From an uncultured cyanobacterium (GTDB lineage: Bacteria > Cyanobacteriota > Cyanobacteriia > PCC-6307 > Cyanobiaceae): DNA of 64,000 nucleotides. Both the position numbers and the translations under genes were made by a program. The notes beneath the pieces are model-generated. The model was not told the DNA's origin, made no database searches, and saw nothing but the letters and a program-made list of their open reading frames with translations. Of this stretch, positions 1 through 64,000 are shown piece after piece (the stretch's first letter is position 1; every line of letters starts with the position of its first letter). Where the stretch lies: assembly GCA_963697335.1 (NCBI GenBank), contig CAVONQ010000005.1:1-64000 (forward strand), in the 5' to 3' direction.

Positions 1-57
1 GGAACCTCTGAAAAACCCGCTAAAATCAATCCAGATCCAAGACTGAGACTGGAACGG

Positions 58-1041
58 ATGGCCGACCCCCTCCAGCTGGGCTTTACGGACTACGAGCAGA
101 TCTACGCCAAAAAGAGGACGCGTCGCCAGCGCTTCTTGGATGAGATGGAGGCCACGGTTCCCTGGGAAGCGTTTCTGGCCTTGATCGAGCCCGTGTATCA
201 CAAGCCGTCCAGCAAGGGAGGTCGTCCGCCGATTCCTTTGGAGGTGATGCTGCGGATCCACCTGCTGCAGCAGTGGTTCACGCTTTCAGATCCCTTGATG
301 GAGGAGATGCTGATCGATACGCCCTGCTTCCGCCGCTTCGCAGGAATCGAGACGATGGAAGGCCGGATCCCTGATGAGACCACGATTCTCAACTTCCGCC
401 ATCTGCTGGAAGAGCACCGCATCGCCGAGCAGATCCTTGAGGGTGTGAACCAGATGCTGAGCGAGAAAGGAGTGATGCTGAGGGAAGGCACGATCCTTGA
501 TGCCACGATCATCAATGCCCCCAGCTCCACCAAGAACAAGCGCAAGGAGAGGGATCCTGAAATGCACTCGGTGGCCAAGGGCAAGCAGTGGTTCTTTGGG
601 ATGCGCTGCCACATCGGCGTTGATGCCGCATCTGGCCTGGTCCACTCTGTGGTGAGCACCGCAGCCAACGTGCATGAGCTGAACACAGCAGCTGACCGGC
701 TCCATGGGGATGAACGCCTCATCTACGGCGATGCTGGCCACATCGGCATCGAGAAACGAAACGACTTCCAGGACTGCGAGGCTGAGTTCAGGATTGCCAT
801 GAAGCCCGGCCAGCGCAGAGTTCTTCCAGAGACACCAGAGGGCAGGCTTCTGGATCTGATTGAGACGGCGAAAGCCCACTTCCGCGCCAAAGTGGAGCAT
901 CCCTTTCGGATCATCAAATGTCAGTTCGGCTTCCGGAAGGTCTTCTACCGAGGCATCCGCAAGAACGACCTCAAGCTGAAGTTGCTCTTTGCCCTGGCAA
1001 ACCTCTGGATGGTACGGGAGCGAATACCTGATCCAGCGTAA
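58..1041 (+). CDS. IS5-family DDE transposase
   Basis: KRTRRQRFLDEM..VPW, GRPP..LEVMLRIHLLQQWF, IPDETTILNFRHLLE, DATII, YGDAG, RAKVEHPFRIIKCQFG motifs. Confidence 0.95.
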   Translation: MADPLQLGFTDYEQIYAKKRTRRQRFLDEMEATVPWEAFLALIEPVYHKPSSKGGRPPIPLEVMLRIHLLQQWFTLSDPLMEEMLIDTPCFRRFAGIETMEGRIPDETTILNFRHLLEEHRIAEQILEGVNQMLSEKGVMLREGTILDATIINAPSSTKNKRKERDPEMHSVAKGKQWFFGMRCHIGVDAASGLVHSVVSTAANVHELNTAADRLHGDERLIYGDAGHIGIEKRNDFQDCEAEFRIAMKPGQRRVLPETPEGRLLDLIETAKAHFRAKVEHPFRIIKCQFGFRKVFYRGIRKNDLKLKLLFALANLWMVRERIPDPA

Positions 1042-1172
1042 TAGCAAGGGTTTAGTGTGTCTCAAAGGTCGATAATCATCCAGAAATCAAGGCAAAATGC
1101 ATGGTGGAAACTGCCTGAACGTCTTTGCAAGGACTGCTGTGAGTGAAAAGCGGGCAAAATCTGCTCAGTATC

Positions 1173-1204
1173 GTCTCATTGACGAGAATGAGACTAGGTT
1201 TTTT
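1173..1204 (+). terminator. Candidate intrinsic terminator inside the IS right end
   Basis: GTCTCATT-gacgag-AATGAGAC 8-bp hairpin followed by TAGGTTTTTT. Confidence 0.4.
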
Positions 1205-1282
1205 GGATTAAGCCGTCTTGATCAGAGGTTCCTTTAAACCTATTGATTATCCTTTTTCCATAAAGCTTCATCGCATCCGTTG

Positions 1283-1295
1283 CCGTCATTCGCAT
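1283..1295 (+). promoter_or_regulatory. 13-bp motif CCGTCATTCGCAT, copy 1 (candidate operator)
   Basis: Identical to 4153-4165; both begin 73 nt upstream of an ATGAGT start. Confidence 0.55.
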
Positions 1296-1355
1296 GGGTG
1301 AAGAGCATAGTTGCGTGGCCGGTTCGATGCTCTGCTCCAGCGACCCACGCCTGCC

Positions 1356-1613
1356 ATGAGTAGTACCATCTGCCTCGACCACATCCTCGCCGCCGCCATG
1401 CCCTTTGATGACGTGTTCGACAGCGAGGCGCTCAGGCACGACGCGCGTGTTGAGCCCCTGCCAATCTGGGCGCACTGCGGGCGACGCCTTGACTTGCAGG
1501 CCCGTACCCTCACCTGGCAGGTACTGAGCTTGCGCGCTGTGGTCGATGACGCCCATTCCACCTGGGCTGGCTGGGATGATGGCGCCTGGGACAAAGGTAT
1601 TGAGCAGCTCTGA
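1356..1613 (+). CDS. Small acidic, Trp-rich hypothetical protein (85 aa)
   Basis: ATG at 1356 within ORF 1311-1613; co-oriented 27 nt upstream of the kinase-WYL genes. Confidence 0.55.
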   Translation: MSSTICLDHILAAAMPFDDVFDSEALRHDARVEPLPIWAHCGRRLDLQARTLTWQVLSLRAVVDDAHSTWAGWDDGAWDKGIEQL

Positions 1614-1640
1614 GCTGCCCTGATCATCCGGGAGTCGACC

Positions 1641-3080
1641 ATGGTCCCACCGACGCTGCGCTGTCACCTGCTGATCGGTCCGCCCGCCAGCGGCAAGACC
1701 TCTCTGGCGGCGGTGTTGGCCGAGCTGGTGGGGGGCCAAGTGCTTTCCACTGATGGAATCCGCGCCGAGCTGTACGGCGATGCTGCAATCCAGGGGAGCT
1801 GGTCAGACGTGGAGGCCCAGTATCACGTCCGCATCCGCACGGCGGTGGCAGAAGGGATCCCGATCATTCTCGATGCCACCCACGGTCTGCGCCCCTGGCG
1901 TCTGGCGATCACCCAGGCGTTGCAGTTGCCTGCACCAGTGCAATGGATCGGCTGGTGGCTCACCACACCGCTGGAGCAATGTCTGATCTGGAATCGGGGG
2001 CGAGATCGCCAGGTGGCTGCAGCTGTGATCGAGCGCATTCACGGATACCTGCCGGCGGCCACCTACGTGCCGGATCCAATCTTCCTCAGGAAGCTGAATG
2101 CAGATCCTTCCCAGCGTGCTGAGAAGCTGGCGAACCAAGCCAGGGTTTTCCTCGACAAACAGAGCCGGTCCTTCCGCGAGGAAGGATTTGCCTATCTCGC
2201 CGCCCTGAACCCGGCCTCCATCACGGATCTCACGTCGTACTGCCGTGCTGTGCTGAGCGACATAAATCGCAGCATCCAGGCAGCCTTCAATCGAAGGCAA
2301 AGGATCGTGCTGCACCGCTACTCGCGCCTGCTGGATCTGGAGCGGCTGCTCTATATGATCCGCCTGCTGCTCGAATACCCGGGCCTGGAGTTCTACTTCC
2401 ACACGCAGGATCTTCCCCTCGAATGCAGGGAGGAGGTGGCCCAGCTGCGCCAGAGTTTTCGCTTTCAGCGCGATGCCCCCTTACCGGTACCAGATCAGGC
2501 GACCTTTGCCGTGCGTGCCGCTTTCGCCCTCGCCCATCGCCATGGGCCCTGTTTCGGCGATGTGGACGCCATTGAACAAGATCTGGACTGGCTCTGGAAT
2601 CAGGGATTCACGTCCGCCTTCACTGAATCACGTGTTGTCGATCCAGGGGCTGCCGCGGCGCAGGTCCGAGAGGCCATGGATGCCGGGGCGGGCTTCCCAC
2701 AGGCGGCTGATCGACCCATCTTTCAGCGCCAGCTCGGATTGCTGCGTTATCTCATTCAGAATCCCTTCGATGCGCCGGATGACAACAGCAACCTCGACCC
2801 TGATCTCCGCCTGGATGGCCGCAGGCTTACCAGAACCAACTCCCAAAGCCTTGATACCCAACAAGCCACTGCCAGCGCGCCAAGACGGAGGGCGCAGCGA
2901 CAGACCGTCTCACTGCGTCTACACCTGTTGGAGAGACTCCGGCAGATCTACCCAACCGGTGAGAAAGAGCAGAAGCTGAATAAACAGCAGCTCAGCACCC
3001 TAGACAAGGACATTGAGCTCCTGATCACCGGGTACGGATTCCGGAATCTCCTAAGCAGCGGCTCCTCCAACCAACCTTGA
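1641..3080 (+). CDS. AAA_33/polynucleotide-kinase-like P-loop domain plus probable wHTH region; N-terminal part of a kinase-WYL regulator
   Basis: GPPASGKT P-loop, STDGIRAELYGD, DATH, NRGRDRQV lid-like motif; later YSRLLDLERLLYMIRLL and STLDKDIELL helices; GGGAG upstream of ATG. Confidence 0.8.
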   Translation: MVPPTLRCHLLIGPPASGKTSLAAVLAELVGGQVLSTDGIRAELYGDAAIQGSWSDVEAQYHVRIRTAVAEGIPIILDATHGLRPWRLAITQALQLPAPVQWIGWWLTTPLEQCLIWNRGRDRQVAAAVIERIHGYLPAATYVPDPIFLRKLNADPSQRAEKLANQARVFLDKQSRSFREEGFAYLAALNPASITDLTSYCRAVLSDINRSIQAAFNRRQRIVLHRYSRLLDLERLLYMIRLLLEYPGLEFYFHTQDLPLECREEVAQLRQSFRFQRDAPLPVPDQATFAVRAAFALAHRHGPCFGDVDAIEQDLDWLWNQGFTSAFTESRVVDPGAAAAQVREAMDAGAGFPQAADRPIFQRQLGLLRYLIQNPFDAPDDNSNLDPDLRLDGRRLTRTNSQSLDTQQATASAPRRRAQRQTVSLRLHLLERLRQIYPTGEKEQKLNKQQLSTLDKDIELLITGYGFRNLLSSGSSNQP

Positions 3081-3089
3081 TGCCCAATC

Positions 3090-4148
3090 ATGCCAGCAGC
3101 TGATCGTTCATACAAGCCCAGGGATAAATTCCGCGGTTTCGGCCTCGGAACGGCAATCCTCACCGCCCAGCAGCTCAAGGACGTACATACCAGGCTCAAC
3201 CAGGCCTTCAGCCGCCTCAACGATCCCACCGTAACCGGTCTGCAGGAAGCATTGAAAAGCCGGTTGGAGATGGCTGGGATCGATGTGGAGAACCTCGTGC
3301 CGCTGCGCGCCTTTGCTAATCGGTCCATCATTGAGCACGACAAGACATTCGAGAACAACCAGACACTCGTCAATGAGTCCCATCTCAGGCGAGTGGAAAG
3401 GGCGATTCTCGAACGCAAGCAGGTGTGGCTCAAGGTGCCCGATCCAAAGGGCAAGGGCAAGGGCAAGGAGATCCTGGTCTGGCCGCTGCAGATCCTTTTC
3501 CACAACATTGCCTGGTATCTGGCCTATGAATCGGCGCAGGTGGGTTCACTTCTCACGGTCACCAGACTGGACCGCATTCAGCTGGTCAATGCCGGGCTTC
3601 CCCAGCAGAGAAGTCTGGCTGAGATGCGGAAATCTCAGCAACGGCTGGAGCATCTCTGTCGCCGCACCGGCGGTATCTTTCTTGGCGATGACCACCACCA
3701 GCAAGCCAAGCTGGCCGTCGAAGATCTCAGCGAGAACCGAGTCCAACAATTGCTTCGTGAGGGCACGTTGGTCACGGTGCACTTCCACTGCTCTGCGCGT
3801 ATCTATGCGTTCATCCGTTCAGGCAACAAACGCTACCCACCCGCACAGATGCGACTCTCAGGCCCGCTGCCCACTGATGACTGGAAGGTGAATGTCACAG
3901 GCACTTCGCTGTTGCTTCCCGATCCCATCAACACCGCTCATCCATATCCAGTGGAGATCATTCTGCCTGCCTGGACTGTGGAGAGCAACGACTTCTGCAG
4001 CTGGTTGTTCGGTTTCGGCGGCGAACTCAAAATCGAAGCTCCTGATGCACTGCGGGTGAAGCATCGCGCCTATGGCCAGGGGATCGCTGCGCTTTATGAA
4101 ACGCCAGATCACTCTGGTGAGCATTCCGCCGTTGACGCAGCCCCCTAA
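3090..4148 (+). CDS. WYL-domain protein (WYL plus WCX-like C-terminus)
   Basis: VERAILERKQV, VWPLQILFHNIAWYLAYE, RLDRI, and C-terminal WLFGFGGELKIEAPDALR. Confidence 0.88.
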   Translation: MPAADRSYKPRDKFRGFGLGTAILTAQQLKDVHTRLNQAFSRLNDPTVTGLQEALKSRLEMAGIDVENLVPLRAFANRSIIEHDKTFENNQTLVNESHLRRVERAILERKQVWLKVPDPKGKGKGKEILVWPLQILFHNIAWYLAYESAQVGSLLTVTRLDRIQLVNAGLPQQRSLAEMRKSQQRLEHLCRRTGGIFLGDDHHQQAKLAVEDLSENRVQQLLREGTLVTVHFHCSARIYAFIRSGNKRYPPAQMRLSGPLPTDDWKVNVTGTSLLLPDPINTAHPYPVEIILPAWTVESNDFCSWLFGFGGELKIEAPDALRVKHRAYGQGIAALYETPDHSGEHSAVDAAP

Positions 4149-4152
4149 GCTC

Positions 4153-4165
4153 CCGTCATTCGCAT
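4153..4165 (+). promoter_or_regulatory. 13-bp motif CCGTCATTCGCAT, copy 2 (candidate operator)
   Basis: Exact direct repeat of 1283-1295; imperfect inverted copy ATGCGGGATGCGG at 4182-4194. Confidence 0.55.
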
Positions 4166-4225
4166 AGAAAGAGGGGCCTTGATGCGGGATGCGGCGAGGA
4201 TGTGTTCACCCGCAAAGCGATCCCG

Positions 4226-4696
4226 ATGAGTTACACCTCCAATCCCGAGCCCAGCGATGCCAATGCCTCTGCTCAGTGCAGCGGCCGGTACCGGTACTGC
4301 GCTGGCAGACCGCTTGATCCCAGCGAGGGCCTCCACCCCGAATTCCACGCCGATGCCGCCCCGGCGAGGCAGGAGAGCGGCGTTCCCGACAGCCCCGCCG
4401 CTCTGATCGCCATGCAGGACAGGTCCAATGCCCCCCGCCCCGATGAGCCCGAACGGAAACCCAGTGCCAAGGTCGAGCAGGTGCTTGAGCTTCTTGATCG
4501 GCTGGAGACCGGCGCAGCCGAGGGTCTCGATCTGGTGCAGAGGCTTGTGCGCAAGCTGGAGCACTACCACGACCGCGTAGTGGAGGAGATGTGCGATGAC
4601 GAAGAGGCCAGCCACAGCCAGCTGATCGCCTGGTCCATCGATGCCGATCGGCTGATGCGCAGCCGATTGTTGCTGGAGTCAGTTGAACTGGAATAG
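4226..4696 (+). CDS. Hypothetical protein with acidic helical C-terminal domain
   Basis: ORF 4202-4696, likely ATG at 4226; amphipathic helices, LIAWSIDADRL motif. Confidence 0.65.
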   Translation: MSYTSNPEPSDANASAQCSGRYRYCAGRPLDPSEGLHPEFHADAAPARQESGVPDSPAALIAMQDRSNAPRPDEPERKPSAKVEQVLELLDRLETGAAEGLDLVQRLVRKLEHYHDRVVEEMCDDEEASHSQLIAWSIDADRLMRSRLLLESVELE

Positions 4697-5084
4697 AGCA
4701 TTCAACTGACAGTGATCTGAGCAAAGGCAAATCGGATTATCTCTTCTATGTCCAGATGACTAGAGAGGGAATGTTGCTTGACTTGCTTCGTCACAACTTG
4801 CTTCTTTGGGATAGTGCGCCAGCATACGGCTGCTCTGCCTGAGGTGATTCGCATTGGCAAAACTACCCTGAATCGCCAATACGCGCACTACAAGTCCATC
4901 TCATTGGAATAGCCCGCTATCGCTTCGCATTGCACTCCTGACAGAGAAGGTGATATACATAGTCTTTGTGGTATGATTATGGAGCTCCCGGCGAATCAGA
5001 AAGGTGGCCAGTCGCAGAAGCTGCCTACACATAAGACGTGCGGCTTTTGATCCAAATTGTGCGCGTATCAGGGATCAAGGCGGG

Positions 5085-5414
5085 ATGGACCCTGAGGCTT
5101 TTGGACATCTGGTTGGCCAGGCAATAGTCTATACACTTGCATTGCTCCTACTCGGTGTATTGCTTTGGGGAATGTGGATCCTGGTCCTTTGGGCGGCACC
5201 AAAGACAATCGCCTTAATTGCGGCAGCAGGGGCCTGGACCTATCGGGCAATCGTCTATACACTTAGGCTTGCTCTGGGCATTGGCGTCGTTTCAGTCGTC
5301 ATCTGGCTCCTCTTCAGGCTCTCAACCGTAACAACGCACCTTGGTCCCCGTGGTGGCCGGTTCAGGATTCGCCATTCACGGAAGAGTGGCAAAAAGTATA
5401 AGCAATACTTCTAG
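5085..5414 (+). CDS. Hypothetical small membrane protein with internal AIVYTL repeat
   Basis: Hydrophobic segments, basic C-tail, low-GC context; ATG at 5085. Confidence 0.45.
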   Translation: MDPEAFGHLVGQAIVYTLALLLLGVLLWGMWILVLWAAPKTIALIAAAGAWTYRAIVYTLRLALGIGVVSVVIWLLFRLSTVTTHLGPRGGRFRIRHSRKSGKKYKQYF

Positions 5415-5821
5415 ATAGAATCCTCGCCAACACCGAGATGTTCGATGCTTTTGGTGATCTGATGCGTCCAGTGACTGCTGGCCCTGTGCGACCTTGACAC
5501 GGTCCATAAGTGCATTTTACTATTCTAGTCTTGGGATTTTTAGTGAAAGCCATTGTTCCCGGGAAATGATGGGGTAGATCGTACTGGTTGCTGTTTGCGT
5601 TTCATAATGTGTAGCATCAGTCCATGGCCCAACTAGTCTCGAATTTCAGATCTATGCGCCTGCTCTGCTCCCTGAGGTAGGTGCTGCCTCAGCAGATTGG
5701 TAGCGACAGAGCCTTCGGAGTATGACGCCAATTAATGTATGTCACTAACCAGGTCCCCGCCCCACCCCGCCGGCGACTGGAAGCTTTGAAAACTAATGGT
5801 CCCGCCAGCTTGTTTGCTCCG

Positions 5822-6518
5822 ATGACCGGCCAGCTCGGCTTCTTTGACCCCTCCCCCAGCGATACTCCACATCTGCAGGAGTTACCTGGCCTCGCCCTGC
5901 GCTACTGGCCCAGCTGGGCCGGCCCCGAGGCCGACGGCTGGATGGAACAGCCTGCGGCGTGACGTGCCCTGGAAGCAGGACTCCATCACCCTCTTCGGCC
6001 GCACCCACCCCGTGCCCCGCCTCACCTGCTGGATGGGAGATCCCGGCTGTTCCTACACCTACAGCGGTGTTGCCAACCCGATCGAGCCCTGGTCGCCCCT
6101 GCTCCAGCAGCTTCGAGAGCGGCTGCAGACCGCGGCGGGCTGCAGCTTCAACTCCCTGCTGCTGAACCGCTACCGCGATGGTCGCGACGCGATGGGCTGG
6201 CATGCCGATGACGAGCCGGAGCTCGATCCCCGGGCACCGATCGCGTCCCTGAGCTTCGGGGCTCCCCGCAGCTTCCGGCTCAAGCCCAGGGCCCCTGGCC
6301 TCAATCAAGCCAAGCCGCTGGTCTACGAGCTGGGCCATGGCGACTTGCTGGTGATGGATCCCCCCACCCAGGAGCACTGGCTGCACCAGGTGCCCCGGCG
6401 CCTGCGGCTGCGGCAGGAACGCATCAACCTCACGTTCCGTCGGATCCGTTCAGCGGCTCCACCGCCGTGGCCGCCGTGGAGCGACCGGGATCGAGCAGGG
6501 CTTCAAGGGCTTCGCTGA
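5822..6518 (+). CDS. alkB: AlkB-like 2OG-Fe(II) dioxygenase, frameshifted near 5951
   Basis: VPRLTCWMGD, FNSLLLNRYRDGRDAMGWHADDE, IASLSFGA, HQVP, RINLTFR; N-terminus (ATG 5822) is in another frame and joins if one C at 5951-5952 is removed. Confidence 0.85.
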
Positions 6519-9273
6519 GGCTGGCCTCCATCGCAATCCGGGAGCTGTCGCTCACCACCACCCTGGTGAGGGTGGGCAGGCCGCCGGCCCGGGCCTGCAG
6601 GTACACCGGCTCCACATAGAGCAGACCTTCGCCGATCGGCACCACCAGCAGATTGCCCTGAATCACCTTGGAGCCGGCCCGGTCCCAGAGGCCGAACTGC
6701 TGGCTGATGCGGGGGTTCTGGTTGATCAGGGCCTGCACCTGCTCCGGCCCGTAGATCGGCAGCTGGCTGGGGAAGCGCAGCAGGGTGAGTTTGCCGTAGT
6801 GGGGCGCGTCGCTGCGGGCCGCCAGCCAGCCCACCAGGTTGGGTCGGGCCAGGGGGGTGAGGGGCTGCAGCAGCAGAAACTCAGGCTCCTTCTCGCCAGG
6901 CAGCTGGGCACTGGCGTGGAAGGGCTCCACCCGCACCTGCTCCTCGCCGTAGAGCTCCTTGGGCACCTGCCACACGTCGTCGCCGCTGTAGAAGATGCGC
7001 GGATCGGTCACGTGGTAGCGGAGCAGCTGGGTGGTCTGCACCTCGAACTGCCAGCGGGGATACATGATGTGCTCCCGGATCGCCGCCGGCATCGCCGTGA
7101 TCGGCTGGAACAGTTCCGGAAACAGCTTCTGCCAGCTGCGGATCAGCGGGTCGTCGGGCTCCGCCACGTAGAGCACCATCTGGCCGGTGAAGGCATCCAC
7201 CACCGCCTTCACCGCATTGCGGGCGTAGCGCAGTTCAGGCCGGCCCGGCACGGCGGCGCTGTAGGGATAGAAGGCACTGGTGGTGAAGCCATCCACAATC
7301 CAGTACTGGTGCTGATCAGCGCTGAACGGTGGTGAGCCATCCACCTGAACCGACACCAGGTAGGGGTCGGCTTCAAAGCGCACGAAGGGTGCCGCCGCCC
7401 GCAGCCGGTCGCGCACCTCGCGGTGCAGCAGCAGGCGGGTGTCGCTGGTGAGTTCACCGCCCACCAGCAGCTTGGGCTCCCCCAGATAGATCGCCGCCGC
7501 CAGCCGCTGCCAGCCCTGGGCCAGGGGCACCCCGGCACCGCCGCTGTAGTGGAGGTAGAAGTTCTCGTCGCCTTGGGGATAGTTGAACTCCTGCACCGCC
7601 GTCGGCGCCAGCGCGTAGGGGGAGGGCAGGGCGCCGAAGTAGAGGAAGGGGTCCCGGGTGGGCACCACCTGCTGCACATCGGCCTTGGTGATGCCCAGCT
7701 GGCTGTTGCCCTCCACCTTGGTGGAGGGGCCCAGATCGGAGATGAAGAAGTCGGGCAGGCCCTCGGGGCCGCTGGTGTTCACCGGCGAGAGCGTGAAGCC
7801 GTTGCCGTGGGTGAACACCAGGTGACGGTTCAGCCAGGTGCGGGCGGTGCTGGGCAGGGCGCCCTGGTCGAGTTCCCGGGCCGCCATGAACACCTGCTGG
7901 CGTCCCTGGCCCCCCTGGGAGCGCAGCCGGTAGCGATCCACCACCGGCTCCGAAAAGCGGTAGTACACCCGCAGCTGCTGCAGCTGGCGGTTGGTGGCCA
8001 GCAGCGGCTCACTGTCCCAGAGGCGCACATTGCTGAGGGTGGCCTCGCCGGCAGCGAGGTCCTGGCGCGTGAGACGGGCTCTAGGCACCCGATCCACGAT
8101 CGTCATGCCGTCGAGCTGGAAGGCCCGGCGGGTGGCATCGATCGAGCGGGCCAGGTAGGGCAACTCCCGCTCCAGCTCCTGGGGGTTCACCAGCAGGTTC
8201 TGGAGCAGGGGGCTGAGCAGCCCATCGGCCAGGGGCAGCAGGGGCAGCAGCAGCGCCAGGGCCAGGGCCAGCGGCGCCCGCCGTCCCTCCTGGGGCAGGG
8301 GCAGCAGCAGCACCACCGCCAGCAGCAGGGCCACCAGGGCGGCGGCGGTGCGCAGGGGCAGGGCCAGATGCACATCCAGCCAGCCGGCGCCGGGCACGCT
8401 GCCGGTGGTGCTGAGCAAAAGCTGGTGACGGGCCAGCCAGAAGGCCAGGGCGATCAGCAGCGCCAGCAGGGCCAGGGGCGCCCGCAGGGCCAGCAGCTGG
8501 GCCGGGCTGAAGCCGGCAAAGCGACCATCACTGAGCTGGGAGCCCCGCGCCAGCAGGCCCCAGAGCGCCAGGCAGAGGCTGGCCAGCACCAGCGCCAGGG
8601 CCAGGGTGAGCGCCAGGGCCAGGGCGGGGAAGCGCAGCAGCACGAAGCTCACATCGGCGCCCAGCAGCGGCTCACGGATGCCGCTGGGCTCAGCCACCAT
8701 CGCCAGGCTCCAGAAGCCCCAACCCCGCCCCAGCACCAGGGCCAGCCCGAGCCCGAGGGCACCGTGCAGCAGCCGCGCCCCAGCCTCGGGCCGGAAGCCC
8801 AGCAGCACCGCGGCCACCACCGCCACCAGCAGCAGCGGGCCGGGGCTGAGCCCCGCCAGGCCGATCAGGCCGTGCAGGCGCTGCGGGTCGAAGGGCTGAA
8901 AGGCCAGCCGGGCCGCCAGACCCCAGACCAGGGCCAGGGGCAGCAGGGCGCCCGCCAGCAGGGCGGCCAGCAGCAGGCCGTAGGGGAGCGTCGGCAGGGC
9001 CAGGCGCCCCCTGGCCGCACTGGGCAGGCTCCAGAACCACAGCAGCCAGCCCTGCAGCAGGGCCGTGAGGCCGAGGCCCAGGCCCAGGCCGAGCAGCTGC
9101 AGGCCCCAGCGGCGCAGCAGCACCGAATCGAGCGAGAACTGGGAGAACCAGCTCCACTCCACCCAGAGCCGGGCCGCCAGCACCGCAGACAGGCAGGCGG
9201 CCAGGAGCAGCAACGGCAGGCCGATCCTCCAGGGGATGGCCACGCGGGGCGCTGGGCGGTGGGAACGGGTCAC
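6430..9273 (-). CDS. UPF0182 family membrane protein
   Basis: N-terminal TM helices, NVRLWD, HLVFTHGNG, YWIVDGFTTS..YPYS, YARNAVKAVVDA, LLYVEPVYLQA. Confidence 0.92.
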   Translation of the reverse strand: MTRSHRPAPRVAIPWRIGLPLLLLAACLSAVLAARLWVEWSWFSQFSLDSVLLRRWGLQLLGLGLGLGLTALLQGWLLWFWSLPSAARGRLALPTLPYGLLLAALLAGALLPLALVWGLAARLAFQPFDPQRLHGLIGLAGLSPGPLLLVAVVAAVLLGFRPEAGARLLHGALGLGLALVLGRGWGFWSLAMVAEPSGIREPLLGADVSFVLLRFPALALALTLALALVLASLCLALWGLLARGSQLSDGRFAGFSPAQLLALRAPLALLALLIALAFWLARHQLLLSTTGSVPGAGWLDVHLALPLRTAAALVALLLAVVLLLPLPQEGRRAPLALALALLLPLLPLADGLLSPLLQNLLVNPQELERELPYLARSIDATRRAFQLDGMTIVDRVPRARLTRQDLAAGEATLSNVRLWDSEPLLATNRQLQQLRVYYRFSEPVVDRYRLRSQGGQGRQQVFMAARELDQGALPSTARTWLNRHLVFTHGNGFTLSPVNTSGPEGLPDFFISDLGPSTKVEGNSQLGITKADVQQVVPTRDPFLYFGALPSPYALAPTAVQEFNYPQGDENFYLHYSGGAGVPLAQGWQRLAAAIYLGEPKLLVGGELTSDTRLLLHREVRDRLRAAAPFVRFEADPYLVSVQVDGSPPFSADQHQYWIVDGFTTSAFYPYSAAVPGRPELRYARNAVKAVVDAFTGQMVLYVAEPDDPLIRSWQKLFPELFQPITAMPAAIREHIMYPRWQFEVQTTQLLRYHVTDPRIFYSGDDVWQVPKELYGEEQVRVEPFHASAQLPGEKEPEFLLLQPLTPLARPNLVGWLAARSDAPHYGKLTLLRFPSQLPIYGPEQVQALINQNPRISQQFGLWDRAGSKVIQGNLLVVPIGEGLLYVEPVYLQARAGGLPTLTRVVVSDSSRIAMEASLSEALEALLDPGRSTAATAVEPLNGSDGT

Positions 9274-9346
9274 AGGCCGAGGCTAGGCAGCCTGCTCAAT
9301 GCGACAAGCCCCCCGGCGCGGCTCCGCGGCCCAGACCCTGGAATCA

Positions 9347-9369
9347 ATCCCGATCTCAGGAGTCGGGAT
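9347..9369. promoter_or_regulatory. Palindromic operator candidate ATCCCGA-N9-TCGGGAT upstream of thrC-moaD
   Basis: Perfect 7-bp inverted arms in the divergent intergenic region. Confidence 0.5.
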
Positions 9370-9426
9370 AAAAGCGAGCCCCTGGAAGGCGCTGTTAGGG
9401 TGCCTCATCAACAACGGGCGATCGCT

Positions 9427-10692
9427 GTGACGGCCACCCTCTCCCGCTCCACCTTCACCGGTCTGCGCTGCAAGGAATGCGGCCACGCCTATGAAGCCGG
9501 TGCCCGCCACGTCTGCGAAGACGTGTGCTTCGGGCCGCTTGAGGTGGTGTACGACTACGAGGCGATCCGCAACCGCGTGAGCCGGGCCACGATCGAGGCC
9601 GGCCCCGCCTCGATCTGGCGCTACCGCGACTTCCTGCCCATCGAGGGCGACCCGATCGACGTCGGCACGGGCTTCACGCCCCTGCTCAAAGCCAACAACC
9701 TGGCCAAACGCCTCGGGCTCAAGAGCCTCTACATCAAGAACGACGGCGTCAACATGCCGACCCTGTCGTTCAAAGACCGGGTGGTGTCGGTGGCCCTCAC
9801 CCGCGCCAAGGAGCTGGGCTTCAAGACGGTGAGCTGCGCCTCCACCGGCAACCTGGCCAACTCCACCGCCGCCATCGCCGCCCACGCCGGCCTCGAGTGC
9901 TGTGTGTTCATCCCCAGCGATCTGGAGCTGGGCAAGGTGCTCGGCACCTTGATCTACAACCCCACCCTGATGGCGGTGCACGGCAACTACGACCAGGTGA
10001 ATCGCCTCTGTTCCGAGGTGGCCAACACCTTCGGCTGGGGCTTCGTGAACATCAACCTGCGCCCCTACTACTCGGAGGGCTCCAAGACCCTCGGTTACGA
10101 GGTGATCGAGCAGCTCGGCTGGCAGCTGCCGGATCACATCGTGGCGCCCCTGGCCTCGGGCTCCCTGTTCACCAAGATCCGCAAGGGCTTTGATGAGTTC
10201 ATCAAGGTGGGCCTGGTGGACGAAAAAGCGGTGCGCTTCAGCGGCGCCCAGGCCGAGGGCTGCAGCCCCATCGCCCAGGCCTTCGCCGCCGGGCGTGACT
10301 TCATCACGCCGGTGAAGCCCAACACCATCGCCAAGTCGATCGCCATCGGCAATCCGGCCGACGGCCCCTACGCCATCGACATCGCCAACCGCACCCAGGG
10401 CAGCATCGCCGCCGTGAGCGACGCCGAGATCATCGACGGCATCAAGCTGCTGGCCGAAACCGAGGGCGTGTTCACCGAAACCGCCGGTGGCACCACCATC
10501 GCCGTGCTCAAGAAGCTGGCCGAGCAGGGCAAGATCAACCCCGACGAAACCACCGTGGCCTACATCACCGGCAACGGCCTCAAGACCACCGAGGCCGTGG
10601 CCGATGTGATCGGCAAGCCCTACACCATCGAAGCCCAGCTCGACAGCTTCAAGGAGGCCTGGCGGCAGGCCCAGGCCAGCCACGCGGCCTGA
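9427..10692 (+). CDS. thrC: Threonine synthase-like PLP enzyme with N-terminal Cys motif
   Basis: GTG start; [18 protein letters not shown] (PLP Lys), [21 protein letters not shown]. Confidence 0.88.
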
Positions 10693-10763
10693 AGGTTCCG
10701 GCACCACCCGGTGTGGTGCACCAGCCACCTCGTTCGTTCTCTCCCGTCCCCCCGCCACCCCCC

Positions 10764-11039
10764 ATGGGCATCCAGGTTCTGATCCCCACTCCCCTGCAGA
10801 AATTCACCAGCGAGGAGGCCAGCGTGGAGCTGGAGGCCTCCAGCGTGGACGGCCTGATCGAGGCCCTCGAAGGCCGCTTCCCAGGCCTCAAGGCCCGTCT
10901 CTGCGATGAAAACGGCAAGCTACGCCGCTTCCTGAACATCTACGTGAACAGCGAGGACATCCGCTTCCTCGACAACCAGACCACCGCCCTCAAGGACGGC
11001 GATGAGGTGTCGATCGTGCCGGCCGTGGCCGGCGGCTGA
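10764..11039 (+). CDS. MoaD/ThiS/CysO-family ubiquitin-like sulfur carrier
   Basis: [19 protein letters not shown]-terminal PAVAGG. Confidence 0.92.
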
Positions 11040-12093
11040 ACCGCAGCGCCCGGGCCGTAGCCATGGCGGCAGTCAGGCAGTTGCCGTTGCTGCTGAATAA
11101 CGTCACTCAACGCAACGTTTCCGCCCTTTCCCGCGAAGCCGGCGGAGCGCCTACCCGGCCCACCCCATGACCCAGGTTCCCCTGCAGCCCCTGAGCTCTT
11201 CAGCGGGCCCCACGGCCAGCAGCACAGAAGCCTGCCGCTGGCAGGAGAAGGCCCAGACCTTCGACTACCGCCAGGCCGCCAACCCGATCCGCCGCGGCCT
11301 CACCGAGCCCATCCCCGATCACCACTGGGGGCCGGAGGTGCACCGTTCCGGCCCCACCGGCGTGATCCCCCTCGACATCAGCGCCACCCTGGGCTGCAGC
11401 GGTCCTGCCACCAGCCCCGCCCTGTCGGCCAATTTCCTGCGCATCCTGGCGGGCGAGGGCCTCAAGGCCGCCGCCGCCGCCACCAGCGCCCTCTTCTACG
11501 TGCTGCACGGCGAGGGCGAGCTGCAGTGGTGCGGCCGCAACCTGGCCTGGCAGCAGGGCGATGTGATCACCCTGCCCAGCGGCGATGCCCCCCTGCTGCA
11601 GGCCAGCACGGACAGCGTTCTCTACTGGGTGCACGACGCTCCCCTGCTGCGCTTCCTCGGCGCCGAGCCCACCACGCCGCGCTTTGAGGCCACCCACTTC
11701 CCAGCCGCGATGCTGGAGCGGAACCTGCAGGATCTGCTGGCTGACCCCAGCTCGGCCCGCAGCAACCGCCTCAGCCTGCTGCTCGCCAACGCCGACTGCC
11801 CCACCAGCCGCACCGCCACCCACACCCTCTGGGCCATGCTCGGTGTGGTGCCGCCGACCACGGCCCAGCGCCCCCACCGGCACCAGTCGGTGGCCCTGGA
11901 TCTGGTGATCGACTGCGATCCAGGCTGCTACACCCTGGTGGGCACCGAACTCAATGAGGACGGCACCATCCGCAACCCCAGCCGCTCGATCTGGGAGCCC
12001 GGCGCCGCCTTCGTGACGCCGCCCGGCCACTGGCACGCCCACACCAACGAGAGCGGGCGCATGGCCCGGCTGCTGCCGATCCAGGACGCCGGC

Positions 12094-13962
<1,869 letters not shown>

Positions 13963-14049
13963 GGGGGTCCGGCTTTGGCACGACTTTAGCGATTTGACGA
14001 AAGGCGAGACGGCAGCGGAGGATCCTTGTTTGGTTGTGAGAGATCTGGG

Positions 14050-14226
14050 ATGGCTGTCCCCAAGAAGAAAACATCGAAGGGCAAGCGCAACCAGCGCCAC
14101 GCCCACTGGAAAGCCAAGGCGGCCACCGCCGCCGGCAAAGCCCTCTCGATCGGCAAGGCCGTGCTGAGCGGCCGCGCCCAGGGCTTCGTCTACCCCATGG
14201 ACAGCGAAGAAGAGTCCGAGGACTGA
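14050..14226 (+). CDS. rpmF: 50S ribosomal protein L32
   Basis: [21 protein letters not shown]. Confidence 0.96.
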
Positions 14227-15170
14227 GCCCGGCCTGGTTCTCCAGCGGCCGTGCAGCGAAGACAGCGGCGCCGGCCGTCCAGCAGCGCCACCACCGTGCC
14301 GGGCTGGGAGGCGAGCGGATCCTGATAGAGCCCGGGGGGCAGGCTGCAGAGGCTGGCCCGCACCAGGCGATCCAGGGCCTCGCCGTTCAGCCAGCCCTCC
14401 CCCAGGTCGCGAAGGCTCCTCCGTTGGCGGGCTTCGGCCTGGAAGCGCCAGCGTCTGGGCAGGCCCCAGTGCTGGGGCCGCAGCATCCAGACCTCCTCGA
14501 ACTGGCGCCAGAGGGGCTGGTAGGCCTCAAGAGCCCGGTTCCAGTGGGGCAGCCAGGCCCATTCCTCCTCCGTGAGCGCGGGCCCACCACCAGGGCCGCC
14601 ACCGCCCCGCTGGGCTTGCTCCAGCACAGCCGGGCCGAGCGGCTTGCAACCCAGCAGCCAGCCCTCCAGCAGCACGGCGTCGCAGGCCACGCTGTCCATG
14701 CCGGCACGGTCCCCCTCACCGCCGCGCAGGCGCTTGTCGAATCGGGGCAGTCGCCAGGGCTCCCCCGCCGCCCAACCCTCCAGGCTCTCCGCCAGCAGGG
14801 GCAGGTCGTGGCTGCCCGGCGGCACCCGGCTGACGCCGAAGGGATTGCCGGCCATGGCCCGCTGGCGCTGGGCCCAGGGCAGGTAGTAGTCGTCGATCGA
14901 GGCCACCCCCAGGCGCAGGCCGAAGCGGGGCGCCAGCTGCAGCAGAGCACGCCCCAGGCTGGTCTTGCCGGCCCCCACCGGGCCGTTGAGGGCCAGGATC
15001 GGCCGGGCCCCCTGGCCCACCCGCAGCCGCAGCCGCGCCAGCAGGGGCAGGGCAAAGGCCTCGGCCAGACTGGGCTGGATCGGCAGGGCTGCCAGAGCCT
15101 CAGCGGGCCAGAGCCGGCGCCAACCCTCCAGATCGGCGATGCCGCAGTGCCGTTGCAGCCAGGGATCCAT
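14190..15170 (-). CDS. Plant-type D-glycerate 3-kinase-like P-loop kinase
   Basis: [43 protein letters not shown]. Confidence 0.72.
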
Positions 15171-15502
15171 CAGGTGCCGAGCTTGAAGGCCTCCAGCACC
15201 ACGGCGTACACCAGGCCGATGCGCAGGTTGTCCACCACCATCCACCCCAGCCCGGGCCGGTCCTGCACCAGCCGGCCCCGCAAGCGCACCACCAGCTCCA
15301 GCAACAGCACCAGTGCCAGCACCGCCATCGGCCGCCCGCCAGGGAAAAACAGCAACAGATAGCTGGTGAGGTTGCCGCCGGCATAGAAGCCGAGCAACAG
15401 GGCCAGCAGCACCACGCTGCGGTGACGCCAGTTGCCGCGGAGGCTGCCCAGCAGTCCCTGGGCCAGGCCCACACTGAACCGGTTGAAACGGGTCGGCTGC
15501 AA
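15170..15502 (-). CDS. ycf20: Ycf20/DUF565 membrane protein
   Basis: LQPTRF start, LLALLLGFYAG, DNLRIGLVYAVVLEAFKLGT. Confidence 0.8.
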   Translation of the reverse strand: MQPTRFNRFSVGLAQGLLGSLRGNWRHRSVVLLALLLGFYAGGNLTSYLLLFFPGGRPMAVLALVLLLELVVRLRGRLVQDRPGLGWMVVDNLRIGLVYAVVLEAFKLGT

Positions 15503-15513
15503 GGGGTGGGATC

Positions 15514-16251
15514 TCAGAGCAGGCTCTGCAGGTAGGAGAGCGTGATCCGCCCAGCCTGGCAAGGCGGCCCGCGGTGCACCACGGCGTCGCCGCCGAGGCC
15601 ACTCACCACGGCCCGGGCCGCCGCGAAGCGCTCCAGGGGCAAGGGGCGGCTGTAGTGGCTGAGGGTGAGCAGGCAGGGCACCCCGGCCGCCGCCGCCGCC
15701 GCCAGTCCCTGGGGGGAATCCTCAATGGCCAGCAGCTCGGCGGCAGGCCAGCCCAGGGCCGTGACGGCCCGGTGATAGGCCTCGGGATCGGGCTTCTTGC
15801 GCGCCACATCCTCGCCGCAGAGGCGCAGGCTGAAGGCCGGGCCCAGGGATTCGAGCAACTGCTGCTCCAGGCCCTGCAGGGCCTCGCGGCCGCTGGTGGT
15901 CACGATCGCCTGCACCAGGCCGGCGGCCTGGGCCTCCGCCACCAGCTCCGCCACCCCGGGGCGCAGGTCCAGGCCAGCGGCGGCCAGGAGGCTGGTGTAG
16001 TGGCGCTGCTTGCAGGCCTGCAGAGCCCGAACCCGCTCCGGCTCAGGGGGCTCGCCCTCCAGCTCCGTCAGGGCGGCCCTCAGCCGCTCGTGGCCACCAC
16101 TGATCTCGAGCCAGCGGCCGTAGTCGTCCTCCTGCCAGTGCAGCGGCAGCCCGGCCTCGGCGAAGGCCCGGTTGAAGGCCACGCGGTGGCCGTCGCGCTC
16201 GGTTTCGGCCAGGGTGCCGTCCACATCCCAGAGCAGGGCACGCAGGGCCAT
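15514..16251 (-). CDS. CbbY-like HAD-IA hydrolase
   Basis: WDVDGTLAETERDGHRVAFN, KKPDPEAY, IEDSPQG. Confidence 0.88.
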   Translation of the reverse strand: MALRALLWDVDGTLAETERDGHRVAFNRAFAEAGLPLHWQEDDYGRWLEISGGHERLRAALTELEGEPPEPERVRALQACKQRHYTSLLAAAGLDLRPGVAELVAEAQAAGLVQAIVTTSGREALQGLEQQLLESLGPAFSLRLCGEDVARKKPDPEAYHRAVTALGWPAAELLAIEDSPQGLAAAAAAGVPCLLTLSHYSRPLPLERFAAARAVVSGLGGDAVVHRGPPCQAGRITLSYLQSLL

Positions 16252-16312
16252 CGAGCCAGGGGGAAACGCCGGATGTCCACCAGAATGGCCCCCACCACCG
16301 CCGACGGCCCCG

Positions 16313-18217
16313 TTGCTGCCCCCGCTCCACGAGCAACGCTGGCACCTGCCCCCACCCCTGGGGGAGCTGGCCGATCCCCAGGCCCTGGCCCAGCTCAATC
16401 CCGCCGGGCTGGCGGCCCTGCCGGCGCCGCTGCTGACGCTGCTGGCCCGCCGCGGCCACCGCACCAGCGCGGCCATCGCGGCCCTGCTGGAGCCGCCCGC
16501 CGCACCCCCAGCCCTGGAGCACTTTCCCGATCTGGGCCAGGCCCTGGAGCGGTTGCAGCAGGCCTGCCGCCAGGGCGAGGCGGTGGCGATCTGTGGCGAC
16601 TACGACGCCGACGGCATGACCAGCACCGCCCTGCTGCTGGGGGTGCTGAAGCGGCTCGGAGCCCAGCCGCTGGCCGCCATCCCCAGCCGCCTGGAGGAGG
16701 GCTATGGCCTCAATCCCGCCATGGTGGAGCGGCTGGCGGGCCAGGGCGTGACGCTGCTGGTGACGGTGGACAACGGCATCGCGGCGGCGGCGGCGCTGCT
16801 GCGGGCTCAGGAGCTGGGGGTGGAGGTGATCGTGACCGACCACCACACAATCCCGGCCCAGGTGCCCCCCTACCTGGCGCTGCTGCACCCCCAGCGCACC
16901 CCGGAGGGCTCCCCGTTCCGGGGCCTGGCGGGGGTGGGGCTGGCCTATGTGCTGGCGGCGGCCCTGTGTGAGGCGCTGCGGCGCCCCGATGCCCTGCAGA
17001 TGGCCCGCGACCTGTTCTGCATCGGCACCATCGCCGACATGGCGCCCCTCAACGGGGTGAACCGCCGCTGGCTGCTGGATGGCCTGCCGCACCTGCGCCG
17101 CTCGCCCCTGGCGGGGCTGCAGGCCCTGCAGCGGCTGGCCGGGGTGGAGGAGGCGCCCCTCGATGCCCAGGCCGTGGGATTTCAGATCGCCCCTCGCATC
17201 AACGCCGTGGGCCGCCTGGGCGACCCCGCCCTGGTGGTGGAACTGCTCACCACCGACGACGGGCAGCGGGCGCTGGAACTGGCGCGGGAATGCGAGGCGC
17301 TCAACCGCCAGAGGCGTGAGCTCTGCGAGGCGATCGAAGCCGAAGCCCTGGCCCTGCTGGAGGCCGACGGCCCCCAGCGCAGCCCCTTTGTGCTGCTGGC
17401 CCAGGGCCACTGGCACCACGGCGTGATCGGCATCGTGGCCGCCCGGCTGGTGGAGCGGCTCGGCCTGCCGGCGGCCCTGCTGGCCGGCGAGGGTGGCGGC
17501 AAACTGCGGGCCTCGGTGCGGGCCCCGCGGGGCTTTGCGGTGGACCAGGCCCTCACCCACTGCGCCGACCTGCTCGAACGCCATGGCGGCCACCCCGCCG
17601 CGGGGGGCTTCACGGTGCGGGCCGAGCACGTGGCGGCCCTGCACGAGCGGCTCAACGGCCTGGCCGGCGCCTGGCTGGAGGTCCAGGGCGGCGGCCATCC
17701 GGTGGAGCCGGAGGTGCTGCTGCGCCTGGAGCAGATCGACCGCGACTTCCTGCACCAGCAGCAGCGGCTGGAGCCTTTCGGGATCGGCCATCCCCAGCCG
17801 GTGTACTGGAGCTCGGCCTGCCGCGTCAGCCAGCAGAAGCTGCTGCGGGGCGGCCACCTGCAGCTGGAGCTGCGCCAGGGCGACTGCAGCCTGCGGGCCA
17901 TGGGCTGGCGCTGGCAGGGATCGGCCGACCTGCCCGCCTGGGTGGATGTGGCCTACCGGCTGCGGCTCGATCGGTGGCAGGGCCAGGAGCGGCTCCAGCT
18001 GGAACTGGTGGGCCTGAGGGGCTGCGACGACCCCGAGAGCCAGGGGGAGGTGCGCCTGCAGCGCTGCCAGCGCACCTACTGGTGCCGACGCCAGGGTGAC
18101 GGCCTGGTGGTGCGCAACGCCGCTGGGGAGGAACTGCACAGCAGCACTTCGCCCGAACACCCCTACCTCCGCGCCCTGCTGCAGGATGCGGCCCTGGCCC
18201 TCGGTCTCGCCGCCTGA
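16313..18217 (+). CDS. recJ: Single-stranded-DNA exonuclease RecJ
   Basis: GDYDADG, TVDNG, TDHH, GTIADM, PRINAVGRL, GGHPAAGG; start uncertain. Confidence 0.94.
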   Translation: MLPPLHEQRWHLPPPLGELADPQALAQLNPAGLAALPAPLLTLLARRGHRTSAAIAALLEPPAAPPALEHFPDLGQALERLQQACRQGEAVAICGDYDADGMTSTALLLGVLKRLGAQPLAAIPSRLEEGYGLNPAMVERLAGQGVTLLVTVDNGIAAAAALLRAQELGVEVIVTDHHTIPAQVPPYLALLHPQRTPEGSPFRGLAGVGLAYVLAAALCEALRRPDALQMARDLFCIGTIADMAPLNGVNRRWLLDGLPHLRRSPLAGLQALQRLAGVEEAPLDAQAVGFQIAPRINAVGRLGDPALVVELLTTDDGQRALELARECEALNRQRRELCEAIEAEALALLEADGPQRSPFVLLAQGHWHHGVIGIVAARLVERLGLPAALLAGEGGGKLRASVRAPRGFAVDQALTHCADLLERHGGHPAAGGFTVRAEHVAALHERLNGLAGAWLEVQGGGHPVEPEVLLRLEQIDRDFLHQQQRLEPFGIGHPQPVYWSSACRVSQQKLLRGGHLQLELRQGDCSLRAMGWRWQGSADLPAWVDVAYRLRLDRWQGQERLQLELVGLRGCDDPESQGEVRLQRCQRTYWCRRQGDGLVVRNAAGEELHSSTSPEHPYLRALLQDAALALGLAA

Positions 18218-19554
18218 TGTCCCGCCTGCCCCTGCACCGCCACGACCTGGGCAGCCTGGCCCGGTTGGTCCTGGTGGGGGTGGCCGTGGGGCTGACCTGT
18301 CTGCCCCTGAATCTGGTCGACACGGCCCAGGCGTTTCTGCAGAAGCAGCTGCCGGCCTTCACCGGCTCAGGCTGGACGCCCCTCACCATCGCCATCGCGT
18401 CGTCACCTCTGCTGGTGATGCCCCTGCTGCTGGCCCTGCAGGCCAAGCCCATGGCCCATGGCGCCGGTTCAGGCATCCCCCAGACCCTGCGCAGCCTGGA
18501 GCACCCCGAACGGGCCGAGAAGCTGCTGGGAGCCAGCCCCACCGTCGCCCGCATCGGCCTCTGGAGTGCGGCCAGCCTGGCGCTGATGCCGCTGGGGCGC
18601 GAGGGCCCGGTGGTGCACCTCGGCGCCGCCATGGCCCAGTTCCTGCAGCGGCGCTTTCCGCGGCTGTTCAAGGGGGTACCGAGCCGCGACCTGATGGCGA
18701 TCGGGGCTGGCGCTGGCCTGGCCGGGGGCTTCAACAGTCCGTTGATGGGCACCCTGTTCGTGATGGAGGAGCTCACCGGCCGCTACAGCAGCTCCCTGGT
18801 GTGGCCAGCCCTGGTGGCCTGCTCGGCGGCGGCCCTGGTCAGCAACCTCAGCGGCATCCCGATTTTCCCCCTGGGTCTGCTGGGCGCCGCCATGCCGGAG
18901 TGGCAGCAACTGGCCCTGGCCGTTCCGATCGGGATGGGCGGCGGCCTGATCGGCGGCCTGTTTGCCCGCCTGCTGCTGTTCACCAGTGGCTGGCTGCAGC
19001 CGCGGGTGCGCAGCCAGCCGTGGCGCTGGGGCCTGGCGCTCGGGGCCGGGTTGGCCCTGCTGGCCCTGGGCAGCGGCGGCTGGAGCGGCGGTGATGGGGA
19101 GGCCCTGATGGGGCAACTGCTGGTGGAGCGCGGTCCGCTGCCGGTTCCTGGGTCCCCCCTGGGCCTGGTGGGTTGGATCCTGGTGCTGGCCTCGCGGCTG
19201 GTGGCCCCGCTGCTGGCCCTGGGCGCCGGAGTGCCCGGCGGCCTGATCGATCCTGCCCTCACCATCGGGGCTGTGTTCGGCAGCGGTGTGCTGGCCCTGC
19301 TCGGCTCCAGTGCCAAGGTGGGCGTGGCCCTCGGCATGGCCGCCGGACTGGCCGGAGCCACCCAGCTGCCGATGATGACCGTGCTGTTTTCGCTGCGGCT
19401 AGCCGGGGACCAGCAACTGCTGTTCGGCATCCTGCTCAGCGCCGTGCTGGGCGCCTATGCGGGCCGTCGACTGGAGTCCAGGCCGATCTACCACGCCCTG
19501 GCCGACCTGGACGGCGAGAACAAGGCGGGTGTTCAGAGCGCGCCGCGGCGGTAG
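18217..19554 (+). CDS. ClC-family chloride channel/transporter
   Basis: GSGIP, GREGP, GGLIDP motifs, multiple TMs. Confidence 0.9.
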
Positions 19555-19640
19555 AAGAGGATGAAGATGACGGCGGGGCCGGCCAGGGTGATCAGAGCCA
19601 GGGCGCCGAAGTTGGCAATCAGGTGAAAGTCGATGCCCAT
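19533..19640 (-). CDS. psb30: Photosystem II subunit Psb30 (Ycf12)
   Basis: [35 protein letters not shown]. Confidence 0.92.
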
Positions 19641-19779
19641 GGCGGCCGGCGCTGGTTGATGAATTGAGGGCGATGTTAGTCGACCTGCCCTGGGGCCTCT
19701 TGGCAGCCCAGGGGTCTGTGACGGGTTGTCATAGGTTCCAGGGGGGCCAATCCGTTGGCGATGCCCATCCAGGGAAGCC

Positions 19780-20187
19780 ATGGCATCACGGCAGCAGCGG
19801 CACTGGCAGTGCATCCAGGGCTGTGGCGCCTGTTGCCGCCTCGACCCCTCGCTGCGGCCCGAGGCCATCGCCGCCCTCAGCCCCGAACAGCAGACCCGCT
19901 ACCTGGCCATGGTGGGCGCCGATGGCTGGTGCATCCACTACGACACGGGCGGGCGCCGTTGCCGCATCTACGAGGACCGGCCTGATTTCTGCCATGTGAG
20001 TGCCCTGGTGCCCCTCTTCGGTGATCTGATGGCGGTCCCGGACGCCAGCCCAGCTGCTGGCAGCACGGCCCAGCCCGAACCGGGCGCCCTGGCCATCGCC
20101 TGTTGCCAGGAGCAGATCCGCTCGGAATACGGAGGCCGTGACAAGGTGATGCGTCGATTTCAGCGGGCGATCCGCCGGCGGCCATGA
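19780..20187 (+). CDS. YkgJ-family cysteine cluster protein
   Basis: [25 protein letters not shown]. Confidence 0.85.
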
Positions 20188-20546
20188 GCAGCGACAGCCA
20201 GGGCAGCGCTCACCCCGCCGCCGAACGGAGCAGTTGGGGGGTGGCCTTCATCACCACCTTCACCACCGTGTTCCTGGCCGAACTGGGCGACAAGACCCAG
20301 CTGGCCGCCCTGCTGCTCTCGGCCCAGTCGGGCCGCCCGCTGCAGGTGTTCCTGGGCGCCTCCCTGGCCCTGATCTGCTCCAGCCTGGTGGGGGTGTTGC
20401 TGGGTCGCTGGTTGGCCCGGGTGATGCCTGCCCAGCAACTGGAGCGGCTGGCCGGCGGCCTGATGGTGGCCCTGGGGCTGTGGCTGGGCAGGCAGGCGGT
20501 GCTCCACCTGGTGGCCCCCGCTCCGAGCCTGCCCCCCCTCTCCTGA
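20184..20546 (+). CDS. UPF0016/GDT1 half-size transporter (first half)
   Basis: FLAELGDKTQ motif, three TMs. Confidence 0.88.
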   Translation: MSSDSQGSAHPAAERSSWGVAFITTFTTVFLAELGDKTQLAALLLSAQSGRPLQVFLGASLALICSSLVGVLLGRWLARVMPAQQLERLAGGLMVALGLWLGRQAVLHLVAPAPSLPPLS

Positions 20547-20552
20547 AGCGTC

Positions 20553-20924
20553 ATGGACCTTGCCCTGCTGGCCTCCACGTTTGTCACGGTGTTCCTCGCC
20601 GAGCTCGGCGACAAGACCCAGCTCGCGATCGTGACGATCAGCGGCACCTCGCCGCGCCCAGGGGCGGTGTTCGCCGGCAGCTCCTGCGCCCTGGTGCTGG
20701 CCAGCCTGCTGGGGGCCGGGGCCGGCGGTTCCCTCTCCACCGTGATCCCCACCGACACCCTGCAGTTGGCGGCGTCGGTGGGGTTCCTGGTGCTGGGCAT
20801 TCGCCTGCTGCTGATGGCCGGAGGGGCCGAGGAGGCCTCTCCGGCCACCTCCTTGGGCAGCGCGGATCCAGCCTTGGCGCCTGAGACCGAGGGGGCGCCA
20901 ACCGAGCAGGAGGCGGGTCCCTGA
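20553..20924 (+). CDS. UPF0016/GDT1 half-size transporter (second half)
   Basis: FLAELGDKTQ motif, three TMs. Confidence 0.88.
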   Translation: MDLALLASTFVTVFLAELGDKTQLAIVTISGTSPRPGAVFAGSSCALVLASLLGAGAGGSLSTVIPTDTLQLAASVGFLVLGIRLLLMAGGAEEASPATSLGSADPALAPETEGAPTEQEAGP

Positions 20925-21114
20925 GGGGCGCTTCAGGGGGGCGACCAACCACTAGCGCCGTGCCCCCGCCCACCCGGCTGCCTAAAGTCGGTGCTGACCG
21001 AACGGAAGTCGGTGGACGTGGGCATCGCTCCGAGCCCGGTTCACCACCTCCCCACGCCGCCGCCGGCCCCCTGGGCTGAACCCCGGCGGACCCCGCCACC
21101 CAGCTGCTGAATTG

Positions 21115-23538
21115 ATGAAGTTCTCGGTCGCCGACCTGCTCGACCAGCTCCCCGCCGGAGAGCCTCTGCCGATCGCCAAAGTGGAGAAGGCCCTCGGCCT
21201 GAGCAGCTCCACCGACAAATCCATGCTCCAGATCGGGGTGGACGCCCTGGTGAAGCTGGGGGTGCTGCAGCAGGCCGAGGGGGGCCTGCAGCGCGGCGAC
21301 ACGCCCGAGCTGATCCCCGCCCGGCTGCGCTGCTCCAGCAAGGGGTTCTGCTTTGCCCTGAGGGAAGACGGCGGCGAGGACATCTACATCCGCGACCACG
21401 AGCTCAACCACGCCTGGAACGGCGACCGGGTTCTGGTTCAGGTGACCCGCGAGGGCGGCAGGCGCCGCTCCCCTGAAGGGGGCGTGCGCTGCATCCTGGC
21501 CCGCCAGACCACCTCCATGCTCGCCCAGGTGGAGCAGCAGAACGAACGCCTGGTGGCGCTGCCCCTCGACGACCGCCTGCTCACCGCCGTCACCCTGCCG
21601 GCTTCGGATTCCAGCTACCTCGATCCCGAGCAGAATTCCGTGGTGGAGGTGGCGATTGATCGCTACCCCGTGGCCCAGTTCTCTCCCCAGGGCCACGTCG
21701 CCCGCCGCCTGCCGATCCGGGGCGGCGAGGCCGCCGACCTCGACCTGCTGCTCACGAAGCACCGGCTCAACAACCGCTCCACGGCGCCCCGCACGGCGCT
21801 GAAAAGTCTTGCCGCCAAGGAGCGCACCGATCTCAGCGCCCAGCCCTGCCTGCTGATCAGTGGCTGGCAGGGACGCAGCGCCCCTGAGCTGGCGGCCCTG
21901 GCCCTGGAGGAGCGGGAGGGGGGCTGGACCCTCTGGGTCCACACCCCGGCCGTGGCCGAGCGGCTCAGCGCCAATGGCAGCCTCGACCTGTGGCTGCGGG
22001 AGCAGGCCGAAGCCCTCTGCACCGGCCGCCAGTGGTTGCCCCTGCTCAGCCCCGCCCTGATCAAGGCCACGGCCTGGAAGGTGGGCGAGAGCCAGTCGGC
22101 GCTCTCGGTCGCCCTGGAGCTCAGCCCGGAGGGTGTGCTGGAGCACTACCGCTTCTGCCGCAGCCTGGTGAAACCCGTGGCCACGGTGGGCGCCGAGGCC
22201 CTGGAGGCCCTGGCGGAGCGCAAGCCCAAGGGCCGCACCACCCCGGCTGCCCTCAAGCTGCTCAAGGAACAGCTGGGCCAGCTGGAGGCCCTGGTGGGGC
22301 TCACCGCGCAGTTGCACCAGCGGCGCCTGGCCCAGGGTTCCATCGATCTCAAGCTGTCCATGCCCCTGATCGACAGCCTGGCCGATCTGGCCGTGCCACC
22401 CCCGGAAGGCGGCGGTCAGGGCTGGTTCGTGGAGCTGCCGCCCCACCACCCGACGGCCATCCTGCGGGAGGCCTTCCTGGTGGCCGAGATGGCCCTGGGC
22501 CATCACCTCAGCACCCTGAACCTGCCGGCCATCTATGCCCTGAACCCGCCTCCGGAGGCCAGTGATCTCAACGACGTGGCCCGGGCGGCCCTCGCCCTGG
22601 ACATTCCCCTTGAACTCGGCGAGGAGGGCCACGCCAGTGGGGCCGAACTCGCGGCGGCCTTCGCCGCCACCGATCGCTGCCGTCCCCTGCAACAGCAGCT
22701 TCGAGCCGTGCTCAAGCCGGTGAGTCTCTCGGAGCAGCCCGGCGTGCATGCCGTGGCTGGCCTTCCCGAGGAGGAGCGCGATGGCCGGCCGGCGGCCCTG
22801 GCGCCCTGGTGCTCCCCCACCCTCCACTACGCCGACATCTGGAACCAGCAGCTGCTGGCCCTGCTGCTCACCGAAGGCAAGGACCGTCCCAGCGTGCGCC
22901 ACAAGATCGGCGTGGACCTGGCCTCCGATGCCTGTCACGGCACGATCGACTGGGCGTTGCTGCCCAACAGCGCCGTTGCCCCGTTCCAGCAGGCCCTGGA
23001 CCAGGGGCTGGTGCAGCGGCTGAACGGGCGTCGCCGTTTCCTTGTGGAGTTCGAGGCGGATCTGCTGGCCATGGCCCAGGCGCGCCAGGCCGAACCCCTC
23101 GTGGGCCAGGTGCTGCCCGGGGTGATCAGCGGCGTCCAGAGCTACGGCTTCTTCGTCGAAGTGCCCCCCTCCCAGGTGGAGGGTCTGGTGCACGTGAGTT
23201 CGCTCAAGGACGACTGGTATGAATACCGCTCCCGCCAGAACCGGCTGGTGGGGCGCAAGAATCGCCGCACCTACATGCTCGGCGACGCCGTGGAGGTGGA
23301 GATCCAGAAGGTGGATGCACTGCGCCACCAGATCGATCTCGCCGTGCCGATGGCGGAGGACAGCGATCCCGGCGAGGCAGACAGCGACCAGGACAGCCAT
23401 CCGGCCATGGACCCCGACTGCCTTGACGCCGAGGCAACAGGGAACCCCGAGATCGGAGATCCTGAGATCGGAGATCCTGAGATCGGGGATCCCGAGATCG
23501 ACCCCTTCACCCCGGTCGCCGTGCTGAGCGAGGCCTGA
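21115..23538 (+). CDS. RNase R/II-family protein (Zam-like) with degenerate catalytic motif
   Basis: CSD ([20 protein letters not shown]), RNB-like core, S1 domain ([19 protein letters not shown]); catalytic Asp cluster not visible. Confidence 0.85.
23446..23502 (+). repeat. 15-bp tandem repeat encoding (PEIGD)3-PEID
   Basis: CCYGAGATCGGRGAT x3 plus partial copy. Confidence 0.9.
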
Positions 23539-23542
23539 ACCC

Positions 23543-24199
23543 ATGGATCCCGTCGTCCTGGCCGTCTCCGGGGCCTCCGCCCAGCCCCTGGCCCAGCGGG
23601 CGCTGCAACTGCTGCTGCAGGCCGGCGAACGGGTGGAGATGGTCACCAGCCGCGGCGCGATCGGGGTGTGGCAGGCGGAGCTCGGCCTGCGGGTGCCGAG
23701 CGAACCGGAGGCCCAGGAGCAGTTCTGGCGCCAGCAGACCGGCTGCCAGAGCGGCAGCCTGCGCTGCCATCGCTGGAACGACCAGGCCGCCGGCATTGCC
23801 AGCGGCAGCTACCGCACCAGGGGCATGGTGATCCTGCCGGCCTCCATGGGCACCGTGGGCAGGATCGCCTCTGGCGTTGCCCTCGATCTGGTGGAGCGGG
23901 CTGCCGATGTGCATCTCAAGGAGGGGCGGCCCCTGGTGATCTGCCCCCGCGAGACCCCCTGGAACCTGGTGCACCTGCGCAACCTCACCGCCCTCGCCGA
24001 GGCCGGCGCCAGGATCGCCCCGCCCGTGCCGGCCTGGTATCAGCAGCCCAGCACGATTGAGGACATGGTCGATTTCCTGGTGATCCGGGTGTTTGACGTG
24101 CTGGGTTACGACCTGGGTGACCTGCAGCGCTGGCAGGGTCCGGTGCGGGGGCTGACGCCGCTGGAGCCCCGGCCCGAAGGGATCACCTCCCAGGTCTGA
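23543..24199 (+). CDS. ubiX: Flavin prenyltransferase UbiX
   Basis: [36 protein letters not shown]. Confidence 0.93.
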
Positions 24200-24202
24200 A
24201 CC

Positions 24203-24766
24203 TTGACCCCCCTGCTGCGCCAGCTGCTGCTGCTTCCCCTGCTCGCCCCGCTGCTGGCAGCCCTGCTGATCGGCGCCTTCAACCCCAGGCCGGCCGTGGC
24301 CCTGCGCCTGCTGATCTGGACCTCGCCAGCCCTGCCGATCGGCGTGTGGATCATGGTCGCGGCGACGGCGGGGGCTGGCCTCAGTGCCCTCGGCACCGGC
24401 CTGGCCCTGGCCGCCGGCCCCCGCCAGTCCCTGCAGCGGCAGGTGCGACAGCCCCTGGAACGGGAGCGGGGCAACCGCGGGCGCCCGTGGCCTGAGCCCG
24501 ACGCAGGCGTTGACACCGGCCGAGGGGAGCCCCGGAGCACCGCCGCCCCTGCACCACAGCCGCCTCGCGAAACCCCAGGGGCGGGGCCGACGCGGGCGGC
24601 CGGAGAGGCGGCGCCCACCGTGGCCGTGCCCTTCCGGGTGATTCGCCGGGCCACAGCCACCGCCACAGCAGCAGCGTCACACGCGGCGGCCGCGTCCTAC
24701 AGATCCAGCCAGCCAGCCGGAGCCTCCGGAGATGACTGGGGTACCCCGCTTCAGAACGAGTGGTGA
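24203..24766 (+). CDS. Hypothetical two-TM membrane protein
   Basis: Two N-terminal hydrophobic helices, VAVPFRVIRR, DDW..EW tail. Confidence 0.6.
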   Translation: MTPLLRQLLLLPLLAPLLAALLIGAFNPRPAVALRLLIWTSPALPIGVWIMVAATAGAGLSALGTGLALAAGPRQSLQRQVRQPLERERGNRGRPWPEPDAGVDTGRGEPRSTAAPAPQPPRETPGAGPTRAAGEAAPTVAVPFRVIRRATATATAAASHAAAASYRSSQPAGASGDDWGTPLQNEW

Positions 24767-24856
24767 TCGGCGAGGCGGCCTGAGCGCCTTGATGCCGCTG
24801 AAATCGCCCTACAGTTCCGCCATTCCACGTTGAGGCGTGCGTCGGTGCCTGAGTCC

Positions 24857-25315
24857 GTGAGTGACGCCAGCAACCCCAAGCCGAGCAGCGCTACGGCCGC
24901 CGAAGCAGCCCCGGCGAAGCCCAAACCCGCCCCCAAGGCGGCCGCCAAGCCCCCCGCTCCCGAAGATCAGCCCTTCGGCTCCTTCGTGCCGAACCTGCTG
25001 ATCCCTGCCCTGGAGAAGGAAATCCAGGCCTATGGCGGGCCGGCGGCCCAGCTCTCCTTCCAGCAGGGGCCGATGCCTGTGATCGGCATGGACTGCTCCA
25101 TGGTGGTGGGCACCCTTCCCGGCCAGCGCCGCTTCTGGCTCTGCTTCACCAGTGAGAGCCTCACCGCGGCAAAGACCGTGATCGTGGCCGAGTCCGGGGC
25201 CGAACCCTCCCAGGTGGAGTCGTTTCTGATCGACGAGAAGAAAGTCACCCTGCCCCTGCTGGTGTCACGCGTGGTGTCGCGGCTCAACGGGCAGAAGTGG
25301 CTGGGGCCCAACTGA
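24857..25315 (+). CDS. DUF2996-family protein (NdhV-like)
   Basis: [38 protein letters not shown]. Confidence 0.75.
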
Positions 25316-25422
25316 CCGACCCAACCGACCCGCCCACTGGGCCTGCCCGATTGGCGTTACATCCCCGCCGTCTCCATGCCGAGGCGACCTACGATGCCGC
25401 CACGCCCTGTGCAGCCCATCGA

Positions 25423-26526
25423 ATGGTGCCTCCCACCGCCGTAGCCGACCCGAGCGCCACGCCAGGCGCTGCCATCGGCAGCCCGGATGCCCCGGCCATC
25501 AAGGATCCGGCCAAGGACACGATCCTCACGCCCCGCTTCTACACCACAGATTTTGAAGCCATGGCGGCCATGGATCTGCGGCCGAACGAGGTGGAACTCG
25601 AGGCCATCTGCGAGGAGTTCCGCAAGGACTACAACCGTCACCACTTCGTGCGCAATGCCGAGTTCGAGGGCGCGGCTGAGAAACTCGACCCTGAAACCCG
25701 CAAGGTGTTTGTTGAGTTCCTGGAGCAAAGCTGCACTTCGGAGTTTTCCGGCTTTCTGCTCTACAAGGAACTGAGCCGCCGCATCAAGCAGAAGAACCCC
25801 CTGCTGGCGGAATGCTTCGCCCACATGGCCCGCGATGAAGCTCGCCATGCCGGCTTCCTCAACAAGGCCATGAGTGATTTCGGCCTCCAGCTCGACCTTG
25901 GCTTCCTCACGGCCAACAAGGCCTACACCTTCTTCAAGCCGAAGTTCATCTTCTATGCCACCTACCTGAGCGAGAAGATCGGCTACTGGCGCTACATCGC
26001 CATTTACCGCCACTTGGAAGAGAATCCGCAAAGCAAGATCTTCCCGATCTTTAACTTCTTCGAAAACTGGTGTCAGGACGAAAATCGCCACGGCGATTTC
26101 TTCGATGCCCTGATGAAGGCCCAGCCCGACACGGTGCGCGGTCTGCAGGCCCGCCTCTGGTGCCGCTTCTTCCTGCTGGCCGTGTTCGCCACCATGTACG
26201 TGCGCGACGTGGCCCGCAAGGAGTTCTACGAAGCCCTGGGGCTCGATGCCCGCGCCTATGACAAGTACGTGATCGACAAGACCAACGAGACCTCCGCCCG
26301 GGTGTTCCCGGTGGTGCTTGACGTGCGCAATCCCCGCTTCTGGGTACGGCTGGAGCGGCTTGTCGACAACAATGCCGCCCTCACCAAGGCCGATCAGAGC
26401 AATGCACCGGCGCCCCTCAAGGCCCTGCGCAAACTCCCCTACTGGATCGCCAATGGGGCCGAGATGGCCAAGCTGTTCCTGATGAAGCCGATCCGCAGCG
26501 AAGCGTTCCAGCCTGCGGTGCGCTGA
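25423..26526 (+). CDS. acsF: Mg-protoporphyrin IX monomethyl ester oxidative cyclase
   Basis: [42 protein letters not shown]. Confidence 0.97.
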
Positions 26527-26536
26527 GCTCGGCCCA

Positions 26537-26570
26537 CCCCTGGTCCAGGCGCTGCGGCCCAGGGGTTTTT
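26537..26570 (+). terminator. Candidate intrinsic terminator after acsF
   Basis: CCCCTGG..CCAGGGG stem followed by TTTTT. Confidence 0.4.
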
Positions 26571-28050
26571 GCTACAACCGTCTGCGACGACCCTCCGAAC
26601 GTCCCCCGTGGTTCTCTCCGCCGCAGCGCCGACCCTTGAGCTGTTCGACCAGAGCTGGCAAGAGCGGCTGGAGTTGCTGCTGGCCACCGGTCGGGCCGCC
26701 GGCGCGGACCTGGTGGAAGTGTTCATGGAGCGCACCGACCACCTGGGCCTGCTGGCCGAGCAGGACACGATCACCAGCGTGAGCCCCTCCTTCGGCATGG
26801 GAGCCGGTCTGCGGGTGTTCCGCGGCCTGCGCGATGGGTTCGTGAGCACCAACGACCTCTCCGAACGGGGTCTGTTGCAGGCTCTGGAGCAGGCCCTTGG
26901 CATGTTGGGCCTTGAGCTGCCTGCGGGCAAGGGCAGCACGCGGGGGGGCGGTTTCGATGGCTTGCCGGCCCTGCGCGATTTCGCCCAGACCAAACAGGAC
27001 TGGCTGCAGCGCTGTCCAGCCCTGCAGGAGAGCAGCGACAAACTGCTGGAGGCCACCACCAGGCTGGAACAGCACGGACGCCACCTGCAGGCCCGCCGCA
27101 GCCAGTACGCCCGCGACTGGCAGGAGATCCTCGTGGCCGCCAGCGACGGCACCTTTGCCCGCGATATCCGGCTGCACCAGTCGGTGGGCCTGAATGTGCT
27201 CGCCGCCGACGGCGACCATCGCGCCGGCCTCGGCCGCCGCTACGGCACCTCCGGCCGGCCTGACGACCTGCGCCACTGGGACGCCGAGGCGAGCGCCGTG
27301 GACGTGTGCAGCAGCGCCGCCACCATGCTCTACGCCGACTACGTGCAGGCGGGCCAGATGCCCGCCGTGCTGGCCAACCGCTTCGGCGGAGTGATCTTCC
27401 ACGAGGCCTGCGGTCACCTGCTGGAAACCACCCAGGTGGAGCGGGGCACCACCCCCTTCGCCGAGAGCATCGGCCAGCCCATCGCCCACAGCGCCGTGAC
27501 GGCCATCGATGAGGGGCTCAGCGACGGCGCCTTCGGCTCGCTCTGCATTGACGACGAGGGCATGGAGGCCCAGCGCACGGTGCTGATCGAGAACGGCGTG
27601 CTGCAGCGCTTCATCAGCGACCGGGCCGGCGAGTTGCGCACCGGCCACCAGCGCACCGGCAGCGGCCGCCGCCAGAGCCACAGCTTCGCCGCCGCCAGCC
27701 GCATGCGCAACACCTACATCGCCCCGGGCCCCCACAGCCCCGAGGAGCTGATCAGTTCGGTCGACAAGGGTCTCTACTGCAAGTCGATGGGGGGCGGCAG
27801 CGTCGGCCCCACGGGCCAGTTCAACTTCGCCGTGGAGGAGGGCTACCTGATTGAAGGCGGTGCCCTCACCCGTCCCGTCAAGGGAGCCACCCTGATCGGC
27901 GAGGCCAAGGAGGTGATGCCCCGTATCTCGATGTGCGCCAACGACCTCGACCTGGCCGCCGGCTTCTGCGGCTCGGTGAGCGGCAGCATCTTCGTGACGG
28001 TGGGGCAGCCCCACATCAAGGTGGATTCGATCACCGTGGGGGGGCGCTGA
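26569..28050 (+). CDS. tldD: TldD metalloprotease
   Basis: [34 protein letters not shown]. Confidence 0.92.
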
Positions 28051-28052
28051 CC

Positions 28053-29438
28053 ATGACCGTTCCCAACGCAACGCTCAACGCCGGCCTCAATGCCGGGGAT
28101 CTCCAGGAGCGCCTTGCCCAGCTGGCTCGGCGCCATGGCATCAGCCAGTGGGACCTGGGGGCTTCCTGCAGCACCGACACCTCCGTGCAGGTGGACCGGG
28201 GCGAGGCCAAGCAGATGAAGGGGTCCCAGCGCAGTGCCATCACCATCCGTGTCTGGAACGGCGATGGCCTGGTAGGGGTCACCAGCACCTCCGACCTCTC
28301 CGAGGGCGGCCTTGACAAGGCGCTGGCCGGTGCCCAGGCCGCCAGCGCCTTCGGCAACGCCGCCGACACCCCCGCCTTCTCCCCCCTGGCCAGCGCGCCG
28401 CTGGCCACCCTGCAGCAGCCCAGGCACGAGCCGCAGCCGATCCTGGAGCTGCTCAGCACCCTCAAGCAGGCCGAACACAGGCTGCTGGAGCAGCATCCCG
28501 CCATTGCCACCGTGCCCTACAACGGCCTGGCCCAGCGCAGCAGTGAGCGGATCTACCTGAACAGCGACGGCGCCTGCCGCCAGCAGCAGCTCACCACCGC
28601 CAGCCTCTACCTCTATGCCCGGGCCGAGGAAGCCGGCCGCAAACCCCGCAGTGCCGGCGCCATGCGGCTCGCCTATGGCGCCGGCGAGCTGGACATTGAC
28701 GGCTGTGTGCAGGAGGCGGCCGAGCGCACCATCAGCCATCTGGACTACGGGCCGATCGCCACGGGTCGGTACACCTGTGTGTTCAGTCCAGAGGCCTTTC
28801 TGGATCTGATCGGCGCCTTCAGCAGCCTCTTCAACGCCCGCGCCGTGCTCGATGGCATCAGCCTCAGCAACCGCGACTCCCTCGGCCAGACCCTGGCCGT
28901 GCCCTTTCTCTCGATCCACGACAACGGCCTCCACCCCGGCAACATCGGCGCCTCCGCCTTCGATGGCGAGGGCACCCCGACCCGGCGCCTCACACTTATC
29001 GAGGGCGGGGTGCTGCGGCACTTCCTGCACTCGGAAGCCACGGCCCGGGCCTTCGGCACCGCCCCCACCGGCCATGCCGGCATGGGCGCCAAGGTGTCGG
29101 TGGGAGCCGACTGGTTCGAGATCGGCGCCACCCCAGGCAGCGGCGGCGGTGCCCAGGGGCTGGATCGTCACAGGGCCGACACACCGCTGGTGTGGATCGA
29201 TTCGCTCTCAGCTCTCCATGCCGGCGTCAAGGCCAGCCAGGGCTCCTTCTCCCTGCCCTTCGACGGCTGGCTGCTGCAGGGCGGCGAACGGCGCTCGATC
29301 GAGGCGGCCACCGTGGCGGGCGACATCCGCGAGCTGCTGCAGGCGGTGGTGGGATTCGAGGGCGAAGCCAAGCTGACGCCCGACGGCCTCTGCCCCCTGG
29401 TGTGGGTGGAAGGTCTGTCGGTGACCGGCGAAGCCTGA
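28053..29438 (+). CDS. pmbA: PmbA/TldE
   Basis: Follows tldD; FDGEG, TGHA, SQGSFSLP, ATVAGD. Confidence 0.88.
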   Translation: MTVPNATLNAGLNAGDLQERLAQLARRHGISQWDLGASCSTDTSVQVDRGEAKQMKGSQRSAITIRVWNGDGLVGVTSTSDLSEGGLDKALAGAQAASAFGNAADTPAFSPLASAPLATLQQPRHEPQPILELLSTLKQAEHRLLEQHPAIATVPYNGLAQRSSERIYLNSDGACRQQQLTTASLYLYARAEEAGRKPRSAGAMRLAYGAGELDIDGCVQEAAERTISHLDYGPIATGRYTCVFSPEAFLDLIGAFSSLFNARAVLDGISLSNRDSLGQTLAVPFLSIHDNGLHPGNIGASAFDGEGTPTRRLTLIEGGVLRHFLHSEATARAFGTAPTGHAGMGAKVSVGADWFEIGATPGSGGGAQGLDRHRADTPLVWIDSLSALHAGVKASQGSFSLPFDGWLLQGGERRSIEAATVAGDIRELLQAVVGFEGEAKLTPDGLCPLVWVEGLSVTGEA

Positions 29439-29455
29439 AGCCCGGGGCCACCGCG

Positions 29456-30514
29456 ATGCGTCTGTTGTTCTGGGGCACGCCCTCCTACGCGGTGCCCAGC
29501 CTCGAGGCCCTGGTGGCCGCCGGTCACAGCGTGGTGGGGGTGGTGAGCCAGCCCGATCGCCGCCGCGGTCGGGGCCAGCGGCTGGTTCCCTCTCCCGTCA
29601 AGCAGCGCGCCCTGGAGCTGGGGCTGACGGTGATCACCCCAGAGCGCATCCGTCGCGACCTGGAGACCCAGGCCAGGCTGGCGGCCCTGGCTGCTGACCT
29701 CTCCGTGGTGGTGGCCTTCGGCCAGATCCTGCCGCCGGAGGTGCTCGCCCAGCCGCCCCTGGGCTGCTGGAACGGCCATGGCTCCCTCCTGCCCCGCTGG
29801 CGGGGCGCCGGGCCGATCCAGTGGAGCCTGCTGGAGGGCGATGCTGAAACGGGGGTGGGCATCATGGCCATGGAGGCCGGCCTCGACACGGGCCCCGTGC
29901 TGCTGGAGCGGCGCCTGCCCATCGGCCTGCTGGAGAACGCCAGTGAACTGGCCGAGAGGCTCTCCGGCCTCACCGCCGAGCTGCTGGTGGAGGCCCTGCC
30001 CCGCATTGCGGCCGCCGGCGATGGCCCTCAAGCCGAGCGCTGGCAAAGGCTGGCCCTCCGCCCCCAGAGTGCGGAAGGCATGACCTACGCCCGCCAGCTG
30101 ACCAAGGACGACTACCGCATCACCTGGAGCGACTCGGCCCTGGCCATCCACCGCCGCGTCATGGGCCTCTACCCCGGCGCCCACAGCCTCTGGCGGGGCC
30201 AAAGGCTGAAACTGCACGCCACCGAACCGCTGGTGGAGCGCCTGGCAGGGCAGCTGAGTGCCGAGGCAGCCGCCCTCTGTGGCCGTTGGCCCGGCGCTGC
30301 TGCGCCAGAGACGACCTCGCCGCAGCCCGGCACCGTTCTGGCCGTCGAGCCTGGCCTGGGACTGGTGGTGGCCAGTGGGGGCTGCCCCGTGCTGGTGCGC
30401 GAGGGCCAGCTCGAGGGCAAGCGGGCCTGCTCTGGCCAGGCCCTGATCCAGCAGCTCAACCCGAGACAGGGAGAGGTTCTGGGTGAGCATGCAGCGATGG
30501 CGGCACCGGCGTGA
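29456..30514 (+). CDS. fmt: Methionyl-tRNA formyltransferase
   Basis: FWGTP, SQPDRRRGRG, HGSLLPRWRGAGPIQ, LDTGP. Confidence 0.95.
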   Translation: MRLLFWGTPSYAVPSLEALVAAGHSVVGVVSQPDRRRGRGQRLVPSPVKQRALELGLTVITPERIRRDLETQARLAALAADLSVVVAFGQILPPEVLAQPPLGCWNGHGSLLPRWRGAGPIQWSLLEGDAETGVGIMAMEAGLDTGPVLLERRLPIGLLENASELAERLSGLTAELLVEALPRIAAAGDGPQAERWQRLALRPQSAEGMTYARQLTKDDYRITWSDSALAIHRRVMGLYPGAHSLWRGQRLKLHATEPLVERLAGQLSAEAAALCGRWPGAAAPETTSPQPGTVLAVEPGLGLVVASGGCPVLVREGQLEGKRACSGQALIQQLNPRQGEVLGEHAAMAAPA

Positions 30515-30634
30515 GCCCTGGCCAGGGGGGTGGCCAAGGCGATCCGGATAAGTTCTGTGTGGTTAGGGTTCTCACACAACAAGCCACAGTGCAGGGGCGT
30601 TAGAGCAGAGGGAGCACATCCTGAGGCAGATGCC

Positions 30635-30946
30635 ATGGGCATCGCTTTCACCCCCCAATCTCATGCCAATGGCGTCCCCACAGCCCATGAGGACGCCAAG
30701 GCAGCCGTGCTGTCACCCCTGAAGCAGGCCTTGGCGGCCAGCGGAGCTGGGATCACCCTGGGCGCCCTCACCTATGTGGCCGAGGCCAGCCCCGACTGCC
30801 AGATCTTTCGTGACCTGGCCAGGGGCTACTTGGTGCGCCACCGGGACCTGCCAGGCGGCCTGAAGCGTGTGGCCACCCTGGCCTGTGCCTACAGCCTCTG
30901 CCAGGAGATTGAGCATCCGACCACGGCCAGGAGCGCCCTGGACTGA
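30635..30946 (+). CDS. Hypothetical protein (103 aa)
   Basis: ATG 30635, coding-like codon usage, no recognised motif. Confidence 0.5.
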   Translation: MGIAFTPQSHANGVPTAHEDAKAAVLSPLKQALAASGAGITLGALTYVAEASPDCQIFRDLARGYLVRHRDLPGGLKRVATLACAYSLCQEIEHPTTARSALD

Positions 30947-30969
30947 GGCCTGCCGCTGCGTTGGCTGAG

Positions 30970-31206
30970 CTAACTGTTGCTGCGCCGATAGAGGCCGTGC
31001 AGCCCCTCCAGCTGATTGTGCACCGACCGCAGCTGGTCACGGATGTGGGCGCTGTTCTCGATGCGATCAAGGGCCAGCAGCATCGACTCGATCTGGCTCT
31101 TGCAGTCGATGAGCACGCGACATTCGGTGGAACCGGGCTCGTAAGGCATGGGGTCGTTCGGTGCGGTGCCATCCGAGCCGAGAGCGGCCAGGCCGGTTGT
31201 GTCCAT
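30970..31206 (-). CDS. Small helical hypothetical protein
   Basis: MPYEPGSTECRVLIDCKSQIE..HIRDQLRSVHNQLEGLH; start 31206 or 31149. Confidence 0.6.
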   Translation of the reverse strand: MDTTGLAALGSDGTAPNDPMPYEPGSTECRVLIDCKSQIESMLLALDRIENSAHIRDQLRSVHNQLEGLHGLYRRSNS

Positions 31207-31249
31207 TGTTGCCGTTTTCAGACCCGCAACGGGCCTGGGCCACTGCCGA

Positions 31250-32743
31250 TCAGCGGCCGGAACGCCCGCCGGCCCCACCACGACCACCGCCCCGACCACG
31301 GGAACCGCCACCCTCGCGGGCCGCTGCAGGCCGTGCCCCGGCGGGCCTGGAGCCGCCCCGGCTCCCACCGCCGCCAGCACGGCCACCACGCCCCCCCCCA
31401 CGGCCTCCACTGAGGTCCAAGGGCGGCGCATTCAGCACGGTGGGCTCGAAACCGGCCACGGGCTCGCTGGGCAGCCGGGAGCCGAGCAGGCCCTCGATCG
31501 CCGCGAGCAGCTCCCGCTCTTCCGCGGCCACCAGCGAAATCGCCCGGCCGGGGTGACCCGCCCGGCCCGTGCGACCGATCCGGTGCACATAGTCCTCGGC
31601 CTGGTTGGGCAGATCCAGATTCACCACGTGGGGCAGCTGGTGGATGTCGATGCCCCGGGCCGCCAGATCCGTGGCCACCAGCACCCGCACCGAACCACTC
31701 TTGAAACCCGCCAGAGCCCGGGTGCGAGCCCCCTGACTCTTGTTGCCATGGATCGCGGCGGCGGCCATGCCGGCCTGGGTGAGGCGGTCGGCCATGCGGT
31801 TGGCGCCGTGCTTGGTGCGGGAGAACACCAGCACCTGCTGCCAGTTGTTGCTGGCGATCAGATGGGTGAGCAACTCCGGCTTGCGGGCCATGTCGCAGGG
31901 GTGGAGCAGGTGCTCCACGGTGGGGGCCGCCTGGTTTTCAGGGGTGGCCTGGAGCTGCACCGGCTGGTGCAGCAGACCCTGGGCCAGCTTGCGGATCGAA
32001 GGGCTGAAGGTGGCTGAGAACAGCAGGTTCTGACGCTTCGGGGGCATCAGGGCGATCAGCTTCTGGATGTCGCGGATGAAGCCCATGTCGAGCATGCGGT
32101 CGGCCTCATCCAGCACCAGCACCTCCACCCGATCGAGGCGAAGGGCACGCTGCTGCTGCAGATCGAGCAGCCGGCCGGGCGTGGCCACGAGGATGTCGGC
32201 GCCGGCCCGCAGGCGGTTGATCTGGGGGTTGACCTTCACACCGCCGAACACCACGTCACTGCGCAGGTCGAGGTAGCGGCCGTAGGCCGCCACGTTTTCG
32301 GCCACCTGGGCGGCCAGTTCCCGGGTGGGGGTGAGCACCAGCGCCCTCACCACGGTGCCGCGGGCATGGGGACCATGGCGCAGACGCTCCAGCATCGGCA
32401 GGGTGAAGCCCGCCGTCTTGCCGGTGCCCGTCTGGGCGGCCGCCATCACGTCGTGGCCGGCCAGCACGGCGGGGATGCATTGCAACTGGATGGGTGACGG
32501 GGTGGTGTACCCCTTCTCCGCCACCGCCTTGAGGATCGGCAACCCGAGCCCCAGATCCGCGAAGCCTGCGGCGGGGCTGCCCTCGCCGCTGGAGAGAGCC
32601 GGAGCGGCGTCTGCAGCGGCGGGGGTTGGAGCGCCGGGGCTCTGGGCTTTAGGGGTGGCTGCGGTGCGCGCCCCTGGGGCGGTTTCAGCGGAAGCTGAGC
32701 CCCTGCGGGGAATGGGGGCGGCGGGGCGGGAGGAGCGGGTGAT
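31250..32743 (-). CDS. rhlE: DEAD-box RNA helicase, RhlE-like
   Basis: GFADLGL Q-motif, [32 protein letters not shown] tail; start codon unclear (see findings). Confidence 0.88.
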
Positions 32744-32811
32744 GGGGGGCAGTTGGAGTACTTGCAGACCTTCACCCTACGGGCGGTGCGGACCGGTGAG
32801 TGCGGACCCCC

Positions 32812-33162
32812 TCAGCGGTGTGGCTCGAAGTGGGCGCAGCGCTCACAGGGCCCCTCCGGCAGCACTGCGCAGCGCAGCAGGGGGCTGCGGGCGTTGAAGC
32901 GGCAGTGGGGATCGCCGATCACCCAGCCGTGGCCCCAGGGCCTGGCGTCGGCCGGCTGGGCCTCCAGCTTCACCTGCAGGGCCACGCTGCCGAGCCCGTA
33001 GCGGCCATTGCTGAGGCGGTAGCGATGGCGGCGCTGCAGCACCAGAACGCTCTGATCCCCCAGGTTCAGCCAGCGGCCCGGCTGGGGAATCTGACCCTGG
33101 TGCTCCACCTCGAAGGTGTCGAGCAGTCGGTCGCTGCCGATCAGCCGCACCTCCACCTGCAT
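32812..33162 (-). CDS. Conserved cyanobacterial hypothetical protein (DUF6464-like)
   Basis: LQRRHRYRL, IGDPHCRFNARSPLLRCAVLPEGPCERC. Confidence 0.7.
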   Translation of the reverse strand: MQVEVRLIGSDRLLDTFEVEHQGQIPQPGRWLNLGDQSVLVLQRRHRYRLSNGRYGLGSVALQVKLEAQPADARPWGHGWVIGDPHCRFNARSPLLRCAVLPEGPCERCAHFEPHR

Positions 33163-33165
33163 GGT

Positions 33166-33981
33166 TCAGCTCAGGGGAGCCGCCGGCTCCACCACCGGCA
33201 GCCCATCATCAGCGGCGGGTTCCGGCGCTGGGCTCTGGCGCGCGGAGAAGCCCCACACGAACAGGGCGGCCACGAGAGACAGCAGGGCCCACTCCGGCAG
33301 CTCCAGCTGAGGGCTGACGAGGCGCAGCAGCAGGCGCAGGCCCACCAGGCCCACCGCCAGGTAGCCGGCGGTTTCCAGGTGGCGGAACACCTCGAGCCAG
33401 CGGATGAACAGCTCGGCGGTGAGCCGCAGGGCAATCACCCCGATCACGCCACCGGCGATCACCAGGGGGAGGCGATCGGTCACCGCCACGGCGGCCGCCA
33501 CGCTGTCCACCGAAAAGGCCAGGTCCGTCACCGCCAGGGTGGCCACCACGCTGGCCATGCTGGCGGTGAGGGCTCCAGTCCCTGGCGGGGCGGGGGCCAG
33601 GGGTCCGGCGCCAGGGGCCTCCGCTGCCGCCAGGTTCTGGCCCGGCGGGGCGGCGGCGGCCAGGCTGGCCAGGTGGCGGCCACACAGCCACAGCAGGTAG
33701 CTCGACGCCGCCAGCTGGAGGGGCCAGAAATCCAGCACCCAGCGGGCGGCCAGGATCAGACCCACCCGAAACACCAGGGCCAGCAACAGGCCCAGGTTGA
33801 GGGCCGTCTCCTGGCGGGAACGGTCATGCAGACGGCGCGAGATAGCCGCAAGGGCTATGGCGTTGTCGGCGGACAGCACCGCCTCCAGCGCCACGAGCAG
33901 GGGCAGGACGAGCAGGATTTCATGCCAGCGGTCGACCTCCTCCAGCAGGGGGGTCAGAGATTGAATCGACTCGGCTTCCAT
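33166..33981 (-). CDS. TerC-family membrane protein
   Basis: LEAVLSADNA, DLAFSVDSV, LETAGY. Confidence 0.88.
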   Translation of the reverse strand: MEAESIQSLTPLLEEVDRWHEILLVLPLLVALEAVLSADNAIALAAISRRLHDRSRQETALNLGLLLALVFRVGLILAARWVLDFWPLQLAASSYLLWLCGRHLASLAAAAPPGQNLAAAEAPGAGPLAPAPPGTGALTASMASVVATLAVTDLAFSVDSVAAAVAVTDRLPLVIAGGVIGVIALRLTAELFIRWLEVFRHLETAGYLAVGLVGLRLLLRLVSPQLELPEWALLSLVAALFVWGFSARQSPAPEPAADDGLPVVEPAAPLS

Positions 33982-34035
33982 CAGACCCTGCAAGCAGTCC
34001 ACTCTAGGAAGACCCGTCCCTGAGCCGAACGTCCG

Positions 34036-34785
34036 ATGCAGCTCCAGGTCCGCCTTGTCCACGCCGAGCCCGGGCACCGGGTGGTGGAGGTCACGGCCTA
34101 TCGGCAGGGGGAAACCCTGGGGAGTGCCCTGGGGGAGGCCGGGACGGCCGAGGAGGCCGAAGACAGGGCCCGCGCCCGCCTGGCGAAGCAGCTGGCGCCC
34201 GCCATCCCCGCGGCTGTGGCGGTGCCCATCGCCAAGGCTGGGCAATCCGCTACGCCTGACCCGGTTCCACCAGCCGCTCCCGTGCCGGCAGCAGCACCGG
34301 CCCCAACGCCGCCCCCCGCCGCTGGAGCGGCCGGCCGGCCCCAGGAACCTGAGCCCGACCCCGAGGACTGGAGCAGCGAACTCGCCCAGATCGATCTTCA
34401 GCTGGGCCGGCTGGCCTGGCAGCGCGAGCAGGAGGGCGTCTACCTGGAGCGGGCCTTCGGCCATCCCAGCCGCAGCAGGCTCACCTCCTACGCCGACCTG
34501 CAGAGCTACCTGCAGGCCCTCACTGCCCTGCCGGCAGGCAGTGATCCCACCAGCGCCCCGGTGCCCCTGCGCCGCCGCGACCTGCTGGCCCAGTGCGATC
34601 TGCTGCTGGGTCAGCTGGGCTGGGACGCCCAGCAGGGCCGCCACTGCCTCGATCAGCTCTTTGGCCTGAGCAGCCGCCAGCACCTCAACGACACCCAGTT
34701 GCTGGAGTTCAACATGCAGTTGGAGGAAAAGCTGCTGGCCGCCACCCCCTCAGCTGCCGCCGGCCAGGCTTCCCCCGCCGCCTGA
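34036..34785 (+). CDS. Conserved hypothetical protein
   Basis: SALGEA..AEEAEDRARARL, DWSSELAQID..RLAW, SRQHLNDTQL repeats. Confidence 0.7.
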   Translation: MQLQVRLVHAEPGHRVVEVTAYRQGETLGSALGEAGTAEEAEDRARARLAKQLAPAIPAAVAVPIAKAGQSATPDPVPPAAPVPAAAPAPTPPPAAGAAGRPQEPEPDPEDWSSELAQIDLQLGRLAWQREQEGVYLERAFGHPSRSRLTSYADLQSYLQALTALPAGSDPTSAPVPLRRRDLLAQCDLLLGQLGWDAQQGRHCLDQLFGLSSRQHLNDTQLLEFNMQLEEKLLAATPSAAAGQASPAA

Positions 34786-35730
34786 AGCCGGGGCCGCCAG
34801 CCGGCAGTGCTGCCGCACCAGCCACGGCCCGAGATCCAGCTGTCGCTGGTTGGCATAGGCCTCCTTCTCCAGCTCCTTCATCTGCGGAGACGCCCTCAGG
34901 TACACCGCATCGCCGAGCACCGCGTCGAGATGGGGCGGGAGATCGCGGCTCAGGCCCAGCAGACCCGGCATCGCGCGCACGCCGCCATTGCTGCAGCTCT
35001 GGGCCACGTGGATGGCTTCGTGGTTGAGCACCTGGGCAAATTCGGTGCTGCCGCTGGTGATCACCCGGGGCTTGATTCGCAGGGTGCGGACCTGGGGGTC
35101 CCATTCAGCCGCCGCCCCGGACTTGCGGGGCGGCGCCAGCTCAATCAGCACGCCCGCCTGGATCAGCACCTCGATCAGATCCCTGATGGCGGCCTGCTCG
35201 GCGTCGAAGCTGGGGGGGTTGGCCATCTTGTGGCGGATCTCAGCCAGGGAGAGCGGGGGCTCCCCGGCCCGGCGCTGGTAGTGGTAGCGGGTGCTGCCGT
35301 CCGGGAACCGCTCAGCCCTGGGAATCCAGGCGGCATCGGCCGCTCTGAGCTGCTGCAGCAACACCTCCTGGTCGATGTTCTCGAGGCCGCCGGGCTGGGG
35401 TGCCAGGGCCAGGGCGTCCCACAACGGCTGCAGCGGCGGCGCCCCCGAGACGCTCTCGACGCTCTGGGGATCCGCGGCCAGCTGGGTGGTCGGCACGGCA
35501 ACCGACTCCCGCAGCCGCCAGCGATTCGGCAACAGCGTCAGCCCCACCCCCAGGGACAGCAGCAGGCCGGCGATCACCGCCAGAGGTGCCACCCTGGGGA
35601 CCGCCATGGCCCCCCTTGGCGGCAGCCGCCGCAGGGGATCGCCGCAGCGGCCGCAGACCCAGACACCATCGGGCTGACGCCGCGCGGTCAGGGGCCTGGG
35701 ATGACAGGAGGGGCAGAGGAAGGGCGCCAC
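34750..35730 (-). CDS. Membrane-anchored protein with Zn-ribbon and HExxH motif
   Basis: CPSC..CGRC, TM helix, LNHEAIHVAQSC, ELEKEAY; GTG 35730. Confidence 0.6.
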   Translation of the reverse strand: MAPFLCPSCHPRPLTARRQPDGVWVCGRCGDPLRRLPPRGAMAVPRVAPLAVIAGLLLSLGVGLTLLPNRWRLRESVAVPTTQLAADPQSVESVSGAPPLQPLWDALALAPQPGGLENIDQEVLLQQLRAADAAWIPRAERFPDGSTRYHYQRRAGEPPLSLAEIRHKMANPPSFDAEQAAIRDLIEVLIQAGVLIELAPPRKSGAAAEWDPQVRTLRIKPRVITSGSTEFAQVLNHEAIHVAQSCSNGGVRAMPGLLGLSRDLPPHLDAVLGDAVYLRASPQMKELEKEAYANQRQLDLGPWLVRQHCRLAAPASGGGGSLAGGS

Positions 35731-35803
35731 GCGTGCATTCTGTCGCCGCCGCCGCGGGGTGCCGGTTGGCAAGATCGGTGGCTGCCTCTGCCAGCGCGTT
35801 GCC

Positions 35804-38800
35804 ATGCCCCTCTCCGCCCTGGTGCGCCAGCTGCAGCAGGCATCGCTCACCAGCGAGCTGCTGGAACGCAGTCGGCGCAGCACCAGGCTGCGGTTGAGCG
35901 GCGCCGGCCGGGCCGCCCGGGCCCTGATCAGCAGTGCCCTGGCCGGGGTGGCAGAGGCACCGCTGCTGGTGGTGGTGCCCACCCTGGAGGAGGCTGGTCG
36001 CTGGGCGGCCCTGCTGGAGCTGATGGGCTGGCGCAGCAGCCAGCTCTACCCCACCAGCGAGGGCAGCCCCTACGAGGGCTTCGACCCCACCAGCGAGATC
36101 ACCTGGGGCCAGCTGCAGGTGCTCAGCGAGCTGCTCGATCGGGAATCGAGCGCAGCCGATCGGCGCCGCCTGGCGATCGTGGCCACCGAGCGGGCGCTGC
36201 AGCCCCACCTGCCACCCCCAGCCGCCCTCGAGGCCCGCTGCATCAGCCTGCGCAAGGGCCAGACCATCCCCCTCGACCAGCTCGCCGCCACCCTGGCCCA
36301 GCTCGGCTACGAACGGGTGCCCACGATCGAGCAGGAGGGCACCTGGAGCCGCCGGGGCGACATCGTGGATGTGTTCCCGGTGAGTGCCGAGCTGCCGGTG
36401 CGGCTGGAGTTCTTCGGCGAGGAGCTGGACAAGCTCAGGGAGTTCGATCCCACCAGCCAGCGCTCCCTCGACACCACCGAGGTGGCGCGCCTCACCCCCA
36501 CCGGCTACACGCCGCTGATCGCCGAGGCCCTGCGGGAGTCGATGCCGGGCGAGCTGGACCAGCTGCTCGCGCCTGAGGCCCTGGAGCAGCTGCTGGAGGG
36601 CGGCACCCCGCCGGGGCTGCGGCGATTGCTGGGCCTGGCCTGGCAGCAGCCGGCCTCCCTGCTCGACTACCTGCCCGAAGGCACCCTGATCGCGGTGGAC
36701 GAGCGGCGCCAGGGCCTGGCCCATGGCCAGCAGTGGTTCGAGCACGCCGAGGCCCATCACGCCGAGGTGGAGCTGGAGCTGGGCGGGCCGCTCCCGGCCG
36801 TGCTGCACCGGCGGCCCGAGCAGGCCCTGGCGGAAGCCGAGGCCTTCGCCGGCTTCGATCTGGCGGAGCTGCACGAGAGCGATGGGTATGCCAACAGCTT
36901 CGATCTGGCCTCCCGCTCGGTGCCGGCCCACCCCAACGCCTTCGGCAAGCTGGCGTCGCTGATCAAGGGGTTCCAGCAGGACCGCGCCCGGGTGTGGCTG
37001 CTCTCGGCCCAGCCCTCGCGGGCCGTGGCGCTGCTGGAAGAGCACGACTGCATCACCCGCTTCGTGCCCAACCCTGGCGACCAGCCGGCGATTGATCGCC
37101 TGATCGAGCAGAACACGCCCGTGGCGCTCAAGCTTCGCGGCACCGCCGAGCTGGAGGGTCTGCAGCTGCCCGCCTGGAAGCTGGTGCTGATCAGCGACCG
37201 GGAGTTCTTCGGCCAGCACGCCCTGGCCGCCACCGGCTACGTGCGCCGCCGCCGCAAGGCGGCCAGCCGCACGGTGGACCCCGGCAAGATGCAGCCAGGC
37301 GACTTTGTGGTGCACCGCAACCACGGCATCGGCCGGTTTCTGCGGCTGGAGAAGCTGGCAATCGGCGGCGAGGAGCGCGACTACCTCGCCGTGCAGTACG
37401 CCGATGGGCTGCTGCGGGTGGCCGCCGACCAGCTGGGCAGCCTGGGCCGCTACCGCGCCACCAGCGAGAGCCCGCCGGATCTCAACCGCATGGGCGGCAC
37501 GGCCTGGACCAAGGCCAAGGAGCGGGCCCGCAAGGCCGTGCGCAAGGTGGCCCTCGATCTGGTCAAGCTCTACGCCGAGCGCCACAAGGCAGCGGGCTTC
37601 GCCTTCCCCGAGGACGGCCCCTGGCAGGGCGAACTGGAGGACTCCTTCCCCTACGACCCCACCCCGGATCAGGTGAAGGCGATCGCCGATGTGAAGCGCG
37701 ACATGGAGAAGCCCGAGCCCATGGATCGGCTGGTGTGCGGCGATGTGGGCTTCGGTAAGACGGAGGTGGCGATCCGGGCGATCTTCAAGGCCGTCACCGC
37801 CGGCCGCCAGGTGGCGATGCTCGCGCCCACCACCGTGCTGGCGCAGCAGCACTGGCGTTCCCTGAGCGAGCGCTTCGCGCCCTACCCGATGAAGGTGAGC
37901 CTGCTCAATCGCTTCCGCACCAGCGCCGAGCGCAAGGTGATCCAGGAGGGTCTGGCCGCCGGCACGGTGGATGTGGTGGTGGGCACCCACCAGCTGCTGG
38001 GCAAGAGCACCACCTTCAAGCAACTCGGGCTGCTGGTGGTGGATGAGGAGCAGCGCTTCGGGGTGAACCAGAAGGAAAAGATCAAGGCCCTGCGCAAGGA
38101 CGTGGACGTGCTCACCCTCAGCGCCACGCCGATTCCGCGCACCCTCTACATGAGCCTCTCCGGGGTGCGCGAGATGAGCCTGATCACCACGCCACCGCCG
38201 CTGCGGCGGCCGATCAAGACCCACCTGGCCGGCCTCGATGAGGAGGCGGTGCGCAGTGCCATCCGCCAGGAGCTCGACCGGGGCGGCCAGATCTTCTATG
38301 TGGTGCCCCGGGTGGAGGGCATCGAGGAGGTGGCCGAGGGGCTGCGGCAGATGATCCCAGGCCTGCGGCTGCTGGTGGCCCACGGCCAGATGGCCGAGGG
38401 CGAACTGGAGAGCGCCATGGTGGCCTTCAACGCCGGCGAAGCCGATCTGATGCTCTGCACCACGATCGTGGAGAGCGGCCTCGACATTCCCCGGGTGAAC
38501 ACGATCCTGATCGAGGACGCCCACAAGTTCGGCCTGGCCCAGCTCTACCAGCTGCGCGGCCGGGTGGGCCGCAGCGGCATCCAGGCCCATGCCTGGCTGT
38601 TCTATCCAGGCGATGCCTCCCTGAGCGAAGCGGCACGCCAACGGCTGCGGGCCATCCAGGAGTTCGCCCAGCTGGGCAGCGGTTACCAGCTGGCCATGCG
38701 CGACATGGAGATCCGCGGTGTGGGCAACCTGCTGGGGGTGGAGCAGAGCGGCCAGATGGAGCTGATCGGCTTCGACCTCTACATGGAGATGCTGCAGGAG

Positions 38801-39373
38801 TCACTGGCGGAGATCCAGGGGCAGGACATCCCGGCCGTGGACGACACCCAGATCGACCTGCCGATCACCGCCTTCATCCCCGGCGACTGGATCACCGAAA
38901 ACGACGAGAAGATCGGCGCCTACCGCGCAGCCGCCGGCTGCGACAGCAAGGAGGCCCTGGTGGAGCTGGCCGCCGGCTGGGTGGACCGCTACGGCGCCAT
39001 TCCCGCGCCGGTGAGCGCCCTGCTGCAACTGATGGAGCTGAAGCTGCTGGCCAAACGCTGCGGCTTCTCGCGCATCAAACCCGAAAAACCCAACATCGCC
39101 CTGGAAACCCCCATGGAGGAACCTGCCTTCCGGCTGCTGCGCCAGGGCCTGCCCCAGCACCTGCATGGACGGCTGGTGTACCAGGCCGGCAGCGGCAGCA
39201 CCGCCAAGGTGCTGGCCCGGGGGCTGGGGGTGCTGCCGATGGAACGGCAGCTGGAGGAGCTGATGGGCTGGCTCAACCAGATGGCCGCCCAGATCCCCGG
39301 CGCCGATGGCCTCAACGAAACCCAGCGGGCGCAACAGGCCGCGGCGAGGAACGAGGCGGTGCTGGCGGTGTGA
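35804..39373 (+). CDS. mfd: Transcription-repair coupling factor
   Basis: VVHRNHGIG, GDVGFGKTEVA, DEEQRFGV, QLRGRVGRS, TRCF C-terminus. Confidence 0.97.
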   Translation: MPLSALVRQLQQASLTSELLERSRRSTRLRLSGAGRAARALISSALAGVAEAPLLVVVPTLEEAGRWAALLELMGWRSSQLYPTSEGSPYEGFDPTSEITWGQLQVLSELLDRESSAADRRRLAIVATERALQPHLPPPAALEARCISLRKGQTIPLDQLAATLAQLGYERVPTIEQEGTWSRRGDIVDVFPVSAELPVRLEFFGEELDKLREFDPTSQRSLDTTEVARLTPTGYTPLIAEALRESMPGELDQLLAPEALEQLLEGGTPPGLRRLLGLAWQQPASLLDYLPEGTLIAVDERRQGLAHGQQWFEHAEAHHAEVELELGGPLPAVLHRRPEQALAEAEAFAGFDLAELHESDGYANSFDLASRSVPAHPNAFGKLASLIKGFQQDRARVWLLSAQPSRAVALLEEHDCITRFVPNPGDQPAIDRLIEQNTPVALKLRGTAELEGLQLPAWKLVLISDREFFGQHALAATGYVRRRRKAASRTVDPGKMQPGDFVVHRNHGIGRFLRLEKLAIGGEERDYLAVQYADGLLRVAADQLGSLGRYRATSESPPDLNRMGGTAWTKAKERARKAVRKVALDLVKLYAERHKAAGFAFPEDGPWQGELEDSFPYDPTPDQVKAIADVKRDMEKPEPMDRLVCGDVGFGKTEVAIRAIFKAVTAGRQVAMLAPTTVLAQQHWRSLSERFAPYPMKVSLLNRFRTSAERKVIQEGLAAGTVDVVVGTHQLLGKSTTFKQLGLLVVDEEQRFGVNQKEKIKALRKDVDVLTLSATPIPRTLYMSLSGVREMSLITTPPPLRRPIKTHLAGLDEEAVRSAIRQELDRGGQIFYVVPRVEGIEEVAEGLRQMIPGLRLLVAHGQMAEGELESAMVAFNAGEADLMLCTTIVESGLDIPRVNTILIEDAHKFGLAQLYQLRGRVGRSGIQAHAWLFYPGDASLSEAARQRLRAIQEFAQLGSGYQLAMRDMEIRGVGNLLGVEQSGQMELIGFDLYMEMLQESLAEIQGQDIPAVDDTQIDLPITAFIPGDWITENDEKIGAYRAAAGCDSKEALVELAAGWVDRYGAIPAPVSALLQLMELKLLAKRCGFSRIKPEKPNIALETPMEEPAFRLLRQGLPQHLHGRLVYQAGSGSTAKVLARGLGVLPMERQLEELMGWLNQMAAQIPGADGLNETQRAQQAAARNEAVLAV

Positions 39374-39442
39374 GCGGTCTCCTCAGCCGCACCGCCTCAT
39401 CTCCGCAAAACTTCGTTACACTGCTTGAAAAGGCAGGGTCCC

Positions 39443-39619
39443 ATGGGTGAGTTCGTCGGTTCGGCAGGCGCACTGGGTGTTCAGAGCGGCATGACCATCG
39501 TTTCAGGCGTGGTGAGCCTTCTGGCCCTCGGTCTCTATGCCCTGTTCAGCGGCTCAAACGAAAACAACGACGATGACGACTCCAGCCCCGGTGGCGGCTT
39601 GATGCAGCCGGTGTCCTGA
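39443..39619 (+). CDS. Small single-TM protein with DDDD..GGGLMQPV tail
   Basis: TM helix followed by acidic stretch, a small-protein type common in picocyanobacteria. Confidence 0.65.
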   Translation: MGEFVGSAGALGVQSGMTIVSGVVSLLALGLYALFSGSNENNDDDDSSPGGGLMQPVS

Positions 39620-39649
39620 GCCGGCCAGTCTCCTGATCCCCCAACTCCC

Positions 39650-39889
39650 TCAGCTGGGGTCGTCCGCCTGCTGCGCGTAGGCCGAGGGCACCACCACCAG
39701 AAACAGCCACCACCAAACGGCCACGGCTGCCCCAAGTGGTGCGCTGATCCACCAGAGCCGTGGCCACCACCAGCTCATGCCCACCACAGCCACCCCCGTG
39801 AGGAGGATGCTCCAAGGCTGGCACCACCAGGGCTTTGAAGACCAGATGTTGAGTGTTGGCCGGCTGGCTGGGGGCTCGTCGTCGGTCAA
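39650..39889 (-). CDS. Small membrane protein (DUF6737-like)
   Basis: WSSKPWWCQPWSILLTG..WWWLFLVVVP. Confidence 0.72.
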   Translation of the reverse strand: MTDDEPPASRPTLNIWSSKPWWCQPWSILLTGVAVVGMSWWWPRLWWISAPLGAAVAVWWWLFLVVVPSAYAQQADDPS

Positions 39890-41227
39890 GGCTTGGATTT
39901 CGCTTCCAGGGCCGCCGGCACATTGGCGCTGCCCGGCTTATAGGTGTTGCCCACGGCGTTGGCGTTCTGCAGTTTCTTGCGCAGGGTGGTTTCGGCCACG
40001 CGGTACTGGGTGTCCCTGTTGGTGCCGAGGTCCTCGAGCTTGAGGCGCTGGGCCTCCTGCTCGGTCATCTTCGCCTGCACATCCGGATCGATGCCGTACT
40101 TGTGGATGTCGCGGCCCTCGGGAGTCAGGTACTTGGCGATGGTCACGGTCATGCCGGAGCCATCCGAGAGCCCCCGCACCGACTGCACCAGCCCCTTGCC
40201 AAAGGTCTTCTGACCCACCAGCACGGCCCGGTTGTTGTCCTGCAGGGCGCCGGAGAGAATCTCGCTGGCGCTGGCCGAACCCTCGTTCACCAGCACCACC
40301 AGGGGCTTGTCGGTGAGGGCGCGGCCTGTGGCCCGCTGGATGTCGGTGATGCCGTTGCGGGTCTTGGTGGACACGATCGTGCCCTCGTTGAGCCACTGAC
40401 GGGCGATCTCCACGCTGGCTCCCGAGCAGGCCACCGGGGTTGCTGCGCAGGTCCAGCACGTAACCCTGCACGCCCTGGGCCTCCATCTCCCGCAGGGCCA
40501 CCCGCATGTCCTTGGTGGCGTTGGCGTTGAACTGCTTCAGGCGGATGTAGCCCACCTTGACCCCATCGGGGGTGACATTGATCTGGCTGTCCACCGCGTG
40601 CAGCTCGATCCGGTCGCGCTCCAGGGGCACATTCAGCACCTGGGCGTTACGCCGCAGGGTGAGGGTCACGGTGGTGCCGGCCTGGCCGCGGATCAGCTTC
40701 ACCGCGTCCTCGGTGCTCATCCCCTTGGTGCTGGACCCGTCGATGGCCGTGATCACATCCTTGGGCATCACCCCGGCCCTGGAGGCGGGCGATCCCTCGA
40801 TCGGGGCCACCACCACCAGCTCCTTGGTGTCCTTGTCGAGGCTCAGCTGGATGCCCACCCCGGAGAGCTCCCCGGAGGTGTCGATCTGCATCTCCTTGAA
40901 CTCCCTCGGATCGAGGAAACGGGTGTAGGGGTCATCGAGGGTGGCGAGCATGCCCCGGATCGCCTCGTAGGCATCCTTGGGGGTGCCGTAGCTCTTGGCC
41001 AGCACATTGCTGCGCAGGTCGCGCCACTGCTGCGGTGTGTATTTGCCGTTGACGTCGAGGTAATCGCGGAAGACGATCTGCCAGGTCTGGTCGATCACCT
41101 CCTTGGGACTGTCGGAGATGCGGCCCACTCCGCCGGGCGAGGTCACCGCCTCGCGGGCCATCACGGCGGTGGCAGCGCAGGCGCTGACACCCACCAGCAC
41201 GATCAGACTGGTGCGGCTGCGACCCAT
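39886..41227 (-). CDS. ctpA: C-terminal processing peptidase (S41), frameshifted near 40422
   Basis: LDDPYTRF, PDZ, DLRSNPGGLL then, in the next frame, ASVEIARQWL, SASASEILSGAL, TFGKGLVQ. Confidence 0.88.
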
Positions 41228-41334
41228 CGGAGCAGACCTGGAAGGCCAGGGAAACGTGCTATCAAGCTAGCGCCGCATTAGGGAGAGCCCATGGAGGGGC
41301 GACCGGTCTGGAAAGGGAACCCTGATGGCGGCGT

Positions 41335-42582
41335 TCAGGGATCCACCCAGCGGCCGTCCTCCTTGATCAGGGCGATCAGGGCCTCCACCCCCTCGGCCTC
41401 CGGCACCCGGCGGATCTCGTCGCGGCCGCGGTAGAGGGAGATGGTGCCCGGCGTCTTGCCCACGTAGCCGTAGTCGGCGTCAGCCATCTCGCCTGGGCCG
41501 TTGACGATGCAGCCCATCACGGCGATGTCGAGGCCGGTGAGGTGGGCGGTGGCGTTGCGCACCACATGCAGCACCTCCTCCAGGTTGAACAGGGTGCGGC
41601 CGCAGCTGGGGCAGGCCACGTACTCCACCATCGTTTTCCGCAGGCCCAGGGCCTGCAGAATCGAATAGCAGACAGGGATCTCCTTCTCCGGCGCCTCGGT
41701 GAGCGACACCCGGATCGTGTCGCCCAGGCCCTCCGCCAGCAGGGTGGCGATGCCGGCGGTGCTCTTGATGCGGCCGTAGTCGCCGTCGCCAGCCTCGGTG
41801 ACGCCCAGGTGCAGGGGGTAGTGGAACCCCTCGGCGTCCATCCTGTCGGCCATCATCCGGTAGGCGGCCAGCATCACCGGCGCCCGCGACGCCTTCATCG
41901 ACACCACGATGTTGTGGAAATCGAGGCGGTCGCAGATGTGGATGAACTCCATGGCGCTCTCCACCATGCCCAGGGGCGTGTCGCCATAGGTGAACAGCAT
42001 CCGCTCGGCCAGGGAGCCGTGGTTCACGCCGATGCGCAGGCCCTTGTCCTGCTCCTTGAGCAGGCTCACCAGCGGTTCGAGCGTGGCCTGGATCCGCTGG
42101 CCGATCGCCGCCACCTCTTCAGGCGTGAATTCGGTGCGGTTGGGATCGGGCTTGTCGAACACATACAGGCCCGGATTGATGCGCACCTTGTCGACGTGCT
42201 GGGCCACCTCCAGGGCGATCTTCATGCCGTTGTGATGCACATCGGCCACCAGCGGCACCGGCTGGTAGGTGTCTTCCAGGCGCTGGCGGATCTCCTTCAC
42301 CGCCTTGGCATGGGCCAGGGAGGGCACGGTGAGCCGCACGATCTCGCAGCCCGCCTCATGCAGGCGGCGGATGCCCGCCGTGGCGCCCGCAATGTCGAGG
42401 GTGTCCTCATTGATCATCGACTGCACCACCACCGGGTGGTCGCTGCCCACCCACACGTCACCCACCCGCACGCTGCGGGTCTTGCGGCGACGGATCAGGG
42501 TGTCGTAGCGGGGGTTGCTGGCCCAGTCGGCCGGCAGGCCCGCCGGGGCGGCGGCGTCAGGGCGAGCCAGAGTACCGGTCAT
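41335..42582 (-). CDS. ispG: HMBPP synthase
   Basis: [48 protein letters not shown]. Confidence 0.97.
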
Positions 42583-42626
42583 GGCAGGGGGCCGGAGGGT
42601 GGCCAAAGCCTGTCACAGGAGAGGCC

Positions 42627-43296
42627 TCAACCGGCGAGTCCGCGCTCGAGCTGATCGAGGCGGCGGCGCACGTCCTGGAGGTCCTGCCAGGTGAGCCACT
42701 TGGGGCTGCCCTGCTCCCGGGAGGGATTGCGCAGCAGATAGGAGGGGTGAAAGATCGGCATCAGCCAGCGCCCCTGCAGCACCCCATCGCGGCCCTGGCG
42801 CCACTGGCCCCGCAGCCGCGTGATCCCCCCCTTCACCCCCAGCACCCCTTCCATGGCCGTGGCCCCGGCCAGCAGGATCACCCCGGGATCCACCAGGGCG
42901 ATCTGGCGCTCCAGCCACGGCAGGCAGGCGGCCATCTCCTCGCCAGTGGGTTTGCGGTTCTCTGGAGGACGGCACTTCACCACATTGCCGATGTAGGCGT
43001 CGCGGTTGGAATCGATGCCCACGCTGCTGAGCATCTGATCGAGCAACTGGCCGGCCCGGCCCACGAAGGGCCGGCCACTGGCGTCTTCCTGGGCGCCGGG
43101 GCCCTCGCCCACCACCATCAGGCGGGCGTCCGGATTGCCGCGGCTCACCACCACCTGCTGACGGCCCGCCGCCAGGCCGCAGCGGCGGCAGGCAGCGCAA
43201 GCCACCGCCACGTCCTCCAGCCCCAGCTGGCTGGCTTCAGCCTGCGGGGGGGGAGCTCGGGCTGAAGAGATCCGGCTGCTGGGCCTCTCCGGTCAT
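42627..43296 (-). CDS. Family 4 uracil-DNA glycosylase (probable frameshift in G8 run 43246-43253)
   Basis: CRRCGL, GEGPG..ED..GRPFVGRAG, VKCRPPENR, FHPSYLLR; upstream ATG 43296 joins if one base is removed. Confidence 0.88.
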
Positions 43297-43321
43297 GGGC
43301 GGCAAGGCAGGGGAAGGGCGT

Positions 43322-43407
43322 GGCCATCCTGTGACAGAGCTGGACAAAACAGGCGGTTTCGTGCCAGCTCGAACCTCCTGGCGGGGGAAGGGTGTTGCAG
43401 GATGGCC
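43322..43407 (+). ncRNA. Candidate structured RNA (three-way junction)
   Basis: 15-bp P1 (43322-36/43393-407, two G-U), P2 GAGCTGG/CCAGCTC, P3 CCTCC-tggc-GGGGG. Confidence 0.35.
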
Positions 43408-43499
43408 CCCTGATGTAGCCGAGCTCACCAAATGCCGGCCCAACGCCGATGCCGAACCCTGGGATGTTGGCCACTGCGGCCCCGACGACGGCCCTGACG

Positions 43500-44732
43500 A
43501 TGGCCGTTCCGCTCCACCCATCCCTCGATTCCACGGCGCCGCCCATTCAGCGCCGGGCGGAAGCCCTCCAGCTCTCCCAACGGGCCAGGGCCCTGCAGCC
43601 CTCCCTCACCCTCGCCATCGCCGCCAAGGCGCGGCAGTTGAAGGCCGATGGCCAGGACATCTGCAGCCTCAGTGCCGGCGAACCGGACTTCGACACCCCC
43701 GCCTTCATCCGCCAGGCGGCGGCCCAGGCCCTTGAAGCGGGTCACACCCGCTACGGCCCCGCCGCCGGGGAACTCGCCCTGAGGGAGGCCATCGCCAGCA
43801 AGCTCACCCAGGAGAACGGGGTGCCCACCGGCAGTGGCCAGGTGCTGGTCACCAACGGCGGCAAGCAGGCTCTCTTCAACCTGTTCCAGGTGCTGCTCGA
43901 TCCCGGCGATGAGGTGCTGCTGCCGGCGCCCTACTGGCTGAGCTACCCCGAGATCGCACGCCTGGCCGGAGCCAGCGTCACCGTGCTGCCCTGTGAGGCC
44001 GCCGCTGGCTTCCGACTCGACCCCCAGCAGCTGGAGCAGGCAATCAGCCCAGCCACCAGGCTGCTGGTGCTGAACAGCCCCGGCAATCCCACCGGAATCG
44101 TGATCAGCCGCGGTGAACTGGAGCAGCTGGCCGCGGTGCTGCGCCGCCATCCCCGGGTGGCCGTGGTGTGCGATGAGATCTACGAATACCTGCTGGCTCC
44201 CGGCCTGGTCCACCACAGCCTGGCCGCCGTGGCCCCCGACCTGGCCGATCGGATCTTCATCGTCAACGGCTTTGCCAAGGGCTGGGCCATGACCGGCTGG
44301 CGGGTCGGCTGGCTGGCCGGCGCCGAGGCGGTGATCAAAGCCGCCTCAGCGCTGCAGAGCCAGTCCACCAGCAACGTCTGCAGCTTCGCCCAGTTCGGCG
44401 CCCTGGCGGCCCTGCAAGGCCCCCGCGACTGTGTGCAGGCCATGGCGGCCGAGTTCAACCGCCGGCGCAGCCTGCTCAGCGAGGGCCTGCGCCGCCTGCC
44501 CGGGGTCACCCTGCCCGAGCCCCAGGGCGCCTTCTACGCCTTCCCGGATGTGAGCGCCTGCGGGCTCGACTCCATGACCCTCTGCGACCGCCTGCTCGAC
44601 GATGTGGGGCTGGCCGTGGTTCCCGGCGTGGCCTTCGGCGACGATCGCTGCATCCGCCTCTCCTGCGCCGCCTCCCCGGCGGCGATCGAGGATGGTCTGC
44701 GGCGCCTGGAGCGCTTCTTCGCGACGCTCTGA
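43500..44732 (+). CDS. aspC: Class I PLP aminotransferase (aspartate aminotransferase-like)
   Basis: SAGEPDF, GGKQAL, NSPGNPTG, DEIY, GFAKGWAMTGWRVG. Confidence 0.85.
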   Translation: MAVPLHPSLDSTAPPIQRRAEALQLSQRARALQPSLTLAIAAKARQLKADGQDICSLSAGEPDFDTPAFIRQAAAQALEAGHTRYGPAAGELALREAIASKLTQENGVPTGSGQVLVTNGGKQALFNLFQVLLDPGDEVLLPAPYWLSYPEIARLAGASVTVLPCEAAAGFRLDPQQLEQAISPATRLLVLNSPGNPTGIVISRGELEQLAAVLRRHPRVAVVCDEIYEYLLAPGLVHHSLAAVAPDLADRIFIVNGFAKGWAMTGWRVGWLAGAEAVIKAASALQSQSTSNVCSFAQFGALAALQGPRDCVQAMAAEFNRRRSLLSEGLRRLPGVTLPEPQGAFYAFPDVSACGLDSMTLCDRLLDDVGLAVVPGVAFGDDRCIRLSCAASPAAIEDGLRRLERFFATL

Positions 44733-44788
44733 CCACGGGTCTGAAGACGGGAGGGCAGGATCATCGAGTCGTTGCCTTCCCCGGACCC

Positions 44789-45745
44789 TTGACCACCCGA
44801 GAACGCTGGGCCGTTGCGCTTGCCGGCCTCCTCCTGATCGGCCTGCTGCCAACGGCCTGCACCCCCCGCCCCGACGGCGCCACGGCCCCGGACGGCGGCA
44901 GCAGCGAGGCCTCCCGGCCCAACGAGAAACGGGTGCTGCGCATCAGCGCCATCCCCGATCAGAACCCTGAGAAACTCAACCGCCTCTACGGCCTCGTGGC
45001 CGAGGAGCTGAGCGAGCAGCTCAAGGTGCCCGTGCGCTTCGTGCCCGTCACCGACTACACCGCCGCCGTGAGTGCCTTCCGCACCGGCGACCTGGATCTG
45101 GTGTGGTTCGGCGGCCTCACCGGCGTGCAGGCCTGGCTGCAGAAACCCGGCGCCCGGGCCCTGGCCCAGCGCGACATCGACCGCTCCTTCCACAGCGTGT
45201 TCATCGCCAACCCGAACAGCGGCCTCAAGCCCTTCAGCGCCCAGAGCGACCTGAAGCAACTCAAGGGCAAGCGGTTCACGTTCGGCTCGGAAAGTTCCAC
45301 CTCCGGCCGGCTGATGCCCCAATACTTCCTCAACCAGGCGGGCGTGCAGCTGGGCGACTTCGCCGGCGGCAACCCGGGCTTCAGCGGCAGCCACGACGCC
45401 CTGATCGCCCTGGTGCAGAGCGGCACCTACGACGCCGGAGTGGTGAACGAGCAGGTGTGGCGCAGCCGGATCGAGGAGGGCAAGGTGGACACCACGAAGG
45501 TGGTGGAGCTGTGGCGCACCCCGGGCTACGCCAACTACACCTGGGTGGTGCAACCCAGCCTCGACAAGGATTACGGCGAGGGCTTCACCAAACGGCTGGA
45601 GCAGGCCTTCACCGGCCTCGACCCCAAGGATCCCCGCCAGGCTCAGATCCTGGAGCTGTTCGGTGCCGACACGTTCGTACCCGCCACCAACGCGCAGTAC
45701 GAGGCGATCGAGGCGGTGGGGCGCCAGGTGGGCAAGATCCGCTGA
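44789..45745 (+). CDS. phnD: PhnD-like (phosphate/phosphite/phosphonate or putative selenate) ABC binding lipoprotein
   Basis: Lipobox LPTAC, AIPDQ, WFGGLTGVQA, GSESSTSGRLMP, GSHDA. Confidence 0.82.
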   Translation: MTTRERWAVALAGLLLIGLLPTACTPRPDGATAPDGGSSEASRPNEKRVLRISAIPDQNPEKLNRLYGLVAEELSEQLKVPVRFVPVTDYTAAVSAFRTGDLDLVWFGGLTGVQAWLQKPGARALAQRDIDRSFHSVFIANPNSGLKPFSAQSDLKQLKGKRFTFGSESSTSGRLMPQYFLNQAGVQLGDFAGGNPGFSGSHDALIALVQSGTYDAGVVNEQVWRSRIEEGKVDTTKVVELWRTPGYANYTWVVQPSLDKDYGEGFTKRLEQAFTGLDPKDPRQAQILELFGADTFVPATNAQYEAIEAVGRQVGKIR

Positions 45746-46500
45746 TGGATCCCTCCTGGGTGCTGGAGCTGCAGGACGTGACCGTGCCTGGCCGCGGCCG
45801 ACCTCGCCTCGCGGCGCTGACGCTGCGACTGCAACCGGGCGAGCGCGTGGCCCTGCTGGGCCCGAGCGGCGCCGGCAAGAGCACCCTGCTCAGCGTGGCC
45901 AATGGCCTGCTGCAGCCCAGCGCCGGTGAGGTGCGCTGGCAGGGGCGGCCCCTGGCCCGCTCCCGCCGCGCCCGCCGCCTGCAGCAGGCCCGCATCGGCA
46001 CCCTCTGGCAGGACCTGCGCCTGATCGAGGAGCTCAGCGTGCAGCAGAACCTCAATGCCGGCCGGCTGGCCGTCTGGGGCTGGCCGCGGGCGCTGCTGAA
46101 CCTGCTGCTGCCCCTGGAGAGCGCCGCCTGCGGCGCCCTGATGGCCCGCCTGGATCTCGATCCTGCCCTGCTGGAGCAGCCCGTGGCCCGGCTCTCGGGA
46201 GGCCAGCGGCAGCGGGTGGCCCTGGCCCGCTTGCTGCGCCAGGAGCCGGTGCTGCTGCTGGCCGATGAGCCCCTGGCCAGCCTTGACCCCCGGCTGGCCG
46301 AAGACCTCCTGCGCCTGCTGCTGGAGCAGGGCCTCGAGCCCCGCGCCCTGCTGCTGAGCCTGCACCGCCCGGACCTGGTGGCTGGCTTCGACCGCGTGCT
46401 GGGGCTGCGCCAGGGCCGGCTGGCCTTCGACCTGCCGGTGGGCGACCTCACCAGCTCCCGACTGGAGGCGCTCTATGCCGAAGCGCCCGCCGGGCGATGA
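45745..46500 (+). CDS. phnC: PhnC-like ABC ATPase
   Basis: GPSGAGKST, LSGGQRQRVALAR, ADEPLASLDP. Confidence 0.8.
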   Translation: MDPSWVLELQDVTVPGRGRPRLAALTLRLQPGERVALLGPSGAGKSTLLSVANGLLQPSAGEVRWQGRPLARSRRARRLQQARIGTLWQDLRLIEELSVQQNLNAGRLAVWGWPRALLNLLLPLESAACGALMARLDLDPALLEQPVARLSGGQRQRVALARLLRQEPVLLLADEPLASLDPRLAEDLLRLLLEQGLEPRALLLSLHRPDLVAGFDRVLGLRQGRLAFDLPVGDLTSSRLEALYAEAPAGR

Positions 46501-48068
46501 GGAGTGTGGCCCTGCGGCCGGCGCCACCGCTGTGGCTGCTGCTGCCCTGCCTCGCGGCGGTACCGCTGCTGATCGCGCTGCCGGGCATCAGCCATGGCGG
46601 GGGGTGGAGCCTGATCGGCCAGTTCCTGCTGGGAGCCCTCCAGCCCTCGCTTGATCCCGTGGTGCTGCGTTCCGTGCTGGAGGGGCTCGGGGTGACCCTC
46701 GCCATCGCCCTGCTGGGCTGGGCCCTCAGCATGGTGCTCGGCCTGGTGCTCGGCCTCGCCAGCTCGCGACGGGTGTGGCTCACCTGCCTGGGAACGGCCC
46801 TGCCGGCCGGGCTGATCCGGCGGTTGCTGGCCCTGCCCCGCTCGATTCACGAGCTGCTCTGGGGCCTCGTCCTGCTGCAGCTGCTGGGCCTGCAGCCGGT
46901 GGTGGCGATCGCGGCGATCGCCCTGCCATTCGGCGCCCTGGTGGCCCGGGTGGTGAGCGATCAGATCGACAACCTGCCCACCACGGGGCTCGAAGCCCTG
47001 CGCTGCAGCGGGGCGTCGGCACCGGCGGCCCTGCTCACCGCCCTGGGGCCACCGCTGCTGCCCCAGCTGATCAGCTACGGCGGCTATCGGCTCGAATGCG
47101 CCCTGCGCAGCGCCACCTTGCTGGGGGTGTTCGGGCTGGGGGGTCTTGGCACGGAGCTGCGGCTCACCCTGCAGTCGCTCGCCTTCCACGAGCTCTGGAG
47201 TGGGCTGTGGCTGCTGCTGGCCGCCATGCTGGCCCTGGAAGCCCTGCTGGGATGGCTGCGCCGTCGCTGGGCGATCCCGGAGCGCCTCAGCCTTGGCCGC
47301 GGCGGCGTGGGCTGGCGGGGCCGGGAACTGCTGCTGGCCATCGGGCTGCTGCTGCCGCTGCTGCTGGGGCTGGCCTGGGCCCTGCAGCTGGACCCGGCCA
47401 GCCTGCTGCAGTGGCAGAGCTGGCCCCCCATGGGGCCCGCCGACTGGCCTGCCGTGGCGGCCCTGCCCTGGCTCACGCTGGTGGCCAATACCCTTGCCCT
47501 CACCCTCCTGGCCGCCGCCCTGGCGGTGGGCATGGCGCCCCTGCTGCTGCTGCTGGCCGAGCCCTGGCCCTGGGCTCAGGCTGCCCTGCGGGGGCTCTGG
47601 GCCCTCGGCCGCCTCTGGCCCCCGCCGCTGACGGCCCTGCTGCTGCTGTTCGTGCTGGAACCCGGGGTGGTCACCGGAGCGCTGGCCCTGGGCTTTCACA
47701 ACCTCGGCGTGCTCGGCCGCCTGCTGCTGGAGAGCGCCGAATCCAGCCCCGCCGGAGCCCAGCAGGCCCTGCGCTGTGCCGGGGCGGGGCCGCGCCAGGC
47801 CCTGCTCTACGGCCGCTTCAGTGGCCTGGCCCGCCCCTACCTCGCCTACGGCGCCTACCGCGCCGATGTGATCCTGCGGGAATCGGTGGTGGTGGGGCTG
47901 GTGGGCGCCACGGGCCTCGGCAGCCAGCTGATGGAGGCGCTCGGTTCCTTCGCCTACGACCAGCTGCTGGCCCTGGTGCTGGTCTACGCCCTGCTCACCC
48001 TGCTGGGGGAGGAGGGCAGCGATCGGGCCCGGCAGCGCCTGCTGGCGCCCCGGCCAGCGGCCGGCTGA
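46497..48068 (+). CDS. phnE: PhnE-like ABC permease (fused duplicate)
   Basis: RSIHELLWG, YRLECALRSATLLG..GGLG; second repeat YRADVILRESVVVG. Confidence 0.8.
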   Translation: MRSVALRPAPPLWLLLPCLAAVPLLIALPGISHGGGWSLIGQFLLGALQPSLDPVVLRSVLEGLGVTLAIALLGWALSMVLGLVLGLASSRRVWLTCLGTALPAGLIRRLLALPRSIHELLWGLVLLQLLGLQPVVAIAAIALPFGALVARVVSDQIDNLPTTGLEALRCSGASAPAALLTALGPPLLPQLISYGGYRLECALRSATLLGVFGLGGLGTELRLTLQSLAFHELWSGLWLLLAAMLALEALLGWLRRRWAIPERLSLGRGGVGWRGRELLLAIGLLLPLLLGLAWALQLDPASLLQWQSWPPMGPADWPAVAALPWLTLVANTLALTLLAAALAVGMAPLLLLLAEPWPWAQAALRGLWALGRLWPPPLTALLLLFVLEPGVVTGALALGFHNLGVLGRLLLESAESSPAGAQQALRCAGAGPRQALLYGRFSGLARPYLAYGAYRADVILRESVVVGLVGATGLGSQLMEALGSFAYDQLLALVLVYALLTLLGEEGSDRARQRLLAPRPAAG

Positions 48069-49077
48069 GCCGCACCAGTCCCCGCTCCAGCACCAGTTCG
48101 GCCGCCTGGGCTCCGTCCAGCCCATCCAGGGCCACGGACTCGCGCCCCCCATGGCGGCCCAGGTCGTGGTCGTAGCAGCGGTCGTAGTAATCGAGCATCT
48201 GGCGGCAGGCCAGGGGCCAGTCGCCGCAGACGATCGCCGCCAGCGCCAGGGCCGTGCGCTGGGGGCCCAGCCGGCGGCTGATGCGGCGGGTGGCCTCCGC
48301 CAGGGCTTCGGGATCCTGGCTGCCATAGATCCGCACCAACTGCTCCACCCGCTCCTCCAGGGGCCGCTGCACCTCCAGCACGGGGGCCTGCTCCATCTGG
48401 CGCCAGAGACCGATCGGGATGCGGCAGCGGCCCACCTGGGCACTCTCGGCCTCCAGCCAGATCTCCGCTGCCCCGTCGAGGGCCGCCAAGGCGCTGGCCA
48501 GCAGGTTTTCGTAGTGCTCGCTGCTGGGCTGGGGCGGCAGCCCCAGCCCGCCGAAGCTGCTGCCGCGGTGGTGGGCCAGACCCTCCAGGTCCACCACCGC
48601 CACGCCGCGCCGGGCCAGGTCCAACAGCAGGTCGGTCTTGCCCGTGCCCGTCCGTCCGCCCAGCAGGCGCAGGGGCCAGGGCCGCTCGAACAGCTCCAGC
48701 ACCCATCGGCGGTAGGCCTTGTAGCCGCCATCGAGCAGCAGGGCCGGCCGATCGATTTGCTCCGCCAGCCAGGCCACGCTGGCGCTGCGCATGCCCCCCC
48801 GCCAGCACATCAGCCGCAGGGGGCCCGGCGGCAGGGCCGCCAGCTCAGCCGCCATTGCCTCCAGCCGCGGGCCCACCAGACCCAGACCCCGCAGCACGGC
48901 CGCCTCGCGACCGGCCTGCTTGTAGAGGGTGCCGATCTCGGCCCGCTCGGCATCGCTGAACAGGGGCAGGTTGATCGCCCCCGGCCGATGGCCTTGGCTG
49001 AACTCCGCCGGGCTGCGCACGTCCAGCAAGGGCCCGGGTTGCGCGAGAAAATCGGCCACCATCAGCCGGGGTGCCAT
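47995..49077 (-). CDS. mnmH: tRNA 2-selenouridine synthase
   Basis: DVRSPAEF rhodanese, CWRGGMRS, GGYKAYR, GRTGTGKT, DLEGLAHHRGSSFG, YYDRCY. Confidence 0.93.
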   Translation of the reverse strand: MAPRLMVADFLAQPGPLLDVRSPAEFSQGHRPGAINLPLFSDAERAEIGTLYKQAGREAAVLRGLGLVGPRLEAMAAELAALPPGPLRLMCWRGGMRSASVAWLAEQIDRPALLLDGGYKAYRRWVLELFERPWPLRLLGGRTGTGKTDLLLDLARRGVAVVDLEGLAHHRGSSFGGLGLPPQPSSEHYENLLASALAALDGAAEIWLEAESAQVGRCRIPIGLWRQMEQAPVLEVQRPLEERVEQLVRIYGSQDPEALAEATRRISRRLGPQRTALALAAIVCGDWPLACRQMLDYYDRCYDHDLGRHGGRESVALDGLDGAQAAELVLERGLVRLSRPLAGAPAGAAGPDRCPPPPAG

Positions 49078-49182
49078 GGCGATCGCGGCGGCAGGGCCCC
49101 AATCCTCCCCGGCCATGGGCCGAAGCCGCCGGCACCGGGGTGCTGCAGGATCGGCAGCGGTTCCCTTCCCGGCCACCTCGCC

Positions 49183-49860
49183 ATGGGTCTCCAGGTTCCC
49201 CGCAAGCTGATCGTGATCGGGGACAGCGGCGTGTACGGCTGGGGCGATCCCGAGCAGGGAGGCTGGTGCGAGCGGCTGCGGCGGCACTGGATGGCCCTGC
49301 CCCAGGCCCCCGTGGTGTATCCCCTGGGGGTGCGGGGGGATGGCCTGGAGCGGGTGGCGGCCCGGCTGGAGCGGGAGGTGGGCTGCAGGGGTGAGCTGCG
49401 CCGCCAGAGGCCCCAGGGCATCCTGCTGTCGGTGGGGGTGAACGACACGGCCCGGGTGGGGCGCCCGGACGGTCGCCCCCAGCTCGACCCGGATGGCTTT
49501 CTCTATGGCCTGCAGCAGCTGCTGCAGCGGGCGGGCCAGCTGGCCCCGGTGCTGGTGGTGGGCCTCACCCCGGTGATCGAGGAGGCGATGCCCTTCGCCG
49601 ATGTGCTGTGGTACTCCCAGGAGCAGCTGAGGCGCTATGAGGGCCTGCTGGAGCTGGCCTGCCTGGAGGCCGACGTGCCCTTTCTGCCGCTGCTGCACCC
49701 CCTGCTCTGCGATAGGAGCTGGCCCCGCTGGCTGTGCGCCGATGGCCTGCACCTCAACGCCAGCGGCCACGCCGAGGTGTTTCGCCGCCTGCGCGACTGG
49801 CCCGCCCTCAACAGCTGGGCTGAACTGAATTCCGCAGCCGCGCCTCACCCATTCGGGTGA
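49183..49860 (+). CDS. SGNH/GDSL hydrolase
   Basis: IGDS, GVRGD, GVND, DGLHLN. Confidence 0.87.
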   Translation: MGLQVPRKLIVIGDSGVYGWGDPEQGGWCERLRRHWMALPQAPVVYPLGVRGDGLERVAARLEREVGCRGELRRQRPQGILLSVGVNDTARVGRPDGRPQLDPDGFLYGLQQLLQRAGQLAPVLVVGLTPVIEEAMPFADVLWYSQEQLRRYEGLLELACLEADVPFLPLLHPLLCDRSWPRWLCADGLHLNASGHAEVFRRLRDWPALNSWAELNSAAAPHPFG

Positions 49861-49941
49861 AAGCAGATCGCTCCCGGCGGCGAGCCGGCCCCGCGCCAGC
49901 CCGCAGAGCGTGGAGATGGATCCCCATCCCCGTTCCCCGCC

Positions 49942-50835
49942 ATGCAGGCCAACCCCATCGCCCCTCGGCCCCGTCCTTCTCGCCGCGCCGTCTCCACCCG
50001 GCTGCGGGCCGCCGGCTCAGACCTCAACCACCACAACCGCACCCTGCTGCGCCGACTGGGCCGCTCCGGTCCCAGCGCGGTGCGGCTGCACTGGCGCAAC
50101 GCCCTGGTGGAGAGCAACCTGGCCCTGGTGCGGATGGTGGCCCAGCGCGAAAGCCGCCGCACCGGTCAGCCCTTCGACGAGCTCTGCTCCGTGGGCTACG
50201 AGGGGCTGGTGCGGGCCGTGGACAGCTTTGACACCAGCCGCCCGGTGAGCCTCAGCACCTATGCGGTGCCCTGCGTGCGCGGCGCGATGCTGCAGGAACG
50301 CCGCGACCGGCTGCAGCCCCTGCAGACCCCCAGGCGGCTGCGGGAGCTGAACCAGCGGGCCGATCGCTGGCTGGAGCAGCGCCGTGGCGCCGGGCTGCCG
50401 GCGGTGAGCCTGGCCGCCATGGCCACCGCCCTGGGCTGCACGCAGGCCCAGTTGGAGGAGGCCGCCCGGGTGCGGCGGGCCCTGCAGCTGAGCAGCCTGG
50501 ATGCGCCCCTGGGCAGCGACGGCGACGAGGGCGCCCCGCTATGCCGGCTGGACCTGCTCGCTGACCCCGCCAGCACCGCCTGTGACCAGACAGCGGACCA
50601 GGGCGATCCCCAGCTCGCCTGGCTGCGGCGGCAGATGGCCCGCCTCGCGCCCCTGGATCGGCAGCTGCTGGAGGGGCGCTGGTTCGATGGCCTGACCTGG
50701 AGCGACCTGGCCAGGCAACTGAATCTCCCCGTTCAACACTGCCGGCAGCGGGGCGGTGAGCTGCTGGCCCAGCTTCAGGGCGAGGCCCACCAGAGCCAGA
50801 GCGCGATCGCCAGCACCGCGGCCAGGGTGGTCTGA
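49942..50835 (+). CDS. Group 3 (SigF-like) sigma-70 factor
   Basis: ESNLALVR, GYEGLVRAVDSFD, STYAVPCVRGAM, SLDAP, region-4 HTH. Confidence 0.75.
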   Translation: MQANPIAPRPRPSRRAVSTRLRAAGSDLNHHNRTLLRRLGRSGPSAVRLHWRNALVESNLALVRMVAQRESRRTGQPFDELCSVGYEGLVRAVDSFDTSRPVSLSTYAVPCVRGAMLQERRDRLQPLQTPRRLRELNQRADRWLEQRRGAGLPAVSLAAMATALGCTQAQLEEAARVRRALQLSSLDAPLGSDGDEGAPLCRLDLLADPASTACDQTADQGDPQLAWLRRQMARLAPLDRQLLEGRWFDGLTWSDLARQLNLPVQHCRQRGGELLAQLQGEAHQSQSAIASTAARVV

Positions 50836-51530
50836 AGGCCGTTCACCAGCTCGTTGCTGAGCCAGGCGAAGCGGGGCTGCAGGGTGGCTCCGATCAGGCT
50901 TTCCACCAGGGTGGCCAGCAGCCCCACGGCGGCCACCAGTCCAGCCTCTGCCCAGCCGGCCAGCAGGCCCAGCAGGAGCATCCAGGCAGCCATCACCACG
51001 CTGCCCAGCAGGCTGGCCGCCGTGCCCTCCAGGCTGATCGCCCCCTCGGTGCCGGCGGGTACGGGCCTCAGGCTGGTGATCAGCAGGGTGTGGCGGCCCC
51101 AGCGCTTGCCGATCTCGCTGCCACAGGTGTCGCCGAGCTTGGCGGCGAAGCTGGCGGCGAAGCCCACCAGCAACGGCGCCAGCCAGCTCATGGGCACCAC
51201 GGCCGTGAGCATGGCCAGGGCGGCGCCCGCAGCTGCCGAGCCCCACACGTTTTCGGGCCCACGCCGGCCGCCGCGGGCCTCCGCCAGCCCGGCGCGCTGC
51301 TTGTGGCGCAGGCCCAGACGGGTCACGGCCGAGCCCAGGGCCAGATAGCCCACCACGGCCAGCCAGCCCAGGGGACCGAGGCAGCCCCACAGCACGGTGC
51401 CGAGGGCGCCGGCGTGGACCCAGCCGGCGCGGGTGAGCACAGGCAGGCGCTGGGCCGCGGTGATCAGGGCGGCGTTGACGGCCAGGGCGACCAGCCAGGG
51501 GAGCGGCTGCTGGGGGGGTGGAGCGAACAC
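50775..51530 (-). CDS. DUF92/TMEM19 (phytyl-phosphate kinase VTE6-like) membrane protein
   Basis: RGPENVWGS, KLGDTCGSEIGK, GTEGAISLEGT, ESLIGATLQ, NELVN. Confidence 0.85.
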   Translation of the reverse strand: MFAPPPQQPLPWLVALAVNAALITAAQRLPVLTRAGWVHAGALGTVLWGCLGPLGWLAVVGYLALGSAVTRLGLRHKQRAGLAEARGGRRGPENVWGSAAAGAALAMLTAVVPMSWLAPLLVGFAASFAAKLGDTCGSEIGKRWGRHTLLITSLRPVPAGTEGAISLEGTAASLLGSVVMAAWMLLLGLLAGWAEAGLVAAVGLLATLVESLIGATLQPRFAWLSNELVNGLQTTLAAVLAIALWLWWASP

Positions 51531-51672
51531 GAACCGAAGGGCGGCGCCGAGGAGTCGCGGCGGGGCTCCCCAGTGTGTGGCAGGGAGCCTGTGTTGCACT
51601 GCCCTAAGCAGCAGGCCTTGGCGGCACCGGTCCAACGGATAATCGGCGTCAGACGTTGCCGGCTCAGTCGCG

Positions 51673-52080
51673 ATGGTGTTCAAGCGCAAGGGCTCCTTCT
51701 TCCTCGACCTCACCGGCGCCGGCGACACCAAGGCCGCACCGGTGCAGGTGGCGATCGCGGAGGTTCCCCCCGCCACCCCCAAGGGCTCCACCGACAAGGC
51801 CCCCAGCAACCCCGCAGCCACCGCCGCTGAGCCCGGCGCTGCATCGGTCCCGGCGACCGCCTCCACGGAGGCCCCATCCCCTGTCGCCAGCCCACTCACC
51901 ACGGCCGAGGCCATCGCCGCCGAACTGCGGGCCGCCCAGGAGGCCCTGCCGCCCCCGTCCCAGGTCACCTACGCCCCGGACTGCCTCAACCCCGCCAACG
52001 CCCTGCCGATGGGCCGGCGGCGGCCCGGCGCCAATCTGGGCGTGTTCAAGGGGATGGTGTCGGAGATGTTCCGCAACTGA
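51673..52080 (+). CDS. Conserved low-complexity hypothetical protein
   Basis: KGSFFLDL N-terminus, Ala/Pro linker, RRRPGANL..FKGM. Confidence 0.62.
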   Translation: MVFKRKGSFFLDLTGAGDTKAAPVQVAIAEVPPATPKGSTDKAPSNPAATAAEPGAASVPATASTEAPSPVASPLTTAEAIAAELRAAQEALPPPSQVTYAPDCLNPANALPMGRRRPGANLGVFKGMVSEMFRN

Positions 52081-52864
52081 TCCCCAGCCGTTGGCGCCAG
52101 GCCGACAGCAGGGTCGCGGCTGACACGGCGGCCGTGGAGGTGCGCAGGATCCCCTCGCCCAGCTGCACGGCCTGCCAGCCCCGCTCCAGGGCAGCCCCTT
52201 CCTCCTGCGGGCTCCAGCCCCCTTCCGGCCCGATCGCCACCCTTACCGGCTCCGCGGCACCCCCCGGCTGAGCTGCTGACGCCAGCGGCCCGCGAGCCTC
52301 AAGGGCCTCGCCCAGCGGCAGGAGCGAGGGGCGGCGGGTGGTGGCCAGCAGCCGCACCCCGCTCGTTGCCGCCGAGAGCCAGCCCAGGGCCGGTTGCGCT
52401 GGCAGGCAGTGGGGCAGCCACAGTCGCTCGCACTGCTCCAGGGCCTCGCGCAACACCGCCTGCTGGCGCTCGGGGCGGATCGTGGCCTCCGCCACGCTGC
52501 GCTCGGCCTGCAGCCACTGAAAGCGGTCGATGCCCAGCTCGCAGGCCATGCGCAGCATCACCTCCGGGTCCCGACGCGGCAGCGCCACGGCCAACTCCAG
52601 GGGCGGCAGCGGCGCGGGGAGGCTGACCAGGGGCTCCTCCAGGCTCTGTTGCAGCACGGCCCAGCCCTCCTGCCGACCCGAACCCAGCTCCAGGGCCGCA
52701 GACCAGAACTGGCCACAGCCATCCACCAGTCCGAAGGCCTCTCCCGCTCCCAGCCGCAGCACCCGCCGCAGGTAGTGCAGCTCCTGGCCCTGCAGGGCCA
52801 GACGCCCCTCGGCAAGCTCGAGGCGAGGGCGCGCCACCAGCAGCCGGCGCAGGTCGCGGGCCAT
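52046..52864 (-). CDS. rsmE: 16S rRNA m3U1498 methyltransferase
   Basis: HYLRRVLRL, ELG, EQCER, IGPEGGWS, ILRTSTAA. Confidence 0.9.
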   Translation of the reverse strand: MARDLRRLLVARPRLELAEGRLALQGQELHYLRRVLRLGAGEAFGLVDGCGQFWSAALELGSGRQEGWAVLQQSLEEPLVSLPAPLPPLELAVALPRRDPEVMLRMACELGIDRFQWLQAERSVAEATIRPERQQAVLREALEQCERLWLPHCLPAQPALGWLSAATSGVRLLATTRRPSLLPLGEALEARGPLASAAQPGGAAEPVRVAIGPEGGWSPQEEGAALERGWQAVQLGEGILRTSTAAVSAATLLSAWRQRLGISCGTSPTPSP

Positions 52865-52871
52865 GACGTGC

Positions 52872-53336
52872 TCAGGAATCGGGGATCGAATCCAGCAGCT
52901 GGTCGATGGTCTCGGGCTGCTCGTCGATGGCCCAATCCTCGTTGAGGCCACCGATCAACACCTGCTCGACCTCCACCACGTCGTTGTTGAGCTGGCGCAG
53001 GGTGTTGACCAACACGTCGAGGGCGAAGGCATCACTGGTGCCCAGATCCAGCCAGCAGCGGGCCCAGACCCCCTGGTACTCCATCGGGCCCATGTTGTGC
53101 ATCAGGGCGGGCAGGGCCGTTTCGGCCGCCTCCTGGTCGTAGGCCATCCAGCTCAGTTCCGCCCCCTCCTCATGGGCCTGGAGCGACTCGGCATTGAACC
53201 CTCCGAGCTTGCCCAGAAAGAACCAGCTGTCGAAGACGGTTTCCAGGTAGCCCTTTTCACCACTGCCGAGGGGATCGGCAAAGCGCACCCAGATCCAGCA
53301 GTTAAAGGGGTCGAGCTCGCGAAATTGAACGTCCAT
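52872..53336 (-). CDS. DUF3531-family protein
   Basis: FDSWFFLGKLGGFNAE, MHNMG, DLGTSD. Confidence 0.78.
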   Translation of the reverse strand: MDVQFRELDPFNCWIWVRFADPLGSGEKGYLETVFDSWFFLGKLGGFNAESLQAHEEGAELSWMAYDQEAAETALPALMHNMGPMEYQGVWARCWLDLGTSDAFALDVLVNTLRQLNNDVVEVEQVLIGGLNEDWAIDEQPETIDQLLDSIPDS

Positions 53337-53408
53337 CGGCACCGATACGACTGGGCCGCAGCCACAACACCACAGGCCACTCTCCACCAGCGCAGGCATG
53401 CTGGGGCC

Positions 53409-54062
53409 ATGCTTGAACTGCGCGGCCTCGGCTACCAGCCCGCCACGGCACCCCAGCCGGTGCTGCGCGAGGTGAGTCTGACCCTGGAGCCCGGAGCGAT
53501 CGGCCTGGTGGCCGGCCGCAGCGGCGGCGGCAAAACCACCCTGCTGGAGTTGATCAGCGGCCTGGCCGACCCCGATCAGGGCACGATCCACTGGAACGGA
53601 GAACGCCTGCGGGCTCGCCAGCGCCGCTGGCTGTGCGGCTTGGTATTCCAGTTTCCCGAGCGCCATTTTCTCGGGCTCACGGTGGGCCAGGAGCTGCGGC
53701 TGGGCCAGCGACGCCTGGAGTCCGAGCGGCTGGAGGCGGTGCTGCAGCGGGTGGGCCTCAGTGGGCTCAGCCCCCAGCAACGGCCCGAACAGCTGAGCGG
53801 CGGCCAGCAGCGGCGCCTGGCCCTGGCGGTGCAGCTGCTGCGCCAGCCCCAGGTGCTGCTGCTGGATGAACCCACTGCCGGGCTGGACTGGACGGTGCGG
53901 GGCGAGATCGTGGCCCTGCTCGAGGGGCTGGCCCGGGAACGGGCCGTGCTGGTGGTGACCCACGAACCGGAGCTGTTCCAGCGCTCAGCCGGCAGGGCCT
54001 GGCGCCTGGAGCAGGGCACGCTCACCGATCTGCACACCACCGACCTCCTTACGATGGTGTGA
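53409..54062 (+). CDS. ABC ATP-binding protein (EcfA-like)
   Basis: GRSGGGKTT, VFQFPE, LSGGQQRR, DEPTAGLD. Confidence 0.85.
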   Translation: MLELRGLGYQPATAPQPVLREVSLTLEPGAIGLVAGRSGGGKTTLLELISGLADPDQGTIHWNGERLRARQRRWLCGLVFQFPERHFLGLTVGQELRLGQRRLESERLEAVLQRVGLSGLSPQQRPEQLSGGQQRRLALAVQLLRQPQVLLLDEPTAGLDWTVRGEIVALLEGLARERAVLVVTHEPELFQRSAGRAWRLEQGTLTDLHTTDLLTMV

Positions 54063-54092
54063 GTGAGCGCCCGCTGCATGAGGGAGTCCAGC

Positions 54093-55010
54093 GTGAGCGA
54101 CCGGCTGCTGCGAGCCACGGCCGCCGAAGGCGGCATCCGGCTGGTGGCGGTGTCCACCACTGACACCTGCCGCGCCGCCGCCGAGCACCACCAGCTGTCG
54201 TTTCTCACCACCGCCCTGCTCGGTCGAGCCATGGGAGCCGGGCTGCTGCTGGCCAGCTCGATGAAAATCAGCCATGGCAGGGTGAACCTGCGCATCTCCT
54301 CCGACAGTGCGCTGAAGGGCCTGATGGTCGATGCCGGCCGGGATGGCACCGTGCGGGGCTACGTGGGCAATCCGGCCCTGGAGCTCGATCCGATCACCGG
54401 CGCCGATGGCTCACCCCAGTTCGACCTGGCCGGCGCCACCGGCACGGGCTATCTCCACGTGGTGCGCGACTGGGGCCGGGGCCAGCCCTTCAGCTCCACG
54501 GTGGAACTGGTGAGCGGCGGCATCGGCGACGACGTGGCCTCCTACCTGCTCCACTCCGAGCAGACCCCCTCGGCGGTGTTCGTGGGCGAGCGGATGGACA
54601 GCGGCGGCGTGCGCTGCAGCGGTGGGGTGCTGGTGCAGGTGCTGCCCAAGGCGGCCCGGGAGCCCGCCCTCGTGGCCCTGCTGGAGGAGCGTTGCCGGGA
54701 GGTGGCGGGCTTCAGTTCCCGCCTGGAAGCCTGTCAGGGCGACTTGCTGGCGCTGCTGAAAGCCATCTTTCCCGACCTCGACCCCCAGCCCCTGGAGGCG
54801 GAGCCTGAGCCCGTGCGCTTCCACTGCCCCTGCAGCCGCGACCGCAGTCTGGGCGCCCTCAAGCTGCTCGGCCGCGACGAGCTCACCAGCATCCTGGACG
54901 AAGACGGCAGGGCCGAGCTCACCTGCCACTTCTGCAGCTCGGTCTACGAGGTGAGCGGCCAGGAGCTGCTCGGCCTGATCGCCGAGCTGGAGGCGGCTGC
55001 TGCCGCCTGA
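54093..55010 (+). CDS. hslO: Hsp33 redox chaperone
   Basis: VRGYV, YLLHSEQ, CPCS..CHFC zinc motif. Confidence 0.93.
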
Positions 55011-55039
55011 GGGGCACCGCCGGGGAGCACCCAGCAGCC

Positions 55040-55723
55040 TCAGGCCACGAACAGCGCGGCCAACAGCAACAGCACAAATGCCGGCAGGCTCTGCAGCTGT
55101 TGCAGGGAGAGGGGCAGCCCCAGCGGCAGTCCGGACCCGACCATGCCGGCCACCAGGCCGCCGAGCACCAGCCCCAGGGTCAGCAGGCCGAAGCCCCAGC
55201 CCACGGCGGCCAGGAAGCGGCGGCGGCGGCGTTGAAGGCACACCACCGTGAGGGCGGTGGCCAGAGCCAGCAGGAATTCCGGCGACGCCGAGGGCACCAG
55301 CAGCAGCAGGGCCAGCAGCACCCCGAAGCCGCCGAGGGCCAGGTTCAGGGCAGACCCCTCGGCCAGCTCCAGAGCAGGCATGCTCAACGAGGGCGCCGCC
55401 ACCTTGGGCAGGGGCAGCTGGGGCAGGGCCGGCATCGCCAGGCGTGGGGGAGGTGGAGCCAGTTGTTCGCGGGCCGAAGCCGTTCGGGCCGCCGTGCTCA
55501 CCCGACCCTGCTGGCGCTGCTTGAGGCGCTCCATCAACAGGGTGTCGTAGGCCGCCTCAATGCGGGAGCGGGCCATGGTGTCATCACCGGCCTCGTCGAG
55601 GCGGGCCTGCTTGGCGGCCTGCACCTCCTCGAAGCTGGCGTCGGGGCTGATGCCAAGGCGTTGATAGGGCTCCAATGGCTCGGCCGCCGGGGGTTGCGGA
55701 TCAGAAGGGTCGGGCATCACCAT
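55040..55723 (-). CDS. CPP1-like (DUF3353) J-like membrane protein
   Basis: PYQRLGISPDASFEEVQAAK..IEAAYD..MERL..RQQG, C-terminal TMs. Confidence 0.82.
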   Translation of the reverse strand: MVMPDPSDPQPPAAEPLEPYQRLGISPDASFEEVQAAKQARLDEAGDDTMARSRIEAAYDTLLMERLKQRQQGRVSTAARTASAREQLAPPPPRLAMPALPQLPLPKVAAPSLSMPALELAEGSALNLALGGFGVLLALLLLVPSASPEFLLALATALTVVCLQRRRRRFLAAVGWGFGLLTLGLVLGGLVAGMVGSGLPLGLPLSLQQLQSLPAFVLLLLAALFVA

Positions 55724-55767
55724 CGCCGGCGGACAACTACGCCTGCATAGAGCGTATCGAGGCCGGC

Positions 55768-56013
55768 CTAGAAGAGGGGCTCACTGAAACGGAATCCTCC
55801 CTCCTGCTCCAGCCGCAGGCGCCAGCGTTCCGCCTCGTCGGGAGCGAGACGATGCCGGCGCTTGAGCAGGGGCATCTGGGGGGGGAGATGGCTGCCTTCC
55901 CGCATCTCAACGGTCCCGGTGAGGGGAGGCCCACCGAGGGCGTCGAATTGGAAACTGACGTAGTCGCAACCCCCGTCGGGGCGGGGACGCACCAGCCAGA
56001 GCGGCTTGAGCAT
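55768..56013 (-). CDS. Small hypothetical protein
   Basis: WLVRP..CDYVSF, QMPLLKRR..W..L..EGG..EP. Confidence 0.55.
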   Translation of the reverse strand: MLKPLWLVRPRPDGGCDYVSFQFDALGGPPLTGTVEMREGSHLPPQMPLLKRRHRLAPDEAERWRLRLEQEGGFRFSEPLF

Positions 56014-56132
56014 CGCCGTGATGGTTCGTTACAGAACACTCTGGCGCAGCCACCAGGAGAGTGCGACGGCAAGCCACCGAATCCCGGTAATCCACAGTTC
56101 TGGGCCAGCACCGCTCTGGGCTTCGAAGCCCA

Positions 56133-57888
56133 CTACCCCACGGAATGGAGATCGGCGGCCCCAGCGGCGGTGACGGCGCTTGGGCTGATGGCGAGAGCCT
56201 CCACAGCCCTGCGGAGGGCCTCCTCCCGGCTGAGCTGATGGTGCTGGGGCGGCAACTTGGCGTAGAGCCCGAGCTTCTCGAGCCGCTGGCGGGTGGTGCC
56301 GCTGGCCCCCACCACGAACACCTCGCGGCCCTTCTCGATCGCCTCCTCCACGGCGTTCTCCACCGCCAGGGCTGAGGTGACCCCCAGGTGGGAGACCTCG
56401 GTGAGGTCAAACACCACCGCCTTGCACTCGCCGATGGCGTTGTGTTCGCGGCCGATCGCCTTGGCCACACCAAAGATCATCGCGCCGGTGAGCTGGAACA
56501 GCAGCACCTGGCCCTTGCCCTGATCCAGCAGGGCCTTCTCCTCACCGCTGAGCAGCAGGTCGCCGTCGCCGGTGGAGATCGACTTGACCGAGCGGCTCTG
56601 CAGGGCGCTCATCTTGTCGATGGTGAGGATGTTGGCGATGAACACGCCGATGCCCACGGCGGCGATCAGGTCCACCAGCACGGTGAGGCCGATCACCAGA
56701 TACATGATCAGGGCGCCGGTGAGCGAGATCCGGTGGGCGCGCTTGAGGAAGCTCCAGTCGACGATGTCAAAGCCCACCTTGAGGGCGATGCCGGCGAGCA
56801 CGGCCTGGGGGATCTGGGCGGCGAGGCCACTGCCGGCCAGGATCACCAGCATCAGGATCAGGGCGCGGCTGAGGCCCGAGAGGGCACTGCGGCCGCCGGC
56901 CTGGATGTTGACCACGGTGCCCATGGTGGCTCCGGCGCCGGCGATGCCGCCGAACAGACCGGAGGCGAGGTTGCCGAGGCCCTGGCCGATCAGCTCCTTG
57001 TTGGAGTCGTGCTCGGTGCGGGTGATGCTGTCGGCCACCACGGCGGTGAGCAGGGCGTCGATGCAGCCCAGCATTCCCAGCACGGCCCCGTTCACCAGCA
57101 TCAGCTGCAGCTGCGCGGCCTCGAAGTGGGGCAGGTGGAGCTGCGGCAGGCCCGAGGCGATGGCACCGATGCGGCGGATGCCCTCCACCTCAGCCGAGCC
57201 ATCGGCCCCGCTCAGCAGGGTGAGCGAGAGCACGGTGCCGGCGATCAGGGCGATCAGCTGGGGCGGTGCCACCTTTTTCAGCCGGGCCGGCGTCAGCCAC
57301 AGGATCGCCAGGGTCACCAGGGCCAGGGTGACCTCCGCCGGCCGGGTAGCGGCCAGCAGGGAGGGAATGGCGCTGAGGGTGCCGAGCACACCGCCCTTGG
57401 GGATGGCCTGGCCCAGGAAGGGACCGATCTGGAGAATGATCAGGATCAGGCCGATGCCGCTCATGAAGCCCGAGATCACCGTGTAGGGCATCTGGGTCAC
57501 GTAGCGGCCCAGCTTGAGCAGGCCGAACAGGATCTGGAACACACCCGGCCAGCATCACCACGGTGAAGGCCATGGCCAGGCCGTTCTCCGGGTCCCTGGC
57601 GGTGAGGCTGGCGATGACGGCGGTCATCACCACGGTCATCGGGCCGGTGGGCTCGGAAATCAGGGTGGGGGTGCCGCCGAACAGGGCGGCGAACAGACCC
57701 ACCAGCACCGCCCCCCAGAGGCCGGCCGCGGCGCCGGCACCGGAGGCCACCCCGAAGGCCAGGGCCATCGGCAGGGCGATCACCGCCGCGGTGACCCCAC
57801 CGAACAGATCCCCCTTGATGTTGTCGCGGCTGAAGTGGTTCAGCAGGCCCAGGGAGGGGCGCCCCGGTGGCGTCGTCGCGGTGGCCAT
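56133..57888 (-). CDS. bicA: SulP-family anion transporter, BicA-like, frameshifted near 57545
   Basis: [50 protein letters not shown] domain; two frames join if one G is removed. Confidence 0.8.
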
Positions 57889-57930
57889 GGCGGGGACCGG
57901 CTCAGCAGCGAGCACGAAGGGGCCCTGAAC

Positions 57931-57954
57931 CCTAGGGAGGGCGGGTTCCCTAGG
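57931..57954. promoter_or_regulatory. Inverted repeat CCTAGGGA-N8-TCCCTAGG between divergent SulP and cysK
   Basis: Perfect 8-bp arms in a 93-bp intergenic region. Confidence 0.4.
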
Positions 57955-57981
57955 CTGAGACCGCAGGAACGGCGTTCAGCG

Positions 57982-58959
57982 ATGGCGATCTACGCCGACA
58001 ACAGCTTCACGATCGGCAAGACCCCCCTGGTGCGGCTCAACCGGATCACCGAGGGCTGCGGCGCCACCGTGCTGGCCAAGATCGAGGGGCGCAATCCGGC
58101 CTACTCGGTGAAGTGCCGGATCGGCGCCGCCATGATCTGGCAGGCCGAACAGGACGGGCTGCTGGGCCCCGGCAAGGAACTGATCGAGCCCACCAGCGGC
58201 AACACCGGCATCGCCCTGGCCTTCGTGGCGGCCTCGCGCGGCATCCCGCTGACGCTCACCATGCCGGAGACGATGAGCCTGGAGCGCCGCAAGCTGCTCA
58301 CGGCCTACGGCGCCCGGCTGCTGCTCACCGAGGGCCGCCAGGGAATGCCCGGTGCCATCAACATGGCCCGCGAACTGGCCGAGTCGGAGCCCGACCGCTA
58401 CGTGCTGCTGCAGCAGTTCGCCAATCCCGCCAACCCCCGCATCCACCACGACACCACCGGCCCGGAGATCTGGCAGGACAGCGACGGACAGATCGATGTG
58501 TTGGTGGCCGGGGTGGGCACCGGGGGCACGATCACGGGCGTCAGCCGCTACATCAAGTCCACGCTGGGCGAACCGCTCGAATCGGTGGCGGTGGAGCCCC
58601 TCACCAGTCCGGTGATCAGCCAGGCCAGGGCGGGAGAGGCGATCAGTCCGGGCCCCCACAAGATCCAGGGGATCGGCGCCGGCTTCGTGCCCGACAACCT
58701 CGACCTCAGCCTCGTGGACCGGGTCGAGACCGTGTCCGACGCCGAGGCGGTGGCCATGGCCCGGCGGCTGATGCGGGAGGAAGGCATCCTGGCGGGCATC
58801 TCCTGCGGTGCCGCCACCTGCGCGGCGCTGCGCCTGGCCGCCGATCCCGCCTATGCCGGCAAGACCATCGTGGTGGTGCTGCCCGACTCCGGCGAGCGCT
58901 ACCTCAGCTCGATGCTGTTCGAGGGGGTGTTCAACGAACGGGGCCTGGCCCTGGTGTGA
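57982..58959 (+). CDS. cysK: Cysteine synthase A
   Basis: [43 protein letters not shown]. Confidence 0.95.
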
Positions 58960-59069
58960 GGCCGGCTCCTGCTTGGGGACAGAGCCGCCGCAGGGACAGT
59001 GCCTCGACCGACCGGGCCTGGATCAGTTCAGGATGAACGCCTCCTGAGCCACCCTGGCTGCCCGGCGCC

Positions 59070-59792
59070 ATGGCCCGTCCCCACCGCATCTGGGTTGTCG
59101 ACGATGACGCCGAACTGCGTCAGATGTTGCAGCGCTATCTCGGTGAGCAGGGCTACGAGGTGCGCTGCCTGGCCAATGGCCAGCAGCTCACGGCCCGGCT
59201 GGAGAGTCAGCGGCCAGATCTGCTGGTGCTCGATCTGATGCTCCCCGGAGACGACGGCCTGCTGGTGCTGCGGCGGCTGCGCGATGGCGGCGATGACCTG
59301 CCGGTGCTGATGCTCACCGCCCGGGGGGATGCCGTGGACCGCATCATCGGCCTGGAGCAGGGTGCCGACGACTACCTGGCCAAACCCTTCCTGCCCCGCG
59401 AGCTGACGGCCCGCATCGAAGCGGTGCTGCGCCGGCGTCAGCAGGGCCCGCCGGGCACGCCGCGGCCGGACGCCAACCCGATCGGCTTCGGGGCCTGGCA
59501 GCTGGATCCCGGCACGCGGCGGCTGGAGCGCGACGGCGAACCGGTGACGATCACCAGCGGCGAATTCAGCCTGCTGCTGGCCCTGGCCCAGCATCCCCAC
59601 AGGCCCCTGTCGCGGGAGCGCCTGATCGAGCTCTCGCGCGGACCCACCAGCGAGACCGACGCCCGCAGCATGGATGTGCAGGTGTCACGGCTGCGGCGGC
59701 TGGTGGAGGCGGACCCCTCCCAACCCCGCCACATCCAGACGGTGTGGGGCTATGGCTATGTCTTCGTTCCCGATGGCCAGCCGCGTGTCTAG
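59070..59792 (+). CDS. OmpR-family response regulator
   Basis: VVDDD, LDLMLPG, GADDYLAKPF, DVQVSRLRR, IQTVWGYGYVFVPDG (very OmpR-like). Confidence 0.93.
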   Translation: MARPHRIWVVDDDAELRQMLQRYLGEQGYEVRCLANGQQLTARLESQRPDLLVLDLMLPGDDGLLVLRRLRDGGDDLPVLMLTARGDAVDRIIGLEQGADDYLAKPFLPRELTARIEAVLRRRQQGPPGTPRPDANPIGFGAWQLDPGTRRLERDGEPVTITSGEFSLLLALAQHPHRPLSRERLIELSRGPTSETDARSMDVQVSRLRRLVEADPSQPRHIQTVWGYGYVFVPDGQPRV

Positions 59793-61146
59793 CCGCCGCG
59801 TGCCGAAATCCCGCCGCTGGCTCAGGGTGCTGGCCTACGGGGCCGGCGGTCTGGGGCTGTGGCTGCTCAGCCTTCTGCTGGTGCAGACCCTGCTGAGCCG
59901 CAGGCTGGCGCGCAGCCAGATGGTGCAGCTGGGCACGGAGGTGGCCTTCAGCCTGCGCCTGGGGGAGCTGGCCCTGGAGAGCTACCCGATGGACGCTGTG
60001 GCGGAGCTCAGCGGCCTGCAGCTGGCGGAGGACCATCCGCCGGCGGGGGCCAGGGGTGGGGCGGAGGCCGAGGCTCTCCACGCCGAACTCTGCAGCCAGC
60101 TGGGCTTCTGCCGGGAGGTGGTGGCCGCTGGCGGCAGTCTCTGGGTGGAGGTGGTGTCGCCCTTCGAGTCCGTCTGGCTGGCGGTGTCCATCCCCAAGCC
60201 CCGTCGCTGGCCTCCCGATCCCCTCTCCCTGATCCTCTCGCTGGGGGCAGCGGGCCTGGGGCTGTCCACCCTGGTGCTGAGCCTGGAGGTGCAACGCCCC
60301 CTGCGCCAGCTGGAGAACTCCCTGCAGCAGCTGGGCACAAGCCAGGACCCGGAGCCGCTGCCGGAGCGCGGCACCCAGGCCGTGCGCCAGATCACCCGCC
60401 GCTTCAACGGCCTGCTCGAGCGCCTGCGGCTCGACCGGCAGGAACGGGCCACGATGCTGGCCGGCATCGGCCACGACCTCAACAGCCCGATCACCCGGCT
60501 GCGGCTGCGGCTGCACCTGGCCGAAGGCCAGCCGATGTCCGCCGAAGAGAGTGGCAAGGCCCAGGGCGACCTCGATGCCCTCGAACGGATCACCAGCCAG
60601 TTCATCGCCTTCGCCCGGGGAGACGCAGAAGAACAGCCGGTGCCGGTGGATCTGGCGGCCCTGCTGGCCGAGGTTGCCGGCCAGAGCGGCCTGAGCCCCC
60701 TGAGCCTGGCTCTGGAGCCTCTGCAGGCCTCTGTGCGGCCCATCGCCCTCTCCCGGGCCGTGGGGAACCTGCTCAGCAACGCCGCCCACCACGGCCGCCC
60801 TCCCTATCGGCTGAGCCTGCAGCCCTGGGGCGAGGGGGGGTTCTCGATCGCCGTCAGCGACGCCGGTGAGGGCATCCCCGAGCCGCTCTGGGACCAGGCG
60901 CTGCAGCCCTTTCGACGGCTCGACGAGGCCAGGGGCGGCGATGGCCACTGTGGCCTTGGCCTGGCCATCGCCCAGCGCGTCGCCCTGGAGCATGGCGGCG
61001 AGCTCTTCCACAGCCACCCCAGCCAGGGGGGATTCAGCCTGGGGCTGCGGGGACGGTCTCTGTCAGATCTGGTCACATCTCAGCGCTCCCCAGACCGATC
61101 TCATTCAGACCAACAGGACAGGATGAATGGCGTTGAACGTCCCTGA
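59773..61146 (+). CDS. EnvZ-like sensor histidine kinase
   Basis: Two TMs, HAMP, HDLNSPITRLRL, NLLSNA, DAGEG, GLGLAI. Confidence 0.9.
   Translation: MASRVSSRRVPKSRRWLRVLAYGAGGLGLWLLSLLLVQTLLSRRLARSQMVQLGTEVAFSLRLGELALESYPMDAVAELSGLQLAEDHPPAGARGGAEAEALHAELCSQLGFCREVVAAGGSLWVEVVSPFESVWLAVSIPKPRRWPPDPLSLILSLGAAGLGLSTLVLSLEVQRPLRQLENSLQQLGTSQDPEPLPERGTQAVRQITRRFNGLLERLRLDRQERATMLAGIGHDLNSPITRLRLRLHLAEGQPMSAEESGKAQGDLDALERITSQFIAFARGDAEEQPVPVDLAALLAEVAGQSGLSPLSLALEPLQASVRPIALSRAVGNLLSNAAHHGRPPYRLSLQPWGEGGFSIAVSDAGEGIPEPLWDQALQPFRRLDEARGGDGHCGLGLAIAQRVALEHGGELFHSHPSQGGFSLGLRGRSLSDLVTSQRSPDRSHSDQQDRMNGVERP
61061..61080 (+). promoter_or_regulatory. Candidate OmpR-type tandem box TGTCAGATCT-GGTCACATCT
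   Basis: 10-bp-period direct repeat about 70 nt upstream of 61150; related array at 61587-61616. Confidence 0.45.
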
Positions 61147-61149
61147 CCC

Positions 61150-61569
61150 ATGACCAACTCCTGCCTGTCCCGCCGCCTCGTCCGCACCGGCCTGGCCACC
61201 GCCGCCGGCCTCAGCCTCGCCCTCGGCAGCCTCGGCCCCGCCCTGGCCCAGAACTCCGCCCCCCCGGAGCGGCTCACCCCCGCCCAGAAGGAAAAGATCT
61301 TCCCTGAGCGCAAGGCGCTTTCGGTGAAGCAGCAGAAGGAGCGCTCCCAGATCCAGCAGAAGAGCCAGCGCTGCGTGTCGGCCGCGTCCAACCAGCAACA
61401 GCTGCGCGACTGCCGCAAGGACGAGCACAAGGCCAATCAGGAGCTGCGGGCCCAGTACCGCGAAGAGATGCGCAAGATCTATGAGCGCAACGGCATCAAG
61501 GCCCCCGTGGGAGGTCCTGGCAAGGGCCGCAAGGGCGGCAACAAGGGCAAGGCGACGACTGGCGCCTGA
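61150..61569 (+). CDS. Exported helical protein (Spy/CpxP-like composition)
   Basis: Signal peptide (..PALA-Q), LTPAQK, charged helices, two Cys. Confidence 0.65.
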   Translation: MTNSCLSRRLVRTGLATAAGLSLALGSLGPALAQNSAPPERLTPAQKEKIFPERKALSVKQQKERSQIQQKSQRCVSAASNQQQLRDCRKDEHKANQELRAQYREEMRKIYERNGIKAPVGGPGKGRKGGNKGKATTGA

Positions 61570-61586
61570 ACGCAGCTCGGACGATC

Positions 61587-61616
61587 CGTCACACCCCCAC
61601 ACATCTCGTCATGGCC
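61587..61616 (+). promoter_or_regulatory. Candidate OmpR-type tandem box upstream of small ORF
   Basis: CGTCACACCC-CCACACATCT-CGTCATGGCC, 10-bp period. Confidence 0.4.
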
Positions 61617-61679
61617 CTGGAGGTGGTGAGTGCTGGGGGTGCTGCCTAGGTTGAAGTCACCCCTCCAGGGAGGCCCACC

Positions 61680-61841
61680 ATGCGCACCCACGACCTCGAG
61701 AACCACGACAATCTCTACGCCGACGAGATTGCCGCCGTCGCCGGCGAAACCGCCGCCGATGCCAGGTCCCACGCCCTCTGGGCCGTGGCCCTGATCACGG
61801 CGATGGTGCTGGTACTGGGGGCCTCCCTCGCCGTGTTCTGA
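61680..61841 (+). CDS. 53-aa single-TM protein, absent from the ORF track
   Basis: GGAGG RBS, MRTHDLENHDNLYADEIAAVAGETAADARSHALWAVALITAMVLVLGASLAVF. Confidence 0.65.
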   Translation: MRTHDLENHDNLYADEIAAVAGETAADARSHALWAVALITAMVLVLGASLAVF

Positions 61842-61896
61842 TCAGGGCACGGCCCGGACCCTGTCGAGCCAACCTGCCAGCCGCCGTTTCAAGCCG

Positions 61897-62949
61897 ATGC
61901 ACTGCTCCCGACGGCATCTGTTGCAGCTGGCCGCCGGGGGGGCCGGACTCTGGCTGGCCAGGCCCCTGCTCGGCAGGCCGGGCAGCGCCGCCAGCCTCAC
62001 GCCAGGCGCTGGGGCAGACGGCAGTGCCTTGCGCATCGCCCTGATCAGCGATCTCAACGGCAGCTACGGCTCCACCACCTACGTCCCCCAGGTGCAGCGG
62101 GGTGTGGCCCTGCTGGGCCGCCTGCGCCCTGATCTGGTGCTCTGCGCCGGCGACATGGTGGCCGGCCAGAAGCGGGGGCTCACCGCCGCCCAGCTGCAAG
62201 CGATGTGGCGCAGCTTCGGGGTGACCGTGCTCGATCCCCTGCTGGCCGATGGCCTCGCCTTCGCTGCGGCCATGGGCAACCACGACGCCTCCAGCAGCCA
62301 GCAGAACGGGCGTTACGTGTTCGGCCTCGATCGCCAGGAGGCCCAGCGGTTCTGGGCCTCCCAGCGCTCCCGCCTCAGGATCACCCTGCTGGAGGCCACG
62401 GCCTTCCCCTTCCGCTACACCCTCCTGCACCGGGGGGTGTTTGTACTGGTCCTGGACGCGTCCTCCGCCGGCCTGGGGGCGGAGCAGCTGCGTTGGGCGG
62501 AACGCCAGCTGGCCAGCCCCCAGGCCCGCCAGGCCCGGCTGCGGCTGGCGATCGGCCACCTGCCCCTCTACGCCGTGGGCCAGGGACGGGACCGCAGCGG
62601 CGAGGTGCTGCATCAGCCCGCCGTGCTGCAGGCGCTGCTGGAGCGCCAGGGGGTCGCCCTCTACGTCAGTGGCCATCACCACACCTGGTTCCCCGGCCGC
62701 GTGGGAGGCCTCAACCTGCTGAGCCTGGGGGCCATGGGCAGCGGCCCGCGCCGGTTGCTCCAGAGCAGCGCCCCACCGGAGCAGAGCCTCACCCTGTTGG
62801 AGCTATCGGGCGGAGCGGGCGAGCTGCGCGAAACCACCTACAGCCTCAACAGCCTGGAGCCACTGGCCGCCGGCTCCCTGCCCCAGGCGATCCAGCCCAG
62901 CCAGGGCCCGCGGCTGCAGCGGCGACCGCTGCAGATGGGGCTCAGCTGA
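61897..62949 (+). CDS. Tat-exported calcineurin-like metallophosphoesterase
   Basis: SRRHLL Tat motif, ISDLN, AGDMV, GNHD, GHLP, SGHHH. Confidence 0.85.
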   Translation: MHCSRRHLLQLAAGGAGLWLARPLLGRPGSAASLTPGAGADGSALRIALISDLNGSYGSTTYVPQVQRGVALLGRLRPDLVLCAGDMVAGQKRGLTAAQLQAMWRSFGVTVLDPLLADGLAFAAAMGNHDASSSQQNGRYVFGLDRQEAQRFWASQRSRLRITLLEATAFPFRYTLLHRGVFVLVLDASSAGLGAEQLRWAERQLASPQARQARLRLAIGHLPLYAVGQGRDRSGEVLHQPAVLQALLERQGVALYVSGHHHTWFPGRVGGLNLLSLGAMGSGPRRLLQSSAPPEQSLTLLELSGGAGELRETTYSLNSLEPLAAGSLPQAIQPSQGPRLQRRPLQMGLS

Positions 62950-63685
62950 GCGGGGCCTCCAGCAGATCCAGCAGGTTGTCGATCAGGCGGCGCCCCTGCC
63001 TCTCGGCCCTGGGACCCCAGCGGCGCGTGTCGGCACGGATCCGCTCCACTCCCGCAGGGCCCAGGGCTCCTGCCACATAGGCCGCGTCCTCCTCCAGCCA
63101 GCGCGGCAGGTCCTGGCCCAGCACCTCGGCATGACACTGCAGGCCGTAGGCCCGCGCACCGAGGCGGAAGATCTGTTCCGGGCAGAGCAGGGTGGATCCC
63201 AGCAGCTCGGCAGCGGCGGGCAGGCGCACCCGATCGCCATGCCAGTGCAGCATCAGCTCACTGGCCTCCAGCCCCCGCAGCAGGGGTTCCTGGCCGGGGT
63301 TCCCCAGAAAGCTCACCGCACCCCAGCCCACCTCCCGCAACGGCACGGGTGGAACCCCGCAGGTGAGAGGTTCCACGCTGCCTCCCGCCGCATGGGCCAG
63401 CAGCTGGGCGCCCAGGCAGATGCCGATCACGGGCTGCTGGCGTGCCAGCACCCGCTCCAGCAGCGCCACCTCCTCGGCGAGCCAGGCCAGGGCCGGATCG
63501 GTGCGTTGCTCCACGCCCATCGGACCGCCCAGCACCAGCAGGATCTCGTCGTCCAGGGGATCGCGCAGGGGCTGGGCCAGGTCTGGACGCAACACCTCCA
63601 GCGGCCAGCCCCGAGCAGTCGCTGCGGCGGCGAACTGGCCCGGGCCTTCACGCTCCAGGTGCTGGATCACGAGCAGTCGGGCCAT
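62942..63685 (-). CDS. Class I glutamine amidotransferase-like protein
   Basis: QHLEREGPG, LGGPM, GICLGAQ, WHGD, QCHAE. Confidence 0.87.
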   Translation of the reverse strand: MARLLVIQHLEREGPGQFAAAATARGWPLEVLRPDLAQPLRDPLDDEILLVLGGPMGVEQRTDPALAWLAEEVALLERVLARQQPVIGICLGAQLLAHAAGGSVEPLTCGVPPVPLREVGWGAVSFLGNPGQEPLLRGLEASELMLHWHGDRVRLPAAAELLGSTLLCPEQIFRLGARAYGLQCHAEVLGQDLPRWLEEDAAYVAGALGPAGVERIRADTRRWGPRAERQGRRLIDNLLDLLEAPLS

Positions 63686-64000
63686 GGCGGTATCCCAGCA
63701 GCCCCCATCCTTGCCGGCCAATCCCGGCAGCCGCCTCATCAGCCCAGCCGCCACATCGGCCTGTGCCATCGGTTGCCCCCAGCTGTCACCTGACGGCTCG
63801 ACCGTGGGATCGGTGGGAGGCAGGCTGAACGCAACCGCAGGTCCCGACCATGCTCCGCATCCGTGGCAACAAGCTCAGCCTGCTGGCGGCACTCACTGCC
63901 CACTGGACCCATCAACAGCTGGCCATCCGCAGCATTCATAGGCTGGGATCCGACGCCACCCGTGGCCCCGCTCCCCAGAGATGAACCAGCTCACCACCGC

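Follow-up and report, generated by a model that had tools for sequence, protein, structure and literature searches.

A single stop codon between two open reading frames that share one frame can be read in several ways: as a base-calling error, as the mark of a gene in decay, as a site of recoding or as a genuine division of one gene into two. The locus studied here, which lies in a stretch of 64,000 nucleotides from an uncultured cyanobacterium of the Cyanobiaceae (hereafter the window), raises exactly this question. Two ORFs, both starting with ATG, occupy the same reading frame: the first (1641-3080, + strand, 479 residues; the N half) carries an AAA_33/Pnk-like P-loop kinase domain followed by two helical HTH-like modules, and the second (3090-4148, + strand, 352 residues; the C half) carries a wing/linker remnant, two linker helices, a WYL domain and a WCX region. 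The junction reads AAC CAA CCT TGA TGC CCA ATC ATG, that is, a single stop (3078-3080, + strand) and a 9-nt spacer (TGCCCAATC, 3081-3089, + strand), and both coordinates and letters agree with the sequence-only reading that had first described two halves separated by one TGA. According to the ORF list, neither half contains any further stop or frameshift. Our analysis indicates that the in-frame stop is real, being neither a sequence error nor the sign of a dead gene, and that the locus probably represents a picocyanobacterial regulator family, otherwise single-chain, in a two-gene form that is fixed and functional.

The first matter to be settled is whether the stop exists at all. The only point in favour of a base-call or assembly error is that the search of sequencing runs did not turn up the source's own reads (the best run contains 0.08 of the sampled words, and no RNA run is listed). 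Against it, the identical TGA stands at the homologous place both in Synechococcus sp. BA-132, an independent isolate (L013), and in L019, a contig from a metagenome. Additionally, metagenome contigs of relatives with about 87-90% identity, coming from 4 runs in 4 further studies, bridge positions 3078-3080 without gaps and, among the differences listed, which leave out 175 more, show changes at 3077, 3081 and 3087 and none at 3078-3080. These observations contradict an error, the probability of which we consider practically negligible.

Relatives split at the same point, which the earlier reading had proposed to look for, do exist. Of the best 120 BLASTP matches obtained with the read-through product as query, 22 consist of the N half alone (479-536 residues, 49-85% identity), all of them ending directly past GYGF(RN/TT), and the fused matches comprise two proteins of 820 residues and 94 of about 690-790 residues. 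Stand-alone C halves have 326-392 residues (43-86% identity), and split relatives reach down to about 46% identity. In the fused relatives of about 690-790 residues the linker is 8-9 residues long (e.g., RSRNDNVRH), so that the earlier description of homologues as unsplit chains, joined by a linker of lesser length, is correct for most of the family. Junction DNA was compared across the window and 21 loci related to it, which together comprise 17 split and 5 fused cases. The split-form loci are few and related, and hence the following counts of junction types do not represent independent events: the C half is in frame in three of the 17 (the window and its two closest relatives, L013 and L019) and in the +1 frame in the other 14, 11 of which have a 14-nt ATG...TGA overlap, with the remaining three showing gaps of +4, +7 or +13 (two of these ending in TAG or TAA). 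The two halves are directly adjacent in all 17 split loci, overlapping by 14 nt in most, and an ATG for the C half is found at every one of the 17 junctions.

These junctions bear directly on the possibility that the UGA is read through or recoded (as tryptophan or selenocysteine), with a fused protein of 835 residues and 92 kDa as the functional product. In favour of this, UGA tends to be the leakiest of the stops, one UGA and 9 nt are all that separates the in-frame ORFs, and the two closest relatives have an identical arrangement. Nevertheless, with 14 of the 17 split junctions out of frame (two of them with TAA or TAG), read-through cannot be the mechanism of the family. The spacer, moreover, lacks conservation at the protein level (CPI in the window, STV in L013, RKV in L019), whereas the ATG is conserved; the genome has no SelB over the curated cut-off (best 201 bits versus 242), and the RNA 3' of the stop folds no better than its shuffles (z 0.67) and shows no unusual structure. 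Read-through and selenoprotein genes are characterized by a conserved in-frame UGA together with recoding machinery or a recoding signal, neither of which is found here, given that the UGA is in frame in 3/17 junctions. Read-through is thus contradicted, and we regard it as very improbable. A programmed +1 frameshift was also considered for the relatives with the 14-nt overlap and was rejected, since no common slippery motif could be recognized by eye and the ATG is conserved throughout. In these comparisons the in-frame TGA with its 9-nt spacer, found in the window and its two closest relatives, is a later and incidental state, and the pattern of +1 frame and 14-nt overlap suggests an original frameshift, after which an ATG within the loop was put to use.

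The age of the split was addressed with a tree of the N-half region (39 sequences), obtained by a quick search only and with the outgroup on a very long branch, in which all 23 split rows fall into a single clade (SH-aLRT 96) whose sister is the pair of fused 820-residue proteins P0007 and P0008 (support 99), so that one change of state is needed. On this topology, the fission is a single event in the ancestor of the clade, inside a loop already expanded in the fused sister group. Measured against L013, dN/dS is 0.30 in the N half and 0.16 in the C half, which indicates that both are under purifying selection. A recent nonsense mutation leading to a decaying pseudogene could be argued from the mostly fused state of the wider family and from the position of the locus within an island adjoining an IS element, but the same split persists down to the most distant split relatives, which belong to one clade, relatives at 81-87% identity have the same TGA, and dN/dS of 0.16-0.30 extends over both halves, with no extra stops or frameshifts; we therefore hold decay to be extremely improbable. 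Instead of intact close homologues and relaxed selection, the combination that would point to a simple pseudogene, the nearest relatives are split and both halves are constrained. Natural gene fission, one of the options of the sequence-only reading, is strongly supported by the clade-wide split, the purifying selection on both halves and the conserved ATG of each. The locus serves as a worked example in which an apparent nonsense mutation is an old, selected fission, the shared frame being a coincidence of one sub-lineage. Within the genus, a census of 32 species representatives found the split form in one, the source genome itself, where the match lies in a 355-residue open frame; 16 other genomes contribute 27 matches, all in longer frames (563-1117 residues).

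The N-terminal part of the first protein (residues ~1-215; 1641-2285, + strand) matches AAA_33 (PF13671, E 7.7e-16) and phrog_505, a polynucleotide kinase (E 4.3e-5). When the read-through product was compared as a single sequence with solved structures, only P-loop noise appeared (RuvB, E above 0.1), and the match to Pnkp among solved structures required the family profile, which aligns with the Clostridium thermocellum Pnkp kinase (4gp6) with E 1.3e-7, pairing the P-loop, the S-[ST]-D-x-x-R motif, the D-A-T and the R-x-R lid. Across the 23 split N halves, K19, D38, R41, D78, R121 and R123 do not vary, and in the alignment they fall on the equivalent motifs of 4gp6; following the Pnk literature, we take the P-loop lysine, the general-base aspartate and the arginine of S-x-D-x-x-R, and the lid arginines to have their usual catalytic roles. 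In structural comparisons (VIA) performed on the model of a fused relative, 50% identical overall (BLASTP), the top match for residues ~8-213 is 4gp6_A (Z 19.4, rmsd 2.6, 164 aligned). T4 Pnk follows with Z 16, and small-molecule kinases, adenylate kinase among them, score Z 13-15. In Foldseek, the models of fused relatives match the C. thermocellum polynucleotide kinase with TMt 0.66-0.75. The earlier guess of a Pnk-like kinase is thereby borne out by both the AAA_33 match and the best structural match. As judged from models and alignments, the domain shares with the C. thermocellum Pnkp and T4 Pnk kinases the P-loop kinase fold and the type of catalytic residues. In contrast to these enzymes, the family has no phosphatase, no ligase/adenylyltransferase module and no Hen1 partner, and its kinase domain is joined to a transcription-regulator scaffold (here, linked through the N half).

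The break falls after the second of the HTH-like modules (residues ~358-467; 2712-3041, + strand), formed by the helices IFQRQLGLLRYLIQNP, LRLHLLERL and LSTLDKDIELLITGY; a basic insert, predicted to be disordered, separates the first helix from the second. These helices were mapped by alignment onto the AF2 models of two fused relatives (pLDDT 77 and 85), at residues 363-378, 439-448 and 459-473 of P0007 and 315-330, 341-349 and 361-372 of P0065, and in both models they occur in the right order. When canonical cyanobacterial HTH-WYL-WCX regulators are aligned with the fused family by hhalign (E 2.6e-5, 269 columns, Prob 74.6%), the alignment reaches helices 2 and 3 of this module and the wing position: at the break, with low per-column confidence, SERTVRNDLSFLRDRLNA pairs with the helix before it and NRRRGY with R-H-G-Y/R-G-F just after it. 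The same regulators give no alignment with the N half alone (Prob 0.24%), and a second alignment, onto the first HTH-like module, is not significant (Prob 0.19%). Pfam HTH models match none of the family members tried, and AF2 places no beta hairpin at the break, which is modelled as coil (pLDDT <50 at P0007 472-509 and 58-78 at P0065 373-396). There is thus moderate support for a break at the position of the wing in DriD/PafBC-type regulators, directly past helix 3 of an HTH-like module. The earlier placement between a recognition-helix-like and a wing-like segment is plausible, with moderate support: hhalign favours it, and the AF2 coil and the lack of Pfam HTH matches speak against it.

The first conserved element past the break is GFGLGTAIL (C-half residues 16-24; 3135-3161, + strand), in which 7 of 9 positions are invariant (G16, F17, G18, G20, A22, I23 and L24). 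Both for the fused family and for the C half alone, hhalign matches its LGTAIL to TLGARML, a linker-helix motif in canonical WYL regulators, so that the alignment partner of GLGTAIL is a linker helix rather than a wing strand. Further on lies the WYL domain (C-half residues 98-164; 3381-3581, + strand), which exceeds the cut-off of PF13280 (E 9.8e-5, 22.7 bits versus 21.8), as the earlier assignment of a WYL domain to the second ORF had anticipated, and which also matches the PADLOC WYL model PDLC01652 when the whole C half is searched (E 1.1e-16). It contains a literal W142-Y143-L144, invariant along with R159, D161 and R162, and its strands have high pLDDT in the models of fused relatives. 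The WCX match has its core at C-half residues 299-330 (3984-4079, + strand) and remains below the PF25583 cut-off (E 7.5e-4, 20.2 bits versus 23.9); relatives score 21-27 bits, with P0117 (26.6 bits) above that cut-off, and the hhalign and Foldseek alignments extend to the C terminus.

Taken as a whole, the family runs from a Pnk-like P-loop domain through a pair of helical HTH-like modules and linker helices to the WYL sensor domain and a putative WCX domain. Outside the kinase, the models of the fused relatives are matched best by DriD, the Caulobacter WYL activator (PDB 8tp8, 7tzv), with which the family would share the order HTH, linker helices, WYL and C-terminal extension. Foldseek aligns the two fused models with full-length DriD with E 2.8e-8 and 4.3e-8 (about 400-412 aligned columns against a 324-residue chain), and these alignments are about 170 columns longer than those to the DriD C-domain alone; the VIA second-look list was filled by kinases and gave no residue ranges for DriD. 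The sequence identity is 15-18%. DriD itself consists of one chain (~325 residues) and has no kinase, whereas the family adds the N-terminal Pnk-like kinase and an extra helical module, has a long disordered insert in its HTH-like module and, in the split clade, has the chain broken at the wing position. PafBC, the actinobacterial DNA-damage regulator (PDB 6sj9, 9fnd, 7p5x), is a WYL/WCX regulator (Foldseek E 2.3e-7 and 5.6e-8) with no kinase, and it provides a precedent for one regulator existing as two genes or as one: according to the PDB entries, the mycobacterial PafB and PafC chains have 330 and 317 residues and the Arthrobacter protein is a single chain of 642. The boundary between PafB and PafC, however, separates two complete HTH-WYL-WCX protomers, whereas in the present family it falls inside one protomer, next to or within the putative DNA-binding module. 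The canonical cyanobacterial regulators (~325 residues; L041-L044) align through residues 23-325 with residues 340-708 of the fused family, and with the C half alone at hhalign E 4.4e-4. Their wHTH is clear and compact, they are neither split nor joined to a kinase, and about 22 of their residues past the wing (HYTDSNWRLPSIALSKGELFAL) have no counterpart in the kinase-WYL family. Our literature searches found no fusion of a Pnk-like kinase with a WYL regulator, nor is such a fusion among the WYL fusions given in the available portion of the 2014 WYL/CARF survey (PMC4012209). The locus points to a family joining a polynucleotide-kinase-like domain with a DriD/PafBC-like WYL regulator, and because nature has already interrupted the chain at the margin of the putative DNA-binding module, it lends itself to asking which parts of WYL regulators need covalent linkage.

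DriD is activated by ssDNA bound to its WYL domain, and the titles of its PDB entries mention ssDNA. By analogy with DriD and PafBC, both of which sense ssDNA, the WYL/WCX subunit may sense a nucleic-acid-derived ligand, and the N subunit would supply the helices that bind DNA together with a polynucleotide-kinase-like activity on 5'-OH ends. Translation of the C half would start at its own initiation site, coupled to termination of the N half, and the two proteins would act together, possibly with reassembly of the DNA-binding domain in trans and in response to broken nucleic-acid ends, as the sequence-only reading had conjectured. Alternatively, the halves may have been functionally independent since the fission, co-regulated without forming one DNA-binding unit, the N half acting as a kinase that brings helical modules of its own for binding DNA or RNA and the C half as an HTH-less WYL/WCX ligand binder resembling accessory WYL proteins. 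The flexible coil modelled at the break segment would suit such independence, as would the occurrence in other cyanobacteria of the kinase module as a stand-alone frame of 180-199 residues and of lone C-half-like proteins of 389-426 residues, and the existence of a lineage (G005:C61) split at a different place, after the kinase. It is opposed by the direct adjacency of the halves, mostly overlapping, in every split locus and by the presence of the conserved GFGLGTAIL immediately past the break, contiguous with the preceding helix in fused relatives, and we consider it unlikely. A complex prediction for N-half residues 220-479 with the C half gave 0.00 and 0.01 against a mark of 0.32 and counts neither way. 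Returning to halves that act together, a bolder version, which we put forward as quite speculative, is that fission has produced a ligand-gated, two-piece DNA-binding device and that the whole family may consist of undescribed regulators that sense and phosphorylate 5'-OH ends. The sensor subunit has the invariant GFGLGTAIL wing/linker and the kinase-HTH subunit lacks it, so that a complete DNA-binding module would form only upon association.

The two halves belong to a conserved four-gene cassette, composed of a small upstream ORF, the N half, the C half and a downstream ORF. Strains that carry it include Synechococcus sp. BA-132 and Cyanobium sp. FGCU-52. The upstream ORF (1356-1613, + strand, 85 residues, from ATG 1356 to the TGA at 1611-1613) has 51-80% identity at 12 loci (tblastn), with HMM matches at 12 loci; it occurs only beside split-form genes, with no HMM match in the fused-form loci L002-L012. 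Its dN/dS relative to L013 is 0.22, and its relatives form 21 protein clusters, none with a Pfam domain. The earlier remark that its sharing the frame of the N half might be chance was correct, since over 11 relatives' loci and the window the frame is the same in 5 and different in 6. The downstream ORF (4202-4696, + strand; 164 residues from GTG 4202 or 156 from ATG 4226) has 45-83% identity at 13 loci (tblastn), HMM matches at 13 loci, weak HMM matches just 3' of two distant fused forms and a dN/dS of 0.19 relative to L013. For both ORFs, nothing significant was found in Pfam, NCBIfam, PADLOC or PHROGs, and the hits to BsaP (E 0.049) and FliX (E 0.047) were treated as noise. In the ESM Atlas, the downstream ORF has no usable match and the upstream one matches unnamed clusters only (0.89-0.93).

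The cassette lies in a low-GC island (1-5800; GC 0.574 versus 0.706 for 6000-64000) that abuts the contig end, since the window comprises contig positions 1-64000. Directly upstream of the cassette is an IS5-type DDE transposase ORF (58-1041, + strand, 327 residues; DDE_Tnp_1 E 2.3e-23, DUF772 E 9.7e-21), and a consensus scan places a terminator-like hairpin with a T tract between the two (1173-1204, + strand). An AlkB-like gene (5844-6518) and an ORF at 5004-5414 stand beside the cassette in the window and have no tblastn match in any related locus. Horizontal movement of the cassette is suggested by its GC, which stays constant while the hosts differ, by the adjoining IS element and by its being unique within the genus. 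The Pnk-like-kinase-WYL family also occurs in multiple copies in island regions (at the very GC-rich paralogue loci, ORFs were scanned with Pfam), beside SNase homologues and a MazF-like toxin, which leave 5'-OH ends.

The two open reading frames that encode the kinase and WYL parts of this regulator lie on the forward strand and both start with ATG. The N half (1641-3080, 479 residues) and the C half (3090-4148, 352 residues) share one frame and are separated by a TGA (3078-3080) and nine further nucleotides (TGCCCAATC). The N half matches AAA_33 (Pfam, E 7.7e-16), and the C half matches WYL at 22.7 bits (barely above the 21.8 cut-off), WCX at 20.2 bits (under the cut-off) and the PADLOC model for CRISPR-associated WYL proteins (E 1.1e-16). 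Since these coordinates and domain matches agree with it, the sequence-only reading described the pair accurately, including the shared frame, and the gene pair split by an in-frame TGA is a real feature. That reading had offered gene fission, UGA read-through, a recent nonsense mutation or a base-call error as explanations, and the relatives allow a choice among them.

The read-through product (with the TGA as X) was compared with 5.8 billion proteins (8000 candidates scored, 362 hits), and the best 120 of the 362 hits were examined. Among these, 22 are N-half-only proteins (479-536 aa, 49-85% BLASTP identity), all of which stop a few residues past the GYGF motif, an end point confirmed by alignment. 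The whole query is spanned by P0007 (820 aa, 50% identity) and P0008 (819 aa, 49%), as well as by 94 proteins of ~690-790 aa with ~38% identity; P0022 and P0101 are partial hits. The C half gave 70 hits, among them free-standing proteins 351-352 aa long (81-86% identity) and a series of 326-392 aa in which identity falls gradually to 43%. Several N-half and C-half proteins lie on contigs of equal length (e.g. P0020 and P0143 of Cyanobium sp. FGCU-52, 12,804-bp contig). Natural gene fission is therefore the explanation that holds, with relatives split at the same point. Both halves are under purifying selection, with dN/dS (Nei-Gojobori, against the closest genome locus, L013 of Synechococcus sp. 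BA-132) of 0.30 (N half) and 0.16 (C half); a recent nonsense mutation is excluded by these values and by a split common to many relatives.

We read the junction in the window, in six related loci from species genomes and in 15 from metagenomes, which gave, with the window counted, 17 split junctions and five fused genes (Lyngbya L018, L029-L031, L033). The in-frame arrangement, with one TGA and a 9-nt gap, occurs in three loci (the window, L013 and L019), which form a sub-clade with at least 84% identity and in which the spacer, read as protein (CPI, STV, RKV), is unconserved. In 11 loci (L014-L017, L022-L027, L032) the C half is in the +1 frame with a 14-nt overlap (ATGnnnnnnnnnTGA), and in the other three (L020, L021, L028) it is in the +1 frame after a gap of +7, +13 or +4, with TGA, TAA and TAG as stops. 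The two-gene arrangement is thus conserved, with stop and start at most 14 nt apart, and so is the C-half start, its ATG lying ~14-22 codons ahead of an invariant GFGLG in 17/17 split loci. The 14-nt overlap is shared by the split group that branches first and by the FGCU-52 lineage, and is therefore likely the ancestral junction, the in-frame state being derived; judged from these junctions, the shared frame of the halves is a coincidence. In the window, an ATG in the +1 frame (3079-3081) overlaps the TGA and opens a 7-codon frame (3079-3102) that itself ends in TGA; it looks like the relatives' ATG...TGA overlap and could be vestigial or fortuitous.

The same comparison bears on read-through, which is excluded by halves that are mostly out of frame in relatives; additionally, no SelB in the genome exceeds the curated cut-off and the RNA 3' of the stop shows no excess of structure over shuffled sequence (z 0.67), so recoding is neither needed nor supported. 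Nor is the stop an error: relatives' contigs (~87-90% identical, from four runs of four studies) cross the site without gaps and differ at 3077, 3081 and 3087, with no change at 3078-3080 among the differences listed (175 more lie beyond these), and L013 and L019 carry the same in-frame TGA. The source's own reads were not found among the sequencing runs searched, the best of which held 0.08 of the sampled words.

A maximum-likelihood tree (quick search only) of 39 N-half regions (23 split, 15 fused and a Lyngbya outgroup on a very long branch; the fused P0023, P0107 and P0117 were left out, their cut point not being matched by motif) places all split forms in a single clade (SH-aLRT 96), with the fused pair P0007/P0008 as its sister group (99). 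A single change of state is enough to explain this pattern, which points to one old fission. The linker between YGF and G-x-x-L-G has 8-9 residues in the ~700-aa family and in Lyngbya and ~30 in the fused P0007, and therefore the loop was already enlarged before the break. Every out-of-frame junction is +1, which fits a single frameshift; in such a scheme the loop would have expanded in a fused ancestor and a +1 frameshift within it would have split the gene.

AlphaFold2 models of P0007 (pLDDT 77) and of another fused relative, P0065 (pLDDT 84.6), were each built from a 96-sequence alignment. Both show a kinase domain (~residues 1-215), two helical modules, two long linker helices, a beta-rich WYL and a mixed WCX domain. 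Their best Foldseek hits are DriD, matched over its full length (E 3e-8 and 4e-8; 400-412 columns), PafBC and the C. thermocellum polynucleotide kinase, so that the modelled fused relatives combine a DriD/PafBC-like and a Pnk-like fold. By alignment, the break immediately follows helix 459-473 in P0007 and helix 361-372 in P0065, in a coil (472-509, pLDDT below 50, and 373-396, pLDDT 58-78, respectively). The earlier proposal that the stop separates recognition-helix-like and wing-like segments is plausible but not established. In its favour, four canonical cyanobacterial HTH-WYL-WCX proteins align with the fused family (profile-profile E 2.6e-5, Prob 74.6%, 269 columns), pairing, with low per-column confidence in this N-terminal stretch, helix 2 with PEHLIAQLE, the recognition helix SERTVRNDLSFLRDRLNA with EAATLRKDLEKLLTPYGF and the wing PLACNRRRGY with RSRNDNVRHGY, and further on the TLGARML linker motif with AIGTALL; taken by itself, the C half aligns from residue 9 on (E 4.4e-4). 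However, the N half alone gives no alignment to the canonical profile, and no Pfam HTH model matches the window ORFs or the relatives tried. We would place the break where a divergent wHTH has its wing.

In the model of a fused relative that is 50% identical overall, the kinase aligns with 4gp6_A (VIA-align Z 19.4, rmsd 2.6, 164 aligned), followed by T4 Pnk (Z 16) and adenylate and other kinases (Z 13-15). At sequence level, the family profile hits the Pnkp kinase of 4gp6 (E 1.3e-7), with alignment of the P-loop and of the S-[ST]-D-x-x-R, D-A-T and R-x-R-Q-V motifs, and the N half matches phrog_505, polynucleotide kinase (E 4.3e-5). In the N half these motifs correspond to K19, D38, R41, D78, R121 and R123, invariant in 23/23 split N halves, whose catalytic roles we take to be those of the Pnk literature. 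The N half is thus a putative 5'-OH polynucleotide kinase. Translation of the C half would be coupled to that of the N half and the two proteins would associate, the helical modules binding DNA, the kinase phosphorylating 5'-OH ends and the WYL domain sensing a ligand; in DriD and PafBC that ligand is ssDNA. A full-text literature search (WYL with kinase, polynucleotide kinase or AAA_33) found no paper on a kinase-WYL fusion among those listed. WYL fusions set out by Makarova et al. 2014 (PMC4012209), to which its Supplementary File 6 may add more, involve Cas3, exoRNase, Mrr, HNH, SF1 helicase, AbiGII nucleotidyltransferase, BRCT and TerB; none of these is a P-loop kinase. The main interest lies in this regulator family and in its long-lived break, apparently at the edge of the DNA-binding module, and not in the shared frame.

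The pair is flanked by an upstream ORF (1356-1613, forward, 85 aa, dN/dS 0.22), present with the split pair in 12 related loci, and a downstream ORF (4202/4226-4696, forward, 156-164 aa, dN/dS 0.19), present in 13; neither matches a family in Pfam, NCBIfam, PADLOC, PHROGs or the ESM Atlas. The upstream ORF is 67-79% identical in loci whose C halves are ~46% identical, exceeding the conservation of the regulator halves, and among the loci searched it accompanies split forms only; a functional partnership with the pair is probable. Searches next to the fused paralogues L002-L012 recovered neither ORF, and weak downstream-ORF hits adjoin two distant fused forms. One metagenome-assembled locus (L017) has two copies of the downstream-ORF family (6083-6715, reverse, and 4093-4695, forward).

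Bases 1-5800, with an IS5-type transposase (58-1041, forward), the cassette and an unconserved ORF (5004-5414, 136 aa), have a GC of 0.574 against 0.706 in the rest of the window, and look like a horizontally acquired island ending at the contig break. Cassette GC is 0.58-0.62 across hosts whose flanks range from ~0.41 to 0.72. Across 32 species representatives of the genus, the split form occurs only in the source genome (open frame of 355 aa), which has no second copy of the kinase-WYL gene; in 16 other genomes, the 27 matches fall within frames 563-1117 aa long. Together with the cassette association, these data suggest horizontal acquisition of the cassette. Just beyond the island edge lies an AlkB-like 2OG-Fe(II) oxygenase gene (5844-6518, PF13532, E 3.9e-38), which is not conserved beside the cassette in other loci.

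Fused paralogues exist in multiple copies (as many as seven places in genome G015 and four in G013), and the four neighbourhoods scanned hold island-type genes: SNase homologues and AbrB-like regulators in two of the four, a PemK/MazF-like toxin with an SNF2 helicase in one, and a DUF4062-NACHT-TPR protein in one. The 5'-OH ends that SNase and MazF produce would be fitting substrates for a Pnk-like kinase. Two fused paralogues of one complete genome (L037 4378-5583 and L038 4159-5925) each have an SNase homologue and an AbrB-like regulator as neighbours; the toxin and the helicase are also close to one of the two. G015 carries two near-identical fused paralogues (C38:2528-3523 and C39:2555-3526) each reported to contain a single in-frame stop within the C-half match, TAG and TGA respectively; the junction itself is fused in L005. 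Another natural split of the family occurs in genome G005 (C61:17353-19501), with the kinase in its own 195-aa frame and the remainder in a 608-aa frame, and stand-alone kinase-like frames of 180-199 aa are present in other cyanobacterial genera. Finally, a split cassette of typical picocyanobacterial kind (46% identity) lies on a 212-kb contig (L016) whose record names a Chitinophaga pinensis MAG; the label or the binning looks wrong.
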